Source of the DNA: an uncultured delta proteobacterium
GTDB taxonomy: Bacteria > Myxococcota_A > Polyangia > Polyangiales > Polyangiaceae
Assembly: GCA_963716725.1 (NCBI GenBank)
Contig: CAVQUB010000012.1
Span: forward strand, 1 to 64,000
DNA: 64,000 bases
Direction: 5' to 3'
Position numbers and translations under genes: made by a program. The notes beneath the pieces are model-generated. The model did not search any database. It worked only from the letters and a program-made list of their open reading frames with translations, and was not told the origin of the DNA. Positions 1 to 64,000 of the stretch are shown here, one piece after another. Each line of letters starts with the position of its first letter. Within the stretch, counting starts at the first letter, position 1.

Positions 1-813
1 CATCACCGTATTGCTCATGCGTGCAGCGCGATTGAGCGGGCGGCTTTGGAGCACCGAGGGCGTCAGCGGTGCGGGCAGCTTGGCGCGCCAGGCGTCGAAG
101 GTGAGGGGCGCGCCGGTGAAATGCTCGAACCACTTCTTGGCGAAGGCGACGTGCGCGGTTTCGTCGCGCTCGATCTGCTCCAAGATGAGTGCTCCGCCCT
201 CGTCTCCAGCCGCCCGGAAATACGCGGCGAAGCGCACCGTGTGGTCCAAGTTCGCGCCCTCCAGGCCGAGGCCCTGCAGTGAGACGAAAGCCGCCGGCTC
301 GGTGCACGCCGGCATCCGCTCCCAGAACCAGTCGCGCACGGGGTGTGACCCGTACTCCGTGCCGATGCCGCGCATGTGGTCGCGATACAATTTCATATGC
401 GCCAGCTCCTCTACGCAGAGCCGCGCCAGCCCAGAGCGAAACTCCCGCGGCGCCGCCGGGAACGCCAACAGGGCCCAGGCAAACAGCTCCGCCGCCTGCA
501 GCTCGTGGTGGGCGAAGAGATGAAGCAACTTGCCGCGGGCGTTCGCTTGCACCAGCGCAGCGGGACGCGGCGTCGACCCGCTGCGCGCGATGACGCGCAG
601 CTCTGGGGGACGGCCGGGCCTCGTCTCGGGTCGCGCCACGGGGTCGCGTTCCCACGTGGCTTCGTCAACGAGATCCGGCATCGGCGGTGGTTCGAGCTTG
701 GTCGCCAAGTTGGTGGTCGTGATCAGATCGAAGCACCAGCTCTCGATGGTGCCCGCTGGGGGACGCAGAGGAGTGACCTTCGGGGAGTTGGAGAAAGAGT
801 GCGCGTCGCTCAT
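1..813 (-). CDS. Ferritin-like DUF455 family protein (3' end runs off the window)
   Basis: Hand translation from ATG at 813 (not in the ORF track): LLHLFAHHELQAAE, EELAH, LEGANLD, DETAHVAFAKKWF di-iron-type motifs; no stop before position 1. Confidence 0.8.
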   Translation of the reverse strand, partial: MSDAHSFSNSPKVTPLRPPAGTIESWCFDLITTTNLATKLEPPPMPDLVDEATWERDPVARPETRPGRPPELRVIARSGSTPRPAALVQANARGKLLHLFAHHELQAAELFAWALLAFPAAPREFRSGLARLCVEELAHMKLYRDHMRGIGTEYGSHPVRDWFWERMPACTEPAAFVSLQGLGLEGANLDHTVRFAAYFRAAGDEGGALILEQIERDETAHVAFAKKWFEHFTGAPLTFDAWRAKLPAPLTPSVLQSRPLNRAARMSNTVM

Positions 814-840
814 GGCTTGCTCGAGTGGCCGGCCGCCGTG

Positions 841-1413
841 TCAGCCGTCGGCGGAGTCGCCGGCTTCGCCGTCGCCCGCATCGCTGTCGTCGGCGGAGTC
901 GGCGGCGTCGCTCCCGGCGTCGCTGCCACAGATGGGGGGCAGCGCCACGCACAGGCACTTGGGGCTGCACACGATGTCGCCCGGTTTGATCGCGTCATCC
1001 AAGCACCCGAAGCAGGCGAAGGGGTTGAAACAGAAACCAACCTGCAACGGTTGGCTGCTCTGAGCGGCGATCTCTTGCGGCGTGACGCAGTCCCCGAAGC
1101 CGCTGGCGCTGCCGCTGTCCGTCGCATCGGCGCCAGAGTCGAGCGGGGCGCCCCCGACCCCGCCGCCCCCGCCAAAGCCGCCCGCGCCACCCGACGCGCT
1201 CGAGCCGCCGCTGCCGCCGAAGCCCGACGTGCCGCCGCCGGCGGAGGAGCCACCGGTCCCGCCCTTGCTGCCGCTGCCGCCGCTGCCGCCGCCGCTCCCA
1301 CCCGCGCCCCCGGAGCCGCCATCGCCGTCGCCCGGTCCGAGATCCGTGGTGGATGTCGCGCAGCCGATGGAGCAGACGAAACCAAGCGCGAGCAGCGTGA
1401 CCCTCGACCGCAT
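841..1413 (-). CDS. Gly-rich linker, Cys-rich lipoprotein
   Basis: MRSRVTLLALGFVCSIGC lipobox-like signal, GGSGG linker, Cys cluster. Confidence 0.7.
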   Translation of the reverse strand: MRSRVTLLALGFVCSIGCATSTTDLGPGDGDGGSGGAGGSGGGSGGSGSKGGTGGSSAGGGTSGFGGSGGSSASGGAGGFGGGGGVGGAPLDSGADATDSGSASGFGDCVTPQEIAAQSSQPLQVGFCFNPFACFGCLDDAIKPGDIVCSPKCLCVALPPICGSDAGSDAADSADDSDAGDGEAGDSADG

Positions 1414-1577
1414 GTGCACATTCATAACACGCGGACGGGGGCCCTGGTGCCGGCCGTGGGCAAAACCGACGGTAAGGCGCCGGTCTTGACGAGGGGAGTC
1501 GCGCCCCGGAGCTCTGAGCGGCGGCGGACAAGGCGAGAGCGTTGACACATGGGCTTCGCCGGAGCCTGCTCCCCCGA

Positions 1578-2366
1578 GTGACAGCGCTCTGCATCGCTTC
1601 GTGGAACGTGAACGGCCTGCGTGCCTGCGCGAAGAAGGGTTTCCTAGCCTGGGTGAGCAGCACGAAGCCTGAGGTGATCGGGCTCCAAGAAGTCCGCGCC
1701 CTGCCCCAGGAGCTTCCCCAGGAGGTGCAAGCGATGAAGATGCACCGCCACTTCGCGCCGGCAGAGAAGCGGGGCTACAGCGGCGTGGCGCTCTTCTCCA
1801 AGCTCGCGCCGGATGGTGTCGAGACGGCGCTGGTCCGCCGATTCGACGTCGAGGGACGGATGATCCTGGCGCATTTCGGTGCGCTGACCGTGTGTTCGAC
1901 CTACGTGCCGAAAGGCAGCGGCACGGCCCGGGACAACAGCCGCATCCCCTACAAGCTCGCCTTCGATCGCGCACTTCGCAAGCGCTTGAACCTGCTGCGA
2001 GCCGAGGGACGCCGGGTGATCGTGATGGGCGATTTCAACACTGCCCACCAAGAGGTCGATCTGGCGCGACCCAAGCAGAACCAAGAAAATAGCGGTTTCC
2101 GGCCTGAAGAACGCCGGGCGTTTGGGCTGTGGATGCGCGACGGTTACGTCGACACCTTTCGCCACTTCGAGCCGTCCGGAGGTCACTACAGCTGGTGGAG
2201 TCAGCGCGGGGGCCTTCGGGAGAAGAACGTCGGCTGGCGCATCGACTACGTGCTCGCCTGTCCCGAAGCGATGCGCTTCGTGAAGCAGGCCTTCATCTCG
2301 TCGACAGTGCGGGGGAGCGATCATTGTCCCGTCGGCGTGCGGGTCGACCGCAAGATCCTGGGCTGA
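1578..2366 (+). CDS. xth: Exodeoxyribonuclease III / AP endonuclease
   Basis: SWNVNGLRA, LQE, GYSGVA, GDFNTAH, GWRIDY, SDHCP motifs; GTG start at 1578 is a guess. Confidence 0.95.
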   Translation: MTALCIASWNVNGLRACAKKGFLAWVSSTKPEVIGLQEVRALPQELPQEVQAMKMHRHFAPAEKRGYSGVALFSKLAPDGVETALVRRFDVEGRMILAHFGALTVCSTYVPKGSGTARDNSRIPYKLAFDRALRKRLNLLRAEGRRVIVMGDFNTAHQEVDLARPKQNQENSGFRPEERRAFGLWMRDGYVDTFRHFEPSGGHYSWWSQRGGLREKNVGWRIDYVLACPEAMRFVKQAFISSTVRGSDHCPVGVRVDRKILG

Positions 2367-2915
2367 TCACTCGTCTTCGAACTCGACCACGTGGCGCAAG
2401 AAGAGCTCGGAAAGGATGCCGAGCGCGTCCACCGGCGACATGCCCGACTGATCAATCAGCGCACGGAGCGGGGTCAGTCCGTCGACCCGCTCGAGCAACC
2501 CCGCCGCTCGCTCGTCACTCACTCGGTGTGTCAGCTCTTCATACTCCACCGAGAGCTGCGGCACTCGATCGAGCGTGCCCACCCGGGAGGTGTACAGCTT
2601 TCGGAGCTCGACCTCGCACATCTCGAGGCACTGCCAGGCGTCGTGGTGGCTCGGCTCCTGCGCAAGTATGCTCTGGGCGACGAGGCGTGCCCCTTCGTAG
2701 TCGTCGTGCTTCAGTCGATCGTACATCACGTGCAGGCGTCCGCCCTCGATGTCGTCTTCCGGGACGAAGCTGACGCGATCGCCTGCGTCCTCGCGCTCGG
2801 TCACCCGCGTCGGGGGCAAAGGGGGCGGGAGCGACGAGGGCGGGAGCGGCGGGGGGCGGGAGCTCGGGCGCTGGACCATCGAGGCATGTCTGTGCTCGGC
2901 GAGAAACGGCCGCAA
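2367..2915 (-). CDS. Hypothetical protein (Pro-rich N-terminus, possible winged-helix C-terminus)
   Basis: 182-aa ORF filling the gap, typical codon usage. Confidence 0.6.
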   Translation of the reverse strand: MRPFLAEHRHASMVQRPSSRPPPLPPSSLPPPLPPTRVTEREDAGDRVSFVPEDDIEGGRLHVMYDRLKHDDYEGARLVAQSILAQEPSHHDAWQCLEMCEVELRKLYTSRVGTLDRVPQLSVEYEELTHRVSDERAAGLLERVDGLTPLRALIDQSGMSPVDALGILSELFLRHVVEFEDE

Positions 2916-2987
2916 GTCCGGATCTCTTCGGCGGGCCGAGGGCGCGGTCGCAGATCTTGCCGAGGGCCTGGTAGCCTGGTGGACGGA

Positions 2988-3887
2988 ATGTGGACCCGCA
3001 ACCTACTCGGCGCTCTCTGGTTACCGGCGCTTCTTCTTGCCGGGCTGGCCTGCGACGACGCAGACCGTTGCAGGTCCGCGCCTGAGTGCGTGAAGCAGGG
3101 CAAGTGCGCCGTGACCGAGCGCGGTGCCTGTGGGGTCTCTTCCGATGGAGACTGCAAGGGCTCGGAGGCCTGCAAGCTCCATGGTCTGTGCAGCGCGACC
3201 TCGGGCGAGTGCAAGGCCACCGCGGACCTGGACTGCAAGGGCTCGGACGACTGCAAGTCCAAAGGCATGTGCGGTGCTCAGCAGGGGGCCTGCGTGAACA
3301 TCGAGACCAGCATCTCCGCGGAGTGCGCCAAGACCTGCGGGAGCGACGGGCTGTGCGCGTCTCGCGACGGCAAGTGTGCCGCGCTGTCACGGCTGCACTG
3401 CGCGGGGACGACCAGTGAAAAGCCGGACAAGGAGAGCCCGTGCGCGCGGCTCGGACACTGCACGGCAAAGGGCGGGCGCTGCGCCGCCGGCTCCGACAGC
3501 GAGTGCGCGGGGTCGGACTCGTGCAAGAAGGAAGTCCGCTGCGCTGCCAAAGACGGTCAGTGCGTCGCGAGCGCGGAGGGCTGCGCGAAATCCAGCGCCT
3601 GCGAGCGCGACGGACGCTGCGGCGAGCAGGCCGGGGCCTGCGCGGCGGTCTCGGGCGCGGACTGCCGGAAAGCGGCACGCTGCAAGCTCGAAGGCCTGTG
3701 CACCCTGAAGGACGGAGCCTGCGTCGTGGGCTCATCGGCAGACTGCGCACGGTCTTCGGTGTGCGCCCAGGTCAAGCGCTGTCTCTTCAAGGAAGGCGCC
3801 TGCGTGGCCAGCGGCGGTGGCAAGGGCGCCGCGACCGACGGCCCGCCCGACAAGACCCGAAAGACGACCATCGACGGCATTTGGTGA
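2988..3887 (+). CDS. Cys-rich tandem-repeat lipoprotein
   Basis: Signal LLLAGLAC, then about 10 repeats of roughly 25 aa (C..S..C...G.C....G.C). Confidence 0.8.
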   Translation: MWTRNLLGALWLPALLLAGLACDDADRCRSAPECVKQGKCAVTERGACGVSSDGDCKGSEACKLHGLCSATSGECKATADLDCKGSDDCKSKGMCGAQQGACVNIETSISAECAKTCGSDGLCASRDGKCAALSRLHCAGTTSEKPDKESPCARLGHCTAKGGRCAAGSDSECAGSDSCKKEVRCAAKDGQCVASAEGCAKSSACERDGRCGEQAGACAAVSGADCRKAARCKLEGLCTLKDGACVVGSSADCARSSVCAQVKRCLFKEGACVASGGGKGAATDGPPDKTRKTTIDGIW

Positions 3888-3942
3888 TGGCGCCGGCCAG
3901 ATCCGGGCGCTGGCGCGGCCCGTGCCGAAGCGCGGCGGGCCG

Positions 3943-4731
3943 TCACGGGTGGGTCGGCGAGGTGGTGGGCGCATCGTCGACGCCCAACTCTTCGCGGATG
4001 CGCCGATATGCGGCGGACAGCTCGCCGTGGTCGTCGCGGACTGCGGCGCGGAAGCGGTGCGGATCAGCGGCAGCGCTGCGCGAGAATTCGAAGACGCTCA
4101 AGAACGGCGCTTCGTCGCCGGCTTTCATCACGAAGTCTGCCTGGCCGGTTCGCCAGAGATCCTCAGACGCAGCCGCAGCGATCACGCGCTCCTCGAATCG
4201 AGTCTGAAACACCAGATAGCAGCGCGCGGCTTGCGTCATGGCCCGGGCGGCCGCCGCCAGGTAGCTCTCGACGCCGCCGCGCTCTTCAAAGCGGCAGGCA
4301 CGACGCTGAGCGTCTTCGGGAAGCACGCCGGTTCCCAGTGGAAAATACGGTGGCGACCCCGTCACCAGATCGTAGGAACCGTCGCCGAGACCCTCGTCAC
4401 GAAAGTCGGCGTGCCGGATTTCGAAGGTCGAGTCAGGTTGCGGAAGCTCGTCGATCGCTCGGCGTGCCATCAACACGGACTGGAGCTGCGCTTCGATGCC
4501 GTGCGCGACGCGCGGACGCAGCTTGTGGCTCAGCATCAGCAGCACGGAGCCGACGCCGCAGCCCAAATCGAGGTAGCGGTCGGGGCGCTCGCGCTGTCGG
4601 TGCGCGGCGTACCAGGCCGTGATCAAATCATCCGTGCTGGTGCGGTGACCGCCCGTTCGCTGGTACAGGTGCCAGTTCCCGATCAGGCGGTCTCGGCGCG
4701 CGTCCGTGGGCCAAGTCGCGTCGTCGTGCAT
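3943..4731 (-). CDS. SAM-dependent methyltransferase (TrmN6-like family)
   Basis: YLDLGCGVGS motif I, SPPY motif IV, CRFE. Confidence 0.85.
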   Translation of the reverse strand: MHDDATWPTDARRDRLIGNWHLYQRTGGHRTSTDDLITAWYAAHRQRERPDRYLDLGCGVGSVLLMLSHKLRPRVAHGIEAQLQSVLMARRAIDELPQPDSTFEIRHADFRDEGLGDGSYDLVTGSPPYFPLGTGVLPEDAQRRACRFEERGGVESYLAAAARAMTQAARCYLVFQTRFEERVIAAAASEDLWRTGQADFVMKAGDEAPFLSVFEFSRSAAADPHRFRAAVRDDHGELSAAYRRIREELGVDDAPTTSPTHP

Positions 4732-4743
4732 GGGCGCTGACCC

Positions 4744-5442
4744 TCAGGGCCCGGGCGAGGTCGACCACGTCACCTGGCAGTGGCCCGTCAAACAGGTCGC
4801 CTTCGCTTCCTTGGGGTAGGCGGGCGGCACGCACGGCGGGCAGGCGCCAGGACCCGCGCAGACCTCATTTTCAAGCTGCGCCTTGGTGCTGACGGCCACG
4901 AGCTCATCGCTTTGTCCAGCGCAGGACTCGCAGCAGCCCGTCCCGAAGCGCAGGCGACAGTCGGAGTCCGCGCTGCAGGCCGAGATGCTGTCCTTGCGGA
5001 GGTCGATGGCGGTGCATTTGTCGTTGCGACACACCGCCAGGTAGTTTGCGTGCTCGAACTCAATGCAATCGGGACAGGCGACTGGATCGGAGCAGTATTG
5101 GTTCTGCACGACGCCCAACGACTCGGTGGCGACCGGGATCCAGCCCGACAGCGGCGTCTCGACGCAGTAGCCGCCGCAGCAGTTGGTCGCGAATAGGGTG
5201 CATTCGGCGGGTCCCTTGCAGAGCTCCCAGTTGTAGACCGCGCCAGTGCCGCCGGTGCCGCCGAGGGCGCCCGTGCCGCCGAGGGCGCCCGTGCCGCCGC
5301 CGCCGACAGCGCCACCAGCGCCGGCGTTGCCCGTGCCGCCCACCGCGCCACCCCCGTCGGCGCCTCCGCCCTCACCCGTGGTGGAGCCGCCGCAGGCGAT
5401 TGCAGCCGAGAGACCTGAAGCGATCACGATGAGCCAGCGCAT
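4744..5442 (-). CDS. Cys-rich lipoprotein with Gly linker
   Basis: AAIAC lipobox; two internal C...C......CC repeats. Confidence 0.75.
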   Translation of the reverse strand: MRWLIVIASGLSAAIACGGSTTGEGGGADGGGAVGGTGNAGAGGAVGGGGTGALGGTGALGGTGGTGAVYNWELCKGPAECTLFATNCCGGYCVETPLSGWIPVATESLGVVQNQYCSDPVACPDCIEFEHANYLAVCRNDKCTAIDLRKDSISACSADSDCRLRFGTGCCESCAGQSDELVAVSTKAQLENEVCAGPGACPPCVPPAYPKEAKATCLTGHCQVTWSTSPGP

Positions 5443-5583
5443 GGGACCTCTCGGGGGAATGCGTGCAGGCTACCACGATCCACTCGTCGGACTACGCACG
5501 ACGTCGCCCCAGGGGTAACCTCGCGCCGGAGCGATCCCGTGATGACGAGGCAACCTTCTCCGGCCGAGATTGTCCAACGCTGC

Positions 5584-6594
5584 ATGTCTCGGCTGCGCTG
5601 GTTCATCGCATCGCTCTTGGTCACCGCTTGTGGCGCAGCGCCGCCGGCCGCAAAGCTGGACCAAGACCCCACGCTCGCCCTGGCTCGTCGGAAGAACGTC
5701 GAGCCACTTCCGAAGATAGTCTCGGAGCCCGCGGAGACACCGGGGAGTGCCGCGGTCGTGGCCGAACCCACCGCGAGTCAGCAGCCTCAGCCCGCTCCCG
5801 CCTCCGCCCCCGCTCACCAACCCCGGGACCTCGACCTGCGAGCAGCCGCCGCCGCGGCCGACGGCGGCGACCTGGGCCCCGCTCGGCGCCTGCGGGCCCA
5901 GCTTCAGCGCATCGACGCCGCGGCCACCTTGGAAGATCGCATGCTCGCCCACGCGCTGTCGGGCCGAGCTCACCTGGAGAGCCGTCAAGAGAAGCAAGCT
6001 CGTGCCGAGTACGAAAAGGTCCTCGTCGCCTGGGCCGACCCAGTCGCAGCGATGAAGGCCATCGCCGGGGAGGGGGAGCTGTCCGCGGATAGTCTGCGAC
6101 GCGCGGGACAGGCGCTCTCCGCAGCGGGCGAGGCGCTCTTCTTCCGCGCCGAACAGGAGCGCCGCGCAGCCGACGCACATCGGGCGCCCCGATACCGCGG
6201 GCCAGACACGGATGCCGGCGTGCAGGAGTTCATCCGGAAACAGGTCGCGCCTTGGGTCCAGCAACGCCGCGCGAAGATCGACCTGGCGCAACGCGCCTAC
6301 CAGAAGATCCTCGAACTCAGGCCGGTGCCGCCGCCCCGCTGGGTGGTCGCCGGCGCGGCGCAGGTGGCAGCGATGCTCGACGCCTTCGCCAACGAGCTGA
6401 CGAGCCTGCCCATGCCCCCGCAGATCCGCAAGGACCCGGAGCTCAAACGCGCGTACGAACAAGCCCTCAGCGACGCCTCGGCCCCCATGCGCGAGGCGGC
6501 CCGGACCGCGACCAGAACCTGCAAGGACCTCGCACGTCGCTTCGGAGTGCAGTCGAGCTACAGTCGCAAGTGCGGCGCTGAGTCGACGGAGTGA
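5584..6594 (+). CDS. Helical (TPR-like) lipoprotein
   Basis: LLVTAC lipobox, Ala-rich helical body. Confidence 0.65.
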   Translation: MSRLRWFIASLLVTACGAAPPAAKLDQDPTLALARRKNVEPLPKIVSEPAETPGSAAVVAEPTASQQPQPAPASAPAHQPRDLDLRAAAAAADGGDLGPARRLRAQLQRIDAAATLEDRMLAHALSGRAHLESRQEKQARAEYEKVLVAWADPVAAMKAIAGEGELSADSLRRAGQALSAAGEALFFRAEQERRAADAHRAPRYRGPDTDAGVQEFIRKQVAPWVQQRRAKIDLAQRAYQKILELRPVPPPRWVVAGAAQVAAMLDAFANELTSLPMPPQIRKDPELKRAYEQALSDASAPMREAARTATRTCKDLARRFGVQSSYSRKCGAESTE

Positions 6595-6618
6595 GCCCGG
6601 GGGAGTCGAGCAAAGTTC

Positions 6619-7248
6619 ATGGTCGTATGTTGGCTGCTGATGTTGGCGCTCGTGAGCGGGCTGCTGCTTGCTCACCGCAACGAGTGGCATCGCCTCGAGT
6701 GGCTGCTGAAGCCGGCGGCGGCGGCCACCTTCGTCACGGCGGGCTTCTTGGCCGGCGGGCTCGACACCACCTTCGGTCGCGTGATGCTGGCGGGGCTGGT
6801 GCTCGCAGCGGGGGGCGACGTGCTGTTGATCCCGAAGAACAAACGCGCGTTTCTCGCGGGCATCGGCGCTTTTCTGGCGGGGCATGTCGCCTACGCCATC
6901 GCGTTCACGCTGCGAGGTGTGGATCTGTCTGCTGCACTCGTCTGCCTCGGCGGGCTGGGGCTGATCGCGATCCCGGTTTTGCGTTGGCTCTGGCCCCACG
7001 TCGAACGCCCGATGCGCCTTCCCGTGGTCGCCTACGTGATCGTGATCACGGCGATGGTCGCGGCGGCCGCCGGTACCGCCCTGCGCACGGAGGCCTGGCT
7101 GCTCTTGGTGGGCGCAGCCGCGTTTTACCTGTCCGATCTCTCGGTCGCGCGCGATCGCTTCGTGGCCAGCGGATTCGGCAATCGACTCTGGGGCCTGCCC
7201 CTGTACTTCTTCGCGCAGATGCTGCTCGCATCTCAGGCCGGCCGCTAG
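6619..7248 (+). CDS. YhhN / lysoplasmalogenase family membrane protein
   Basis: LKP, GDVLL, FLAGH.AY, FYLSD motifs; multiple TM helices. Confidence 0.9.
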   Translation: MVVCWLLMLALVSGLLLAHRNEWHRLEWLLKPAAAATFVTAGFLAGGLDTTFGRVMLAGLVLAAGGDVLLIPKNKRAFLAGIGAFLAGHVAYAIAFTLRGVDLSAALVCLGGLGLIAIPVLRWLWPHVERPMRLPVVAYVIVITAMVAAAAGTALRTEAWLLLVGAAAFYLSDLSVARDRFVASGFGNRLWGLPLYFFAQMLLASQAGR

Positions 7249-7301
7249 CTCTCGTTCGGCGTTCTCGGCCGCGGGCAGCGCTTGGTGTGGCACGCCGACT
7301 G

Positions 7302-7601
7302 ATGCACACTGCGCATCGAGTGACCGACGGAGACGACAAGCGAAGCATCCTCGAACGCCGCGAGCGATTCCTACGCGCCAGCCTGGTCGGGTTGACGGCC
7401 GGCGTCTTGGTCACCGGGTGTGAGCCGAGCGGCGCCGTGTGTCACTCGGCTCGCATGAACTTGCCCCGCGCCGTCGTGAAGACCTTCGGCTGCGCCATGC
7501 CCGGCCCCTGTCTCTCGATCGGAGTCGCCCGCCCGCCGGCGTCGCCCTCTGCCGGCGCTGCGCCGGACGGACCCGCGCCGGACGGCGGCGAAGACACGTA
7601 G
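7302..7601 (+). CDS. Small secreted protein (ILERRERF...C...PCLS type)
   Basis: Basic N-region, hydrophobic stretch, LVTGC, PGPCLS. Confidence 0.55.
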   Translation: MHTAHRVTDGDDKRSILERRERFLRASLVGLTAGVLVTGCEPSGAVCHSARMNLPRAVVKTFGCAMPGPCLSIGVARPPASPSAGAAPDGPAPDGGEDT

Positions 7602-7639
7602 CAACGGGTTGGATGCGTCGAGGTGAGTGGACCTTCGCC

Positions 7640-8626
<987 letters not shown>

Positions 8627-8860
8627 TTCGCTGCTCCTTTTGTGGATCCGCATTCTCGAGGAGATCCGGCGCGCACGCTATGGCGCGCTCTGCACTTGTT
8701 TGGCCGGATCCTTCGATACCAAGGCAATCTGACTCCAGTGGACGGGCCCTGTCCCAGCTGCTACGAGCACCGCTGGAGTGATCGCTGGCGACCCGTCGGG
8801 CTTCGCAGCGAGCCTCCGATTGCAGAATGCCTCGCACTTGATGCTGAGGAACGGAGACTC

Positions 8861-11133
8861 ATGACCCGACACGGCGTGCTTTTACTAGCTATTTTTGCTG
8901 GCCCCTTGGGGCAGGGCTGCGGCGATTCCGACCAGGAACCCACTCTGGCCGCGGCTGCCGCCCTATGCGCGATCCCGCTGAGCGCAGATCTGGCTGCCCC
9001 CGACTGGGTGCGGGAGCGCACGGGGGTCGCGACTTATCGCTATCAGGCGCCGATCGAGACTCCTCGAGTGCAGCTGGACCTCCTCAACGACGCCGGTGAG
9101 GTCCTGGGCACCTTGGCCACGGAGCAGCTCTACGCGGACGCCACGTATTCGGACGGTTCGTTGCGGTCGGTCCTTCGCCAAGAAGGCCAACCCGACACGG
9201 TCCTGGTCACCACCGGTGTGATCCTGAAGAACGCATATCGAGTCGTCGCGCAGCTGGAACGGGAGGCAGCGAAGCTGGAGGTCCACGCTACCTTCGCACT
9301 GAAACCTTGCTTCGAAGGCAGCGAAGCCACGCCCAGCTGCGCCGGCACCCTGCCCCTGGCAGAATCCGCGTACACCCTGCCCTCCTGCGGTTTGCTCTTC
9401 GATGACGCTTTGCGTGCTTCGCAGGCGCCGCAGCTGGATGCGCTCGACTACCGAGTACCTGCCAAACAGCGGGCCTTGCACGTGCTGCTCGCTGGGAAGC
9501 TGACTTCAGCCCCAGAGATCGAGGCCTGGGCCAAGGACGCGCAGGTGGATTCGCTGCTTGGCAGCGACGCGGAGATCCTCTTGACCACCGTCTTTTCGGA
9601 CCGCAGCTGGTGGCGCGAGCTGGAGCGCCACGTCAGTCACTGTTTGGGGGAGGAGCCCGTCACGACCACCGGCGCGGGCAGCGAGACCACGGCACTTGAA
9701 GGCTTCGGTTCCATCCAACAGCCGCTGTGCAAAGGCTCCGCTGCGAAACCCGCGGCGGGGGACTGGGTTCAACCGGGCGCAGGCGGCGGCAAGGCCTCGA
9801 ATGACGCGGGGTTCTGGGGCAATCCCCACATCACCAGTCTCGATGGCGACAAGTTCAATTTCCAAGGGGCGGGCGAGTACGTGCTGCTGCGCAGCGACGG
9901 TGACCCAGCGCTGGAAGTGCAAGCACGCTTCGAGCCCATGGATACCTCCAGCTCGCTGTTGGCGTGCAAGAACGTCAGCGTGGGTACTGCAGTGGCGATC
10001 CGAGCTGGAGTCCAGCGCCTGACGATTGTCTCGCGACCTGCGTTTGCCGTGCGCCTGGACGGCGAACCGCTCGCCGTCGGCGCTGGCGTCAGCCTGGCGG
10101 ATGGCGCCGAGGTGATCATCTCGGCGGGAGTCGCGAGCTTGGATTGGCCGGACGGGCAGCACTTTCGCTTCAACCTCTCTGGCCGCAACGGTCGACTCGA
10201 GGTGCGCTTGCCCGCGACACGCATGAGCGCGGTGCGCGGTATGCTTGGACAATTCGATGGCGACCCGGAGAACGACCGCGTCACCGCGAGCGGGGAGGTG
10301 TTGCTGCCTCCGGTCGAGTTCGGGCCCCTTTACAACCACTTCGGCGAGTCCTGGCGCGTCACCGACGCAAACTCCCTGTTCGACTATGCGGCGGGAGAAG
10401 ACGCAAACACCTACGCAAAAGCGAATTTTCCCTCCGCGCTGGCCACGCTCGACGACATCCCCGTCGCCGAACGCAAACAAGCCCTGGCGGTTTGCGTGGC
10501 AGAAGGCATCTTCGACCCCGCGCACCAACTGGACTGCGTTCTGGATACGGTTTGCCTGGGTGAGGGCGCGGCAGCGGATGCGGCGTTCGTAGAGGGGCCG
10601 CGCTCGTCGACCTTGGCCGGCCCTGCAGGGTGTGGGCGGAAGGCGACGTGCGGACCGCGCTGCTGCTGGAGAGCATCGACCTCGAGGCGCTCGCGGCACC
10701 GGACGCCTGCGTCGCGTCGGAACCTCCGCTGGTGCGCGTGTTCGCCGAGTCCAGCGTCACCCTGTCCAGTCCGCTCGGGCTCGATGCGGCCGGGCCCGGC
10801 GTCGTAGACAGTTCGAAGGCCCCACCTAGCCCCCTCGCGAGCGGGACCAAAGTGCGCAGCTTCTTGCTGACCCGCCGCGCGGGCGAGCTCTCCGCACCCC
10901 TGGTCGGAAGGGTGCGCTTCGGAACGCCAATCCTCGGCGTCATCGTCGTGGACGAATCTTTGGACGACGCAACGAAGCAGCTCTCCGCAACCGGGGTGAC
11001 CTATGCCAACGGGGCCCGGGGTTTGGAGCCGGGGCAAGACCGAGTCGAGCTGGCCGCAGACGGTCGCACCGCAACCATCAAGATCGGCGGCAACGATGCC
11101 GACGTACTGCGCATCATCACGGAGGCGCCATGA
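8861..11133 (+). CDS. VWD-domain lipoprotein, apparent frameshift near 10625
   Basis: QGC lipobox-like signal; WGNPHITSLDG..F.FQGAGEY VWD; GMLGQFDGD; coding continues in frame 10630..11133 to an ATGA overlap with the next gene. Confidence 0.75.
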
Positions 11134-13763
11134 GCACCCGACCGCCCCTGCGCCACCGCCTGACGGCGGCACTGACGCTTCTGGTCTACGTATCGTTGCT
11201 GCTGCTGGTCCCAAGCTGTGGCGACCAAGGGTCAAAAACCATCACGGGAGCCCGCGAAGCGGTCCCCAGCTACAGCTGTGAAGACACTCTCACTGGGCAG
11301 GTGGCTCCAGCGGCGCCCATCGAAGGGGTGAGCAACATCCGCTACCGCCTGGGACGTGACGGCACGATTCGCCTCGAACTGCTCGACGCCGCTGCGGCAG
11401 TCATCGGCACGGTGCAGATCACGATCGAGATGATCTTGGGGAGCCAGTTCGGTGCGAACATCGACGCAAGCTACGAAGAAGGCGGCGAGGTCAAAGCCTC
11501 CCAGTCCACCCAAGTACGACTGGCTGGGGGACGCTGGCTGGGCCGCACCCGTCAAGCGGTCGGCCAGAATCACGCGCTGCTGTGGTCGGCTCTGGACTTG
11601 GACGGCAAGCTCGCGGAGCTGTCCCTCGGCGCGCCCCTGGCCGCTGGCGCAGTCCCGGCCGGCACCGCCGCGGTGGTCGACCAAGGCACGGCCTACGTCG
11701 CGCACGCGGTGATCACCGAAGGCGGGCAGGCCGACGTGCAAGGCGCGCGAGCGTTCATCCAGCAGCAAAGCTTGGCCGCCATCAACGGCGCCACGGCATT
11801 CCAACGCTTGACCCAAGCAGCGGAAAATCTGGCATGGCTGGACGACGCCGAAATCAAGCTGCGGCGCTGTACTGCCAGCTCGGCGGCGGATCTGGAGCCG
11901 GGGCTCAGCTCGACTTCCGCGCTTTCAGTCTGTAGTCAGGCCAAGTCCACGGCCGGAGCTGGCTCCTCCAGCCAGGCCCGCAACTCGTCGGAATCGTCAG
12001 CCCAGACGCAACAGGCCATCGAAGGCTGCAGCACCAGCGACAGCCCCTTTGCGAAGGTGCTTCAGATCGAGAGCATCCTGGGTTCGGTAGCTGCGGGCCT
12101 GGTGATTGCGGGTGTGTTGGCCGTCGCTTGGCCGGCGATCTTTGCCGGGTCGACTACAGCCCTCGTCGTAACGCTGGTCGGGTCGTCGGTAGCCGCCTAC
12201 GTGGTCGGCAATTGGATCAGCTCCCTGGTCAACGCCGCCGCTGGCGCGATCCCCGGACTCAACCAGCTGCGAGGCATTGGCAGCAGCGGCGCCGGCTCGG
12301 TGGCGAATGCGGTTTCCAACGCCAGCTCTGGGTCGCGCGGAGATCCCCACCTCTTCACCACCGATGGTCTGTTCTACGATCTGCAGGCAGCAGGCGAGTT
12401 CGTGCTGCTGGAATCGACGGGCCAAAATCCGTGGCAGGTCCAAGTGCGACAAGAGCCCGGCAACGGGATCTGTCCGAACATCGCCTTCAATACTGCGGTC
12501 GCTACGAAGCTAGGTGATGCCACTGTGCATTTGGACATCGCGCCCGAGCGACAACTCATGGTGGGCGGCATCCTGGCCACGGTGCCCGGCGATGCACTGC
12601 TCTTTGACAACGGCGACAGCCTGGAGCGCACCGATAAACTAGAGTGGACGCTGACCTGGGCGACGGGAGAGCGGCTCAGCGTGAGCGGCGTCGGCAATGC
12701 GCGCAGCCTTGATCTGTCTCTGCATCTACCCTCCAACCGTAAGCACGCGGTCCGTGGACTTTTGGGGAACTTCGACGGCGATCGCAACAACGACATCAGC
12801 CTGCGCGATGGAACGCTTCTGGCCCAACCCATCAAGCATGCACAACTGATCTCGGAATTTGCGGCCAGCTATCGAATCGCCCACCAGGAGTCTTTGTTCA
12901 GTTACGCCACGGGCGGCACCACCGCCGACTACGACGTGCCGGGATTTCCCACTGGCGAAGCGACTCCCGCAGATCTGCCGGAGGCCGTCCGCACCTCCGC
13001 AGAACAGACCTGCAAGAGCGCCGGCATCGAGAACCCGATCTCCCTCGATGCCTGCATTCTGGATGTCGGGTGCACCGGCGACGCAGACTTGACCGAGTCC
13101 CACGTGGGAGTGCTCCCGGATTCCAAGCTGAATTTCCCCCAGCCCGTCGACTACTCGGGCTGGGTTGCAGAAGGTCAGGGCACTTGGGTGCCCGACACGG
13201 ACGGGCTTTCCGTGGTTCAGCTGACCAATGGAGACCCCACCTTCTACGTCAGCCCCGACGACTACCTGGGCGTCCAATTCACGGGCAGCCTGACGGTCGA
13301 GACCACGGGCGACGATGACATCATTGGCTTCGTCCTGGGATACCAAACGCCGCTCACTGCGAGCGGCGACGATCCTGACGATCTGAACGCCGTGATCATC
13401 AGTTGGAAAGCAGTGGCGCAAAACTACGTCGGCGGCGTGGCACAGGAAGGCCTGACCTTGTCTCGCTCGAGCGGACTGCAAACCGATCTTCGGGGCACTC
13501 TCTGGCATCACCCGGAGTCGCCCATCTATAAAGTGCTCGCAACCAGCTACGGTTCCGACAAGGGTTGGATGGTCAAGACGACGTACAAGTTCGTCCTGAC
13601 CTACACGGCGTCCTTGGTCGAAGTGAGCATCGACGGAGCACCCCTTTTCAGCGTGACTTCGGCCCAAGCCGGCGCGCCCTTCGAGGCCGGCCGATTTGGC
13701 TTCTACAACTTCTCTCAGTCCAATGTCCGTTACGCGGACTTCAGCGTGACTCAACTCAACTGA
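11130..13763 (+). CDS. Lipoprotein with hydrophobic segment, GDPH/VWD domain and thrombospondin C-terminal-like domain
   Basis: VPSC lipobox; GDPHLFTTDG..YDLQAAGEF; GLLGNFDG; C-terminal NGDP...DDDIIGFVLGYQ...SWK...LWH...GRFGFYNFSQ. Confidence 0.85.
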   Translation: MSTRPPLRHRLTAALTLLVYVSLLLLVPSCGDQGSKTITGAREAVPSYSCEDTLTGQVAPAAPIEGVSNIRYRLGRDGTIRLELLDAAAAVIGTVQITIEMILGSQFGANIDASYEEGGEVKASQSTQVRLAGGRWLGRTRQAVGQNHALLWSALDLDGKLAELSLGAPLAAGAVPAGTAAVVDQGTAYVAHAVITEGGQADVQGARAFIQQQSLAAINGATAFQRLTQAAENLAWLDDAEIKLRRCTASSAADLEPGLSSTSALSVCSQAKSTAGAGSSSQARNSSESSAQTQQAIEGCSTSDSPFAKVLQIESILGSVAAGLVIAGVLAVAWPAIFAGSTTALVVTLVGSSVAAYVVGNWISSLVNAAAGAIPGLNQLRGIGSSGAGSVANAVSNASSGSRGDPHLFTTDGLFYDLQAAGEFVLLESTGQNPWQVQVRQEPGNGICPNIAFNTAVATKLGDATVHLDIAPERQLMVGGILATVPGDALLFDNGDSLERTDKLEWTLTWATGERLSVSGVGNARSLDLSLHLPSNRKHAVRGLLGNFDGDRNNDISLRDGTLLAQPIKHAQLISEFAASYRIAHQESLFSYATGGTTADYDVPGFPTGEATPADLPEAVRTSAEQTCKSAGIENPISLDACILDVGCTGDADLTESHVGVLPDSKLNFPQPVDYSGWVAEGQGTWVPDTDGLSVVQLTNGDPTFYVSPDDYLGVQFTGSLTVETTGDDDIIGFVLGYQTPLTASGDDPDDLNAVIISWKAVAQNYVGGVAQEGLTLSRSSGLQTDLRGTLWHHPESPIYKVLATSYGSDKGWMVKTTYKFVLTYTASLVEVSIDGAPLFSVTSAQAGAPFEAGRFGFYNFSQSNVRYADFSVTQLN

Positions 13764-13990
13764 GAGCGCCGTCTCCGCGCCAGCCGTACTAGCCCAAATG
13801 CCCCGATCAGCAGCCAGGGGTGCGAAGGCTCAGAGCCGCCCGGAAGCGCGCATCCGCAGCCGTCGTCCTTCTTGGGCGGCGCGAGGTCCATGGCCGCAGC
13901 CACGACCCTCGGCGCTGCCGTGGATGTGGAACCGTGGGTCAGCGATGCGACCAGCAGACCCACCGCGAAGACTGGGGAGGGGCGAAGCAT
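13751..13990 (-). CDS. Very short protein: signal peptide plus MYXO-CTERM-like tail
   Basis: DDGCGC + TM helix + RRRR. Confidence 0.55.
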   Translation of the reverse strand: MLRPSPVFAVGLLVASLTHGSTSTAAPRVVAAAMDLAPPKKDDGCGCALPGGSEPSHPWLLIGAFGLVRLARRRRSQLS

Positions 13991-13994
13991 GCGG

Positions 13995-14597
13995 TCAGCT
14001 ACACCAGGTGCCGTTGGCCTTCTCGCACTGCGTCTTGATCGACTTTGCGCTGCCTTGATTGGTGCCCGTGTAGTAGCAGGTGTCGTACTTCACCGCGGGG
14101 TTGGAGCAGCAGCCCAGGTCCGCCTTGGGGCAACCGGAGCCGTCCGTCCAGGTACCGTTCTGGTTGCACACGGCCTTCAGAACGTCGGCAACGCCGCTGG
14201 CATTGTACTGCTTGCAGGTCTTGTCGTTGTTCAGGCAGTGTGCCGCCTGGTTCTTGCCACACGCGCTGGCGCCGCCCGCCCCCGCGCTTCCGCCTGCGCC
14301 GCCTGCGCCGCCTGCGCCGCCTGCGCCGCCTGCGCCGCCGCCGCTGCCGGCAGAGCCCCCAGCACCACCGGATCCGGATCCAGCTTGGCCCCCCGAACCT
14401 CCGGTCTGGCCACCGCTGCCCGCCGCGCCGCCGCTGGCGGCCGTGCCCCCCGTGCCGCCGCCGGCTGTGCCGCCGGAGGCGGAGCTCCCGCCCGACCCCC
14501 CGCTGCCGCCGCCGCTGTCATCACTGCCACACGCAACGACAAAGGATGAACCAAGCGCCAAGAGCACCGCGGCAGGACCGAAAGCAGAGTTCTTCAT
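13995..14597 (-). CDS. Gly-linker lipoprotein with Cys-rich C-terminal domain
   Basis: FVVACGSDD; ends C...NGTWC. Confidence 0.75.
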   Translation of the reverse strand: MKNSAFGPAAVLLALGSSFVVACGSDDSGGGSGGSGGSSASGGTAGGGTGGTAASGGAAGSGGQTGGSGGQAGSGSGGAGGSAGSGGGAGGAGGAGGAGGAGGSAGAGGASACGKNQAAHCLNNDKTCKQYNASGVADVLKAVCNQNGTWTDGSGCPKADLGCCSNPAVKYDTCYYTGTNQGSAKSIKTQCEKANGTWCS

Positions 14598-14733
14598 GCT
14601 TTCAACCAATTCACGGCGCGGCCGGGTGGTCAACCCTCAAGCTCGGGTGCCGGAGCAGTTTGGGGTGGGGGTTCGGGGGAGGCTTCGACCAGCGCCTTGA
14701 ACGCCTTGGCGAGGCGCCGCATCCGAGTGCGCC

Positions 14734-16026
14734 ATGCGACGAAGGCTCCTTACGTGCGCCATCCTCGTGAGCGCCGCTGTTCCGCTCACCGCATGCGGCA
14801 GCGGTAGTTCCGGGGGAGGAACAGCCGGCACCGGCGGCGGCGGCGGCGGCTTCGCTACGGGGGGCAGTGGTGGCAGCGGCGCTCAGAGTAGCGGCGGAGA
14901 CGCTGGACAAGCAGGATCCGGCGGTGTGGGCGGCGGCGGATCCGGCGGTGTGGGCGGCGGATCCGGGGGCAGCGCCAGCAACGGTTGGACAGCCGAGTTT
15001 GAGTCGTCCGAGCTCTGGAAAAACGGATACTCCGACTGCGAGATAAATGGCTTCGTGGTCGAAGCCTTCGCTCTCGACCCCAACAAACCAAATCGCATGG
15101 CCGCCGTCATGACCTGCACCAAGAACTCGGTCAAGTCGCAGGTCCTGCTCGACTTCGATCTCGACACGAAGCAGCTGCTCGCCAAGGAGCTCCTACTTGA
15201 TGACGTTCTTTTGGGCATTACGGTAACGAAGGCGGGCCGCGCTGCGGCCATCTACCGCTCCCAGGCCCCAGCAACGAATCCGAGGGTCACGGTTGCGTAT
15301 CACGACTCAGGCGCCGCGGACTGGCAGGTGGTGACGCGCGACTATTCTCCCTTCGATGGCTACGCCAACAGCATGACCACGGACGGCGACCGCGTGATGT
15401 TGGCTGGGCAAGGGGCGGTCTACGATGTCTCGAAGCTCGACACCCCGTCGAGTTGGACGCGGCACTCGCACGACATTCCCGGCCCCTCCGCTGGCGGCGA
15501 AGACATCGAATGGATGGTGATCGACGCGGGCCAAGCCACGCAAGCGCTGTTGGCCACGTCCCCGAGTGCGGGCCTTGCGGTCTACCGATGCACGCTACCC
15601 ACCACACCAGCTGGCAAGGTGATCTGCCAGAGCAAGCCGACGAACCAAGGCTTTGCGGGTGCTCCCTATTTCCAATGGGAAGATGTCTATTCGCACGGGT
15701 TCGCTACCGTGTGGGCGCGCAGCGGCAAGAAACCGACCCCGTGGGCGACATCAGACGAAGGCAAGTCCTTCTCTGATCTGACCTTGCCGTCGCCGTGCCA
15801 AGAAGCAGCAACGACGCACAGCTTCGCGGGTGACCCCAAAAGCGCCAAGACGTTCGTGATCGCCCAGAGTTGGGGAGTGAGCCGCTTGTTCGCCACTCAC
15901 GACTCGGGCGCCAGCTACGTCGAAGTCCCAAGCAGCGGTGGATCGATCGCTGGCATTGCGATCGGCAGTGATGGCTCGCTGGTGCTAGCCAACGGTGGCA
16001 AAGTACTGCGTCGCTCCAGCTTCTGA
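14734..16026 (+). CDS. Lipoprotein, probable beta-propeller (BNR-like repeats)
   Basis: LTACG lipobox; TSDEGKSF and THDSGASY Asp-box-like motifs. Confidence 0.7.
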   Translation: MRRRLLTCAILVSAAVPLTACGSGSSGGGTAGTGGGGGGFATGGSGGSGAQSSGGDAGQAGSGGVGGGGSGGVGGGSGGSASNGWTAEFESSELWKNGYSDCEINGFVVEAFALDPNKPNRMAAVMTCTKNSVKSQVLLDFDLDTKQLLAKELLLDDVLLGITVTKAGRAAAIYRSQAPATNPRVTVAYHDSGAADWQVVTRDYSPFDGYANSMTTDGDRVMLAGQGAVYDVSKLDTPSSWTRHSHDIPGPSAGGEDIEWMVIDAGQATQALLATSPSAGLAVYRCTLPTTPAGKVICQSKPTNQGFAGAPYFQWEDVYSHGFATVWARSGKKPTPWATSDEGKSFSDLTLPSPCQEAATTHSFAGDPKSAKTFVIAQSWGVSRLFATHDSGASYVEVPSSGGSIAGIAIGSDGSLVLANGGKVLRRSSF

Positions 16027-16202
16027 CTCATGCGACTCGGCCCGTCTGCAGCAAGCCCATGACGGGCGTTGGCTACCCGCACCCACGCCGCAGTCACAGT
16101 CAGACACCACGTCGTCCCTGACTTGCGCCACCGCAGGATCACTGCCCTGGGAGTTCACCGGAAAGCGCATTCGCGGCAAGTGCCGCGGCATGAGCCGCCA
16201 GC

Positions 16203-17774
16203 CTACGGCGTGTAGCCCAACCCTGCGCGATGCACGGTGCCCGTAGTGTAGTTCGTCCAGAAGACGTAGGTGCCGTCCGTGGCGATGCCGTAGGTGCTTG
16301 TCGACCCTTGGTTGGACACGTAGTCGAACGGCGTCGTCTGGGTGCCGTCCTTGCGGTAGCGGCGCACGTTGCCGGGTGAGCCGCTCGCCCAGTACACGCT
16401 GGTGCCATCGGAATCCAGGAACGCGTCGTAGCCGCTGTCGATGAAGACGTTCTGGATGTTCGCCGCTGTCCCCCCGACCGGGATCTTCTTGATGCCCTGA
16501 TTGGCGTGGGTCACCCAATAGAAACCGCCTTCCAACAGGAGGCCACCCAGCCGGTCGGGCAGGCTGCTGATGACCGCGGTCGCAGTGCCGCCCGTCTTTG
16601 GTAGTTTCGAGATCGTTCCCGTGGCGGTAAACACGGAGGTCGTGAAGTAGACGTCGCTGCCCACTAGCAGAAGTGACTGCGGGTTGGAGAGACCAGTCGC
16701 CAGCGTCTCCGGCGTGCCGCCGCCCTTGAGCACTCGGTAGATGCCGCCTCCCGTGTACGTCGAGTAGTACGCATGCGTGGCATCGACCTGCACGTGCACC
16801 GGTACGCTGGGCGCGTTGTCCACGACAACCTGCACGTTGGTGCCGTCCTTCAGGGCGCGCATCACGCGTCGCGGCGAGCCGCGATTGACCCAGTAGACGT
16901 GGGTAGCGTCCGTGTCCATGCCGTAGGGTTGGCTCTGGCCGGAGATGATCGCCTTGGGGGGAGCTGTGTTGCCCCCGTCGCTGCCGCTGTCCGCGCTTGC
17001 GTCGGAGCCGCCTCCGTCGCTGCTAGCGTCTACCCCGGCGTCGGCGCCACCCGTGCCGCCCGTGGATGTGCCGCCGGTGCCGCCCGTGGATGTGCCGCCG
17101 GTGCCGCCCGTGGATGTGCCGCCGGTGCCGCCCGTGGATGTGCCGCCGGTGCCGCCCGTGGAGGCGCCGCCGGTTCCGCCCGCGCCGCCGCTGCCGCCGT
17201 CAGGCGGACTGACCAGGTAATCGGTGAAACATCCGGCTTTCTTGCCGCAAGTCGAGCACTCGCTGTCGCGCCAGAAGTTATTGGTGTCCTTGACATAGCG
17301 ACACAACGTGCGGGTCTTCGTGACGGTGGTGCCAATCACGCTCGTGTCACTGCAACAACCCACGAGTGGCCTGCCGTTCAGTTCATCGGTCGGGCAGCGC
17401 GCGGCGGACCAATTGGCGCACCCTGCTTGTGGGGAAGGCGTCGTCGGCTCGTAGTATTCAGTGCAACCCTGCGAGTCGTTGAGCACGTTGCCTAGGCACG
17501 AGCCAATGAAGGCGCCCTTGTGAAAGCACTCGCTACCTCCTTTGACGCACGCTGCGCCTGCAGTTCCTCCCGATCCAGCGCCGCCGCCCAGGCCGCCGGT
17601 GCCCGCCGTGCCGCCGGTGAGTCCGCTCCCACCGCTGCCGGAACTGGCGCCAGTCCCGGTCCCGGCCGAGCTCCCGCCGCTTCCGCCGTCGTCCTTCGAG
17701 TCACCCCCGCACGCCCAAAAGCACGTACCAGTCGCAACCAGCGCAAACGTCATCCTCGAGAAAGTCATATTCAC
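16203..17774 (-). CDS. Lipoprotein with Cys-rich domain and D.T.VYW beta-propeller
   Basis: FWACGGD; repeated DATHVYW / DGTSVYW / DGTYVFW blades. Confidence 0.8.
   Translation of the reverse strand: MNMTFSRMTFALVATGTCFWACGGDSKDDGGSGGSSAGTGTGASSGSGGSGLTGGTAGTGGLGGGAGSGGTAGAACVKGGSECFHKGAFIGSCLGNVLNDSQGCTEYYEPTTPSPQAGCANWSAARCPTDELNGRPLVGCCSDTSVIGTTVTKTRTLCRYVKDTNNFWRDSECSTCGKKAGCFTDYLVSPPDGGSGGAGGTGGASTGGTGGTSTGGTGGTSTGGTGGTSTGGTGGTSTGGTGGADAGVDASSDGGGSDASADSGSDGGNTAPPKAIISGQSQPYGMDTDATHVYWVNRGSPRRVMRALKDGTNVQVVVDNAPSVPVHVQVDATHAYYSTYTGGGIYRVLKGGGTPETLATGLSNPQSLLLVGSDVYFTTSVFTATGTISKLPKTGGTATAVISSLPDRLGGLLLEGGFYWVTHANQGIKKIPVGGTAANIQNVFIDSGYDAFLDSDGTSVYWASGSPGNVRRYRKDGTQTTPFDYVSNQGSTSTYGIATDGTYVFWTNYTTGTVHRAGLGYTP
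17049..17165. repeat. 21-bp tandem repeat (about 5 copies) encoding a GGTGGTST-type linker
   Basis: gtgccgcccgtggatgtgccg units read directly. Confidence 0.85.
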
Positions 17775-17883
17775 CCCGTCTGTGTAACCCTGCCAAGCTA
17801 GCCGACGGCGCAGGGCAGCGACATACCCCGGTCGGGGGATGGCAGCACAGACACGACCGAGCAGTACTGGAGGCTTCGCGAAC

Positions 17884-18519
17884 TCAATCGAACAGTCGCT
17901 GCTGGATCGCGATCTTCACGGCCTCGGTCTTGGACGTCACGTCGAGCTTTCGGTAGATATTCTTGGCGTGGGAATGCACGGTGCCCGGGCTGATCTGCAA
18001 CATGTCGCCGATTTCCGAATAGGTCGAGCCCGCACTCATGAGTTCGAGCACTTCGCGTTCGCGCTCCGTAATGGCGAGCGTCGGGTCGGCTGCGTCCGGA
18101 CGAAAGCTCTGTACGACTTTGCGCGCGACTTCAGGTGTCATCGGAGCACCCCCGGTCCAAGCGTGGAGCGCAGCCTCGAGGACCTCCTCCGAAGACGCGT
18201 CTTTGAGCAAGTATCCGTCCGCTCCCGCGCGAAGCGCACTGAAGATGGATTCGTCGTCACCAAAGACCGTGAACACCAGCACCGCCGAATCGGGGCGCGT
18301 TGCCACCACGCGCGCGATGAGCGCGTTGCCGTGGCCATCGGGCAGCCCCAGATCGACAATCGAGACGTCGATGGCCGCGTCGCTTTCGATGACCTCCAGG
18401 GCGGCGTTGACTGTACCGACGCTCGCCACGACGGTAAGCTCGGCCTCGTGTCTCTCGATCACGGACTCGATGCCTGCGCGCACTTCGGGGTCATCGTCCA
18501 CCAAGAAGACTCGAATCAT
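17884..18519 (-). CDS. NarL/LuxR family response regulator
   Basis: LVDDD, DLGLPD, GADGYLLK, LuxR HTH (TERERE...IYRKL). Confidence 0.95.
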   Translation of the reverse strand: MIRVFLVDDDPEVRAGIESVIERHEAELTVVASVGTVNAALEVIESDAAIDVSIVDLGLPDGHGNALIARVVATRPDSAVLVFTVFGDDESIFSALRAGADGYLLKDASSEEVLEAALHAWTGGAPMTPEVARKVVQSFRPDAADPTLAITEREREVLELMSAGSTYSEIGDMLQISPGTVHSHAKNIYRKLDVTSKTEAVKIAIQQRLFD

Positions 18520-18610
18520 CAGCTCCCCCTTTCTGCCACAGTGAACCCCGGTATTCCACTTGCAACGGCCAAGGTCGGAGCACGTCCACTCGCTGTGCCC
18601 GGATATCGAC

Positions 18611-19405
18611 GTGGCTAGCGCGCAAAGTGCCGTCGGCGCGCTGCAGTCCTACGGGTCGCAGCGAACCTGGGGCATCGTGCTGGGTCAGGTCCTGCTCGCA
18701 GGTGTAGTGACGGCGCTCCCGCTCGTGCCCGAAGTTGCGGCAGCGGTCCGTGTTTCTTTTCGACACACGTCTTGGACCATGGCTGTTTTCGTCGCGACCG
18801 TCGCCGCCGCAACAGCTGCCTACCATGCGACAGGAGTCTCACGCCTGTACCGGTTGCTGGAGTACTTGGAGTCCGTGGTGGCGATGGCCGTCGGGCCTGC
18901 GCTGCTGCTAGCGGCAGGCGACGGTCAGAGCGTGTTTTGGCTGCTCTACTTGGTTTCCGCCGCGCAGGCCGCCAGCATCGGGACCCGGGCGCATGTGCTC
19001 ACAGTGATGCTCGTACCCGTACTCACTGGCCTCGGGCTGTTCGTCATCCATCGAGATGTCCCAGGTCTGATCGCGAGCCTGCTGGTGACGGCGGTTGCGT
19101 TCAACCTCATCGCGACCTATCGCCCGGTCTTCGCACAGTTCGCGCAGGCCCTAGCTGCGGAGCGCGAGCTGCGCGCCAAAATCGTTGCTGAACGCATGCG
19201 CGCCGAGCGCGGCAGGCTTGCACGCGACCTGCATGATGGGTTGGGCGCGGATCTCACTGCGCTGGTGTGGCAAGCACGCCGTGTCGACGCGCGCCTGGAG
19301 AGCACCGGCGCCGCGTGGCCACCAAGCCGCATTGCCCACGGCCTGCGGGACGCCCTGGCGGCGCTTCGGCGAGGCGTTCTGACTTTGCGGGACGGCGGCT
19401 CATGA
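18611..19405 (+). CDS. Membrane sensor with HisKA_3 H-box but no ATPase domain
   Basis: TM region; ERGRLARDLHDGLGADL; stops right after the DHp helices. Confidence 0.75.
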   Translation: MASAQSAVGALQSYGSQRTWGIVLGQVLLAGVVTALPLVPEVAAAVRVSFRHTSWTMAVFVATVAAATAAYHATGVSRLYRLLEYLESVVAMAVGPALLLAAGDGQSVFWLLYLVSAAQAASIGTRAHVLTVMLVPVLTGLGLFVIHRDVPGLIASLLVTAVAFNLIATYRPVFAQFAQALAAERELRAKIVAERMRAERGRLARDLHDGLGADLTALVWQARRVDARLESTGAAWPPSRIAHGLRDALAALRRGVLTLRDGGS

Positions 19406-20592
19406 GCACCGACGCTCTCGAGCAGTCCCACGAGACGCAGGCCCGATCCTTCGTCGCCCAGGGAGGGATCTTCGCTATCGCCGCGATCGTGATCGTACTG
19501 CCGGCGATCCCCGCGCTTGGCGCCTACCTTCGCGTGGGCGTGAGGGATGCGGTCGTTTCGCTCGCCCCATACCTGCTGACCTCGACGACGGCGACGGTCT
19601 TGTTCAAGACGCGAGGCGTCGGCCGCGCCTACACCGTTGCCAACCACATCGAGAGTTGGACCGTCGCCTGGGTCGTCCACTCGCTGATTTTGGCGAGCGG
19701 GTCGTCTCACAGTATCTTCTGGGCGTTCTATGCGGCGCAGTTGACGGTGTTGGGGGTCGGCCATGAACGGCGCCTGCACGCGCTCGCTATCGTCGGTGGT
19801 GGTCCCGCCCTGCTCGCGCTCGCGTTCCTAGTGTTTCGCGACAGCATGACCGACGCCGTGCTCTCACTTCTGCTGGGAGGGATAGGCTCGGTCATGATCC
19901 TTCAACTGCGCGACGCCTCGGACGCCCTTCGAGCGAAGCTGGCGACGGAGCGCGGCCTTCGCGCGGACCTCGCCGACATCGAATCGCGCCTTGCCCGCTG
20001 GCGCTTGGCTTCGCCCTTGCACGCAGAACTCGATGCTCGTCTTGGCGACGTTGGTGCGGTGGTGCAAGCGCTACGCGCCGACACGGAGGATCCCAGTCTC
20101 GAGCGCGACCTGGACGCGCTCCTAGTCCGCGTGGGCGGCGCGCAGCGGGAGCTTGCGATCGCCACGCGCGTGCTCGAGGGCGGCGCCCGCACGTGGGCCG
20201 AGATAGCCAGCGACTTGCAAGCGCGACTGGTCGAACTCACCCACTCCGTAGAGCTCAGCTTCCTGGATGCGACAGAAGCAGCGCCAGAAACCATTGCTCC
20301 GGAACGCGCGCTGGGATTCGAGCGTGCGGTACTCGAGGCCGTGCGCAATGCGGTCCGCCATTCGAGGGCGAACAAAGTCGAGGTGCGACTGCTGGCTGGC
20401 CAGACCTTGCGCGCCGAGGTGCGTGACGACGGCACTGGGCTGCCGCCGGAGTGCTTCGATCGTGAGACCGGTGGCATCGCAAATCTTCGCCACCGCGCTG
20501 CGCACGCTGGTGGACGGCTGGACGTCACCACGGGCGCGGGAGGCACGCGGATCGTATTCGATGTCCCGAACTTGGAAGCTTCGACGCCGTAG
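19402..20592 (+). CDS. Membrane histidine kinase with HATPase and atypical H-box
   Basis: EAVRNAVRHS (N box), VRDDGTG (G1), GGIANLRHRA, GTRI; H-box region ASPLHAELD. Confidence 0.8.
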   Translation: MSTDALEQSHETQARSFVAQGGIFAIAAIVIVLPAIPALGAYLRVGVRDAVVSLAPYLLTSTTATVLFKTRGVGRAYTVANHIESWTVAWVVHSLILASGSSHSIFWAFYAAQLTVLGVGHERRLHALAIVGGGPALLALAFLVFRDSMTDAVLSLLLGGIGSVMILQLRDASDALRAKLATERGLRADLADIESRLARWRLASPLHAELDARLGDVGAVVQALRADTEDPSLERDLDALLVRVGGAQRELAIATRVLEGGARTWAEIASDLQARLVELTHSVELSFLDATEAAPETIAPERALGFERAVLEAVRNAVRHSRANKVEVRLLAGQTLRAEVRDDGTGLPPECFDRETGGIANLRHRAAHAGGRLDVTTGAGGTRIVFDVPNLEASTP

Positions 20593-20607
20593 GTGGCCTC
20601 GGCTGCT

Positions 20608-21390
20608 ATGCTACGGCGGATGCGGTCGAGGATGCTATTTGCGGCACTGCTTGCCTTCGCCGCGTGCCAGTCCAAGCCGGCGGGTGGCGCTCGTCCTGCC
20701 GCGGGCACGACGGCTCCAATCATGACCGCAGACACGCCCCCGCCGTCCCCGGCTCCGCCCGTTGCTGCGGCTGCGTCATCGACCGCCGCTTGGTGGGTCC
20801 CGGGGCAAGAGTTCGAAGCCCTCGAATCCGTAGCCGCCACCCGCACGGCGCAATCTGCTGGCCTCAAGCAGAGCCTCGGGGTCCCCTACCCGGTGAAGTG
20901 CCCGAGCATCGACACCACCGGCGTGGACACAAAGGCTCTGCGGGCGACCGGAAAGCACGCGGCGCTGCTGGCGGATCCGACGGCGTTCTTCGACGGCCGC
21001 ATCGGAGTTCTCGAAGCCATCGCACTCTTGGGCCCAGCCGTGCTCTGCAACCACCAAGCGAAGTCGCCGTTCATGAACCTGCATCTCGCGCCGATTGCGG
21101 GAGCACATGGCGTGACCATCGAGACGCAGAATGGAAAACTCATCGGCATCGTCATCGAGTTCGAGCCCACAGTGAGCGTAGACTTTGCGGCGCTCACTGC
21201 TGCCCACGGCGCGCCGCGACAAATGCCGCGCGCTCCCCACGGCCCGTACCCAGGTTCGGACGCGTTTTCGATGCATTCGGCGTCCCACGAAGGAACCTTC
21301 TCGATCGGTCGTGTCGATCACGGCGATCCGGCGTCCGCTTCGCGGGTGCATCGCATGATCGTGCGTCGATTCGAGCGGACTGCTCCGTAG
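20608..21390 (+). CDS. Hypothetical lipoprotein
   Basis: LLAFAAC lipobox. Confidence 0.6.
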   Translation: MLRRMRSRMLFAALLAFAACQSKPAGGARPAAGTTAPIMTADTPPPSPAPPVAAAASSTAAWWVPGQEFEALESVAATRTAQSAGLKQSLGVPYPVKCPSIDTTGVDTKALRATGKHAALLADPTAFFDGRIGVLEAIALLGPAVLCNHQAKSPFMNLHLAPIAGAHGVTIETQNGKLIGIVIEFEPTVSVDFAALTAAHGAPRQMPRAPHGPYPGSDAFSMHSASHEGTFSIGRVDHGDPASASRVHRMIVRRFERTAP

Positions 21391-21409
21391 CCTGCGCTGG
21401 CGCGCGCCG

Positions 21410-21478
21410 CGCTGGGGCTCGCCGAAGCGATTGCGCCAGTAGGCTGCGTGCAGGGCGAAGGGCATCTGTCTTCCTGCC
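21410..21478 (-). pseudogene. L,D-transpeptidase fragment, homologous to 54010-54076
   Basis: MPFALHAAYWRNRFGEP with the same upstream ggcaggaagaca junction. Confidence 0.7.
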
Positions 21479-21527
21479 TACCCTCCCTCGTCAGGGAGTT
21501 GCCCCGGCGTGACGCTGACCTGATCCA

Positions 21528-22478
21528 TCAAGGCTTCGCGAGGCGCATCACGCCTCGAGTGCTCGTGAAGTACACGTTGCTCCCGTCCACTGCGACGTCG
21601 AAGTGCGAAGCGCCAGGATCGGCGTCGGCAACCTTCGCCAAGCCTTCGCCGTTCTTGCCAACCATGAAGATGGCGGCTTGGTCGCCGACGCGCGCGAAGT
21701 AGATCCGATCGCCATCGAGAGCGAGGTAGCTGGCGGGGTTTCCGACGTGGGCGAGCGTCGTCGCGGCCCCCCCGGCCAGCGGTGCCTTCATGACGTAACC
21801 GTCACCGGTGGTGACGTAGACGTTCTCTTCGTCCACGGCCGGACGTCGCGGGTAGACCAATCCCTCGAGCAATGTCACGGGCGACCCGCCGGCGCGTGGC
21901 ACGGCTCTGACCGCGCCCGGCGAGTCGTAGGTCGAGTAGTAGACGTTGTTCGCGTCCACCGCGACGTCCTGCGCCTCGTCCGAATGCAGGAGGACTTCGG
22001 CGTTCGAGCCACCCGCAAGCGGCATGGTCATCAGCGAATTCGACGCGACCCAGTAGGCCTGGCCGCCAGCAAGGGCCAGCCCCTGCGCGGCGTGCTGATC
22101 GGGAGCCAGCGAGACCGGCGTCGCTCCGGGCTCCAAACCGACGCGCATCAGCGCGCCCTCTGCCTGCAGGTGGGCGCCGTTGTTCACCCAAAATACTGAA
22201 TTGTCCACGACCCGCAGCGCCCAAGGGTTCGACTGGCCAGTGGCCAACGTCACAGCCGTCCCGCCCGTGATCGGTGCCGTCCAGATGCGACCGTCCGTCC
22301 ACTCGGCTCCCGACCAGTAGATGTTCGGGCCCTCGGCGACCACGAATGCTGCACTGGGGCTCTGCGCGACGAGCTTCGGCGTGCAGGTGCCGACACAGCT
22401 GGCGCCGTCATCGGGGGAGGGACTCGAGCCGCAACCTACCAGCGCGAGCGCGAGCGCGAGACGAACGGGGCGCGACAC
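21528..22478 (-). CDS. Beta-propeller lipoprotein
   Basis: LALVGC; repeated AVD..NVY blades. Confidence 0.75.
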   Translation of the reverse strand: MSRPVRLALALALVGCGSSPSPDDGASCVGTCTPKLVAQSPSAAFVVAEGPNIYWSGAEWTDGRIWTAPITGGTAVTLATGQSNPWALRVVDNSVFWVNNGAHLQAEGALMRVGLEPGATPVSLAPDQHAAQGLALAGGQAYWVASNSLMTMPLAGGSNAEVLLHSDEAQDVAVDANNVYYSTYDSPGAVRAVPRAGGSPVTLLEGLVYPRRPAVDEENVYVTTGDGYVMKAPLAGGAATTLAHVGNPASYLALDGDRIYFARVGDQAAIFMVGKNGEGLAKVADADPGASHFDVAVDGSNVYFTSTRGVMRLAKP

Positions 22479-22614
22479 GGTTGATGGTACGCGACCGCGG
22501 ACGGCCTCCTTCCCGACGAACCGGATCGAGCTGGAGAATTTCCTGCGCGCCAGACTTGCTCGGTCAGACAAGATACTGCCGCCGCTTTGGGATGCGTGCC
22601 GTAGACTAGCGACG

Positions 22615-23160
22615 ATGCAGCTTCCAGGTTCTGCTCCGACAGCATCGTTCCCTGGTTTGGTTGCGCGGACCGAGGTGTTCGTTGGTTGCGCGCTCTTCCT
22701 GTTGTCGGTGGGTGGATGCGGTCCGGCTATAGCCCAAGCACCAGAACCCGCGGCGGCGGCCTCCTCAGCCCCAGCCCAGGCCCCCGCCGCAGCGGCGAAC
22801 GAGCAAGTCGCGTCAGAGCCTCCGTCTACCAAGGCAACTCGCTCGGGCGAGCTGGTTGGCATCTACGAGCAGCTCAATGTGAGGCAGAAGGCAGGGGCAC
22901 CTCCCCACTATGTAGGGCGTGCGGTCGTCAGGCAGAAAGATGGTCAGGCCATCATGTTGGAGACTCATGAGCGCGGCTTGCGCTCCGCAGAGGAAATCGC
23001 AGCCTTCGAGGGCAAGCTAGTCAGGGTAGTGGCAGCGCACACCGAGGACCATTGCCTTGGCTGGGGGAACGGAACTCAGGCCGCGATAGTGGGCCGCTGC
23101 GTTCGCGGCATTGTCGAGATTTCTCTGGTGCACCACCACGCCGGGCCTCGGAGGAACTGA
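22615..23160 (+). CDS. Hypothetical lipoprotein
   Basis: LLSVGGC, Ala/Pro linker; start uncertain. Confidence 0.5.
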   Translation: MQLPGSAPTASFPGLVARTEVFVGCALFLLSVGGCGPAIAQAPEPAAAASSAPAQAPAAAANEQVASEPPSTKATRSGELVGIYEQLNVRQKAGAPPHYVGRAVVRQKDGQAIMLETHERGLRSAEEIAAFEGKLVRVVAAHTEDHCLGWGNGTQAAIVGRCVRGIVEISLVHHHAGPRRN

Positions 23161-23325
23161 CCTCACCGCCGGCGTACAGAATGAGCGCGCTTCAAGAGTG
23201 CAAATCGCCAGCGCAACGTTGACCCAGCGCACTGAAGCTGCCTAACGTGATCGGTTCGGCGACTTCGCTGCGCGCGCCGACGGAATTCATCCGACACCTG
23301 TCTTCGCAGCAAGAAAAGGTCCTCA

Positions 23326-23889
23326 ATGTCTCGTTCGCTGCGTGCTTGCATGGCTTGGACTGCGGTGACGCTTTCGTGCGTCGTGGCTTGTGGGGGCGAT
23401 GACTCGAGCCCGGGTGGCGGCGGGTCCTCGGGCACCGGCGGGGCCGGAACAGGCGCGTCCAGTGGCAGCGGCGGCACCGGCGGCGCCGCGGGAGCCAGCA
23501 CCGGCGGGGCGGCGGGAGCCGGCACCGGCGGGAGCAGCACGGGCGGCGCGGCTGGCGGCGGCAGCGGTGGGGCGGCGGGAGCCGGGACCGGCGGGAGCAG
23601 CACGGGCGGCGCCGGTGGCGCGTGCAGCACGCCGACGCCGGTCGGTTCGTGCGACAACCCGACCCCGAGCGTTCAATACTGCGTCGATTTCTACGTGGGG
23701 GATGTGGCGACAAACAAGGCGGGGTGCGAGGCCAACAAGGCCCGCACTTTCACGGCAGGTAAACCGTGCTCGGCGGGCGGCCGGGTCGGCAAATGCGTGC
23801 TCACCGGCCAAAGCCAGAGCTACTACAAGCCCAACCCGCAATACGAGTCGATCTGCAAATCGCAGAACGGCACGTGGTGTCCCGGCTGA
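23326..23889 (+). CDS. Gly-linker lipoprotein, paralog of 13995..14597
   Basis: VVACGGDD; ends CKSQNGTWC. Confidence 0.75.
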   Translation: MSRSLRACMAWTAVTLSCVVACGGDDSSPGGGGSSGTGGAGTGASSGSGGTGGAAGASTGGAAGAGTGGSSTGGAAGGGSGGAAGAGTGGSSTGGAGGACSTPTPVGSCDNPTPSVQYCVDFYVGDVATNKAGCEANKARTFTAGKPCSAGGRVGKCVLTGQSQSYYKPNPQYESICKSQNGTWCPG

Positions 23890-24425
23890 GGCCCTCGGCT
23901 GCTTCGATGCGCTGTCGCTCGGGACTTCGGAAGCAAGCGCTCGGGTGCGTCGACGAACGCCGCGCTCGTCGGCGCCGCGACCTGTGCTGTCGCATGCCGC
24001 GGGCTGGGCGGCGGGGCGTGCGGGGAGTCCATTCTGGAGGGGAGCTTCAGTGAAGGAAACTACCATTGCTCACCGGACGACGCCGCTCGTGGGGCGGTCG
24101 GTGCCGCGCTTGCAACGCTCGAATCCATCGTCGCTCTTGCCTTTCGAGCCCCGCGCGGCGGAAGTCCGGCACGGCGCGAGCCGCTGTCCCAGTGGTAACC
24201 GCTACAGTGGAAACTGTCGGGATTGGGGAGCCGAGGGCAGGTGTTGGCGGCGCAGTCGAGACCCGAGTCGGGGGGGGTGTACTGCGACTCGTCGATGAGC
24301 AGAGGCATCGTCGTGACCCCGAAGCTCCGAGGCCCCCACCCGAGTCGGCGTGGGAGTGCCAGAGCGGCGCCGTGTCGTTCAGCAACCTGTTTGACTGCGA
24401 TTCCGCCGCCGACTACAGGACGCGC

Positions 24426-25725
24426 ATGGTTAGGCACGTGCTTCTGCTTGCGTGTGTGAGTCTGTCGATGTCGACCGCGTGCTCGGACAATTCCGAGTCC
24501 GCTCCGGCGGGGAAGGTGCAGGCGGAGACGCCGGTGGGCACGCCCACCGGCCCGTCAGCGTCGTCCACGGTCGGCAGTTCCGGCGGCGTGGTGGTCTCGG
24601 CGGACGGCCGCCTCGAGAATCGAGGTGCCGGACGGCGCCCTCGCTAGCGACACCACCATCACGGTGCAGCCCATTTCGGCGACCGCCCCCGGCGCCATCG
24701 GCGGCGCCTATCGGCTCGGCCCGAGCGAGGTCACGTTCGCGAAGCCCGTCACGGTGCGCTTCAAGCTCACGCCCACCGAGGTCATGGGGACGGCGGCGGC
24801 GTTCGTCGGAGTGGCCTGGCAGCAGCCCAGCGGCGCGTGGGAAAAACCGCCGTCTTCCTACGACGCGGGTTCGGGGATCGCGTCGACCGCAACGGTGCAC
24901 TTCAGCGATTGGTCTGCGCTCGCGGGGCTCCAAATCATGCCCGGCACCGCGTCAGTGAAGGTCGGCAAGGAACTCCAACTCGTCGTGCGCAACTGCAGGT
25001 GGACGGAAGAGAGCGGCGACGTGCTGTGCCCCATCGGTGAGCACTGCAAGGTTCACGCATGCACCCAAGACCAGGTGAGTGGCAAGGGCTGGGAGGTCAA
25101 CGGAGTCGCCGGCGGCTCGGGCAGCACGGGGCATGTGGTGGGGACCGCGAAGGGGGCGACTTTCACCGCGCCTTCCAAGGTGCCGAGCCCGGCGACCGTA
25201 GCCGTGAGCGCGGATGTCGGCGTCGGCGACCAGCAGGGCTCGTTCACGCAGCTGGTGTCGAAGGTTACGATCGTCGACGCCGTTACATACCAGGCCAGCG
25301 CCAAATTCTTCGACCTGGTCGGTGGCCTGTATCCCTCCGGCACCGCCACGCTCACCTTCACGCAGTACGAAGATCTGCCCGACGTTGCCAGCTTCGAGCT
25401 GTCGGCGGGTCAGTTCGAGGTGAGCGTGAACTACCCGGACTGCGAGCCCGTGGCCAAGGTCGTTTTCGCGGCGGGCGAGGGGCAGAGCTTCGGTATGCTC
25501 GTCGTGAACAAGGAGAACAGCGCCGCCGGGAAGAACTACTTCTGGAACGCGCTCTCGAAGACCGTGGAAGTGCCGCTCACTTGCGGGAGCCCCCCCGTGT
25601 CGACTCTGGTGCCGCTCGACCTGAGCATCGATGGGCAAGGCTCCTACGAGGACATGAAGTCTTTCACCGGTAGCTCCGTGCAGCCCATGGGCGGAAGCGT
25701 GAACTTCTCGTTCACCACTCCCTGA
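24426..25725 (+). CDS. Lipoprotein with ZU5-like and Ig-like regions, frameshift near 24620
   Basis: STACSD signal; GGVVVSADGRLE then frame change to (V)PDGAL...GPSEVTFAKPV...HFS. Confidence 0.7.
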
Positions 25726-25753
25726 CCGGGCGTTGAGCGTATAGGGCGACAGA

Positions 25754-26590
25754 TCAGCGCGTTGCCAGGGTCGTGAAGTCGCTGTCACCGTCGCCCTCGG
25801 CGATGGCGGCGTCCATGGCTGCGGCGATGGCGGGCAGGACAGTGAGTCGTTCTGCGCCGGCGGTTTCGAGCATCAGGCCGACATCTTTGCGCGCCATCGA
25901 CATGGCGAACCCAACTGGACTTCCCTCGGCTGCGAGCGCACGCCTTCCCATGCCAGAAGCCGTAGGTGAGAATTGATCGAAGAGCGAAAGGATCTCGTCG
26001 GAGCTGACGCCGCACGCCTTGCCCATTCGGAACAGATCGCCCATGGCGCCGGTCAGCATGAACAACAGACCGTTGCCGGTGATCTTGATCTTGGCCGCCT
26101 TGTCTGGCTCGGGCCCGAGGTAGAGCACTTTGCCGGTCATCGTCTCGAGCAGCGGGCGCAGCGTCGCCTCGTCCTCGGCTGGACCGCTCAGCAACATCAA
26201 ACCGGTTGCATCACGGGAGTTTGACGGCCCCATGAACACCGGCGCATGGATGTACCGGATGCCGTCCGATCGAAGGCGCGCGAAACGGGAAGCGACCCCT
26301 GCGGGGAGGTTGGTGCTGTGATCGACGATGAAAGCGCCCTTCGCGAGCCCAGCCCGAAGCGCTTCGATGACGGAATCTACGGCGGCGTCCGCAGCGAGCA
26401 CCAAGTGCACGCGATCCGCACCGCTGACGGCCTCGGCTGGTGTCTTTGCGACGATAGCTCCCGCTTCGGCCAAGGGGGCGCACTTGTCTGCGGAGCGATT
26501 CCAAACTCGAACCGTGTGTCCCTTGCTCCGCAGGTTCTCTGCGAAACCTTGCCCCAGCAATCCCATCCCCAGTACTGCGACCGTGTTCAT
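25754..26590 (-). CDS. NAD(P)-dependent oxidoreductase, 3-hydroxyisobutyrate dehydrogenase family
   Basis: GMGLLG, VWNRS, APVFMG, KDVGL. Confidence 0.9.
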   Translation of the reverse strand: MNTVAVLGMGLLGQGFAENLRSKGHTVRVWNRSADKCAPLAEAGAIVAKTPAEAVSGADRVHLVLAADAAVDSVIEALRAGLAKGAFIVDHSTNLPAGVASRFARLRSDGIRYIHAPVFMGPSNSRDATGLMLLSGPAEDEATLRPLLETMTGKVLYLGPEPDKAAKIKITGNGLLFMLTGAMGDLFRMGKACGVSSDEILSLFDQFSPTASGMGRRALAAEGSPVGFAMSMARKDVGLMLETAGAERLTVLPAIAAAMDAAIAEGDGDSDFTTLATR

Positions 26591-27143
26591 GTGTGGTTCC
26601 TTTGCGCCGGACGAAGCCAGCGCAGGCTAGCACCCGCGCCGACTTCGCGCGCCCGTTGGCGAAATGGACGGGTCAGTGGTCGGGGACCGCGGCCGCGGCG
26701 TTCGGGGCCGCCCAAGCGTTCGAGTATTCGAAGATCACACCGGTCCCCGACGTCATCGACGCGCTCACGGTGCGTGACGGCACGCCGAGGCGCGCGCCGT
26801 GCAAGGTGCCGGCGTGAAGCACGATCTTCCAGTAGGTGAGGCCATCAACTCGGTGAGTCGAGGACGCGCCGCCGAAGAGCTCGCCGCCCTCGCTCTGGAT
26901 GCCGAGGCTGGTCTTGGTGCTGGTGGCGAAGGCGGCCGGTGGTGCGTGCGACCGAAACCCCAAGTGTCCCGGTGGCGTCGGGGTCGCCGGTGAGCGGGAA
27001 GCGGAACATGGCCGACCACCCCTGACGGCGCACCGAAACGCTCACGTGCATGCTGTCTTTCCCGATGGTGTGTTCGTGCAGCGAGCCAGCGACCGCGCGA
27101 ACTCCACGCCTCAGTCCCCTCGATGCCTGCGCCGCGACCGCGC

Positions 27144-27962
27144 TCAGAATTGACCGTCGACGGTTACGCAGTTGCGGCCTCGCTCTTTGGAGGCATAGAC
27201 GGCTGCGTCGGCACGCGCAACGAGCTCCTCCAGGCTCTGCGTGTCCGGCCCCCGGGCGGCCACGCCCAGCGACGCCGTGACCTCCACGAGCAGATCTCCA
27301 GCTGGTACGCGGACGTCGTCGACGAGGGCACGCCGGAGCCGCTCGGCGCAATGCGACGCGCCCGCGAGCGAAGTCTCCGGCAGGACGACGAGCAGCTCCT
27401 CGCCACCGTAACGCCCGAGCAGGTCCGAATCCCGCAGCTGATTCTTGATCGAGGCCGCGATTGCGGCGAGCGTCCGATCGCCCACCTGGTGCCCGAACCG
27501 ATCATTGACGGTCTTGAAGTGGTCGACGTCGATCATCAACAGCGACAGCTCGCTGCCGTATCGGGTGCCGCGGTTCCACTCGTCTTCGAGTCGTTCCATG
27601 AGCGCTCTGCGGGTGGCCGCCCCGGTGAGTGCGTCCACCCGGGCGATCTCTTCGACCGCGGCTTTCGCCGCGCGCAGGAGCATGAGTGTGCGGTGCACGC
27701 GCTCGTCCCGCGGTCGCACGATCCCAAAGAAGCCCACCGGTGCGAGGACCAAGGTCAAGCAAATGCCTCGCAGCAGCCACTCCGAGCCGCCGAGCCAGTG
27801 CTGACTCGCCCATGCGGCGACCGCCGTGGCGACCGCGTGCAGGCCAAAGATGGCGAACCCCAGGGCGGGCACAATCCGAACAAAGGCACCGACAGCGCGG
27901 GGCAACGGCGAGTGACCGTTCCCGGTCTGCCTGCCGCTCGGCGTCTCACTCCTCATGAGCAT
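27144..27962 (-). CDS. Membrane-bound diguanylate cyclase
   Basis: 2 TM helices; DALTG, DVDHFKTVNDRFGH, RYGGEEL. Confidence 0.9.
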   Translation of the reverse strand: MLMRSETPSGRQTGNGHSPLPRAVGAFVRIVPALGFAIFGLHAVATAVAAWASQHWLGGSEWLLRGICLTLVLAPVGFFGIVRPRDERVHRTLMLLRAAKAAVEEIARVDALTGAATRRALMERLEDEWNRGTRYGSELSLLMIDVDHFKTVNDRFGHQVGDRTLAAIAASIKNQLRDSDLLGRYGGEELLVVLPETSLAGASHCAERLRRALVDDVRVPAGDLLVEVTASLGVAARGPDTQSLEELVARADAAVYASKERGRNCVTVDGQF

Positions 27963-28094
27963 GAGGGGCAGAACATGAGCATGAGGGGTGAACCGAACAT
28001 CTTGGCGCTTGTTTTAGCGCAAGACGAGATCTTTCCTAAGCACGTATTTGCCGAGATGGCTGCAGGCAGCGTCGAAACGGGATTGGGCGCATGC

Positions 28095-28310
28095 AAAATG
28101 CGCCCGAAGATATCGCGTCCACTTCGTAGGCGACGCTGTCGAGCGACACGGTGCGGTCGGCCTGCACGCGGCGCTTTTGCTCGAAGAGGAACAGATCCGC
28201 GAGGTCGCTCGATGGCAGGCGTACATCGGCCGAGCGCATCGCCCAGCGATCCGCGGGCGTCTCACCGTCGAGTCCGCGGTGGGGACTTCGATGATACTCA
28301 CCCTCCACCC
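28095..28310 (-). pseudogene. Fragment of DDE transposase, close to 38487-38690
   Basis: WVEGEYHRSPHRGL...RRVQADRTVSLDSVAYEVDA shared with the transposase. Confidence 0.85.
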
Positions 28311-28352
28311 ACTGTGGCTGGCGAACCCCCAAACTCGTCGGGAGCCCCGTGA

Positions 28353-28590
28353 TCACGCCGCGCGCCTCCGGTATCGATGATGCAATCCACCGACCCTCGG
28401 AAGCTCGACGACTCGACCCAGCGAGCGGGGCTCGATGGGTCGCGACTTCGGGCAGTCGTTATTGAGCCCCTGGTGAGTCCGGTCCGTGTGGTAGTAGCGG
28501 AAGAAGTCCGACAGTGTTCGCCGCAAGTGAGTTTCGCTCCAGACGATCACGTGGTTGAGGCACTCGCGACGGACCGTCCCGATCAAGCGT
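28353..28590 (-). pseudogene. Integrase-core (rve) transposase C-terminal fragment
   Basis: ERLIGTVRRECLNH...YYHTDRTHQGL...GGLHHRY. Confidence 0.85.
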
Positions 28591-28720
28591 TCGCCGCCTG
28601 AGACGTTGCGCGACCGCGAGCGGTGTGCGGAGGTCGTGCGCGAAGCGGCGGATCACACGGAGCCACTGCTCACGCTGGGCCTCGATGCCGCGGACGGTAC
28701 CCGCGACGCCCAGAGTCTCC
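28590..28720 (-). pseudogene. Possible histidine kinase H-box remnant
   Basis: RFAHDLRTPL. Confidence 0.4.
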
Positions 28721-28841
28721 GTCTCCGCGGCGCGAACGGAGGCGATTCAGGAGCGGCGCAACCGCTCGAAGGTTCAGGTCGTCAGCCGGCACGTCACTCC
28801 AAAAGGAAAAGTGCGAACTGTGCCTCTCCGCAGAACCTAGC

Positions 28842-29940
28842 CTACGTCCCCGTCGATTTCCGTGACGGCGGTGACGATGCCCCGACCACCCGGTTCCTCC
28901 CGGCGTTCTTCGCGGCGTACAGCCGCTCGTCGGCCCGCTCGAGCAATTCGGCGCCGGTTTGCCCTCGCCCTTCTGCCAGCGTCGCGCACCCGCCGCTGAT
29001 GGTGACCGGGATGACGGCGCCCTCGAAGCTGAGGGTCATGACCTCGACGCTCGCGCGAATCCTCTCCGCGACCCGTAAGGTGTCTTTTGCGTCCGTCGAG
29101 CGGAGCAAGACGACGAACTCTTCTCCGCCCCAACGCGCGAACACGTCCTCCCCGCGCAGCTGGGCGCTGGCAACTTGTGCAACGTGACGAATGATTGCGT
29201 CGCCGGCAGCATGACCCCGCGTGTCGTTCACGCGCTTGAAGTGGTCGATGTCCAGCATGACCAGCCCGAGGTCCGTTGAGTGTCGCTGCGCAAAGGCCAG
29301 CTCCGCGCCGAGCCGCTCTCCGAGGTGGCGGCGATTGTACTTGCCCGTCAATGCGTCGCGCGTGCTCGACTCGTGGAGCTGACGCAACAGGCGCTCGTGC
29401 ATGCCGTCGGTCACCGTGTAGCGAAAGCACGCGTGAGACCCGAACTGAACCAGGTCGCCATCTGCAAGCACCGCTCGCGTCACGCGGCGGCCTTTCACCC
29501 AGGTTCCGTTGCTGGACGCCAGGTCCTCGATGGCATGCGCGTTCCCCAACCACGTGATGCGCGCGTGATAGCGACTCACCCCGCCTTCGGGGAGCTGCAC
29601 GCGATTCGAGAAGTGCCGGCCGATGCTGCAGGATTTCGGCGTAGAGGTTCACCAAGCTGCCCGCGTCCACGCCGTCCAAGCGAATCATCACGACACTCTC
29701 GGTCTGGTTCTCCGGTCCCGGCGGTGCGCTCACCTGCGTGATTCGCTCGTCCTCACCGCTGCGCCAAGCAACGACCTCCACCTCGGGCTGGGGCAGGCGG
29801 ACGGCCGGCATGTCCTGGCGAGTGACCGCCATCGGAGGCCCCTCGTCCCGCGGAGGCGGAATCAGCGCGCTGCGAACCTGCGGCGCCGCTGGCTCGAGCG
29901 ATGGCTCATAGGCGGGGTGTTCGGGGTGCGAGCTGGACAT
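28842..29940 (-). CDS. FHA-domain diguanylate cyclase, frameshift near 29640
   Basis: IGR...VSRYHARI...DLASSNGT FHA; RWGGEEF GGDEF; N-terminus lies in another frame. Confidence 0.85.
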
Positions 29941-29948
29941 GGTTCGCC

Positions 29949-31166
29949 TCACCACGCGACCAACGGGAACGGCCTCGCAGGCTTCGCGAGAAGGAAACCT
30001 TGCAAGAGGTCGCAATCGAGTTCGACCAACATGTCGCGCTCCTGTGCGGTCTCGACGCCTTCGGCTACGACCAGCATGCCCATGTCGTGACAGAGCGTCG
30101 CCATGGCCCGCACGACCTTCTGTTTGGTCGCGCTGGAGTCGATGCCTCTCACCAGGGACATGTCGAGCTTCACCACTTCCGGCTCGAGCTGAGCGAACGC
30201 AGTGAGCCCAGAGTAACCCGCGCCCAGATCGTCGATGGCTATGCGGAAGCCCATTTCGCGGAGGCGGGCGATGCGCGGTCGGACGTCGCCGACTTCATCG
30301 AGCGCCGCCCGCTCTGTGATTTCGAGGACGACCCGCGACGCGATGCTGGACAGAGGTGACTCGTCCGCGGTCAGCGTCGGGTCGAGCAGGTCGCGCACGT
30401 GCAGGTTGACGAACAACACCCCGCTGGCGGGATTCTCCGCCACCGGACCGGTCGCGCGCGCTCGAATGGTGCGCCCGAGCACATCCAGTTGTTCGAGCCT
30501 CACGGCGGCGTCGATGACCGCTCCCGGGTGCGGCAAGCTCGGCTCGGTCGATCGCAACAAGGCTTCGTGTCCAAAGACGCTCCGGTCGCGGGCAGATACG
30601 ATCGGCTGGTAGGCGATCCAGAGGGTCTCCATGGCTCGCTCGAAGCTCACCTCGAGACTGGCTCGATCACCAGGCCCCGCCACGTTGGTGCCCAGCAATT
30701 CGGCGGCTTTTGCTTTCATGCGCGCCATGCGGTGATAGCGCACGGCTTGTTCGACGGTGGCGGCGAGAACGTCGTTGGCGACGGGCTTCGTCAGGTAGCG
30801 GAAGGCTCCGTACTCGACGGCCTCCATGGCAGTGGAAACCGCGGGCTCGCCGGTCACGAGGATGACCGGAACGACCAGATCCGTGTCCCGGAGCCGCCGC
30901 AGCAACTGGACGCCTGTCATGTCGGGCATCGAGATGTCGCTCACGACCACGTCGAAGCGTTGATTCTCGAACAGCACCAATGCTTCGACCGCGCTGGCGG
31001 CGGTGATCGTCTCGAATCCACGCGACTTCAGCAAGCGAGCCGCCGTTCTGACCAGCGCGTCGTCGTCGTCGACGAACAAGACGGTCCCGCTGCTCGTCCG
31101 GGTGGCCAACGGGTCGGGAGTGTCGCGTCGCTCCGGAGCTGAATCTGCTGATCGTTGTGTGGTCAT
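29949..31166 (-). CDS. REC-EAL c-di-GMP phosphodiesterase
   Basis: FVDDD, DISMP; HEALLR, DDLGAGYS, AEGVE, QGF. Confidence 0.92.
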   Translation of the reverse strand: MTTQRSADSAPERRDTPDPLATRTSSGTVLFVDDDDALVRTAARLLKSRGFETITAASAVEALVLFENQRFDVVVSDISMPDMTGVQLLRRLRDTDLVVPVILVTGEPAVSTAMEAVEYGAFRYLTKPVANDVLAATVEQAVRYHRMARMKAKAAELLGTNVAGPGDRASLEVSFERAMETLWIAYQPIVSARDRSVFGHEALLRSTEPSLPHPGAVIDAAVRLEQLDVLGRTIRARATGPVAENPASGVLFVNLHVRDLLDPTLTADESPLSSIASRVVLEITERAALDEVGDVRPRIARLREMGFRIAIDDLGAGYSGLTAFAQLEPEVVKLDMSLVRGIDSSATKQKVVRAMATLCHDMGMLVVAEGVETAQERDMLVELDCDLLQGFLLAKPARPFPLVAW

Positions 31167-31201
31167 GATCGTCCCCGCTGAGGTTTCCGACGGTGCCTTC
31201 T

Positions 31202-32515
31202 TCAGCCGTCCGGGCACATGATTGTCACATACTGACGGATCTCCGCGCGAGCAGCGTCCGAGAGCTCGCTGAACTCGAAGCCCGTGGCGTTGTTGCCACG
31301 AACGGTCCGGTTCCATCGGGCGTGGGCCGATGCTTCACAGACGCGTCCCGAAACCGGCAGGGAAAAGCGCACCTTTGCGAACTGTCCGACGTCGACGCGG
31401 TGGTCACCGACGAATTGCAGCCCTCCCTCGGAAACTTCCTCGATGCGCCCATCGACCCGCTCGCCGTTCGCGCAAGTGACTCGCGCCAGAGCGATGTAGG
31501 GCGCGCGCGGGTGCTTGCGACGAAACTGGCCACTGGGACTGTTCGTCTTGGCTTTCGGCGAGTCGGCCAGCGTGTGATTGGCGGCGTCGGCCTTCGGAGG
31601 CACGCCGGGCCGGCCGAAAAGATCGATGACATGGTCGGCGTCGTCCCGACACGCCTGGAGGGCTTCGCGCATCGCGCGCATGGTGGGGTACCGGTCCTTC
31701 GGGTCGCGCTGCAGACTTCGTCCGATGACGGCGGCGAGCGCCGGTGTCACCTCGGGGCACGCGACGCTCACGGCCGGCGCCACGGTCGTGGTGAGCTTGA
31801 GGAGTAGTTCGGCGTATTTGCCTTCGAAGGGCACGACCCCGGTCAGGCATTCGTAGAGCGTGACGCCGAGCCCATAGACGTCGACCCGATCGTCTGCGTC
31901 CGTCGACGACAACAACGACTCGGGAGCCATGTACTCCGGCGTGCCGAGCAGCGTGTGCTCGCGAGTGAGCTTCTCCGCGGATGCAGGCAACTCTTTCAGC
32001 TTCGCGATTCCGAAGTCGAGGAGCGTGAGTTGTTCGGCATTGCCGGGACTGACGAAAATGTTCGAGGGCTTGACGTCTCGATGGACGATGCCGCCGGCGT
32101 GACAGCGCTCGAGCGCAGAGGCCATCTCGACGCCGGCCTTGACCGTGTCCGCTACGCTGAGCCGCCCGCGCGCGGCCAGCAGCCCGCCGAGGGTCCTGCC
32201 TTCGAGGGCACGGAACGCAATGAACTGCTTGCCATCGGCCTCACCGGCGTCGAGCATGCCAACGATGCCTGGGCCATGCAGGCGGGCCAGCGCTTGGATC
32301 TCACGCTCGAATCGCGCCCGGGTGACGGGGTTGGCATCCCGCGGCACCTTGAGCACGACCTGCATCCCGGTGTGCACATGCGACGCGGCGTAGACGTCCG
32401 CTCCTCCGCCCACCGCGAGCAGTCGCTGGAGTTGGTAGCGATCGATGCTACCCGTGACATCCAGCGGGCGGCTGGAGTCGGGGGCGGCGTCCTGGATTGA
32501 AGTTGCACTCTGCAT
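31202..32515 (-). CDS. Ser/Thr protein kinase with C-terminal PilZ domain
   Basis: HRDVKPSN, DFG, GTPEYMAPE; RRKHPR...EVSEGG PilZ motifs. Confidence 0.9.
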   Translation of the reverse strand: MQSATSIQDAAPDSSRPLDVTGSIDRYQLQRLLAVGGGADVYAASHVHTGMQVVLKVPRDANPVTRARFEREIQALARLHGPGIVGMLDAGEADGKQFIAFRALEGRTLGGLLAARGRLSVADTVKAGVEMASALERCHAGGIVHRDVKPSNIFVSPGNAEQLTLLDFGIAKLKELPASAEKLTREHTLLGTPEYMAPESLLSSTDADDRVDVYGLGVTLYECLTGVVPFEGKYAELLLKLTTTVAPAVSVACPEVTPALAAVIGRSLQRDPKDRYPTMRAMREALQACRDDADHVIDLFGRPGVPPKADAANHTLADSPKAKTNSPSGQFRRKHPRAPYIALARVTCANGERVDGRIEEVSEGGLQFVGDHRVDVGQFAKVRFSLPVSGRVCEASAHARWNRTVRGNNATGFEFSELSDAARAEIRQYVTIMCPDG

Positions 32516-32699
32516 GGCAGTCTCCCGAAGGTGGGTCCGGCTGATGGGTTCGCAGGAAGCGGGGCGAGCCCGAGCTTCCAGTAATAACGTGGATTATCGC
32601 CGGTAACAGGCTTGCACGCGACTGAGATCGAAGGTCAATATGACCGTCCGGTGGTTTCCAAGAATGGGCTGACAGTCGAAACGACCCCAAAGAGCGTCT

Positions 32700-32893
32700 C
32701 GGCAATGTTTGTATCGTGGGCGATGACCCGGTGATGCGCCGCGCCGTGTCTCGGGCGCTGGCAGTCGCTGGGTTTTCGGTCAAGGAGTTCGACACCGCCG
32801 AGGAAGTGCTGGTCGCGCTCGAGCAGGCGGCCGCCGACGTCGACGTCCTCATCACCGACGTGCTCATGCCCGGTATGACGGGCTTCGAACTCA
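32700..32893 (+). pseudogene. Truncated receiver domain
   Basis: IVGDD...LITDVLMPGMTGFEL, cut off by the IS fragment. Confidence 0.7.
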
Positions 32894-32899
32894 AAAGAC

Positions 32900-33157
32900 G
32901 TGGCTGATCGTGAGCTGGCGAGGGGCCACCACCCGTGGATCGAGCAGAACCCGCGAGCGACCGTCGTCGTGATCGTGCTGCGCCGCATCGCCTATACCCT
33001 GCTCTCGCTCTGGCGCGGCGTGACCTTGCGCAGCGACGAGCAGCGCACTCGGCCTTGGCGCGACGTGATGCGCGACACTCTGGTCGCCGCCGTCACCGCC
33101 ACCGACGATCACCTTCTCGCTTTGCGCCGCCACCGGCTCGCGCGCGTCGCCGCGTAG
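32900..33157 (+). pseudogene. Probable transposase C-terminal fragment (ISAs1-like)
   Basis: HPWIEQNPRATVVVIVLRRIAY; family assignment from recollection only. Confidence 0.5.
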
Positions 33158-33419
33158 TCGTAACCCAGGCCTCGCGCCGCCTCGCTCTTTGACAGATCCG
33201 CTCCGGTCACCAGACCTGGCCTCCGCCCCCAAGGCGCTAGCTCCGGTCGGTGAGCCGAGCGCGGCCACCCGCCTCCCGCCCTCGCCCCCGCCTTTGCCCC
33301 TGACTCTCGCACTGCCGACTTCCGATCAAGGGTGCAAAGCAGGCCGGCAAGGCTTGCGCAAACCCTGGGCGAGGGCGTAGAAGAGAAGGGCCCCCGATCT
33401 CCGAGGCCGTGCGCCTGGC

Positions 33420-33558
33420 CGTCGAGGACGTCCTCAAGGCGTACCAACTGCACGCCAACTGCTACATCACCAAGCCCATCGACCTGCACCAGTTCATGAA
33501 GTTGGTCGGGTCGATCGACGATTTCTGGCTCAGCATCGTGAAGCTGCCCGAGCCCTGA
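33420..33558 (+). pseudogene. Rcp1-like response regulator, 3' fragment
   Basis: EDVLKAYQLHANCYITKPIDL...FWLSIVKLP. Confidence 0.8.
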
Positions 33559-33578
33559 GCCCGAGGGAACGAAGAGCC

Positions 33579-36296
33579 GTGCAACCGCCGACCATCCGGC
33601 TCCTCTTGGTCGAGGACAACCCCGGGGACGTCCACTATGTGCGCGAGTGCTTGAGCAAGAATCCCGAGGTCGAAGTGCACCACGTGGACCGGCTCGCGCC
33701 AGCGATCGAGTGGCTCGCCGGTGGGCGGAGCGACGCGGTCCTGCTCGATCTCGGGTTGCCGGACAGCCAGGGCCTCGACACCTTGCGCGGGGTGATCGCG
33801 GCGGCGCCCGGGACGCCGGTGGTCGTCTACACCGGCCACGACGACGGGAAGGCCGGCGCGCTCGCGTTCCGAGAAGGCGCACAAGACTATCTGGTCAAGG
33901 GGCGCGTCGATGGCGACGCCATCATGCGAGCGCTCCGCTACTCCCTCGAGCGCAAACGGGTGGAGGGCGCCCTCGAGCTCAGCAATCGGTACTTGCAGGT
34001 CTTGAACGGCTTGGCCAGCGATCTGGTCGGCGCTGGATTCGGGGACGATGTCTACGCGCTCGTCACGGGTCGGCTGAAGGAGCTGACCGGCGGGGCGAGC
34101 GCGGTCTTCGCGCTGTTCTCTCCGGCCGACAGGTGCCTGCGGGTGCAGCACGCAGGCCTCGACCCCAGCGTGGTCGGCGACGTGACGCGGGCCCTCGGGG
34201 GGAAGCGACTGGACGGGGCCACGCTCCCCCTGACGGACGAGTCCTACCGTGAGCTGCTGCAAGCGCCAATCTTGCAGGGCTCCTCGCTCAGCGACGCGAC
34301 GCTCGGCGCAGCACCCGAGGTGGTGGCGGCAGTCGTCCGGAAGCTGCCGGGGATCGAACAGGTTCTCCGCGTCGCGTACGCTCTGGATGGTGAGCTCTTC
34401 GGCGTTTCGCTGCTGGGCTTGCGGGCCCGATCCCCGAGTCTTCCCCCGGAGCTCTTGCGCGGGTTCGCCGAGATGGTCGCCCTTTCGCTGCGCCGTAAGC
34501 GGGTCGAGACCGAGCGAGAACTGCTGGCGACGGCCATCGATCAGGTCGCAGAGGCCGTGTGCATCACGGACGCCGAAGGCGTGATCTGCTTCGTCAACTC
34601 GGCGTTGGAGCGCACCACGGGTTACACCAGCTCCGAGCTCATCGGCCAAAACCCGAGGCTCTTCAAGAGCGGCGAGCAAGACGAGACCTTCTACCGCGTG
34701 TTCTGGGAGACCCTCAGCTCCGGAATGACCTTCCGCGGCCGGATGATCAACCGGAAGAAGGACGGGACGCTCTACACCGAGGACGCCACCATCTCGCCGG
34801 TGCGTACCGGCGGCAGAATCACCAGCTACGTGGCGGTGAAGCGGGACGTCACCAAGGATCTCGCCCTGGAGGCGCAGCTCCTCCAGGCTCAAAAGATGGA
34901 GGGCGTCGGGCAGCTCGCCGGCGGCGTGGCGCACGACTTCAACAACTTGCTCTGCCTGATCCTGAGCTACACGGACTTCGCGCTGGAGGGATTGCCCGAA
35001 GGCGACCCCCTCAGGGAAGATCTGCAAGAGGTCAAGGGCGCGGCCGAGCGGGCGGCCGTGCTCACGCACCAGCTCTTGGCCTTCAGCCGCAAACAGGTCC
35101 TGCAGCCGGTGGCGCTGAACCTCAACGAGGTCGTGACCGGGCTCCAGAAGATGCTCGGACGGATCGTTGGTGAGGACATCGAATTGAAGCTGGGGCTGGC
35201 CGCCGATCTCGACCTGGTCATGGCCGATTGGGGCCAGTTGGATCAGGTCATCGTGAATCTCGTGGTGAACGCCCGGGACGCCATGCCGGAGGGCGGCAAG
35301 CTCACGGTCGAGACCGACAACGTCGAAGTCGACGAGGAGTACTCCGAGCAGCATCTCGGCACGCCGCCGGGCCCCTACGTCCGCTTGTCGGTCTCGGACT
35401 CGGGGGCCGGGATGGATGAACAGACCCGGTCGAAGATCTTCGATCCCTTCTTCACGACCAAGGAAAAGGGCAGAGGAACGGGGCTTGGGCTCTCCACCGT
35501 GTACGGGATCGTCACCCAGTCCGGCGGTCGGATCTGGGTCTACTCGGAGCCCGGGAGAGGCACGGCGTTCAAGATCTACTTCCCGCGCACCGCAGCCCAC
35601 GGTTCGGCCCCCGCAGCCCCACCCAAGGCTCTCCCGGCCCGCCCCTCCGGGCACGAAACGATCCTCGTGGTCGAGGACGTGGAGGCGCTGCGGAGAGTCG
35701 CCAAGCGCGCCCTCGAGACGGTCGGCTACAGGGTGCTCACCGCCGGGGATGGCGAGGAGGGGCTCGCCGTCGCCGCAGGGCACTCGGGCGCCATCGATCT
35801 GCTCTTGACCGACGTGGTCATGCCAAAGATGAGCGGCAGAGTCCTCGCCCAAGCGATCGTGAAGGCGCGCCCAACCACCATGGTTCTCTACATGTCTGGC
35901 TACACCGGCGATGCCATCGTCCACCATGGCGTCCTCGATGCGGGGACGAGCTTCCTTGCCAAGCCCTTCACGGCGGACCAACTCGCGCGGAAGGTTCGTG
36001 AGGTGCTCCAAGGTGGGTCGACGCAGCAGACCGAAGCGGTCGAAGCAGCAGCCGAGCCGACGCCTCCGGACCGCGAAGCGCTGGCGGCGCTCCCGGAGGA
36101 GATCCTGCGAGAGCTCCGCGACGCTGTCCTCACCGTGCGCTACGACGAACTGGTGGCGCTCGTGGAGGTCCTGCGCGCGACCCAGCCGGAGCTCGCCTCC
36201 GGGCTCAGGCGCCTGGCAGACCTGTTCGACTACGAAGCGCTACGAAAGCTCCTGGGGCGGCCGGGAAATGGCGAGTCAGGGAAACCAGATGACTGA
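33579..36296 (+). CDS. Hybrid histidine kinase REC-GAF-PAS-HisKA-HATPase-REC (CckA-like)
   Basis: AHDFNNLL, NLVVNARDAM, FDPFFTTK, GTGLGL; receiver domains at both ends. Confidence 0.93.
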   Translation: MQPPTIRLLLVEDNPGDVHYVRECLSKNPEVEVHHVDRLAPAIEWLAGGRSDAVLLDLGLPDSQGLDTLRGVIAAAPGTPVVVYTGHDDGKAGALAFREGAQDYLVKGRVDGDAIMRALRYSLERKRVEGALELSNRYLQVLNGLASDLVGAGFGDDVYALVTGRLKELTGGASAVFALFSPADRCLRVQHAGLDPSVVGDVTRALGGKRLDGATLPLTDESYRELLQAPILQGSSLSDATLGAAPEVVAAVVRKLPGIEQVLRVAYALDGELFGVSLLGLRARSPSLPPELLRGFAEMVALSLRRKRVETERELLATAIDQVAEAVCITDAEGVICFVNSALERTTGYTSSELIGQNPRLFKSGEQDETFYRVFWETLSSGMTFRGRMINRKKDGTLYTEDATISPVRTGGRITSYVAVKRDVTKDLALEAQLLQAQKMEGVGQLAGGVAHDFNNLLCLILSYTDFALEGLPEGDPLREDLQEVKGAAERAAVLTHQLLAFSRKQVLQPVALNLNEVVTGLQKMLGRIVGEDIELKLGLAADLDLVMADWGQLDQVIVNLVVNARDAMPEGGKLTVETDNVEVDEEYSEQHLGTPPGPYVRLSVSDSGAGMDEQTRSKIFDPFFTTKEKGRGTGLGLSTVYGIVTQSGGRIWVYSEPGRGTAFKIYFPRTAAHGSAPAAPPKALPARPSGHETILVVEDVEALRRVAKRALETVGYRVLTAGDGEEGLAVAAGHSGAIDLLLTDVVMPKMSGRVLAQAIVKARPTTMVLYMSGYTGDAIVHHGVLDAGTSFLAKPFTADQLARKVREVLQGGSTQQTEAVEAAAEPTPPDREALAALPEEILRELRDAVLTVRYDELVALVEVLRATQPELASGLRRLADLFDYEALRKLLGRPGNGESGKPDD

Positions 36297-37410
36297 AGAC
36301 TTCCGGGACGGTGGCATCCTCGTCGTGGACGACGAGCCGGCCGAGTTGCGCCTCCTCGCCGGCGTGCTTCGGCGCGGTGGGTTCGTTCCGCGCCCGGTCA
36401 CGAGCGGCAGGCTCGCCATCGAGGCGGCGGTGCTCGCTCCCCCCGCGCTCGTCCTCCTGGACGTTCGCATGCCCGGGATGTCCGGGACGGAGGTCTGCCG
36501 ATGGATCAAGCAGCACGAGCGACTTCGGGACATCCCGGTGATGTTCATCAGCGGGCTGGACGACATCGACGACAAGGTGGAGGCGTTTCGTGCCGGAGGC
36601 GTCGACTACATCTGCAAGCCGTTTCAAGAGCAAGAGGTGCTCGCTCGGGTCAGAACGCAGCTGCAGTTGAGGCAACTGCAGCTGCAGCTCGTGTCCCACA
36701 ACCTGCACCTCGAGCAACGGATCGCCGATCAGGTCAAGATGGCCACGGCGTCTCAGGTCGCGACCATCTTCGCCCTCGCCAAGTTGGCCGAGACTCGCGA
36801 CGATGACACCGGTCAGCACGTCGGGCGCGTGCAGACGTTCAGCAGGATGCTGGCCGAGCGCATGCGCGAGACCGGGAGCCACGCGGCGCAGCTCACCCCC
36901 TCATTCATCGACACCCTATTCCAGACCGCGTCCCTCCACGACATCGGCAAGGTCGGCGTGCCCGACGCCGTCCTGCTGAAGCCGGGCCCGCTGTCGCCGG
37001 AGGAGTTCGAGGTGATGAAGAAGCACTGCGAGCTCGGGGCCGCGACGCTCGCGAGCGTGCTGACGCGTCATCCCGACAACCAGTTCTTGCGCATGGGCGT
37101 CGACGTTGCGAGATCTCACCACGAGAAGTGGGACGGCAGAGGATACCCCGATGGCCTCCAGGGAAAGACGATCCCGCTGGCGGCACGTATCGTCGCCGTG
37201 GCTGACGTCTACGACGCGCTGACCTCTGACCGGTTGTAGTTTCCCACGCTCTTCCCCCGCCCGAATCCCGGGCATTTTCGTGATGCCCTCGGGGTGGTTT
37301 CCCGGAGTGCGGTGGTCGAGTGGGCGTGGCGAGGTGGTGGCAGAAAGGGAGCGGCCCGACGGAGACGTGGATCTCCGCCGGGCCTTGTGGACCGTCGCCG
37401 GGCGCTGGGC

Positions 37411-38208
37411 TCAGGTGACTTCGGCCATGGCGGACTGGATGTGCTCGGTCGTGACGGTCCTGCTCTTGGTGAGCGCGGCGGCCATGAGCGCGTGGTGAGC
37501 GAGCAGGTTCACCTTCCGGGGCAGGCCGTTCGACGCCTGGAAGATCGCCTCCTGGGTTGCGGGCTCGAAGAGTTCGAGCTCGGTTCCGGCGAGTCGGAGC
37601 AGGTGCGTGAGGTACGGGCCGAGCTCGTCACGGGCAAGACCCGGGACGTGAGCGCGCACGACGACGCGCTGCGAGAGCGCCTCGTGCACCGCCATGCCGA
37701 GGCGGCGGCGCAGTTCCGGGTGTCCGACGAGGACCAGGCAGAGGCGGTTGTCGGAGTCCATCGCGTAGTTGGTGAGCAGGCGCAGGTCCTCGAGCACGTC
37801 GCTCCTGAGGTGATGAGCTTCGTCCACGATCAGGATCGGTTTCTGCCGGGCCTCGCTGCAGAGCCGCGTCACCTCGGTCCGGATCTGCCGGAACAGTGCG
37901 GCGCGGTTGCGCTCGGTGGGTAGGCCGATCTCCCAGGCGATGGTCTTGTAGAGATCCATCACGTTGCCGGTGGTGAGCGACACGTAGAGGACGCGGTGCA
38001 GACCCGTGTGGAGACCGGCGACGATCTTCCGACACGCGGTGGTCTTGCCGCTGCCGCTCTCACCGGTGACCACACCGATGCCGCGCAAGTCGAGGAGATG
38101 GGCGAGCCGGGCGTCGAGTTCTCGGAGCGCACCGGAGGCGAAGAGCTCGTCGGGCTCGATGTTTTTGGCGAAGGGGTGGCGGGTGAGGCCGAAGTGCTTG
38201 CGGTACAT
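37411..38208 (-). CDS. ExeA-like AAA ATPase of the transposon
   Basis: GESGSGKT Walker A, IVDEAH Walker B. Confidence 0.9.
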   Translation of the reverse strand: MYRKHFGLTRHPFAKNIEPDELFASGALRELDARLAHLLDLRGIGVVTGESGSGKTTACRKIVAGLHTGLHRVLYVSLTTGNVMDLYKTIAWEIGLPTERNRAALFRQIRTEVTRLCSEARQKPILIVDEAHHLRSDVLEDLRLLTNYAMDSDNRLCLVLVGHPELRRRLGMAVHEALSQRVVVRAHVPGLARDELGPYLTHLLRLAGTELELFEPATQEAIFQASNGLPRKVNLLAHHALMAAALTKSRTVTTEHIQSAMAEVT

Positions 38209-39611
38209 CAGAGGAGGTCCCCCTCGTCGTCGCCAGCGCCGCCCTGCTGGTTGTCCCCGACATCGAAGTCGAAGTCGCTCAAGCGCATGCCGGGGGGCGG
38301 CTCGTCCACGGGCTGAGATGGATGCAGGGCCTTCGTCGTGTGATCGCGTCGGACGAAACAGTTGGCGTAGACGTCGACACGGCGAGCGATCTGGATCTGC
38401 TTTCCGCGATGCCAGACCTGGACGGCACGTGTCTCTCGCGGACGCGCCGGATCGAAGCGAAGGACGACGGTCTCGCCGACGAGCATCGCGTCCACTTCGT
38501 AGGCCACGCTGTCGAGCGACACGGTGCGGTCGGCCTGCACACGGCGCTTCTGCTCGAAGAGAAACAGATCGGCGAGGTCGCTCGACGACTGGCGCACCTC
38601 GTCTGAGCGCATCGCCCAGCGATCCGCGGGCGTCTCACCGTCGAGTCCGCGGTGGGGACTCCGATGATACTCACCCTCGACCCACGCCCAGAGACGGCGG
38701 TTGAGTGCTTCGAGACTCCGCCTGTCCTCGGGCTGGAGCGTCGGCAGGAGCTGAAGACGCACGGTCCGAAACCACCGCTCCATCTTTCCTTTTCCCTGGG
38801 GCGTGTAGGGACGCGCGTGGATCAAGGTGATGCCGAGCTTCGCGCACACGAGCGCCAGGTGCTGTGCTTTGAAGGCGGCACCGTTGTCGACGTAAAGCCG
38901 CTTGGGGATCCCGCGGCGGCAGATCCCTTGCTCGAGCACGCTGAGAAGGGTCGCGGCGTTCTCGCTGAGCGCGAAGGCCGCATACGGCACCATCCGTGTC
39001 GCGTCGTCGATGACGGCGAGCAGGTACGTCTTCCGCTGCCGCCCGGACACGGCGACGGCGGGGCCGTGCATCACGTCGCTCATCCACAGTTCGCCCGCCT
39101 TCTCGAAGGCGAAGCGTCGGCGGTCCTTCGCCGTCGGCTCGCCCTGCTTCTTCTGCATGAGTCCGGCCCGAGACAAGATCCGGTGCACCGTCGATGGCGC
39201 AAGCGTGACCCCCTCCGGGATCTTCGCGAAGCGCGTCACGTGCGCGATGACGAGTCCGACGCTGAAGTCCGCGTGCTGCTCTTTCGTCTCGCAGAGCAGA
39301 TCCGCGATCTCCCGGGGAATGGCGCGAGCCGAGCCCTCGTCCCGTCGGATCTTCGGGACAAGGGCGTCGAAGCCGCCGCGTCGGTAGTCCGCAAGCCATC
39401 CGCGGATCGTTTCGGCCTGGACCTTCCGCCGGAGCGTTCCGGGGATCTCCCAGTCCTTCTCCGCCTTCTCGCGCAGCTTCGCGTACATGCCGCGCGCACC
39501 GCGCTCGAGGTGGAGCAGATCTGCGATCACGCCATAACGGAACAGCGCGATCTGCTTTCTGCGCTCGGCGTCAGCGAGCGTGCGTTCGTTTTCGGGGGTC
39601 GGTGTCCTCAT
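38208..39611 (-). CDS. DDE transposase with Mu-like C-terminal domain
   Basis: WMSD, IDDATR, YVDNG, KGKMERWF. Confidence 0.92.
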   Translation of the reverse strand: MRTPTPENERTLADAERRKQIALFRYGVIADLLHLERGARGMYAKLREKAEKDWEIPGTLRRKVQAETIRGWLADYRRGGFDALVPKIRRDEGSARAIPREIADLLCETKEQHADFSVGLVIAHVTRFAKIPEGVTLAPSTVHRILSRAGLMQKKQGEPTAKDRRRFAFEKAGELWMSDVMHGPAVAVSGRQRKTYLLAVIDDATRMVPYAAFALSENAATLLSVLEQGICRRGIPKRLYVDNGAAFKAQHLALVCAKLGITLIHARPYTPQGKGKMERWFRTVRLQLLPTLQPEDRRSLEALNRRLWAWVEGEYHRSPHRGLDGETPADRWAMRSDEVRQSSSDLADLFLFEQKRRVQADRTVSLDSVAYEVDAMLVGETVVLRFDPARPRETRAVQVWHRGKQIQIARRVDVYANCFVRRDHTTKALHPSQPVDEPPPGMRLSDFDFDVGDNQQGGAGDDEGDLL

Positions 39612-39662
39612 CGGAGTTCTCTTTCGGTGTCGGCCCGGGTCCGTCCCGGGCACACCAACCCG

Positions 39663-40340
39663 CTATCGGTCCCGCCGAGGAGGGTCCGGCCCCGTTTCGT
39701 GTGGGGTCGGCTCTCGCGATGCTTGCCGCGCTCGCCCTCGCGCCCGCAGTCCGACCGGCGCTGGCATGGCGGCCAGGTGAATGGCCGCGGCCGACCGCAG
39801 CGCCACGAGCGCATCCGACACCCCGAGTCGTTGCCGCACCGCGCCAAGCGTCGCCGGGCAGCCCGTGAGCGCCGGCACCAGCGTCACTGCCGCCACGAGC
39901 GCCGCGTGGACAGCAACACGCCGCCGCCGGAGCCACCGCAGCGCGCTTGGAAGCGTCACCGCGTCCGCTGCGATCGCGGGGCGCACCTTCTCGGCGACCG
40001 CCTCCAGACTCTTGGCGCCCTCGGCCACCTCGACGGCCCGCTCGACCTCCTCGAGCGTGCCCGACAGTCGGGAAGCCAGAAAATCAGGCAAAAGGCTGAT
40101 AGTCACCCGAGCCCGCGGGCACCAGAACCGGGCGACGCGGACGCCGACGGGGCGGACCCGACCGTAGCTCCCGTGCCCCGCGAGACCGCAGCCGCCCTCC
40201 GGGTGCAGCGGGCACCGCTCCAAACTTGCGGCCCGCCACGCCTGCTCGGTAACGTACCGCTCGCTGGTGAGGGTCGTCTCGTAACGGACAACCAATCCTT
40301 CGCTGGCCGGGTCCGTGCGGGTGCTACCGCGACGGACCAA
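39663..40340 (-). CDS. Transposon accessory protein with Cys/His cluster
   Basis: CPLH...C...H...RFWC...SLLPDFLA; start uncertain. Confidence 0.75.
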   Translation of the reverse strand: MVRRGSTRTDPASEGLVVRYETTLTSERYVTEQAWRAASLERCPLHPEGGCGLAGHGSYGRVRPVGVRVARFWCPRARVTISLLPDFLASRLSGTLEEVERAVEVAEGAKSLEAVAEKVRPAIAADAVTLPSALRWLRRRRVAVHAALVAAVTLVPALTGCPATLGAVRQRLGVSDALVALRSAAAIHLAAMPAPVGLRARGRARQASREPTPHETGPDPPRRDR

Positions 40341-40769
40341 CCTTCTCCGGCGATCAGCTTTCCGCGGATCAGCCTCTCAGGAAAAAAGAACGGCGAAGCT
40401 CTCCGGAGTCCGAACCCGGCTCACCCGAAACAACGAGCGCCCAGACCGACACCACGACCGCGGGGGATCACGACGGAGGGTGACGGCCTACACCGGTGTT
40501 ACCGCAAGGGGTTCAGCCACGCGAAGGCCTGCGGGATGATCACCGAGGGTGGGGGGACTCACTTCGACCCCGAGGTGACCCATGCATTCGAGGCCTGCCA
40601 GGTCCGCTTTGGGCGCGAGCGGCAGGCCATGCTGGGTTGATGAACGGACCAGGGACCGGCGCGGGATCGGTGACCACGACGGCGCGGGGTGCGAAGCGCC
40701 GGCCCGAGCTGCGGCTGCCAACCGTCCGGCGAGAACGAGCTGAAGTCCGTGTAGAAGTGCCCCTGCTGA

Positions 40770-40930
40770 ACCCTTGGCCTGCTATGCCCACCCTGCCGAG
40801 CCCCTGGCGCTTATCGCCCAAGAACCGAAACTCCGTCGTGTCGTGGATCACGATCACCTCAGCCGTGCTCCGCAACCCGACGCACTGTGGCGCTGACGTG
40901 GGGCCGGAGCACCCCGTTGAAGCTCACCTT
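40770..40930 (-). pseudogene. IS4-family transposase remnant
   Basis: VIHDTTEF...GLG. Confidence 0.6.
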
Positions 40931-41005
40931 TTCGTTCCGGACAAAGCGGAAGCGTGCCGAAACCGCGGCAATTCAATCGGCATAGGCCGAGCGGGGGCTG
41001 AAGCC

Positions 41006-41737
41006 TCACGCGGGGCTAGCGCCACTCCAGCGGATCACCGGCTCGATGGAGGGCGTCACGCAACTCACGCGCAGGCGTTCGACGGCTTCCTTTCGGAGTT
41101 GGCAGACTCGGGCCTCGGTGACCCCCAGTCGTTTGCCAATCTCCCGCAGAGTCAGCTCTTCATTGCACGAGAGATCGACCACCGTCTTCAGACGCCTGGG
41201 CAGTTCGTCGAGGGCTCCCCTGAGCTTTTCGGCTCGACGAACTGCGTCGAGCATCGCGTCCGGTCGCAATGACGGGCGACCGGGCGTGTGGGATTCGGCG
41301 GCAGAGAGGCTGACCCGATCTCGGCGCGCAGTGCTGTGCCGGGCACTGGCGAGGTCCGCGGTGGTAATACCCAACTCGGCCGCAACTTCATCCGTTTCCG
41401 GCTGTCGCCCAAAGCGCTGGCCGAGACCCTTTTCGACCCGCGCGAGCCGCTTCGCGAGGCGGCGCTGACCGCGGGTGAGGTGGTCATGACCGCGCAACGC
41501 GTCGAGCATCGCTCCGGTTGCCCGCTGCAGCGCGTACGCCTCGAAGGCACTGGGGGCCTCGAATCGCCCGTAGGCCAATGCCTGCGCCAATCCCAGATTT
41601 CCGGCCGAGATCAGATCGTCGAGCTCGACGTGAGCGGGCAGCCGCTTCTTCAGTCGGAGAGCGGCTCTACGTACTGACTCGACGAGCGCTGAGGTCTGGA
41701 AAGGTGGGTCTACCGTGGTTCTCGACGCTTCGGCCAT
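41006..41737 (-). CDS. FliA/WhiG-like (group 3) sigma factor
   Basis: DDLISAGNLGL, GAMLDALR, LTLREIGKRLGVTEARVCQL. Confidence 0.88.
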   Translation of the reverse strand: MAEASRTTVDPPFQTSALVESVRRAALRLKKRLPAHVELDDLISAGNLGLAQALAYGRFEAPSAFEAYALQRATGAMLDALRGHDHLTRGQRRLAKRLARVEKGLGQRFGRQPETDEVAAELGITTADLASARHSTARRDRVSLSAAESHTPGRPSLRPDAMLDAVRRAEKLRGALDELPRRLKTVVDLSCNEELTLREIGKRLGVTEARVCQLRKEAVERLRVSCVTPSIEPVIRWSGASPA

Positions 41738-41810
41738 ACTGCTGGGTAATGCAGAGGCCATGCCCGGCTTCCCCAACACGAATACGCCGATTTCCGTACG
41801 GGTGCGTCAG

Positions 41811-42179
41811 TCATCCGGACTTATCCGGGTCATTACGACCTTGGACGGCGAGACGAGCGCGGGCCTGCGGGGCCCGCGCACCGATGGCTTCCAGGGCGAG
41901 CATGCTCTCTTGGCCCGACAAATCCACGGCCACTACGTCGTAGGACGAGCGACCTAGCTGCAACCGCGCTTCGTCGAGGCCCTCGACCCGCTCGATGCTC
42001 TCGGTTCGAAGCGCCTCCAAAAGTGGGTTTCTGGAGAGCGCGAGCACCCGAAGCTGAATCTGGAGTTGACCGCTGTCGTCAATGCTCGCCGGTCGATCGG
42101 GCGGCAGTGGTGGCGGTTGCTGCATGGCCGGAATGGTACTCGAATTCGAAGCAACAGCGTCCGGTTCGGCCTGCGGCAT
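41811..42179 (-). CDS. Hypothetical, possibly degenerate receiver domain
   Basis: YDVVAVDL segment; co-oriented within the operon. Confidence 0.45.
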   Translation of the reverse strand: MPQAEPDAVASNSSTIPAMQQPPPLPPDRPASIDDSGQLQIQLRVLALSRNPLLEALRTESIERVEGLDEARLQLGRSSYDVVAVDLSGQESMLALEAIGARAPQARARLAVQGRNDPDKSG

Positions 42180-42183
42180 GGGC

Positions 42184-42783
42184 TCATTCCGTTGGATTGG
42201 TCTCCACGAACGTCGGCGCGACGAAGAGCTCTTTGCCCGCCTTGCCCACCTTCACGACCTTCCCGCTCAGCTTGATCTCCGAGAGCTTTCCGTCGCCATC
42301 CAAGTCGCCCTGGGCAATGGCGTCGAAGGTCACGTTGACGTTCCCGGAGTTGGCGACGTTCGTGGTCGAGGTCTTGTACCGGTAGATGAAGTACTGCGGG
42401 CTGGTCACCGAGAACCTGAGACACGAGAAGCCTTTGCCTGCGGTCTTGGCGTCGGCGACCCACTCACTCGGGTTCGACTGGTACTTCTTGCCTTTGACCT
42501 TGGCCGCTTGCTGCGGGACCGTCTTCGATGCCGTGACACACAGGCGGTTCAGATCAACCACGCTCGCCTTTGCCTTCAGGACAGTGCCGGCCATGTCGCC
42601 GCGGGCGTAGGCCGCAGCAGCGTCTTTGGCCATGCGGCCCACGTTGGCTCGTGCCTCGGCTGTACGCGCCGACTTGACGTAGGTCCCGACGCCATAGCTC
42701 GCCAGGGCCGCAAGCACGCCCACGATTGCTACGGTGATCATCAGCTCGACCAAAGTGAAACCCTTGCTATTCTCGCGCTTCAT
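42184..42783 (-). CDS. Type IV pilin
   Basis: KG|FTLVELMITVAIVGVLAALA prepilin cleavage site; Cys pair; GDLDGDG. Confidence 0.92.
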   Translation of the reverse strand: MKRENSKGFTLVELMITVAIVGVLAALASYGVGTYVKSARTAEARANVGRMAKDAAAAYARGDMAGTVLKAKASVVDLNRLCVTASKTVPQQAAKVKGKKYQSNPSEWVADAKTAGKGFSCLRFSVTSPQYFIYRYKTSTTNVANSGNVNVTFDAIAQGDLDGDGKLSEIKLSGKVVKVGKAGKELFVAPTFVETNPTE

Positions 42784-44157
42784 TGTTCCTCCTTTGTGGG
42801 TGCGAGTTGCCCCGCGGCGCACGCCCAGCCCTCTGGCGGAGCGGTTTGGTCGTCACATTCAACGGTCGCGAGTCCGCTCGCTCCTTCGAGTTCGGCCCCG
42901 CTGAAGTCCGTGCCCAGGGCCCGGGCCAGGCTCAGGTTTGCGCCCTTCAAATCGGCGCCCGCCAGATCGGCACGATCGAGCCGAGCTCCCGAAAGATTCG
43001 CCCCGCCAAGCTCGCTGTGCGCCAGCCTGGCGTCGGTTAGATCCGCGCCCTCGAGGTTCGCCCCGGCGAGTCGGCGATCTCCCAGCTCCACGAGCTTTTG
43101 CGCCGCCAACCCACGCCGCGCCGGGTCGGAGTGCCCCAGGTCGCCTCGTGCCCACCACTGAGACGCGCTCTGGATGGGGTTCGTGAGGAACATCGCTATC
43201 GCGATCGAAGCGGCGACGAGGACTCCGGCGAACACCGCGAGTTTCCGCTTCGTCGGCATTTCGACGCCGGGCGCCGCCGCCGCCGGGATCACTGCGTTCC
43301 GAGGCGCCGAGACCGGAGGCGAGCTCAGCCCGGTGAAGTTCTGCTCGACGGCGTTCGGGAGCATGAGGCCGACGTTCTCGAAATCGCCGTAGCGCTCCAG
43401 ATCGGCGACCAGCTCGGCCACGCCCGAGTATCTCAGCAGCGGCTCGACGCAGGTGGCACGCCTCACGATCCTGGAGAGTCCCGCTGGCGCGCGGGCGAGG
43501 CAGTCGAGGCGCGGAATGCGGTCGCCTTCGATGGGTGGCTCGGCCCCGAGCACCAAGAATGCGAGAACCCTGCCGAGCGAGTACACGTCCGAGCGCACAT
43601 CGGCCGGCGCGCCGTCGAACACCTCGGGCGCTGCGTAGATGCGCGAGTGACGCGGGCCGACCGGTCGTCCGCCGACGTCGAGCAGACACGGACTCAGATC
43701 GTCTGCCAGACCCACGATTTCCTGGACAAAGATCCCCATGAAATCGCCCCCTTTCGTGAAGCGCGGACAGCGTCTCGCAAATGGCCCCCAGAAGCTCGAG
43801 CCTGCGATCGAGCTTCATTCCCAGCGCCGGTGAATCCCTAAGGGTGCCGACGAGCGAGCCCGTGACGAGGTAGCCGCGGCGGGTGTTGAGCTCCCGAAGC
43901 TGCACCACTCCCGGGACGCCCGCGGCGCTGGTCAGGCCCTCCGCCACGGCGGCTAGGTCCCCGAGTTCGTCCGGCGTGGGCTCCGCCGCGAACGTGGTCA
44001 CCGAGACTGTTTGGTCATCGGATGTCACGGCGGACCAGATTTCGCGACCTCGAACCGTGGCGATCAACTCCTGCCGGGAAACGCCGCGGGGCCACGGCTG
44101 CTCGGCGCCGAGACCCACAAGGGGAAGCAAGTCCGTCGGATTGGAGTGGGTGTTCAT
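42780..44157 (-). CDS. Kinase-like protein with TM helix and pentapeptide repeats, frameshift near 43715
   Basis: HGDLCPGN in one frame; YAAPE...SDVYSLG and ANLEG/ADLTD repeats in the next. Confidence 0.75.
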
Positions 44158-44703
44158 AGGGCAAACATAGCCTGGCACAGTCAAACGGACGCAAAGACGC
44201 GACCTTTAACGGCTTCGGAGTGGGAGACCCGCCTACCTTCAGCTCCAACGGACAGTGCCTTACCAGCGAGAGAACTCGTGTCCATCTCGCCAGTTTCGTT
44301 GGGTGACGCCTTTATCGCGGGAGCACGCACCATCCGTTACGCAGGGGTTGCCGGATGTGCCACACCTCGGGCTCGAGGGCGGACGCAGCCGCCCACCCAT
44401 CGGGCGCAACACGTTGGATACGGCGCGCCTCGAATAGGCGCTGGCCATCGCGTTCTCCGACCCAGTGTCCTTCGATCACGAACTGCCGGCCGATGTCCAC
44501 TTCCGTCAGTCCGAGCTCTTCAGTTGCGTAAAAGACGCTGATGTCCGGGGCGCCGGCCGGCCGCTCACGCGTCCCGAACACTGGATACGGCGGCCTTGGT
44601 GTTGCCGGCGCGCACACTCCGGTGTCGTGACTCGACACCACCGCGGCCCTTTCCCTGGCGTTTGGGCGACGGCCCGATGGCTCACACATGCAAGTGGCGC
44701 TGC

Positions 44704-45231
44704 ATGTCCTCGTCTCGGGTCGGAACCGTCCGCGCTGCGGTGGTCCTCGCCATGTCTCCGGTCGCGGCGCTGCTCGCTTGCGACGTGGGAGACCTGGACT
44801 TCCAGTTGTTCAGTGGCGCTGACGGGGGCTCGGGTGACTCCGGGTGGTTCGAGGGGGAGTGCAAGACCGACCAGCACTGCGAGGCGGGGCAGTGCTGCGT
44901 GCACTTTCTCGGTGGGTGGTGCGAAGACTTGGTCTGGACCAGTTCGACGCAGCCGATCTGTTTCAACTCTGGGGACGATCACGACGGGCTTTGCGCCTGT
45001 TTTCCGCCCCAGGCCGAGCCGATGTGCCCACCGGCGATACTCGAGCCCCCGGTGACGCCCGAGTGCGAGCCCCGCCCCTACGTGAAGTGCGCGATGCTCT
45101 GCCCCCAGCAGGTCTGCGCGTGTTCCACGCAAGAGCTGGATCTGTCTGACGTTGGAGTCGAAGTGCCGAGCTGTCCCCCGCCGGACTGGGCGATTCCGTG
45201 CCCAAGCGCAGACGGCGGAGTCGCCGATTGA
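44704..45231 (+). CDS. Cys-rich lipoprotein
   Basis: ALLAC lipobox, many Cys. Confidence 0.65.
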   Translation: MSSSRVGTVRAAVVLAMSPVAALLACDVGDLDFQLFSGADGGSGDSGWFEGECKTDQHCEAGQCCVHFLGGWCEDLVWTSSTQPICFNSGDDHDGLCACFPPQAEPMCPPAILEPPVTPECEPRPYVKCAMLCPQQVCACSTQELDLSDVGVEVPSCPPPDWAIPCPSADGGVAD

Positions 45232-45423
45232 CGAGGTGCTTCGCGCGAGCCCTCAGCTTCGCCGCCGTGATCCCGGCGAGCTGGACGGGGGCCACGCTGC
45301 GCTTTCGCGACCACGCGAGCTGGGAGACCAACAACGACGGCGCGCTTCGCGAAATCTGGGTCAACTCGAAGCCGGCCTCGGCGTCTCGTGGTCGTGCCGG
45401 CGCCAATCGGGGGCTGCGCCCAC

Positions 45424-47592
45424 TCAACTGTCGCCGGCGGCTCTGAGGTCCCTCGCGACGTCGATCAGTCGAGCGAGCTCCCGACGCTCCGGCTTCGATT
45501 GCTCCGCGGCTCGACTGATCTCAGCGATGCGGTCGAGGGACCACGCCACGGCTCGAGGGCTGCCTCGGAGCACCTCCCCGAATGCAGCGACCGAGACCGC
45601 GAAGCGAAGATCCGACCCGGCGACCTCGAACACCTCGCCGATCTGGTCGGGCTGCATTTGAAAGACGGCTTCGCTCGCGGGAGCGCTCAGACTGCCATGC
45701 GCGGGCCGGTATCGGATCGACAGCGTGGCGGGTGGCAAATCCGTACGCCTGAGCACGACCTCGTACAGCGCCGTGACCGCGTGCCCCGCGCCGACTTCGC
45801 CGCCGTCCAGGCTGTCCTTGCGGAAGTCCCCGTCGGCAACGTCCCGATTTTCGTAACCGATCAGGCGATACTCGGCGACCGCTCGGGGGTCCATCGCGAC
45901 CTGCAACTTCACGTCGCGCGCGACCACGGAGAGCAGTCCGCTCATGCCTGCTCCAAAGACCCGGCGCACGTCGTCCTCGCTGCCGACGTAGGAGTAGTTC
46001 CCGTCGCCCGCGTCGGCGAGGCGTTCCATGGTCGAGTCGCGGTAGGAGCCGCGCCCGAATCCGACCGTCGACAGCGTGATGCCAAGCTCCCTCTTGGCCT
46101 CGATCAACTCCAGAATGGCATCGGGGTCCCGCGCGCCGAGGTTTGCGTCACCGTCCGAGAGCACGACCACGCGGCTCTCGTGACCCCGCTTCAGTGTGCG
46201 CGCTGCGAGTCCGTACGCGAGGTCGATGCCGCTCGCCATGGCCGTCCCGCCCACGGCCGAAAGCCCGTCGATGGCGGCCAGAATTCTTGACCGCTGCTCG
46301 GCCGGCGTGGGCGGCAGAACTTCGCGCACGTCGCCGGCATAGGTGCACAGAGCCACCGTGTCCCCGAGCCGCAGGCTCTCGCTGAGCAACCGCAAGCTCG
46401 CCTGGGCCAGGGGCAGGCGGTCGGGAGCGCGCATCGAACCGCTCGTGTCCACCAGATAGGTCAGGTGCAGCGGCGGTCGAAGAGCGATCTCGACGCGACG
46501 AGCCTGCACGGCGACGCGCAGGAAGTGACGCCCCGGATCGAAGGGGGATGGCACCGCGTCCAAGTGGACGCGAAACGGCGCGTCGCCGGGCTCGGACTCC
46601 GGACCCGGATACGCGTAGTCGAAGGCGTTCAGCATCTCTTCTACGCGCACTGCCGTCAGGGGAGGCAACTCTCCCCCCTCGAGCCGGCGCTTCACGACGT
46701 AATACGAGCCCGTGTCGACATCGGCAGCGAAGGTCGAGAGCGGATCCTGGGCGGGATCGAGGGCGGGATTGATGCCGTAATCGGCGAAGTCATCGGCCCC
46801 GGCTGCGGCTTCGGCGTTGCCGCCGACGTCGTCGTCCTGCTCAGCCGCGCCGCCCGCGGAGCCCAGCGCGAGCCCCCCGATGCTGCCGGCGTACGCCGCG
46901 GTCGACGGTCCAATCATCCCGAACTCCGCCGGCGCAGCCTCCGTCGCTCGCGCCGCGCCCGCTGCGCTCGGGCTCGCGAACCCGCGCACCCCGCGCCGAC
47001 CGCTCTTGGTCTTGCCGCGACGCACTCCGAGTCGCAGGCGCCCCGGTGCTCCGGCGCGCCCCTGCCCCGCCACCGGCTCGCGCTCCGCGTGCGCCGACAG
47101 GTAATGCTTCATCAGCTCGATCTGCTCGCGCTCTTCTTCCTGCGTCTGCCCCGGGACGTGCAGCGCTGCCGCCGCGCCGAGGGTGCTACCGCACACGAGC
47201 GCCGCGCCGAGCGCGTAGCCGCCGCCTGACGAACTCAGATGGAATCTTCGCAGGGGTGATCGCACGGCGACCTCCGCCTCGACGTCGACGCTGAAGTCTC
47301 CGAAGCTCTGGGCGAAGCGCTGGCCCAGTTGGAGCGGAAAGACCCCGAGTGACTCGTCTTCGGGGTCTACCTCGAGCGGTGCCAGGCACGCCCTCCCGTC
47401 GCGCGGCACCGCGATCAACGCCCGGCCGCCCCGCACGCGCACGATGGGCAAGTCCGCTCGCCCCAACACCTCGCTGGGCATGACGAAGTCGGCATCGTTC
47501 TCGCCGAGCACGTAGTCCCGAGGGGGCGCGAGTACGACGTCGTGCACGACGTCACCGAGCCACCACACCCGAAGCCGGAGGGAGAGGGTCAC
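45424..47592 (-). CDS. VWA-domain protein (YfbK-like) with N-terminal membrane-anchored extension
   Basis: STFAADVDTGSY, VRVEEMLNAF, DTSGSM MIDAS, YRLIGYENR, GEVGAGHAVTALYE; start uncertain. Confidence 0.85.
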   Translation of the reverse strand: MTLSLRLRVWWLGDVVHDVVLAPPRDYVLGENDADFVMPSEVLGRADLPIVRVRGGRALIAVPRDGRACLAPLEVDPEDESLGVFPLQLGQRFAQSFGDFSVDVEAEVAVRSPLRRFHLSSSGGGYALGAALVCGSTLGAAAALHVPGQTQEEEREQIELMKHYLSAHAEREPVAGQGRAGAPGRLRLGVRRGKTKSGRRGVRGFASPSAAGAARATEAAPAEFGMIGPSTAAYAGSIGGLALGSAGGAAEQDDDVGGNAEAAAGADDFADYGINPALDPAQDPLSTFAADVDTGSYYVVKRRLEGGELPPLTAVRVEEMLNAFDYAYPGPESEPGDAPFRVHLDAVPSPFDPGRHFLRVAVQARRVEIALRPPLHLTYLVDTSGSMRAPDRLPLAQASLRLLSESLRLGDTVALCTYAGDVREVLPPTPAEQRSRILAAIDGLSAVGGTAMASGIDLAYGLAARTLKRGHESRVVVLSDGDANLGARDPDAILELIEAKRELGITLSTVGFGRGSYRDSTMERLADAGDGNYSYVGSEDDVRRVFGAGMSGLLSVVARDVKLQVAMDPRAVAEYRLIGYENRDVADGDFRKDSLDGGEVGAGHAVTALYEVVLRRTDLPPATLSIRYRPAHGSLSAPASEAVFQMQPDQIGEVFEVAGSDLRFAVSVAAFGEVLRGSPRAVAWSLDRIAEISRAAEQSKPERRELARLIDVARDLRAAGDS

Positions 47593-48049
47593 GGGCGAAT
47601 TCGACAGCCTCGCCCGCGCCGAGTTCCACTCGGGTCGCGCGCTCTGGGTCAGTGGGAGGGAGAAACGGACCTGCCCCTCAAAATGACGCAGCCCAATCTT
47701 GTTGCCCTTTCGGGGCTGCCGCTGCTTTTCGCCGCGATTATCGCCTTGGCCCTTCGAGCACAGGGACGCCCGGCGTGGACGCCGGTGCCGGTGCCGGGTC
47801 AGTGCTGCCGGATGGCGGCGTGGACGAGATCGCAGCGTGGCGCGAAGCGAGCCGGCTGGCGCGTGGCCCGCATGCCCCAAGCGTGCAACGCGAACGCCCT
47901 GGGCCACCTTTCTCAGAGCGCACTGGGGAGCCGCTCCGAGCGATGGATCCGAAGCTCTGACCAGCCTGATTGTCGGAGAATGGACCGCCGCAGGGCAACC
48001 TCTGCAAACGCTCCTCGTTCGAACACGGCCGACGGCGCCCGCGCCTCCC

Positions 48050-48310
48050 TCACCGCCCGCCGACTTTCGCCACACACTCGCCACCTAATCGGAGGGTGGA
48101 CGACGCGGTTCTGCCGTTCGGAGTGGTCGCTACAGCGTCATGGGTGACCAGGATCCGATCTTCCGCCGCTGCCCAATCGAGCACAGCACCGTCAGGCTCG
48201 GAGCGGAGACCGCAATCCTGAACGCGCACGAAATCGATCTCCGGCAAGCGCCGGCGCACGCCGCGCACAATCAGGTTGTTGAAATCCTCGTCGGCGGCCA
48301 GCCGAATCAT
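48050..48310 (-). pseudogene. DUF5615 PIN-like toxin, apparently truncated
   Basis: LAADED...VQD.GL...D..VL.WAA.E.RILVTHD, then loses family character. Confidence 0.75.
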
Positions 48311-48639
48311 CCGGAGGACCCGGCCCGCCGAGCGATCAACCGGGCGCGAAGTCCTACCTGCGGAAATCGCGCCTCGATCTCCGCCTTGACCGCGTCTCCC
48401 GCTCGGCGGCGCCCGGCTACGTATTCGTCTACCTCGACCCGGTGCGCGAGCACGTACGCGAGCGTCGCGTAGACCGCCGTGAGCTCGAGCGCTGGGTAAC
48501 TGTCCACGATCTCCTCAGCCGACGCTCCGCGATCGAACACGATCACGATGGACTCCAAGGCGACCCTCGTGCCGCCAACACGGATCACTCCCTGCTCATC
48601 GAACGAGAGAGGAGGGGGCCGTGCATCAAACGCGAGCAT
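48307..48639 (-). CDS. DUF433 antitoxin
   Basis: RVGGTRV...GASAEEI..YP.L...VYA.LAY; ATGA overlap with the toxin. Confidence 0.88.
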   Translation of the reverse strand: MLAFDARPPPLSFDEQGVIRVGGTRVALESIVIVFDRGASAEEIVDSYPALELTAVYATLAYVLAHRVEVDEYVAGRRRAGDAVKAEIEARFPQVGLRARLIARRAGSSG

Positions 48640-48924
48640 GGCCCGAGAATAGCCCGTCGAGAGGCTCTCCGCCGGAGCAGCACACCTTGTCGCTGACCGT
48701 GGCGGGCACGCTTTGCGTGTCGCGTGACTTGGCTTCCGCGCTCATCCGAACGGGCGTCATGTCCAAGCCGCCTGTCTGTAGTCGTGATGTAGTCCAATCA
48801 GAACGGGGCTCGCGACAACCGCGCCGCGTCCCGCCGCAGCCGATGACCGCCCGATCGGAATGAGCTGCCCATCCCCTGATGAGTTCGCCCGCGATCGAAA
48901 TACCGGCAACACTCGCTCAGCAGT

Positions 48925-49222
48925 TCGAGCAGACTTGGAGTCACGACGCCGCTGGGTCGAGTATTCCAAGGCCAAGGACGAAATGTTCGCCCACACCGAC
49001 ATTAAGGCATCCCCCTGGTACGTGGTGACTGCGGACAGCAAGAAGCACGCGCGCCTCAACTGCATTACCCATATGTTGAGCTTGATTCCGTATGATGACT
49101 CGACGCCCGAACCCGTCGAGCTCGAACCGCGACCCAAGGCCAAGTCCGACGCGGTCTAGAAAGAGATGGGCTACGTGCGCCCGCCCATGGCGGAGCAGAC
49201 CTTCATTCCCGAGAAGTTCTGA
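48925..49222 (+). pseudogene. ppk2: Polyphosphate kinase 2 3' fragment with internal stop
   Basis: DLESRRRWVEYSKAKDEMF..TD...PWYVV...KKHARLNCI; TAG at 49157 before YVRPP...FIPEKF. Confidence 0.85.
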
Positions 49223-49274
49223 GTCACCGCCCGCCTCGCCGCGCTGAGCCCCCCACCGCCGCTTCGCGCCGCGC

Positions 49275-49826
49275 CTATTCGTTGGCCGCGCACCATTCAT
49301 AGAGGTCCGCCTGCAACGCTTGGATTTCCTTGTCGTTTGTCTTCAGGCGCTCGACGACATCCGGGGGGAGCTTTGCCACCGGTTCAGCATTGCCTAGCAG
49401 CCCACGCACGCCCTCCGCCGCAGCTTCCGCGAGCACCTTCTTGCGCTCGTCTGCGGGGTCTGCAGAGCCCGCGGCTCCGGGGCTGGGTGCCGACGCCGCG
49501 GGTGAAGGTGGCTCCTGCTTGGGTTCGACGAACTGGGCACTTTCGAGGATGCGCTTTCGGTCGGAAAGCTTGGTCGACAATTCGGCCCCGTGCTTTCGCA
49601 CCTGTTCGGTCTGGATTGACTTTGCGGCGTCCTCCCATTGGCTGAGCGCCGCCGTCAGGCCGGCAGCTTCCGCCTTGCGCCCCTCTTCATTCGTAGCGTG
49701 ACTGGCCCCCGCTGGACGGAACGCAACGACAAACGCCTTGCAGTCCCTGGCCGTATGCTTGTTGCAGGCGGGAAACACGACCGAGCAGACGAGGATAACG
49801 GCGGCCAAGACCTTCATGCTTCGCAC
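49275..49826 (-). CDS. Hypothetical helical lipoprotein
   Basis: VFPAC lipobox. Confidence 0.6.
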   Translation of the reverse strand: MRSMKVLAAVILVCSVVFPACNKHTARDCKAFVVAFRPAGASHATNEEGRKAEAAGLTAALSQWEDAAKSIQTEQVRKHGAELSTKLSDRKRILESAQFVEPKQEPPSPAASAPSPGAAGSADPADERKKVLAEAAAEGVRGLLGNAEPVAKLPPDVVERLKTNDKEIQALQADLYEWCAANE

Positions 49827-50005
49827 GTTATCATTGCGCTTCTGTCAGAATCGCATCTTTCAGCTTGTCACTACACGGGGCCACCCATTGCGACAGCGCA
49901 ACCCGCCGCGCCTGGGCCTCGGCCCGCAGCGGCTTGAAGCCCGCTTCCACCAGCAGCCGACGAACCAGGCTCACGACCGCAACCCGCGGTCAGCTTGGCA
50001 GTGGC

Positions 50006-50830
50006 TCAGGGCGGGGCGATGCTCATCGGCACTTCGACCGCTGCCGCCATGGTGGTGCCGAGCAACACGCCGCCAGCGAAGTACGTGCCCGAGTCCGACT
50101 CCGGCAGAATATCGTAGGTGGCGTCGTGAGCGTAGGGCACGACGCTGACGCGAGCGATGCGCACTCCACCCAGGAACGAATCGGCCACCAGATCTCCGAA
50201 CAGGCGACCGTCCGCGGTGGGGTGCGGCGCGCTAATGCGCAGCATGATTCCCGTTTCGAGTTCGACTTGGACGACCTGGTGCGCGTGGGCGGTGATGCGC
50301 TGGGCGCGCCGCAGGGGCACGGCTACGCGCTGGCCGCGATGCATGCTGAAAACGAGATCGCCGGCACGCAAGCTGGCGATGGGCTTCGGTCCGGTGGGCG
50401 TCGCGATCGGCGTGTCGGGCGATGCGCACGCGCACTCTGGACAGCCCAGGGGGCATGTTCCATTCACTGGCGCGACGCAACTGGTGATGCTGGGCCCCTG
50501 ATTGACGGTGCAGCACAGCTCGCCCGCTTGCAGATTGACCCCATGCAACATGCCGCGCCCGCGGGGGGTGGGGGCTGGACGCCTGCAGGGCGCCTTGTCG
50601 CAAGCGCTGCCGTTGCAGAACGGATTGGGTCCGGCGCACGCGCTACCGCAGGAGCCGTAGTTAGGATGTCGTTGGCGGTATTGACGCACACACTGTTGCA
50701 GCAGGTAAAGCCGCCGCCGCAAGCCGCCCCCGGCCCGCACTTCGTTGGCCCGCCTCCGCTGCCGCCAGTTCCGCCGGAGCTTGACGTGCAGGACCACAAG
50801 CCGCTTGGCGTGCAGTTGCAGCCGCGCGCG
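50006..50830 (-). pseudogene. Cys-rich protein with C-terminal Hint domain; frameshifted, 5' end lost
   Basis: CASPDTPIATPTG..PIASLRAGD.V, ISAPHP, TYDI...TYFAGGVL. Confidence 0.78.
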
Positions 50831-51504
50831 ATGGCCGAGAGTCGAGAGTTTGAAGCGTGGCGCACGGCTCATGCTGATGCGGGATGCGATGCGCCGTCCG
50901 GGCCGACCGACCCGCGCTGGCGCGCAGTTCGCGGGTAGGCCGAAGCGGATCTGCACCACCGGCTCATCGCGCTTCCGTACATCGACATGCCGCGGAGCGA
51001 AGCGCACGTGCGAGGAGTGCGCGACCATGCACGATCGCTTCGACGACTCAATCGCAGCCGCAGAAAACTGGGTTTCGGTCGCGCCATCAGCGTCGTCTGA
51101 CTGCGCCGCGCTATCGTCGCCCCGCTGTTCTCGCCCGCCCACTCCGGATATATTTCAGCGCTCACGAGCCGCCGCACATCCATTTGAGTACCAAGGTCAC
51201 GAGGCCTTCGTGGCATCGCAGCAGGTGAGGTGCTCGAGGGGTCGCCTGCCAAGGCGGCAATCTCAGTTGCCGAAAGTCTGCGCTCCTCATCGCCCAGCAT
51301 TTCGTCGCGTAAACGCCTCACTTTACGCAAAGGCTCCGCCGGCGGCTGGGTCTGGTCCCGTGGCGTGGGTTCTTCCTCCCTCACCGCACCCGACGCGCTT
51401 CGTGACGATCCTTGAAAGTGCCCGGAGGGGCATCCCCGGCGGGGGGAACCCAAGTCCCCGGTCCCCGATCGTCGCGTGGCGCTTTGCTCAGACCGGAGCG
51501 CGCG

Positions 51505-51572
51505 TGGCGCATGCCCGCGCGCACGCGGCGGGGCGCATGCCCGCGCGCACGCGGCGGGGCGCACGCGGCGGG
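51505..51572. repeat. Short tandem duplication (gcgcatgcccgcgcgcacgcggcggg, about 2.5 copies)
   Basis: Read directly. Confidence 0.7.
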
Positions 51573-51673
51573 GGGAGACGCGCCGGTTCAGGACGCGAGG
51601 CCCCCGAGCTGACTCCCCGAGCCCGAGCCTTCGCCTTCGACGTTCCCACCCGGAGGGAGTAAACTTCCCGGTG

Positions 51674-51919
51674 ATGCACGCCCTGAAAGCCCAGGTGAAG
51701 AACGGCAGGCTTGTTCTCGATGAACCAACGGACCTGCCGGAGGGCGAGATCGTCGAGTTGATCGCCGTCGATGAGGTACTGGCGAAGGGCGGGGACTACC
51801 TCGATGACGAGGAACGGGAACGGCTCCATGCGGCCCTGGAGCGCTCGATCGAGCAGGCCCAGGATGGCAAACTGATCGACGCCAGCGTCGTGATGGCCAA
51901 GCTCCGAGCGATCCCTTGA
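51674..51919 (+). CDS. Putative antitoxin
   Basis: MHALKAQVKNGRLVLDEPTDLPEG...; overlaps the start of a ParE-like gene. Confidence 0.7.
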   Translation: MHALKAQVKNGRLVLDEPTDLPEGEIVELIAVDEVLAKGGDYLDDEERERLHAALERSIEQAQDGKLIDASVVMAKLRAIP

Positions 51920-52085
51920 AGCTGACCGTTCGGTTTACTCCGGAGGCCGAGAGTCGGGCGATTGCCGTTGCGACCTGGTGGAGGGTGAACGGCATCGTCC
52001 GTGACCTGTTCGACCGAGAGCTTGCGGAGGCTCAGGAGAAAGTGATCGCCGAGCCGCTCCTCGGCGTGGTCTACCGGACGGCAAG
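51916..52085 (+). pseudogene. RelE/ParE-like toxin, truncated
   Basis: VRFTPEA...WW...LF..EL...P..G..Y, then runs into the transpeptidase fragment. Confidence 0.65.
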
Positions 52086-52091
52086 GGGAGC

Positions 52092-52393
52092 CCCGGTCCC
52101 CGATCGTCGCCGCTGCGCACCGAGCGCCACGTATCGGGCACGCGCAGCTCGGCTTCGCCCGAACGGGGAAGACGGGCTGCGCCGAGAGAGCGCGGGCGCC
52201 TTGGGTGGCGATCGCCACCTGACTTCGCCACTTCGCCGCCTGTCGGCGAACGAATCCTCCGGGACTCTGCGGCTCTGCCGCGCGGCACGGGACTCGCTCA
52301 TGCACGCATGGCGTGGGCCACGCCGCACACGCCTTCCCCCAGCCTGAGCGCTCGCGCTTTCGCCATCGACCGGAGAGCACCGTGCTCTACCAG
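52092..52393 (+). repeat. Deleted copy of the IS91-like upstream region (matches 53893-53943, 54162-54192, 54265-54482)
   Basis: Shared strings such as gggtggcgatcgccacctgacttcgccacttcgccgcctg and cgccatcgaccggagagcaccgtgctctaccag. Confidence 0.85.
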
Positions 52394-52756
52394 ACTCGGG
52401 AGTCGCGGCGCCGCCACTGGTCGTGTCGTAGCCCGGACCCGCCGTGGCTTTGACCACGTTGGGCTCGGGCTGCTAGGGGTGCCCCAACCCGCGCGTCCTC
52501 GGCATGCGCGGTTGGTCGTGCATGAGACACGAAGCGTCGTGGCCTGCGGCCGCGCGACCTTCCCCAAACGCCGCGTGTGGCGCAAACGCGAGCTGGCTTC
52601 GGAGATGGCGTGCGGCGGCGGCAGGGTGAGCTGAGAACGGCGGCGAGTGGCGGCCGCCGCCGGCGGCCCGCGGTTTCGCCACTCACCGAGGCCTGTAACT
52701 TGCGGCATTTTGGCCGAGAGCACGCTCGGCACGCGGCGTGCGCTTGGGCGCGCCGA

Positions 52757-52980
52757 TGGCTGCCGTGCTGCCGCCCCCGGACGCGGGCTCGGACGGTGCC
52801 GGCGCCCCGTACCGCCAGCGCCGGCCCGAGCTCGGTGCGCTCTACCAGATTATCGCGGACAACTTCCGCACGCTGGAAGCCGCTGCCGAGCAGGGCCTGG
52901 TCGCGCCGCTGCCGTCCTTCGTGAGGGACGAGTTCTTGGGCTATCTCGACTGCGGCGTGCTCGCGCGGGGCTTTGGATTT
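52757..52980 (+). pseudogene. IS91-like transposase N-terminal fragment
   Basis: YRQRRPE..ALYQ...LPSFVRDEFLGYLDCGVLARGF; similar to the N-terminus of 54402..56111. Confidence 0.8.
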
Positions 52981-52984
52981 CTCC

Positions 52985-53695
52985 AGCGCCAAAACCCAGA
53001 CCTTGGATTCCGACACGGCGTGACGAAGGCGAATCGTTCGCCGACGCCCTACGAGGAAGCGATGCGCGTACGTGGAGCGAACGGTGAACCACTGCTCGGA
53101 CTCATGCAACGCCTTCAGCGTGGCGTACCGGTCGCCTCCGCGGTCGAGCTGAAACCACGCCCGACCACCAACCGCAGTCAGGCACAGCGCGGCTCCTCGG
53201 ATGGCGCTCAGCCAGTACCTGGTTTCCTTCTCGTCTACCGTTCGGTGCTGGCAGTCCTTTCGTTTCTTACGCGCTTCGCGCCTCCACCACTTCTGGCCGA
53301 GAAGCCCAGTCGGGGCTCCGTCGGCGGCCAGCGCGTAGGCGTTGAGCACCTTGAGCCCTCGCGCGCCGAGGTTGGTCGCACCGATCGCTCCGAAATCCTT
53401 GTTCCGCTGCCAGTCGGTGAGAGTCAGCGCCGTCCCGTCGATCGCGACGAAACAGAACTCCGCGCCGCGACAAGCCAAGGCCGTTGCCTGCGTGACCGCG
53501 TCCTGAACTGCCTCGGGCGAGACGCTTCCGTTGCTCAGGAAATCGTATGCTCCCTGCCGAGTCGCGCTGGTTCGGCATACCTCGAGTACCTTTCCTCCGG
53601 GCCGCTGCGCGACCTCTGTGGCAATCCGAACGAGTCTCCGCGTTCGTCGCGAGTCACCGAGGTTCGCGTGCCCGAAGACATCTTCCGCCCAGTCC
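52985..53695 (-). pseudogene. IS4/Tn5-like transposase fragment
   Basis: Hand translation: WAEDVFGHANLGDSRRTRRL...GAYDFLSN...AIDGT...KETRYW...DRGGD. Confidence 0.85.
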
Positions 53696-53699
53696 CGTG

Positions 53700-53840
53700 C
53701 GTCAGAAGGGCTCGCACAAGCCGCGCGCGCGCGAGGAATGGCCCAATTACACGTGGGCTTTCCACGACGGCGAGGACATCGGCCCGCGCATGCTCGCCAG
53801 GATTGCGAAGCGCACCGGGCTCACGCCCGAGGATCTGTGA
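53700..53840 (+). pseudogene. HicA-like toxin 3' fragment
   Basis: QKGSH...WAFHDGEDIGPRMLARIAKRTGL. Confidence 0.75.
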
Positions 53841-53871
53841 CGCACCCGTCCGTAGCCAAAACGAATGGGGT

Positions 53872-54063
53872 TTACCGCACCCGCACCCAAGTCCCCGGTC
53901 CCCGATCGTCGCCGCTGCGCACGCCATGCCAGGTCTCGGGCACCTGGGGCTCGGTCCACGAGAACAGCCACTTGGCATCCCGGATCGAGAGGTTCACGCA
54001 GCCGCCGCTCTTGGGCTCGCCAAAGCGATCGTGCCAGTAGGCCGCATGCAACGCGAAGGGCAT
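53872..54063 (-). pseudogene. L,D-transpeptidase catalytic C-terminal fragment (63 aa, own ATG)
   Basis: ALHAAYWHDRFGEPKSGGCVNLS..DA YkuD motif. Confidence 0.8.
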
Positions 54064-54401
54064 GTGTCTTCCTGCCCCAACTCGCCGGTGCTCCTCGCAC
54101 CCCTTCGAGTATCGCGAAGCGCGTCGCTTCGCGCTCGTGCGCGCCTGCGGTCTTCCCCTAAGCTCGGGCTTCGCCCGAGCGGGGAAGACGGGTCGCTCCG
54201 AGCCAGGTGTGTCGTCGCTGAGCTTACGCGCGGCTCGTGGTGCTCGGCCGGCGCAGTGGTCGGGCTGCGCCGGGAGAGAGCGCGCGCCCCTGGGTGGCGA
54301 TCGCCACCTGACTTCGCCACTTCGCCGCCTGCGGGCGAACGAGTTCTCAGGGAAATTGCGGCTCTGCTGCGTGGCACGGGACTCGCTCATGCATCCGTGG
54401 C

Positions 54402-56111
54402 GTGGGCCATCCCGCACACGCGCTCGCACCGTCCGAGCGATCGCGTTCCCGCCATCGACCGGAGAGCACCGTGCTCTACCAGACGGTGGCGGAGCACTGG
54501 CCGGCGTTCTTGGAGCGGGCCGAAGAGCACGGCGGCTTGCCGCGCTTCACCCCGTCGGGTGTCACGCAGCGCGTCGTGGTGAAGGAGTTCGAGGAGTATT
54601 TAGGGTGTGGACAGCTCGAGCGAGGTTGTCTGCACCTCGTGTGTCGTGACTGCGGTTACTCCGACCTCGTGGCGTTTTCGTGCAAAAAGCGCGGCTTTTG
54701 CCCATCTTGTGTCGGGCGACGCATGGCGGACATGGCCGTGCATTTGGAGGAGCGAGTTCTGCCCCGTGTGCGGATCCGCCATTGGATTTGCTCCTTGCCC
54801 TGGGGGCTGCGTGCGCTGCTCGGCTACGACCCTTGGAAGTCCCAGAAGTGGGACGACCGGAAGCTCTGCGCAGAAGTGGTCAGCGCGTTCATGGCGGAGG
54901 TGGACCGCTCGCTGCGCAGGCGCGCGAAGCGCGAGCTCGGAATCGCAAGCGTCACGAGAGCATACACCGGCGGCGTGGTCGCGGTGCAGAGGACGGACGG
55001 TGCTTTGAGACTGAACGTCCACGGCCACGCTCTCGTGCTCGACCGCGTGTACGTGCATCAGGACGACGACCCGAGCGCTCCGCTCGAGTTCCGCGAGCTC
55101 GACACGCCATCGCACGCCGACATCGCGGAGGTCGCGTCACGCACGGCGACACGCATCGAGAAGATCCTGCGCGCGCACGGACGGAGCCTCGACCCCGAGC
55201 TCGGGGACGACACGCCGCCCGAGCTCGCCCTCGACGAGCCCGGCCTCGCAGCTTGCTACTCCGCCGCGGCGCAGGGCATCCCCCGTCGGGGACTTCCAGG
55301 GGTCGTCTCCGTGACCGGCGAACGAGCAGGAAAACCACCGCTCCGTCTCATCGCGTCGCCCGAATCGCCCGCGCGCCCGCGCGCCGCCGACGCCACCGAC
55401 GAGCCCATCGCCGAGGTGCGCGGCATCAACATTCACGCCGCCCAAGCCATCGACGGCCGCGATCGCCGTCGCGTGGAGCGAATCTGTAAGTACGACCCTT
55501 GGAAGTCCCCGACGGGGGACATCACGCGCCCACCTGTCGCGCAGGACCGCCTCGAGCGCCGCGCGGATGGCAAACTCGAGCTCAGCTTCAAGCGTGCTTG
55601 GCGTGACGACCCTTGGAAGTCCCCGACGGGGGGCGGCACACGCGCGCTGGTCTTCGAGCCCGCCGACCTCATCCCGCGCCTCGTCGCCGCGGTGCCGCCG
55701 CCTCGCTGGCATCTCCTCAGGTACTTCGGCGTGCTCTCCCTCTTCAGGGACTTCCAAGGGTCGTCGAGCCACTCCTCGCGCCGGCGTCTCGTCGTGCCCA
55801 CACCGCCGGCGGACGCGACCGCGAACAAGCCGCCGCCAGCCCGCGGCGATCAGCTCGAGCTACTTGGCGAGAAGGACGACGCGCCGGTGCCGCGCAAACG
55901 ATGGGCATGGATGCTGGCCCACGTGTTCCAAGCTGACATGGACCATTGTCCCCGCTGCTCCGGTCCGATGCGCTGGGCCGAGGTCGCCACGACGCGTGCT
56001 GCCATCACCCGCCTGCTCGCCGAGCACGGTCTCGGGGCGAGAGCGCCGCCGCGTCAACACGTGAACCTTCGGGTGCCCGAGCAGCTCGTGTTGGGGTTCG
56101 GGGAAGGGTGA
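54402..56111 (+). CDS. IS91-family (HUH) transposase with Zn-binding domain, carrying six in-frame 27-nt insertions
   Basis: C..C...SCKKRGFCPSC; NVHGH (HUH); KY..TRPP; PPRWHLLRYFGV; C-terminal CPRC. Confidence 0.9.
   Translation: MGHPAHALAPSERSRSRHRPESTVLYQTVAEHWPAFLERAEEHGGLPRFTPSGVTQRVVVKEFEEYLGCGQLERGCLHLVCRDCGYSDLVAFSCKKRGFCPSCVGRRMADMAVHLEERVLPRVRIRHWICSLPWGLRALLGYDPWKSQKWDDRKLCAEVVSAFMAEVDRSLRRRAKRELGIASVTRAYTGGVVAVQRTDGALRLNVHGHALVLDRVYVHQDDDPSAPLEFRELDTPSHADIAEVASRTATRIEKILRAHGRSLDPELGDDTPPELALDEPGLAACYSAAAQGIPRRGLPGVVSVTGERAGKPPLRLIASPESPARPRAADATDEPIAEVRGINIHAAQAIDGRDRRRVERICKYDPWKSPTGDITRPPVAQDRLERRADGKLELSFKRAWRDDPWKSPTGGGTRALVFEPADLIPRLVAAVPPPRWHLLRYFGVLSLFRDFQGSSSHSSRRRLVVPTPPADATANKPPPARGDQLELLGEKDDAPVPRKRWAWMLAHVFQADMDHCPRCSGPMRWAEVATTRAAITRLLAEHGLGARAPPRQHVNLRVPEQLVLGFGEG
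54549..55762. repeat. Six dispersed 27-nt hairpin elements: 54549-54575(-), 54828-54854(+), 55278-55304(-), 55494-55520(+), 55608-55634(+), 55736-55762(-)
   Basis: Consensus GACCCTTGGAA GTCCCN GAMG NGGGAC; the first copy is divergent. Confidence 0.9.
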
Positions 56112-56469
56112 GGCTTCGTCGCGGGACTCGCCAAGGCGGTGCTCCGTGCGCGGTGGCGCGTTCTGCCTCGCTGTGACGCTCAGCAGCGGCAACCAACTGT
56201 TCAGCCAGCCACCCCGACCTGCCTCTCGACCTCCGACCGCCACGCGCGTACCCTGAGCATCGGTGGGTTTTGGCAGTTCGTTCCTCCTACGCGCGCCTCC
56301 CGCCTCGGCGACGGACCCGCCCGACGCATCCCAGCAGGGGGTTTCGAAACCGCCACCGCGCCGCGAGCCGAAGAGTCCTGCATCGGCTTCCGCGGCGAGC
56401 TCCCTGGGCATTCACGCCGACGGCCTGCTCGACCGCAAATGAGAGGTGCTAGCGTCTGGGGCAGCTCCG

Positions 56470-57573
56470 ATGAGCCGATCGCCCCTAGCCCAGCGACCAC
56501 TGACGCTGGCCCTCGCGGCCGCCGTGATGCTCCTGCCGCGTTTGGCGCGTGCCGAGCCGAGTGACGCAGACCGTCGCCAAGCCCAGGCGCTGTTCGAGCA
56601 AGGGCGGGTGTTGCTCGCGGAGCAGCGCTACGCCGAAGCCTGCCCCGCTTTCGCCGAGAGCCAGCGACTCGACCCCGGAGGCGGGACGCTCTTGAACCTG
56701 GCCGTCTGCCACGAGAAGCAGGGCCGACTGGCCACGGCCTACGCCGAGTACCAAGACGCGCTCAGCGCGGCTCGGGCCGACAGGCGCCAGGATCGTGCGC
56801 GGATCGCCACGCTGCGCCTCGAGGCGCTCGAGGGCAAGATCGCCCGCGTGCGCTTCGAGGTCGCCTCGGCGGCGGACGGCGCTTCCATCACGATCGAGCT
56901 CGACGGAACGAAAGTCCCCGAGCTTGCCTGGTCGACGCCCACACCAATCGACCCCGGTGTGCATCGCATCGTCGTGAGCGCGCCAGGCCACCGGAGCTGG
57001 CAGTCCCAGCTCGACGTCGCGACGGATGGCGGCGAGAGGGTCGTTTCGGTGCCCCGCCTCGAGGCGGTCGAAAGCCGAGGGGAGGCCCCAAAGCCGGTTG
57101 CTCCGCGTGCGCCGGCGCCGGCGGCGTGTCCGGCGGGCGGGCGAAGCGTCGGAGGTCGCTGCGTAGAGGCGCCCAGTGTCGATCGGGGCACAGAGGAGCG
57201 TCGTTTCGCTACAGCGTCCTGGGTGCTCGGCGGCGTGGGTGTGACTGCGCTCGGGGTCTCAGCGGTGACCGGCGCGATGGCGCTTTCGGCGAGCTCCGCC
57301 TCGGAAGATGCCAAGCGCCGTGCGGGCTGCGTGTCCGAGCGCCAGTTCTGTCGCGACTCGTCCGCTCTCGCTGAGTACCGCGATGACGCCGAGCGGGCGC
57401 GCTCGCTCGCCTGGATCAGTACCGGCGCGCTGGTCGCTGGCAGCGGCGCGGTCGTCGCCGCATGGCTTTGGCCGCGGGAGCACGTTTCGCGTCCGGTCGC
57501 CTCGATAGCCCTCACCCCGAGCCCGGGCCCCGGCTCGCTTTTTGTGTCCCTCCAAGGTCCCTGGTCAAACTGA
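56470..57573 (+). CDS. Secreted TPR / PEGA-like protein
   Basis: AQALFEQGR...ACPAFAES...TLLNLA.C.E; PIDPG.H; C-terminal hydrophobic segments. Confidence 0.8.
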   Translation: MSRSPLAQRPLTLALAAAVMLLPRLARAEPSDADRRQAQALFEQGRVLLAEQRYAEACPAFAESQRLDPGGGTLLNLAVCHEKQGRLATAYAEYQDALSAARADRRQDRARIATLRLEALEGKIARVRFEVASAADGASITIELDGTKVPELAWSTPTPIDPGVHRIVVSAPGHRSWQSQLDVATDGGERVVSVPRLEAVESRGEAPKPVAPRAPAPAACPAGGRSVGGRCVEAPSVDRGTEERRFATASWVLGGVGVTALGVSAVTGAMALSASSASEDAKRRAGCVSERQFCRDSSALAEYRDDAERARSLAWISTGALVAGSGAVVAAWLWPREHVSRPVASIALTPSPGPGSLFVSLQGPWSN

Positions 57574-58019
57574 AGAGCTGTCCAAGAATTGACCCCCCCG
57601 CATCCGCACCCGAAGAGCCCGACCGTGAGCACCCTCGACCCAAGCCGAGTTTCGGGTGCGGGTGCGGGTGCGCCGCAAGGCGGCCAGTTCACACCCGGGC
57701 CAGTTGTCGGGACGAGTGCCCTGGTTCGCCGATTCCTGCTTGACCGATCGGAGTGGTGGGTCGAGGCGGAAGGCAAACCGGCGCGGGCGCGGTGCTCACG
57801 CGGCTTGAGCGCGCTGGTTTGGCGCGAAAACTGGGGCCTTCTCTCCCGAGCTGGAGTCGCTGTCAGGATGGAGGCTGCGACGGCGACGATTGCCCCTTTG
57901 GGCCCGCGCCCGCTCTTGAGGCGAAGGAACTGCGCGTGTAGGTACGTGTTCTTTGAGCGAGCCGCGGACCAAGCGGCCTGGACGAGCGTGGTCTTGAGCC
58001 AGGGAGCGCCCCTGCGCTG

Positions 58020-58436
58020 CTAAAGAGCCGGAAAGCATCGCATCTCAGTCATGATGCTCAGCCAGGTTCCGCACGAACAAACCTGGTCGTTGTTTGGGTC
58101 GAAACCGCAACTGGGCGGAGCGTACGTCACCTCTCGGCATTGCTCTCCGGCTTCGCATTCCGCGCTGGTGGAACATTTGGCTCGATAGCAGCCGAACTCG
58201 TCGAAGACGGACGCGGGATCTCCACAGTTGAAGTTCTCCTTTTCGCACATGTCTTGTACGCATGCGATGGGAAGGTTCGGAAGGCAGTCGGGACGGCCAG
58301 TCGCGCCGTCCCCGGACTGGCCCGCGCCGCCCCCACTGCCCGCAAGGGCCGAGCCTCCGCTGTCGGACTTGTCGCTAAAACACGCGACCAGACCTCCTGC
58401 CCCGAGCATCAGTACAACCGCAAAAAGGTGCTTCAT
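58020..58436 (-). CDS. Cys-rich lipoprotein
   Basis: GLVAC lipobox. Confidence 0.7.
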   Translation of the reverse strand: MKHLFAVVLMLGAGGLVACFSDKSDSGGSALAGSGGGAGQSGDGATGRPDCLPNLPIACVQDMCEKENFNCGDPASVFDEFGCYRAKCSTSAECEAGEQCREVTYAPPSCGFDPNNDQVCSCGTWLSIMTEMRCFPAL

Positions 58437-58446
58437 TTTCCTTCTC

Positions 58447-59556
58447 CTATCGTGACACAAGAGCGTGAATGCGCGCGACAAAGCTCACCACGCGGATCCG
58501 ATGGCGCCATGGTCGCAACAACCACCGCCCACCGCGTCGGCGTACGAAGCCAGCCCCAACTGCAGCTATGATCCATGGTTGCCACCAACCAGCTGCGGCA
58601 CCAACGGCCGACGCCGAGCATTGGGGTTGCGGTTTCGGGGACACCGTGCACGCGACCGACCAGTCGCCCGATGGATCGCTGCCCTCCTTTGACCCTCCCG
58701 CAAGCGCGAGTGCAGCCCGAATCGCGTCGGCTGATTCGGCCCTCTCAATTCCGTGCCCGGATCCGGTCGCCTCGACCGAGCACGTAGCCAGCGGCACCAA
58801 GTCCTCCGCACCAACAGAAAGCACGCCAACGAGATCCCCGGTCGCGTCCAACACAGGCCCGCCGCTTGCCCCAATCGCGACGTCCGCGGCCAAGCTCACG
58901 CCCGACGACGTGGTCGTCGTGACGGTCGCCTCGGGGTCGCACCGAATCGGAGCTCCGAAGCTAGCGCCGCACGCGATGAGCCGTTCTCCGGGCTTTGGCG
59001 ACAGTTCCGCGAGTCCGGCGAATGCGGCCAACGGTCGATCGATCTCGATTAGCGCGAGATCGGCGGCGGAACAGTCGTGGTAACGACGGAACAACACCCT
59101 CTGGCACCTGAAGACGCTGTCGGCCGGAACGTCCGACTGCCACGAATCCCAGAGGAAACCCCGAACAAGCAGCAGCCGGTCGCACTGTTCTTGGTCCGCA
59201 ACACAGTGGGCAGCCGTCGCGACGACGTTCGCGGCGACGGCCACACCGGTGCACACTGCAGCCGCTGGAAGCTGACCACCTGGCTCGGACGAGCACAGGT
59301 CGAAAACCTCGGCAGCCATCGGCGCGGAAATCGTGAAGGAGCCGGACCGGCTCTGGGTCGTGAAACTCACCGGGACCACAGCAAGGGTGCTGTTCACCAG
59401 AACCGCCTGCGCTGCCTGGCTTTCCAACGCGGAAGGCGCGACTCGTGAGTCGTGGCCGTACACGACGGGCGAGTCGACGCGGCCGTACGGCAGGTCGCCG
59501 GCCTCCGCAGAGCAAGCGTTTGTCGCCACAGCGATCAGCGGCACGAATCCTCTCAC
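58447..59556 (-). CDS. Trypsin-like serine protease with MYXO-CTERM-like tail
   Basis: TAAHCV, DLALI, GASGGP; CSAS + TM + RRR; GTGA overlap with the upstream gene. Confidence 0.85.
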   Translation of the reverse strand: MRGFVPLIAVATNACSAEAGDLPYGRVDSPVVYGHDSRVAPSALESQAAQAVLVNSTLAVVPVSFTTQSRSGSFTISAPMAAEVFDLCSSEPGGQLPAAAVCTGVAVAANVVATAAHCVADQEQCDRLLLVRGFLWDSWQSDVPADSVFRCQRVLFRRYHDCSAADLALIEIDRPLAAFAGLAELSPKPGERLIACGASFGAPIRCDPEATVTTTTSSGVSLAADVAIGASGGPVLDATGDLVGVLSVGAEDLVPLATCSVEATGSGHGIERAESADAIRAALALAGGSKEGSDPSGDWSVACTVSPKPQPQCSASAVGAAAGWWQPWIIAAVGAGFVRRRGGRWLLRPWRHRIRVVSFVARIHALVSR

Positions 59557-60788
59557 GGGTAGGTCGCCCGAAGATTGCTCATCAGGTTGAAGATGTAGCT
59601 GTCCAACCGCTTCTCCAGGTTTGGGTTCGCTCTGATGGTGGCGCTTGGCTCTTGGGCGACCGTGCACGTCGTGCAACGTTGAACCGAGGCCACTGCGAAG
59701 ATGTGGAAGCTTCCGAGCCCGGTCGTGTACATGCCCGACCCTGAATGCCCGGGGCCGTTGTCGCACCCGTGCGAGAATGTGGAGTTGAACCCGTTTCCGA
59801 ACGGGAACATGAACTGACCGAAGCTGCATCCGGAGGTCTGGCCGTACAGCCGCTCGGCCTGGCAGTTAGCCGGCGAGTTCACTTGGCCACAGCCGGGATA
59901 TCCAACCTCACGCTTGGTCCAATTCTGGATGTCGGCTTGGCCAAGCCACGCGTAACCAAGCCAGCCGGGGTGCCCCTGGGGGAAGTTGTCTTGCAGCAGC
60001 AGGAGCGCCCAGTCCTCGGGGACGCAGTCCGACCAATACCCTGGAGCGCCGCCGGTGCACTTGGAGATGTAGTTGCCACCCCACCACGCGGCGACCACAG
60101 CCTGTTGACCGAATGGGAGCGACGCGCCGTTCACGGCCGGCTGAAAGGTCCCCGCAGCGTAGTTGCCGCCCGGGTCTATCACGCAGTGCGCTGCGGTGAT
60201 GATCAGGCGTCTCCCGAAGAAGGTCGCCGTGCAACCGCCGTTGGCCAACAACCTCCCGACCGTTCGGTATTCCCAGTTCTGGAAGCCAGACAGATTCACT
60301 CGGTTGTCGATGCCGTTCCCCGACGAGACTGCGCTGGACCATCCCTTCTCTTGCAGCGGAACCTGATCGGGTTGCACTGGTTCAGCGATGCCTCTGGGCA
60401 CGAGCTCCGCGGCGAGATCCGCCAGCTTCTTGCTGTCGTAACGGAGAGTCTGCACCTCTGGCTTCGACGCTTCGAGATAGGCCACGAGCTGATGGTCCTC
60501 GGGGGGTGAGCTGGCTTCCATCTTCGAAGGGTCCGAGGCCCACGCCGCGCTCGCCATGATCCCCGTTTGCGTCGGCTTGATGGAGATCGCCGCGGTACCA
60601 ACGACCGTCGGCGCAACCGGGGCAACACCCCCCACGAGTGCTTGCTGGTGCTCGTAGCTGGTCCGCGACCGCTCGGCGACGGAGGGGCTCGGCTCTCCGC
60701 CGCAGCCCGCTGGGCCCGTCATCAGCGCGAGACTGGTCGCCGACATTCCGAGGGCTGAGCCGACCAGAAATCGAAGTCTGTTTGTCAT
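59553..60788 (-). CDS. Trypsin-like (V8/glutamyl endopeptidase-type) serine protease lipoprotein
   Basis: TAAHCV, DWALL, GHSGS; PAGC lipobox. Confidence 0.88.
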   Translation of the reverse strand: MTNRLRFLVGSALGMSATSLALMTGPAGCGGEPSPSVAERSRTSYEHQQALVGGVAPVAPTVVGTAAISIKPTQTGIMASAAWASDPSKMEASSPPEDHQLVAYLEASKPEVQTLRYDSKKLADLAAELVPRGIAEPVQPDQVPLQEKGWSSAVSSGNGIDNRVNLSGFQNWEYRTVGRLLANGGCTATFFGRRLIITAAHCVIDPGGNYAAGTFQPAVNGASLPFGQQAVVAAWWGGNYISKCTGGAPGYWSDCVPEDWALLLLQDNFPQGHPGWLGYAWLGQADIQNWTKREVGYPGCGQVNSPANCQAERLYGQTSGCSFGQFMFPFGNGFNSTFSHGCDNGPGHSGSGMYTTGLGSFHIFAVASVQRCTTCTVAQEPSATIRANPNLEKRLDSYIFNLMSNLRATYP

Positions 60789-61037
60789 TGCTTGTTCCCC
60801 GTCCCGGCCAAATTGGATGGACTGATTGCTCACTCTGCCCTCCTTGCCGGGCGAACGCGCGTAATTCCCGCGTAATTTTCTCCTCCCGCGTGGCGCACGC
60901 CGGCCCCTCACTCTACCCTTGAGTTCGTGAGGAGGGTTTCGGGCGAGCATGCGGTCCAAGTCTCGGCTGCGCCGCGCCTCGCCGCGCTCGACGCGATGCC
61001 CCGTTCGCATGATGTCGCCGTTGCGGTCCGAGCGGCG

Positions 61038-61709
61038 ATGTCGGGCAGCATGTTTATTGTCGAAGACTCAACGGACGCGATGCTGCCGCAGGCACAGATC
61101 GTGGTCATCGCGGACCGGTGCGGCGAGTGGGCTTGCGAGCGCATCGCGCACTTCCAGCGCCTCGACTTCGTGGGGCCGGTGGTCGTCGTCGTGGACGAGT
61201 TCCGCGAGCAGATCGCAGTGCTCGGGTACGGCTGCGGTGCTCTCGCGTGGGAGGCGCTACCTCTGCGCGCAACCGCCTTTGTCGCCCAGCTCGATGCGCT
61301 GGCGAGCCGGCTCATCGGTTGCCCAGACCCGCCCGACGTGGCCGTGCGACTCGTCCCCTCCACTTTCTCGGCGGTCATCGACGAGGAAGTGGTGAAATTC
61401 AAGCCAAGGGCGTTCGCCGTCTTTGCCTACCTGCTGGGCCGGCGGGAGATTTGGACCACTCCGCGGAGAGTCATGCAGGATGTCTTCGAGACCAACCACT
61501 CGTCCGACTCTTCGGTTGTCCGCATGCAAATCAGGAACATTCGTGCTGCGCTTGGTCCAAAGCTCGCCTGGATCCTCGCCGGAGCAGAAGGCCGCGGCTA
61601 CCAAGTCACTCTGAGTTGGGACTCGACGGCGGGGCGCCGACTGTCACCCCATCCGCGGTACCGGGGTCCAAGCGGGGGCGCATCGCCAAGGACGTCACGC
61701 GTGCGCTGA
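61038..61709 (+). CDS. OmpR-type winged-helix regulator with degenerate N-terminal domain
   Basis: FAVFAYLL...VVRMQIRNIRAAL...GRGY; start uncertain. Confidence 0.65.
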   Translation: MSGSMFIVEDSTDAMLPQAQIVVIADRCGEWACERIAHFQRLDFVGPVVVVVDEFREQIAVLGYGCGALAWEALPLRATAFVAQLDALASRLIGCPDPPDVAVRLVPSTFSAVIDEEVVKFKPRAFAVFAYLLGRREIWTTPRRVMQDVFETNHSSDSSVVRMQIRNIRAALGPKLAWILAGAEGRGYQVTLSWDSTAGRRLSPHPRYRGPSGGASPRTSRVR

Positions 61710-61792
61710 TCGCGCGTGAGCTGGTGAAGCTCCTGTACTGCGCCGACGTGGACGCGTAGCCGTGGAGCGGTTCGTCTCGCGATATTGGCGTA

Positions 61793-61822
61793 GGAGCGCC
61801 GCCGCGTGAGCGGCGGCGCTCC
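61793..61822. other. Perfect 13-bp-stem hairpin upstream of the second transposon
   Basis: ggagcgccgccgc-gtga-gcggcggcgctcc. Confidence 0.7.
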
Positions 61823-61903
61823 GCATCGAGTCCGGGTCGGGACAGAGTCCGCGCCGGCGGCGATCTCATTGAAAGCCCGGAGGAGGTCGGGCACGTCGAA
61901 TGT

Positions 61904-62596
61904 ATGAGTACAACAACCCCGCCGATCGACCATCGATCGCCTCCTCCGGAAGCCCATCCATGCCTCCGCCGGGCCTACGCGTCCAGGGTGCCGGAGCAGA
62001 AGGGCGGTACGCTGATCGCCGGGAGCGTGGTGGACCTCGAGACGCACGAGCGCCTGCTAAGAATTGACGGCTACCGCCCGGCCGTTTGTCAGCGGTGCGG
62101 TGGCCCAGTGCACGCCCACGAGCACCGTGCCCGGCTGCTGCTCGGGGAAGCTGAGGGCAGCACCGACATCGCGATCTATCGCTGTGCCGACCACGAAAGC
62201 TGCGGCGCGGTGTGGCGTGTACTGCCAGGGTTGCTAGCCCGCCACCTGTGGCGGGCCTGGAGCACGGTCGAACGTACGATTGCCGATCGTGATGGCGAAG
62301 AGCGGGTCGTGGCGGGGCCGGTCGGCGCGGTTGGGCCACCAATTCCGGAGAGGACCCGCGTGCGCTGGCGCACCCGGCTCGTCACGTCGGCCGCGATGGT
62401 GGTCGCGGTACTGGCTACCGCGATGGACGTACCTGCTCTCGCTTACGTCGTGAAGCGAACTGGCTATCTGGCAACGCGCGGGGAGGTCGTCACGGTCTTC
62501 GCCGAAAACAGCCGGTCAGCGCCCGGCTGCGGTCATCTGCTCGGTGCGTTGGCCGCCGTCGTCCACAGGCTCGCACCGGGAGTGCGTCTCATGTAA
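61904..62596 (+). CDS. Transposon accessory Zn-finger-like protein
   Basis: CQRC...H.H...YRC....C...RVLPGLLA; same position as 39663..40340 in the first element. Confidence 0.75.
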   Translation: MSTTTPPIDHRSPPPEAHPCLRRAYASRVPEQKGGTLIAGSVVDLETHERLLRIDGYRPAVCQRCGGPVHAHEHRARLLLGEAEGSTDIAIYRCADHESCGAVWRVLPGLLARHLWRAWSTVERTIADRDGEERVVAGPVGAVGPPIPERTRVRWRTRLVTSAAMVVAVLATAMDVPALAYVVKRTGYLATRGEVVTVFAENSRSAPGCGHLLGALAAVVHRLAPGVRLM

Positions 62597-62688
62597 CGGC
62601 CGGTGAGCACCGCGCGTCGGGACGCGTGGCAGCACGGCGTCATCGAATCCCACCCAAAGTGGCGAAGGCCTCGAGATAGCGGTGGGGC

Positions 62689-64000
62689 ATGGACGAGGAG
62701 GCCCGCCACCGCATCGCGCTCTGGCGCTTCGGCGTGCTCGGCCCGCTGGTGAGCGCCCGACTCGAGCATGGCGATCGCCGCGCGTGGTTTCGCGCTGCGT
62801 CCGCGCGCGTGCACGAGCACCCGAACGGACGCCTGGTGCGGCTGAGTGCCCGCACGATCGAGGGCTGGTACCTGGCATATCGCAAAGGCGGGCTTCGGTC
62901 GCTCGAGCCCGGAACGCGCGCCGACTGCGGCCAGAGCCGAGCGATCTCGGCCGAAGTCGCGGACCTGCTTTTGCGCGCGAAGCGAGAGAAACCGCGCCGC
63001 TCGATTCGGCGCCTGATTCGCATGCTGGAGCGCGCCGGCGCCGCACGCGAAGGCGAGCTCAGTCGCTCGAGCGTGCACCGCCTGCTCGCGAGCCAGGGCA
63101 TCTCGGCTCGCCCCACGCGGGGGCCGGGCGCCGAACGGCGCTCCTTCATTACCGAGCATGCCGGCGATCTGTGCATTGGTGATGCGCTGTACGGCCCGCT
63201 CGTGCTCGCGACCGGCGGCCGGCTGAAGAAGACGATCCTGTTTTCGGAGCTCGACTGCGCAACCCGCTACGTGATCGAGAGCCGCTTCGTCATCGCTCGA
63301 GGTGAGCGCCCCGAAGACCACGAGCTCGGGCTCAAGAACGCGCTGCTCAAGGCCGGGCTCTTTCGGACCTACTACGTCGACCGGGGCCCCGCCTGCCGGG
63401 CCGGCTCGCTCAGGGCCATCACCGCCGAGCTCGGCATCCGCCTGCTCTTGACCGGCGCCGGCGACGCCGCGGCCAAGGGGGCGATCGAGAGATTCAACCG
63501 CACCTGGCGCGAGGAGGTCGGCGACGAGCTCGGGGGCGGCGTGCTCACGCTCGCCGAGCTCAATGCGTATCACTGGGCTTGGCTCGAGCAGGAGTACCAC
63601 GCGCGAAAGCACGACACGACCGGCAGATCCCCTCGCGAGCACTGGCTCGCGGAGGTCGCGGCCGGTTACGTGCGTCCGTTGCCTCGCGACATCGATCTCG
63701 ACGTCGTGTTTCTGCATCGCGCCACGCGCCACGTGCGCCAGGACGGCGTGGTCTCGTTTCGCGGACAGCTGCTCGAGGTGCGCGCCGAGCTCAGCGGCCA
63801 GAGGGTCGAGCTGCGCTTCGACCCGCACCAGCCCGCCGCGTTGCCGCAGGTGTACGTCGCCGGCCGCTTCTTCTGCGACACCGTGCCGCTCGACCGGCTC
63901 AGGAACGCGACGCGCCGTCGCCGCCGCGACCTTGGTGTCCCGGAGCCCCTGACGAGGCCGAGTGGCATCGATCCGCTCGCACTCATCGCGCGCGACCACT
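62689..64000 (+). CDS. DDE transposase (runs off the window)
   Basis: Hand translation: MDEEARHRIALWRFGVLG...IGD, LDCATR, YVDRG, KGAIERFNRT, VELRFDP. Confidence 0.88.
   Translation, partial: MDEEARHRIALWRFGVLGPLVSARLEHGDRRAWFRAASARVHEHPNGRLVRLSARTIEGWYLAYRKGGLRSLEPGTRADCGQSRAISAEVADLLLRAKREKPRRSIRRLIRMLERAGAAREGELSRSSVHRLLASQGISARPTRGPGAERRSFITEHAGDLCIGDALYGPLVLATGGRLKKTILFSELDCATRYVIESRFVIARGERPEDHELGLKNALLKAGLFRTYYVDRGPACRAGSLRAITAELGIRLLLTGAGDAAAKGAIERFNRTWREEVGDELGGGVLTLAELNAYHWAWLEQEYHARKHDTTGRSPREHWLAEVAAGYVRPLPRDIDLDVVFLHRATRHVRQDGVVSFRGQLLEVRAELSGQRVELRFDPHQPAALPQVYVAGRFFCDTVPLDRLRNATRRRRRDLGVPEPLTRPSGIDPLALIARDH

Follow-up and report, generated by a model that had tools for sequence, protein, structure and literature searches.

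The PATEs of the IS200/IS605 group have hairpin-defined ends, are inserted 3' of a short specific word without duplication and are excised seamlessly, and they depend on a Y1 enzyme as well as on two subterminal hairpins that are separate from each other. The REP/RAYT elements have, in the part of PMC3733652 cited here, one end tagged by a tetranucleotide, GTAG or CGTC, and the DDE-type MITEs are characterised in the same part by a target duplication and by inverted repeats of 15-30 bp at their termini. The Rickettsia palindromic elements (RPE) are selfish palindromic repeats that lie in frame in genes unrelated to one another and are translated into additional stretches of peptide (extract of PMC10969869). 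In the case of IS91, the target is not duplicated, the tetranucleotide at which insertion takes place (CTTG, GTTC or GTCC) resembles the terIS cleavage word, the subterminal palindrome adjoins the cleavage site, and the intermediate is a single-stranded circle (excerpted account in PMC13181058).

The locus compared here with these systems lies in a window of 64,000 nucleotides (the whole stretch of DNA that was analysed) and consists of a gene carrying six short hairpin units. Its assignment to the IS91-like HUH transposases in the preliminary description is borne out by the Pfam domains Zn_Tnp_IS91 (3.4e-15) and Y2_Tnp, the latter scoring 33.7 bits as compared to about 72 bits in the insert-free paralogues. 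The features are as follows, a slash marking the insertion point.

51394..51447, plus strand: 54-nt composite, the seventh copy in the window, from the head-plus-stem scan, outside the span described earlier
54402..56111, plus strand: open reading frame of the IS91-like (Y2 HUH) transposase, 569 aa from the first GTG, carrying six units
54547..54573, minus strand: unit 1, type B, CGCGCTGCGTGA-CACCC-GACG-GGGTGA, exact 27-nt gap in four paralogues
54827..54853, plus strand: unit 2, type A, CGACCCTTGGAAGTCCCAGAAGTGGGA, after CTCGGCTA, 27-nt gap in four paralogues
55279..55305, minus strand: unit 3, type A, after GGAGA, empty site GGAGA/TGCC
55493..55519, plus strand: unit 4, type A, after AAGTA, right behind the conserved CKY of the Y2 domain
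55607..55633, plus strand: unit 5, type A, after CGTGA, last base G, not A (paralogue alignment)
55737..55763, minus strand: unit 6, type A, after CTCGA (paralogue alignment)
56026..56027, no strand: empty site GAGCA/CGGTC, filled by a type A unit in the paralogues C5:21472 and C10:8693-8720

The host transposase is probably inactive, judging from its translation, in which the HUH motif reads HGH (55020-55028) as against HFH in the aligned insert-free paralogues, and unit 4 begins immediately behind the conserved CKY.

The blocks were located within the reported span, namely five similar 27-mers at 54828 (+), 55278-55304 (-), 55494 (+), 55608 (+) and 55736-55762 (-), and a divergent sixth at 54549-54575 (-). 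The junction analysis shifts the boundary by one base relative to these 27-mers, whose last base belongs to the flank, and defines the unit as C-GACCCTKGGAAGT-stem-loop-stem-A, with a target side ending in A, mostly GA; unit 1 is the divergent sixth copy moved into the C...GA register. It is literally true, as had been stated, that three blocks lie on each strand and that each follows an AC, but AC is not the target, its C being the first base of the unit. The register "after A, unit starting with C" alone fits all sites, since sites 3 and 6 have no AC when empty, as is evident from GGAGA/TGCC for unit 3. Among the 101 head-selected matches, counted in the earlier register, 99 have C at base -1 and 95 have A at base -2, with G before that position in 78, and the last base of the 27-mer is distributed as C 67, A 15, G 12 and T 7. 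Insertion takes place after A, usually GA, in either orientation, with a duplication never longer than one base: most copies are flanked by a one-base A...A repeat, which is indistinguishable from no duplication, and sites 2 and 4 (left TA, right GA) rule out a target duplication of two or more bases. The size of the unit is accordingly 27 nt, or 26 nt with a further base added by duplication. Between the stem-loop and the 3' junction there is 0-1 base, and target and unit both end in (G)A, although unit 5, with its terminal G, counts against a strict 3' A rule. The role proposed earlier for the IS91 target CTTG/GTTC is not reflected in the junctions, which read A/C and mostly GA/CG; units behind CCCTTG are seen as nested copies in the genomes G156 and G042 only.

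The conserved 14-nt head contains a 2-bp mini-hairpin around a CTT loop, and its positions C3 and G9 switch jointly to T and A in one subfamily. The stem of 4-6 bp encloses a loop G-N-N-G and drifts in sequence with the pairing kept: at least five of six pairs are retained in 85 of the 101 head-selected matches, and the paired fraction is 0.764, as compared to 0.661 +/- 0.014 (maximum 0.707) in 1000 shuffles. In 41 distinct units picked on the head alone, pair 14-25 is CG in 20, AT in 6 and GC in 4, and pair 17-22 is CG in 21, TA in 10, AT in 3 and GC in 2; the covariation first noticed at the loop-closing pair is thus upheld, with three to four Watson-Crick types at two stem positions. The units had also been called stop-free in the frames they occupy, and 78 of 98 copies are indeed free of stop codons in all six frames (49% for random genomic 27-mers), the remaining 20 having a stop in one frame. 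The length of 3n and the few stops in most frames would allow the copies to be retained in genes, where they form loops of 9 residues.

The six 27-nt blocks are real insertions. Exact presence and absence of 27 nt was established at 10 sites across nine paralogous IS91-like copies, and the alignment with the in-genome paralogues C13:112619-114341, C13:127077-128799 and the C8 copies shows exact 27-nt (9-aa) gaps at all six unit places, so that removal of 27 nt does restore the protein, as had been proposed. The site of unit 3 is filled in C13b and empty in C13c, C13d, C8a, C8c and C5b, and that of unit 4 is also filled in an IS91-like gene of G336, a genome of another genus (L236 element at 4478). 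One site of an orthologous ArsA-like gene, of the single-copy type, contains 27 nt in G000, the genome of the window, and a 54-nt composite in its congener G005, and is empty in six copies from G001-G004 and G006. The stretch is further covered by public contigs of four runs from four studies: precisely the 27 letters of unit 2 are missing from the 261-nt contig of run X5 (54624-54911), which shows 0 other differences, the contig of run X1 (55213-55420, 0 differences) spans unit 3, and that of run X9 has 37 other letters at the site 56026..56027, a weak observation at depth 4. Most of the listed public contigs end at unit borders, as expected for repeats. At the C34 counterpart of the site 56026..56027, the unit is present and interrupted by an IS4-like element. 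The insert-free state is the majority among paralogues and orthologues, contrary to ancestral 9-aa segments, and the filled and empty alleles in paralogues, ArsA-like orthologues and a public contig support the notion of a minimal non-autonomous hairpin insertion that survives in coding sequence.

The preliminary description had confined the units to the transposase gene and found no copy elsewhere in the 64 kb. Both statements are to be corrected, with the composite at 51394-51447 in the window and 121 units at 82 loci in the genome by the head-plus-stem scan; in all, the observation and its interpretation are each borne out in part. The 16-mer with at most one mismatch gave 85 genome matches (control 0). 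Of the blocks in the transposase gene, four match the 27-mer with at most three mismatches (0 expected in 100 shuffles) and five match the 16-nt head (0.07 expected). In the composite, a type B unit (51394-51405 plus 51433-51447) is split behind its GA by a nested type A unit (51406-51432, head GATCCTTGAAAGT). The nested copies comprise such 54-nt composites as well as insertions within the hairpin loops and heads of other units, and the genome has 18 copies of the type B head of unit 1 that carry a nested type A unit. The tandem arrays consist of 2-9 identical 27-nt units placed head-to-tail. Because its own 3' end reads GA, the unit can insert behind itself, giving tandem arrays, or inside other copies, giving 54-nt composites. 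In-frame copies behind or between Pfam domains of the same open frame were found at 10 of the 41 loci examined, the domains being rve, rve_3, FG-GAP, TPR (two loci), RluB-like, Crp-like, CCG/Fer4, HNH and ArsA-like.

The period of 27 is not special in this genome, where TRF gives 91 period-27 arrays among many of period 3n. Arrays of units are also located upstream of a six-copy HNH gene. The IS4-like element uses unit hairpins as targets, making 8-bp duplications, and is inserted in the hairpin of unit 1 in the C13 paralogue.

The head with a co-varying stem was found in Fibrobacterota, Gammaproteobacteria, Bacillota and other Myxococcota MAGs, with 3-73 copies in each of five genomes of other lineages (0-1 in the reversed-pattern control). 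The collection scan revealed at least 34 full units among the 116 stretches listed, most of which are chance matches to the 16-mer; the units come from Myxococcota, Fibrobacterota/Chitinivibrionales, Gammaproteobacteria, Bacillota and Anaerolineales MAGs, and the hairpin-bearing matches listed are all from MAGs. The distribution within the phylum is very patchy, with 0 to 90 copies between related genomes, and more than one head was present in only 6 of the 301 genomes sampled (90, 82, 15, 8, 5 and 2 copies). In the literature within coverage, which leaves out most subscription journals, the family is not described under in-frame palindromic repeats, myxobacterial REP/RAYT or Myxococcota 27-bp repeats, and the head used as a search word returned plant qPCR primers only.

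The explanation that we favour, with a probability of roughly 0.55, is a non-autonomous hairpin mobile element of 27 nt (26 plus one duplicated base), moved as single-stranded DNA by an HUH-type strand-transferase supplied in trans. The element would travel as a single strand, and an enzyme specific for both its sequence and its hairpin would cut and rejoin it. The layout may be that of an IS91 end in miniature, the target word being the same as the terminating-end word, with the palindrome abutting and no target duplication. The preference for rolling-circle elements that had been suggested stands as far as host usage is concerned, IS91-like genes being strongly over-used (10 distinct sites in one gene lineage of roughly 1.7 kb); the excess may be due to single-stranded intermediates, to a cis-acting Y2 enzyme or to mere tolerance in decaying mobile genes. 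The targeting of hairpin loops or cruciforms is not shown by the self-complementarity of the flanks in G000, with a mean best stem of 2.79 at the 43 unique single-insertion sites and 2.73 at 20,000 random GA sites, which do not differ. By eye, several loci in other phyla look like hairpin-loop targeting.

No enzyme could be tied to the element among the Y1, Y2, HNH and unit-neighbour genes checked. A RAYT/Y1 partner, sought in G000, 40 relatives and 10 further genomes, was rejected because it does not co-occur with the element and its flanks bear other hairpins. Y1_Tnp was not found in G045 (73 copies), G041 (20), G156 (82), G001 and G002, and the sole clear Y1_Tnp gene of G000 (C5:165574-165909) is flanked by CCCCGGGAT..ATCCCGGGG hairpins instead of the unit, at variance with the RAYT/TnpA gene flanked by the same hairpin that had been anticipated. 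Y2_Tnp is present in G000-G003, G005, G006, G042, G044, G045, G156 and G336, was not found in G041, G043 and G019, and is common in element-free relatives; it appears to be neither necessary nor sufficient for the element in the genomes tested, several of which are incomplete MAGs, which weakens the calls of presence and absence alike. Its occurrence in G156 but not in the element-free congeners G289 and G327 is suggestive in that genus only. Nine sampled Y2 loci (G156, G336, G042, G044, G045) contained no units, and the right end of the host IS91-like element shows by eye only a loose 8-of-10 match to the unit. The six-copy HNH gene was rejected as a partner, a single protein query having no match in G041-G045. 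The 33 open reading frames neighbouring units in G041, G042, G043, G045, G156 and G336 have no enzyme in common, and those matched by Pfam belong to ordinary housekeeping families.

Among the rival explanations, templated addition at DNA breaks survives best and is still improbable. In such a process, a telomerase-like enzyme (reverse transcriptase or polymerase) would copy one fixed, short template to add one or more 27-nt units to a (G)A 3' end, followed by resealing, which would suit the constant unit length, the duplication never exceeding one base and the lack of a co-occurring transposase, while a junction after (G)A and a unit ending in (G)A would permit re-alignment and hence perfect tandem arrays. 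However, neither a template locus nor an associated polymerase was found, many templates would be required for the 28-41 distinct units of one genome, opposite orientations stand side by side within one gene, and the nesting in hairpin loops and heads fits a self-recognising element better than random breaks.

An ordinary MITE derived from a DDE transposon and moved by cut-and-paste, whose terminal inverted repeats would be very short and whose target duplication would be short too, must be regarded as very improbable. The ends CGACCC...GGG(G)A with inverted CCC/GGG, the A...A repeat around most copies and the activity of a DDE IS4-like element in the same hairpins are in its favour, but the inverted repeats do not extend beyond 3-5 bases, sites 2 and 4 leave no room for a duplication of two or more bases, the IS4-like element gives 8-bp duplications and has the hairpins as its targets, and head-to-tail arrays are no MITE trait; at the loci inspected, no full-length DDE element with the head and its inverse at its two ends was seen. 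Slightly less credible again is a selected RNA or DNA motif, such as a riboswitch-like structure or a protein-binding site, instead of a selfish insertion. The conservation of the head across phyla, the position of arrays upstream of the HNH gene and the GGGACGACCC hairpins formed at the unit junctions of arrays, which score 30.4 bits with the guanidine-II (mini-ykkC) model, would agree with it; the score, however, is below the Rfam gathering score of 32 and arises only where two units join, Rfam gave nothing at gathering score and no match at 51000-57000, the copies are situated in both orientations inside the reading frames of unrelated genes, and their number varies from 0 to 90 between related genomes. 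That the units are artefacts of assembly or library, or ancestral parts of the protein which the homologues have lost, can hardly be entertained in spite of the source genome being a MAG, 84% complete, and of the MAG origin of all the hairpin-bearing matches listed, as independent assemblies of many projects, among them G002 (5 contigs), contain the units, the contigs of four runs and four studies map to the stretch, one of them spanning unit 3 unchanged, and the units obey the junction rule, co-vary, nest, are cut by an IS with 8-bp duplications, and are missing from the majority of paralogues and orthologues.

Taken as a non-autonomous single-strand hairpin element, the family bears on the minimal sequence need of mobile DNA, for which one conserved 14-nt head and one hairpin may suffice, and the filled and empty sites together with the junction rule GA/CG...GA/ are precise and testable at the bench. 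Where translated, a single copy lengthens an enzyme or regulator by a 9-residue loop and an array by 72 residues, so that the element contributes variation in protein length as well as repeats of variable copy number. For annotation, it accounts for unusual insertions of 9 aa and lowered domain scores in MAGs of Myxococcota and of other groups, and its patchy spread across phyla without a known partner enzyme offers a handle on a new or re-purposed single-strand DNA transferase. A bolder and doubtful extension would place it among the smallest mobile DNAs known, as a single-stranded unit of 26/27 nt with start and stop signals around one hairpin, crossing phyla, handled by a new strand-transferase or an IS91-type Y2 acting on GA/CG, and shaped for life in coding genes by its length of 3n, few stops and loop-forming residues; its copying from a mini-circle by the rolling-circle mode is possible and would explain the perfect tandem arrays.

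In comparison with the known systems, the unit resembles REP/REPIN (RAYT, Y1 HUH), as far as these are covered by the cited part of PMC3733652, in being a 20-40-nt sequence made of a short conserved head and a GC-rich imperfect palindrome, in its about a hundred copies per genome, and in copies that are clustered, serve as IS targets and lie in some cases inside ORFs; the unit, 27 nt long and present 121 times, has the size (20-40 bp), the imperfect palindrome and the high copy number of that class. Unlike REP, its ends CGAC.../...GGGA have no GTAG or CGTC tag (in one stem variant, CGTC is read as the complement of the GACG loop, and nowhere else), its arrays are head-to-tail instead of inverted doublets, many of its copies lie within genes, one and the same head recurs very patchily in several phyla, and no RAYT gene flanked by these repeats was found in the genomes checked, the Y1 gene of G000 having other hairpins. 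The likeness to PATEs comprises a hairpin-defined end and insertion 3' of a short word with no duplication beyond one base, but both signals would need to fit in 27 nt and the Y1 genes do not co-occur. The unit differs from DDE MITEs in having only CCC/GGG inverted and no duplication of two or more bases. With IS91/ISCR, the likeness is restricted to the ends, that is, a palindrome abutting a terminating end whose word resembles the target, and to the strong concentration of units in IS91-like genes here, whereas the target is (G)A and not CTTG, GTTC or GTCC, the unit has 27 nt and no gene, and the ends of the host IS91-like element are unlike it. The RPE are about 150 bp long and described only for Rickettsia species in the extract of PMC10969869, while the present unit has 27 nt of unrelated sequence, crosses phyla and is found both in tandem arrays and nested in other copies of itself; what the two share is a behaviour, in-frame insertion, which does not make the unit a member of that group. 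The best reading of the family is, therefore, a non-autonomous single-strand hairpin mini-transposon, REP/RPE-like, with the logic of the IS91 family.

The open reading frame at 54402..56111(+) encodes a 569-aa product with the IS91 transposase zinc-binding domain and a partial Y2 transposase domain. Six 27-mers, five of them similar and the sixth divergent, lie in it where the preliminary description had placed them, three per strand; 4 matches to the 27-mer and 5 to its 16-nt head were found, where shuffling predicts 0 and 0.07. The genome of the window (G000, in which the window is C12:1-64000) contains many paralogues of this gene, including intact 527-aa copies on contig C13 and also copies on C8, insert-free and about 74% identical to it in DNA. 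These paralogues lack all six blocks, with the clean gaps of 9 residues foreseen for the protein alignment, and a DNA alignment of nine paralogous copies has gaps of exactly 27 nt at all six. By this sequence comparison, the blocks are insertions, with the following borders.

Inserted units in the window transposase gene
54547-54573(-), unit 1, divergent (type B)
54827-54853(+), unit 2, type A
55279-55305(-), unit 3, type A
55493-55519(+), unit 4, type A
55607-55633(+), unit 5, type A
55737-55763(-), unit 6, type A

Counting four extra sites in the nine-copy alignment, a single gene lineage about 1.7 kb long has ten distinct insertion sites (a slash marks the insertion point here and below).

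Extra insertion sites
after CCCTCGA, filled in paralogue copy C5b only
a further site, filled in copy C13b only
a type-B-like 27-nt block, filled in copy C5b only
AEH/GLG, filled in copies C5b and C10, empty in the window at 56026/56027

The window copy looks inactive, judging from its sequence; its HUH motif reads HGH versus HFH in the insert-free paralogues, unit 4 is placed directly behind the conserved CKY, and the Y2 domain scores 33.7 bits versus about 72 bits.

When each insertion was slid against its empty paralogue, only one register suited every site, which starts at the C of the AC previously taken as the target and ends one base before the end of the 27-mer first proposed. Without the insertion, sites 3 and 6 read GGAGA/TGCC and CTCGA/GAGC; neither contains AC, so that the proposed target had to be abandoned. 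Of 101 hits selected by their head only, 99 have C directly before GACCC, 95 have A at the second position upstream and 78 have G at the third; the last base of the original 27-mer varies (C 67, A 15, G 12, T 7). Since the single fitting register and these counts agree, the junction rule reads, at the sequence level, ...(G)A / C-GACCCTKGGAAGT-stem-loop-stem-A / N..., and it is also obeyed by the copies in other genomes. A unit of 27 nt that causes no duplication looks the same as one of 26 nt that duplicates a single base; a duplication of 2 bases or more is excluded where the insertion site follows TA.

At least 5 of the 6 stem pairs are kept in 85/101 head-selected hits, and the hits with fewer pairs are mostly units broken by an IS or another unit. 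The stem covariation noted earlier was confirmed at two positions with compensatory changes, counted over 41 distinct head-selected units (CG 20, AT 6, GC 4 at the first; CG 21, TA 10, AT 3, GC 2 at the second), and the paired fraction is 0.764, against a maximum of 0.707 in 1000 shuffles. By inspection, the head contains a 2-bp mini-hairpin with CTT in its loop, both partners of which are altered in the subfamily GATCCTTGAAAGT (C3/G9 to T3/A9), and type B has GCG-CTT-CGC at this position. The two-unit junction, GGGA/CGACCC, forms a GGG-ACGA-CCC hairpin; where units follow one another in an array, or close into a circle, the point of joining would thus lie within a small hairpin loop. The tandem arrays reach 30.4 bits with the guanidine-II riboswitch model, under its gathering score of 32, and this identity was rejected, the match being read as a coincidence of the junction.

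The head has 85 matches in G000 at no more than 1 mismatch (reversed-pattern control, 0), and a scan for heads with up to 2 mismatches and at least 5/6 stem pairs found 121 units at 82 loci. The supposed confinement to the transposase gene is thereby refuted, and a further locus at window 51394-51447, beyond the span considered before, contradicts the absence of other copies in the 64 kb. Perfect head-to-tail 27-nt arrays of 2 to 9 units occur, as do 54-nt composites with one unit nested within another. The divergent sixth copy represents a second type, B, CGCGCTKCGYGA-YNCCC-loop-GGGN-GA, which elsewhere almost always carries a nested type A unit behind its GA (18 loci). Six near-identical regions preceding an HNH-endonuclease ORF of 489 aa differ solely in the number of 27-nt units, i.e., they are a copy-number-variable array within a multi-copy gene family.

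HNH-upstream arrays in G000
C2:193797, 4 units
C3:37335, 2 units
C5:605042, 7 units
C6:47678, 2 units
C21:51032, 6 units
C33:25635, 5 units

Among other repeats, a 26-nt sequence, GGCGCATGCCCGCGCGCACGCGGCGG, is perfectly repeated in tandem over 2.2 copies at window 51506-51563, just downstream of the 51394-51447 composite, and C3:186590-193318 holds a CRISPR array with a 61-nt period and 112 repeats, whose core is CCTCCGCACGCGCGGAGG. The window between 52 and 57 kb is a mobile-element patchwork with pieces common to C12:67-71 kb and C13:83-93 kb; the 363-aa open frame at 52387-53478(-), adjoining the IS91-like gene, resembles by eye a DDE transposase fragment.

The loops of the unit hairpins are the target of an IS4-like DDE element, about 1.5 kb long with an ORF of 469 aa at C10:8852-10261, which makes an 8-bp duplication, CCC[GT]TCGG. 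Ends of this element were found at 11 further places, including C13:84056-85522, where it splits unit 1 of an IS91-like paralogue, and a contig from public run X9 stops at window 54551 against its end. Unit stems at C1:147990 and on C11(-) near 21566-21593 contain an internal 8-nt direct duplication, CTGGCGAG CTGGCGAG, which looks like an excision footprint of this hairpin-targeting IS.

Filled and empty alleles were also found between genomes. An ArsA-like gene carries a 27-nt unit in G000 and, in G005 (C42), a 54-nt composite belonging to a related family of hairpins no more than 1-2 bases from that site, which is empty in G001, G002 (two copies), G003, G004 and G006; a composite like that of G005 spans a deletion within an IS91-like remnant at G000 C3:262941. 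Contigs of four public runs, each from a different study, lie on the transposase stretch, and most of those listed end at unit borders because the units are repeats. A 261-nt contig of run X5 (54624-54911) lacks exactly unit 2 and is otherwise identical, and one of run X1 spans unit 3 without change.

For the coding context, 41 loci (40 fetched regions, L171-L210, and L152) were taken, and 77 unit-covering open frames were scanned against Pfam. At 10 loci the unit shares its frame with matched domains and stands after or between them, hence inside coding sequence; at seven more it precedes the first domain and possibly lies outside the gene.

In-frame hosts
two integrase-core transposases
FG-GAP protein
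two TPR proteins, one with an eight-unit array
pseudouridine synthase tail
Crp-like regulator tail
CCG/4Fe-4S protein tail
HNH protein
ArsA-like ATPase

Both orientations relative to the host frame occur. The claim that the element is stop-free in the frames it occupies is supported: 78/98 copies lack stops in all six frames, against 49% of random genomic 27-mers, the other 20 having a stop in one frame.

Within the genus, 5/6 other genomes have a few copies when searched with a restricted pattern, and more than one head was found in only 6/301 genomes of an even sample of the phylum (G000 90, G156 82, G002 15, G001 8, G336 5, G117 2), single-head matches being about as frequent as reversed-control ones; two congeners of G156 gave no heads. 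A species-collection scan matched at least 116 stretches, and among the matches listed 34 have the full head and stem, all from MAGs, their record titles naming Myxococcales, Polyangiaceae, Kofleriaceae, other 'Deltaproteobacteria', Fibrobacterota/Chitinivibrionales, Gammaproteobacteria, Bacillota and Anaerolineales. Five of these genomes contain 20, 14, 8, 3 and 73 heads, two with tandem 27-nt pairs or arrays. In G156 (C2:49008-49061, C1:134151-134309), tandem 20-nt truncated units CGACCCTTGGAAGTCCCCGA and units behind CCCTTG inside other heads were found, the latter a self-target different from the GGGA/AGT of G000.

As to the enzyme, one clear Y1_Tnp gene (IS200/RAYT type) is present in G000, at C5:165574-165909(-), and lies between hairpins of another kind, CCCCGGGAT..ATCCCGGGG plus GCCCGCCCTTCGGGCGGGC, which form an inverted pair. 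These are unrelated to the 27-nt unit and would be a separate REP-like family; Y1_Tnp had no match in the element-bearing G045, G041, G156, G001 and G002. Y2_Tnp was found in most element-bearing genomes, including G156 as opposed to its element-free congeners, and was absent from G041, G043 and G019. It is common among element-free relatives, and nine sampled Y2 loci outside the genus had no units. The HNH protein had no match in five other element-bearing genomes, and the neighbours of units in other genomes that matched Pfam were housekeeping genes. All these absences are soft because several genomes are incomplete. By rough reckoning, Y2 genes make up about 0.3% of the genome and hold at least 15 of some 60 unique unit sites, an excess of roughly 80-fold. 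Such an excess would fit cis action or a preference for single-stranded intermediates and, just as well, greater tolerance of insertions by decaying mobile genes; the units also occur in integrase-core transposases and HNH genes.

As for the mechanism, the target word is repeated at the unit's own 3' end, adjoined by the palindrome, the units stand in either orientation with no duplication of 2 bases or more, an empty allele has unchanged flanks, and the unit is found inserted into its own copies. The same features also hold for IS200/IS605 elements. A single-strand HUH-type mechanism is favoured by analogy because such features, with a single-stranded circular intermediate, are given for IS91-family ends in PMC13181058. 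The observation in the preliminary description is real but was drawn too narrowly, and its minimal mobile hairpin element is largely right, apart from its target, gene confinement and RAYT link.

No description of the family was found in the literature searched, which covered few subscription journals. REPs of the GTAG and CGTC super-families (PMC3733652) and the Rickettsia palindromic elements of about 150 bp (PMC10969869) are, like the 27-nt family, small palindromic repeats found also within genes. Unlike them, it has neither end tag nor RAYT link and is distinguished by a strict 27-nt unit with head-to-tail arrays and self-nesting, a defined A/C junction, and one head distributed very patchily across several phyla.
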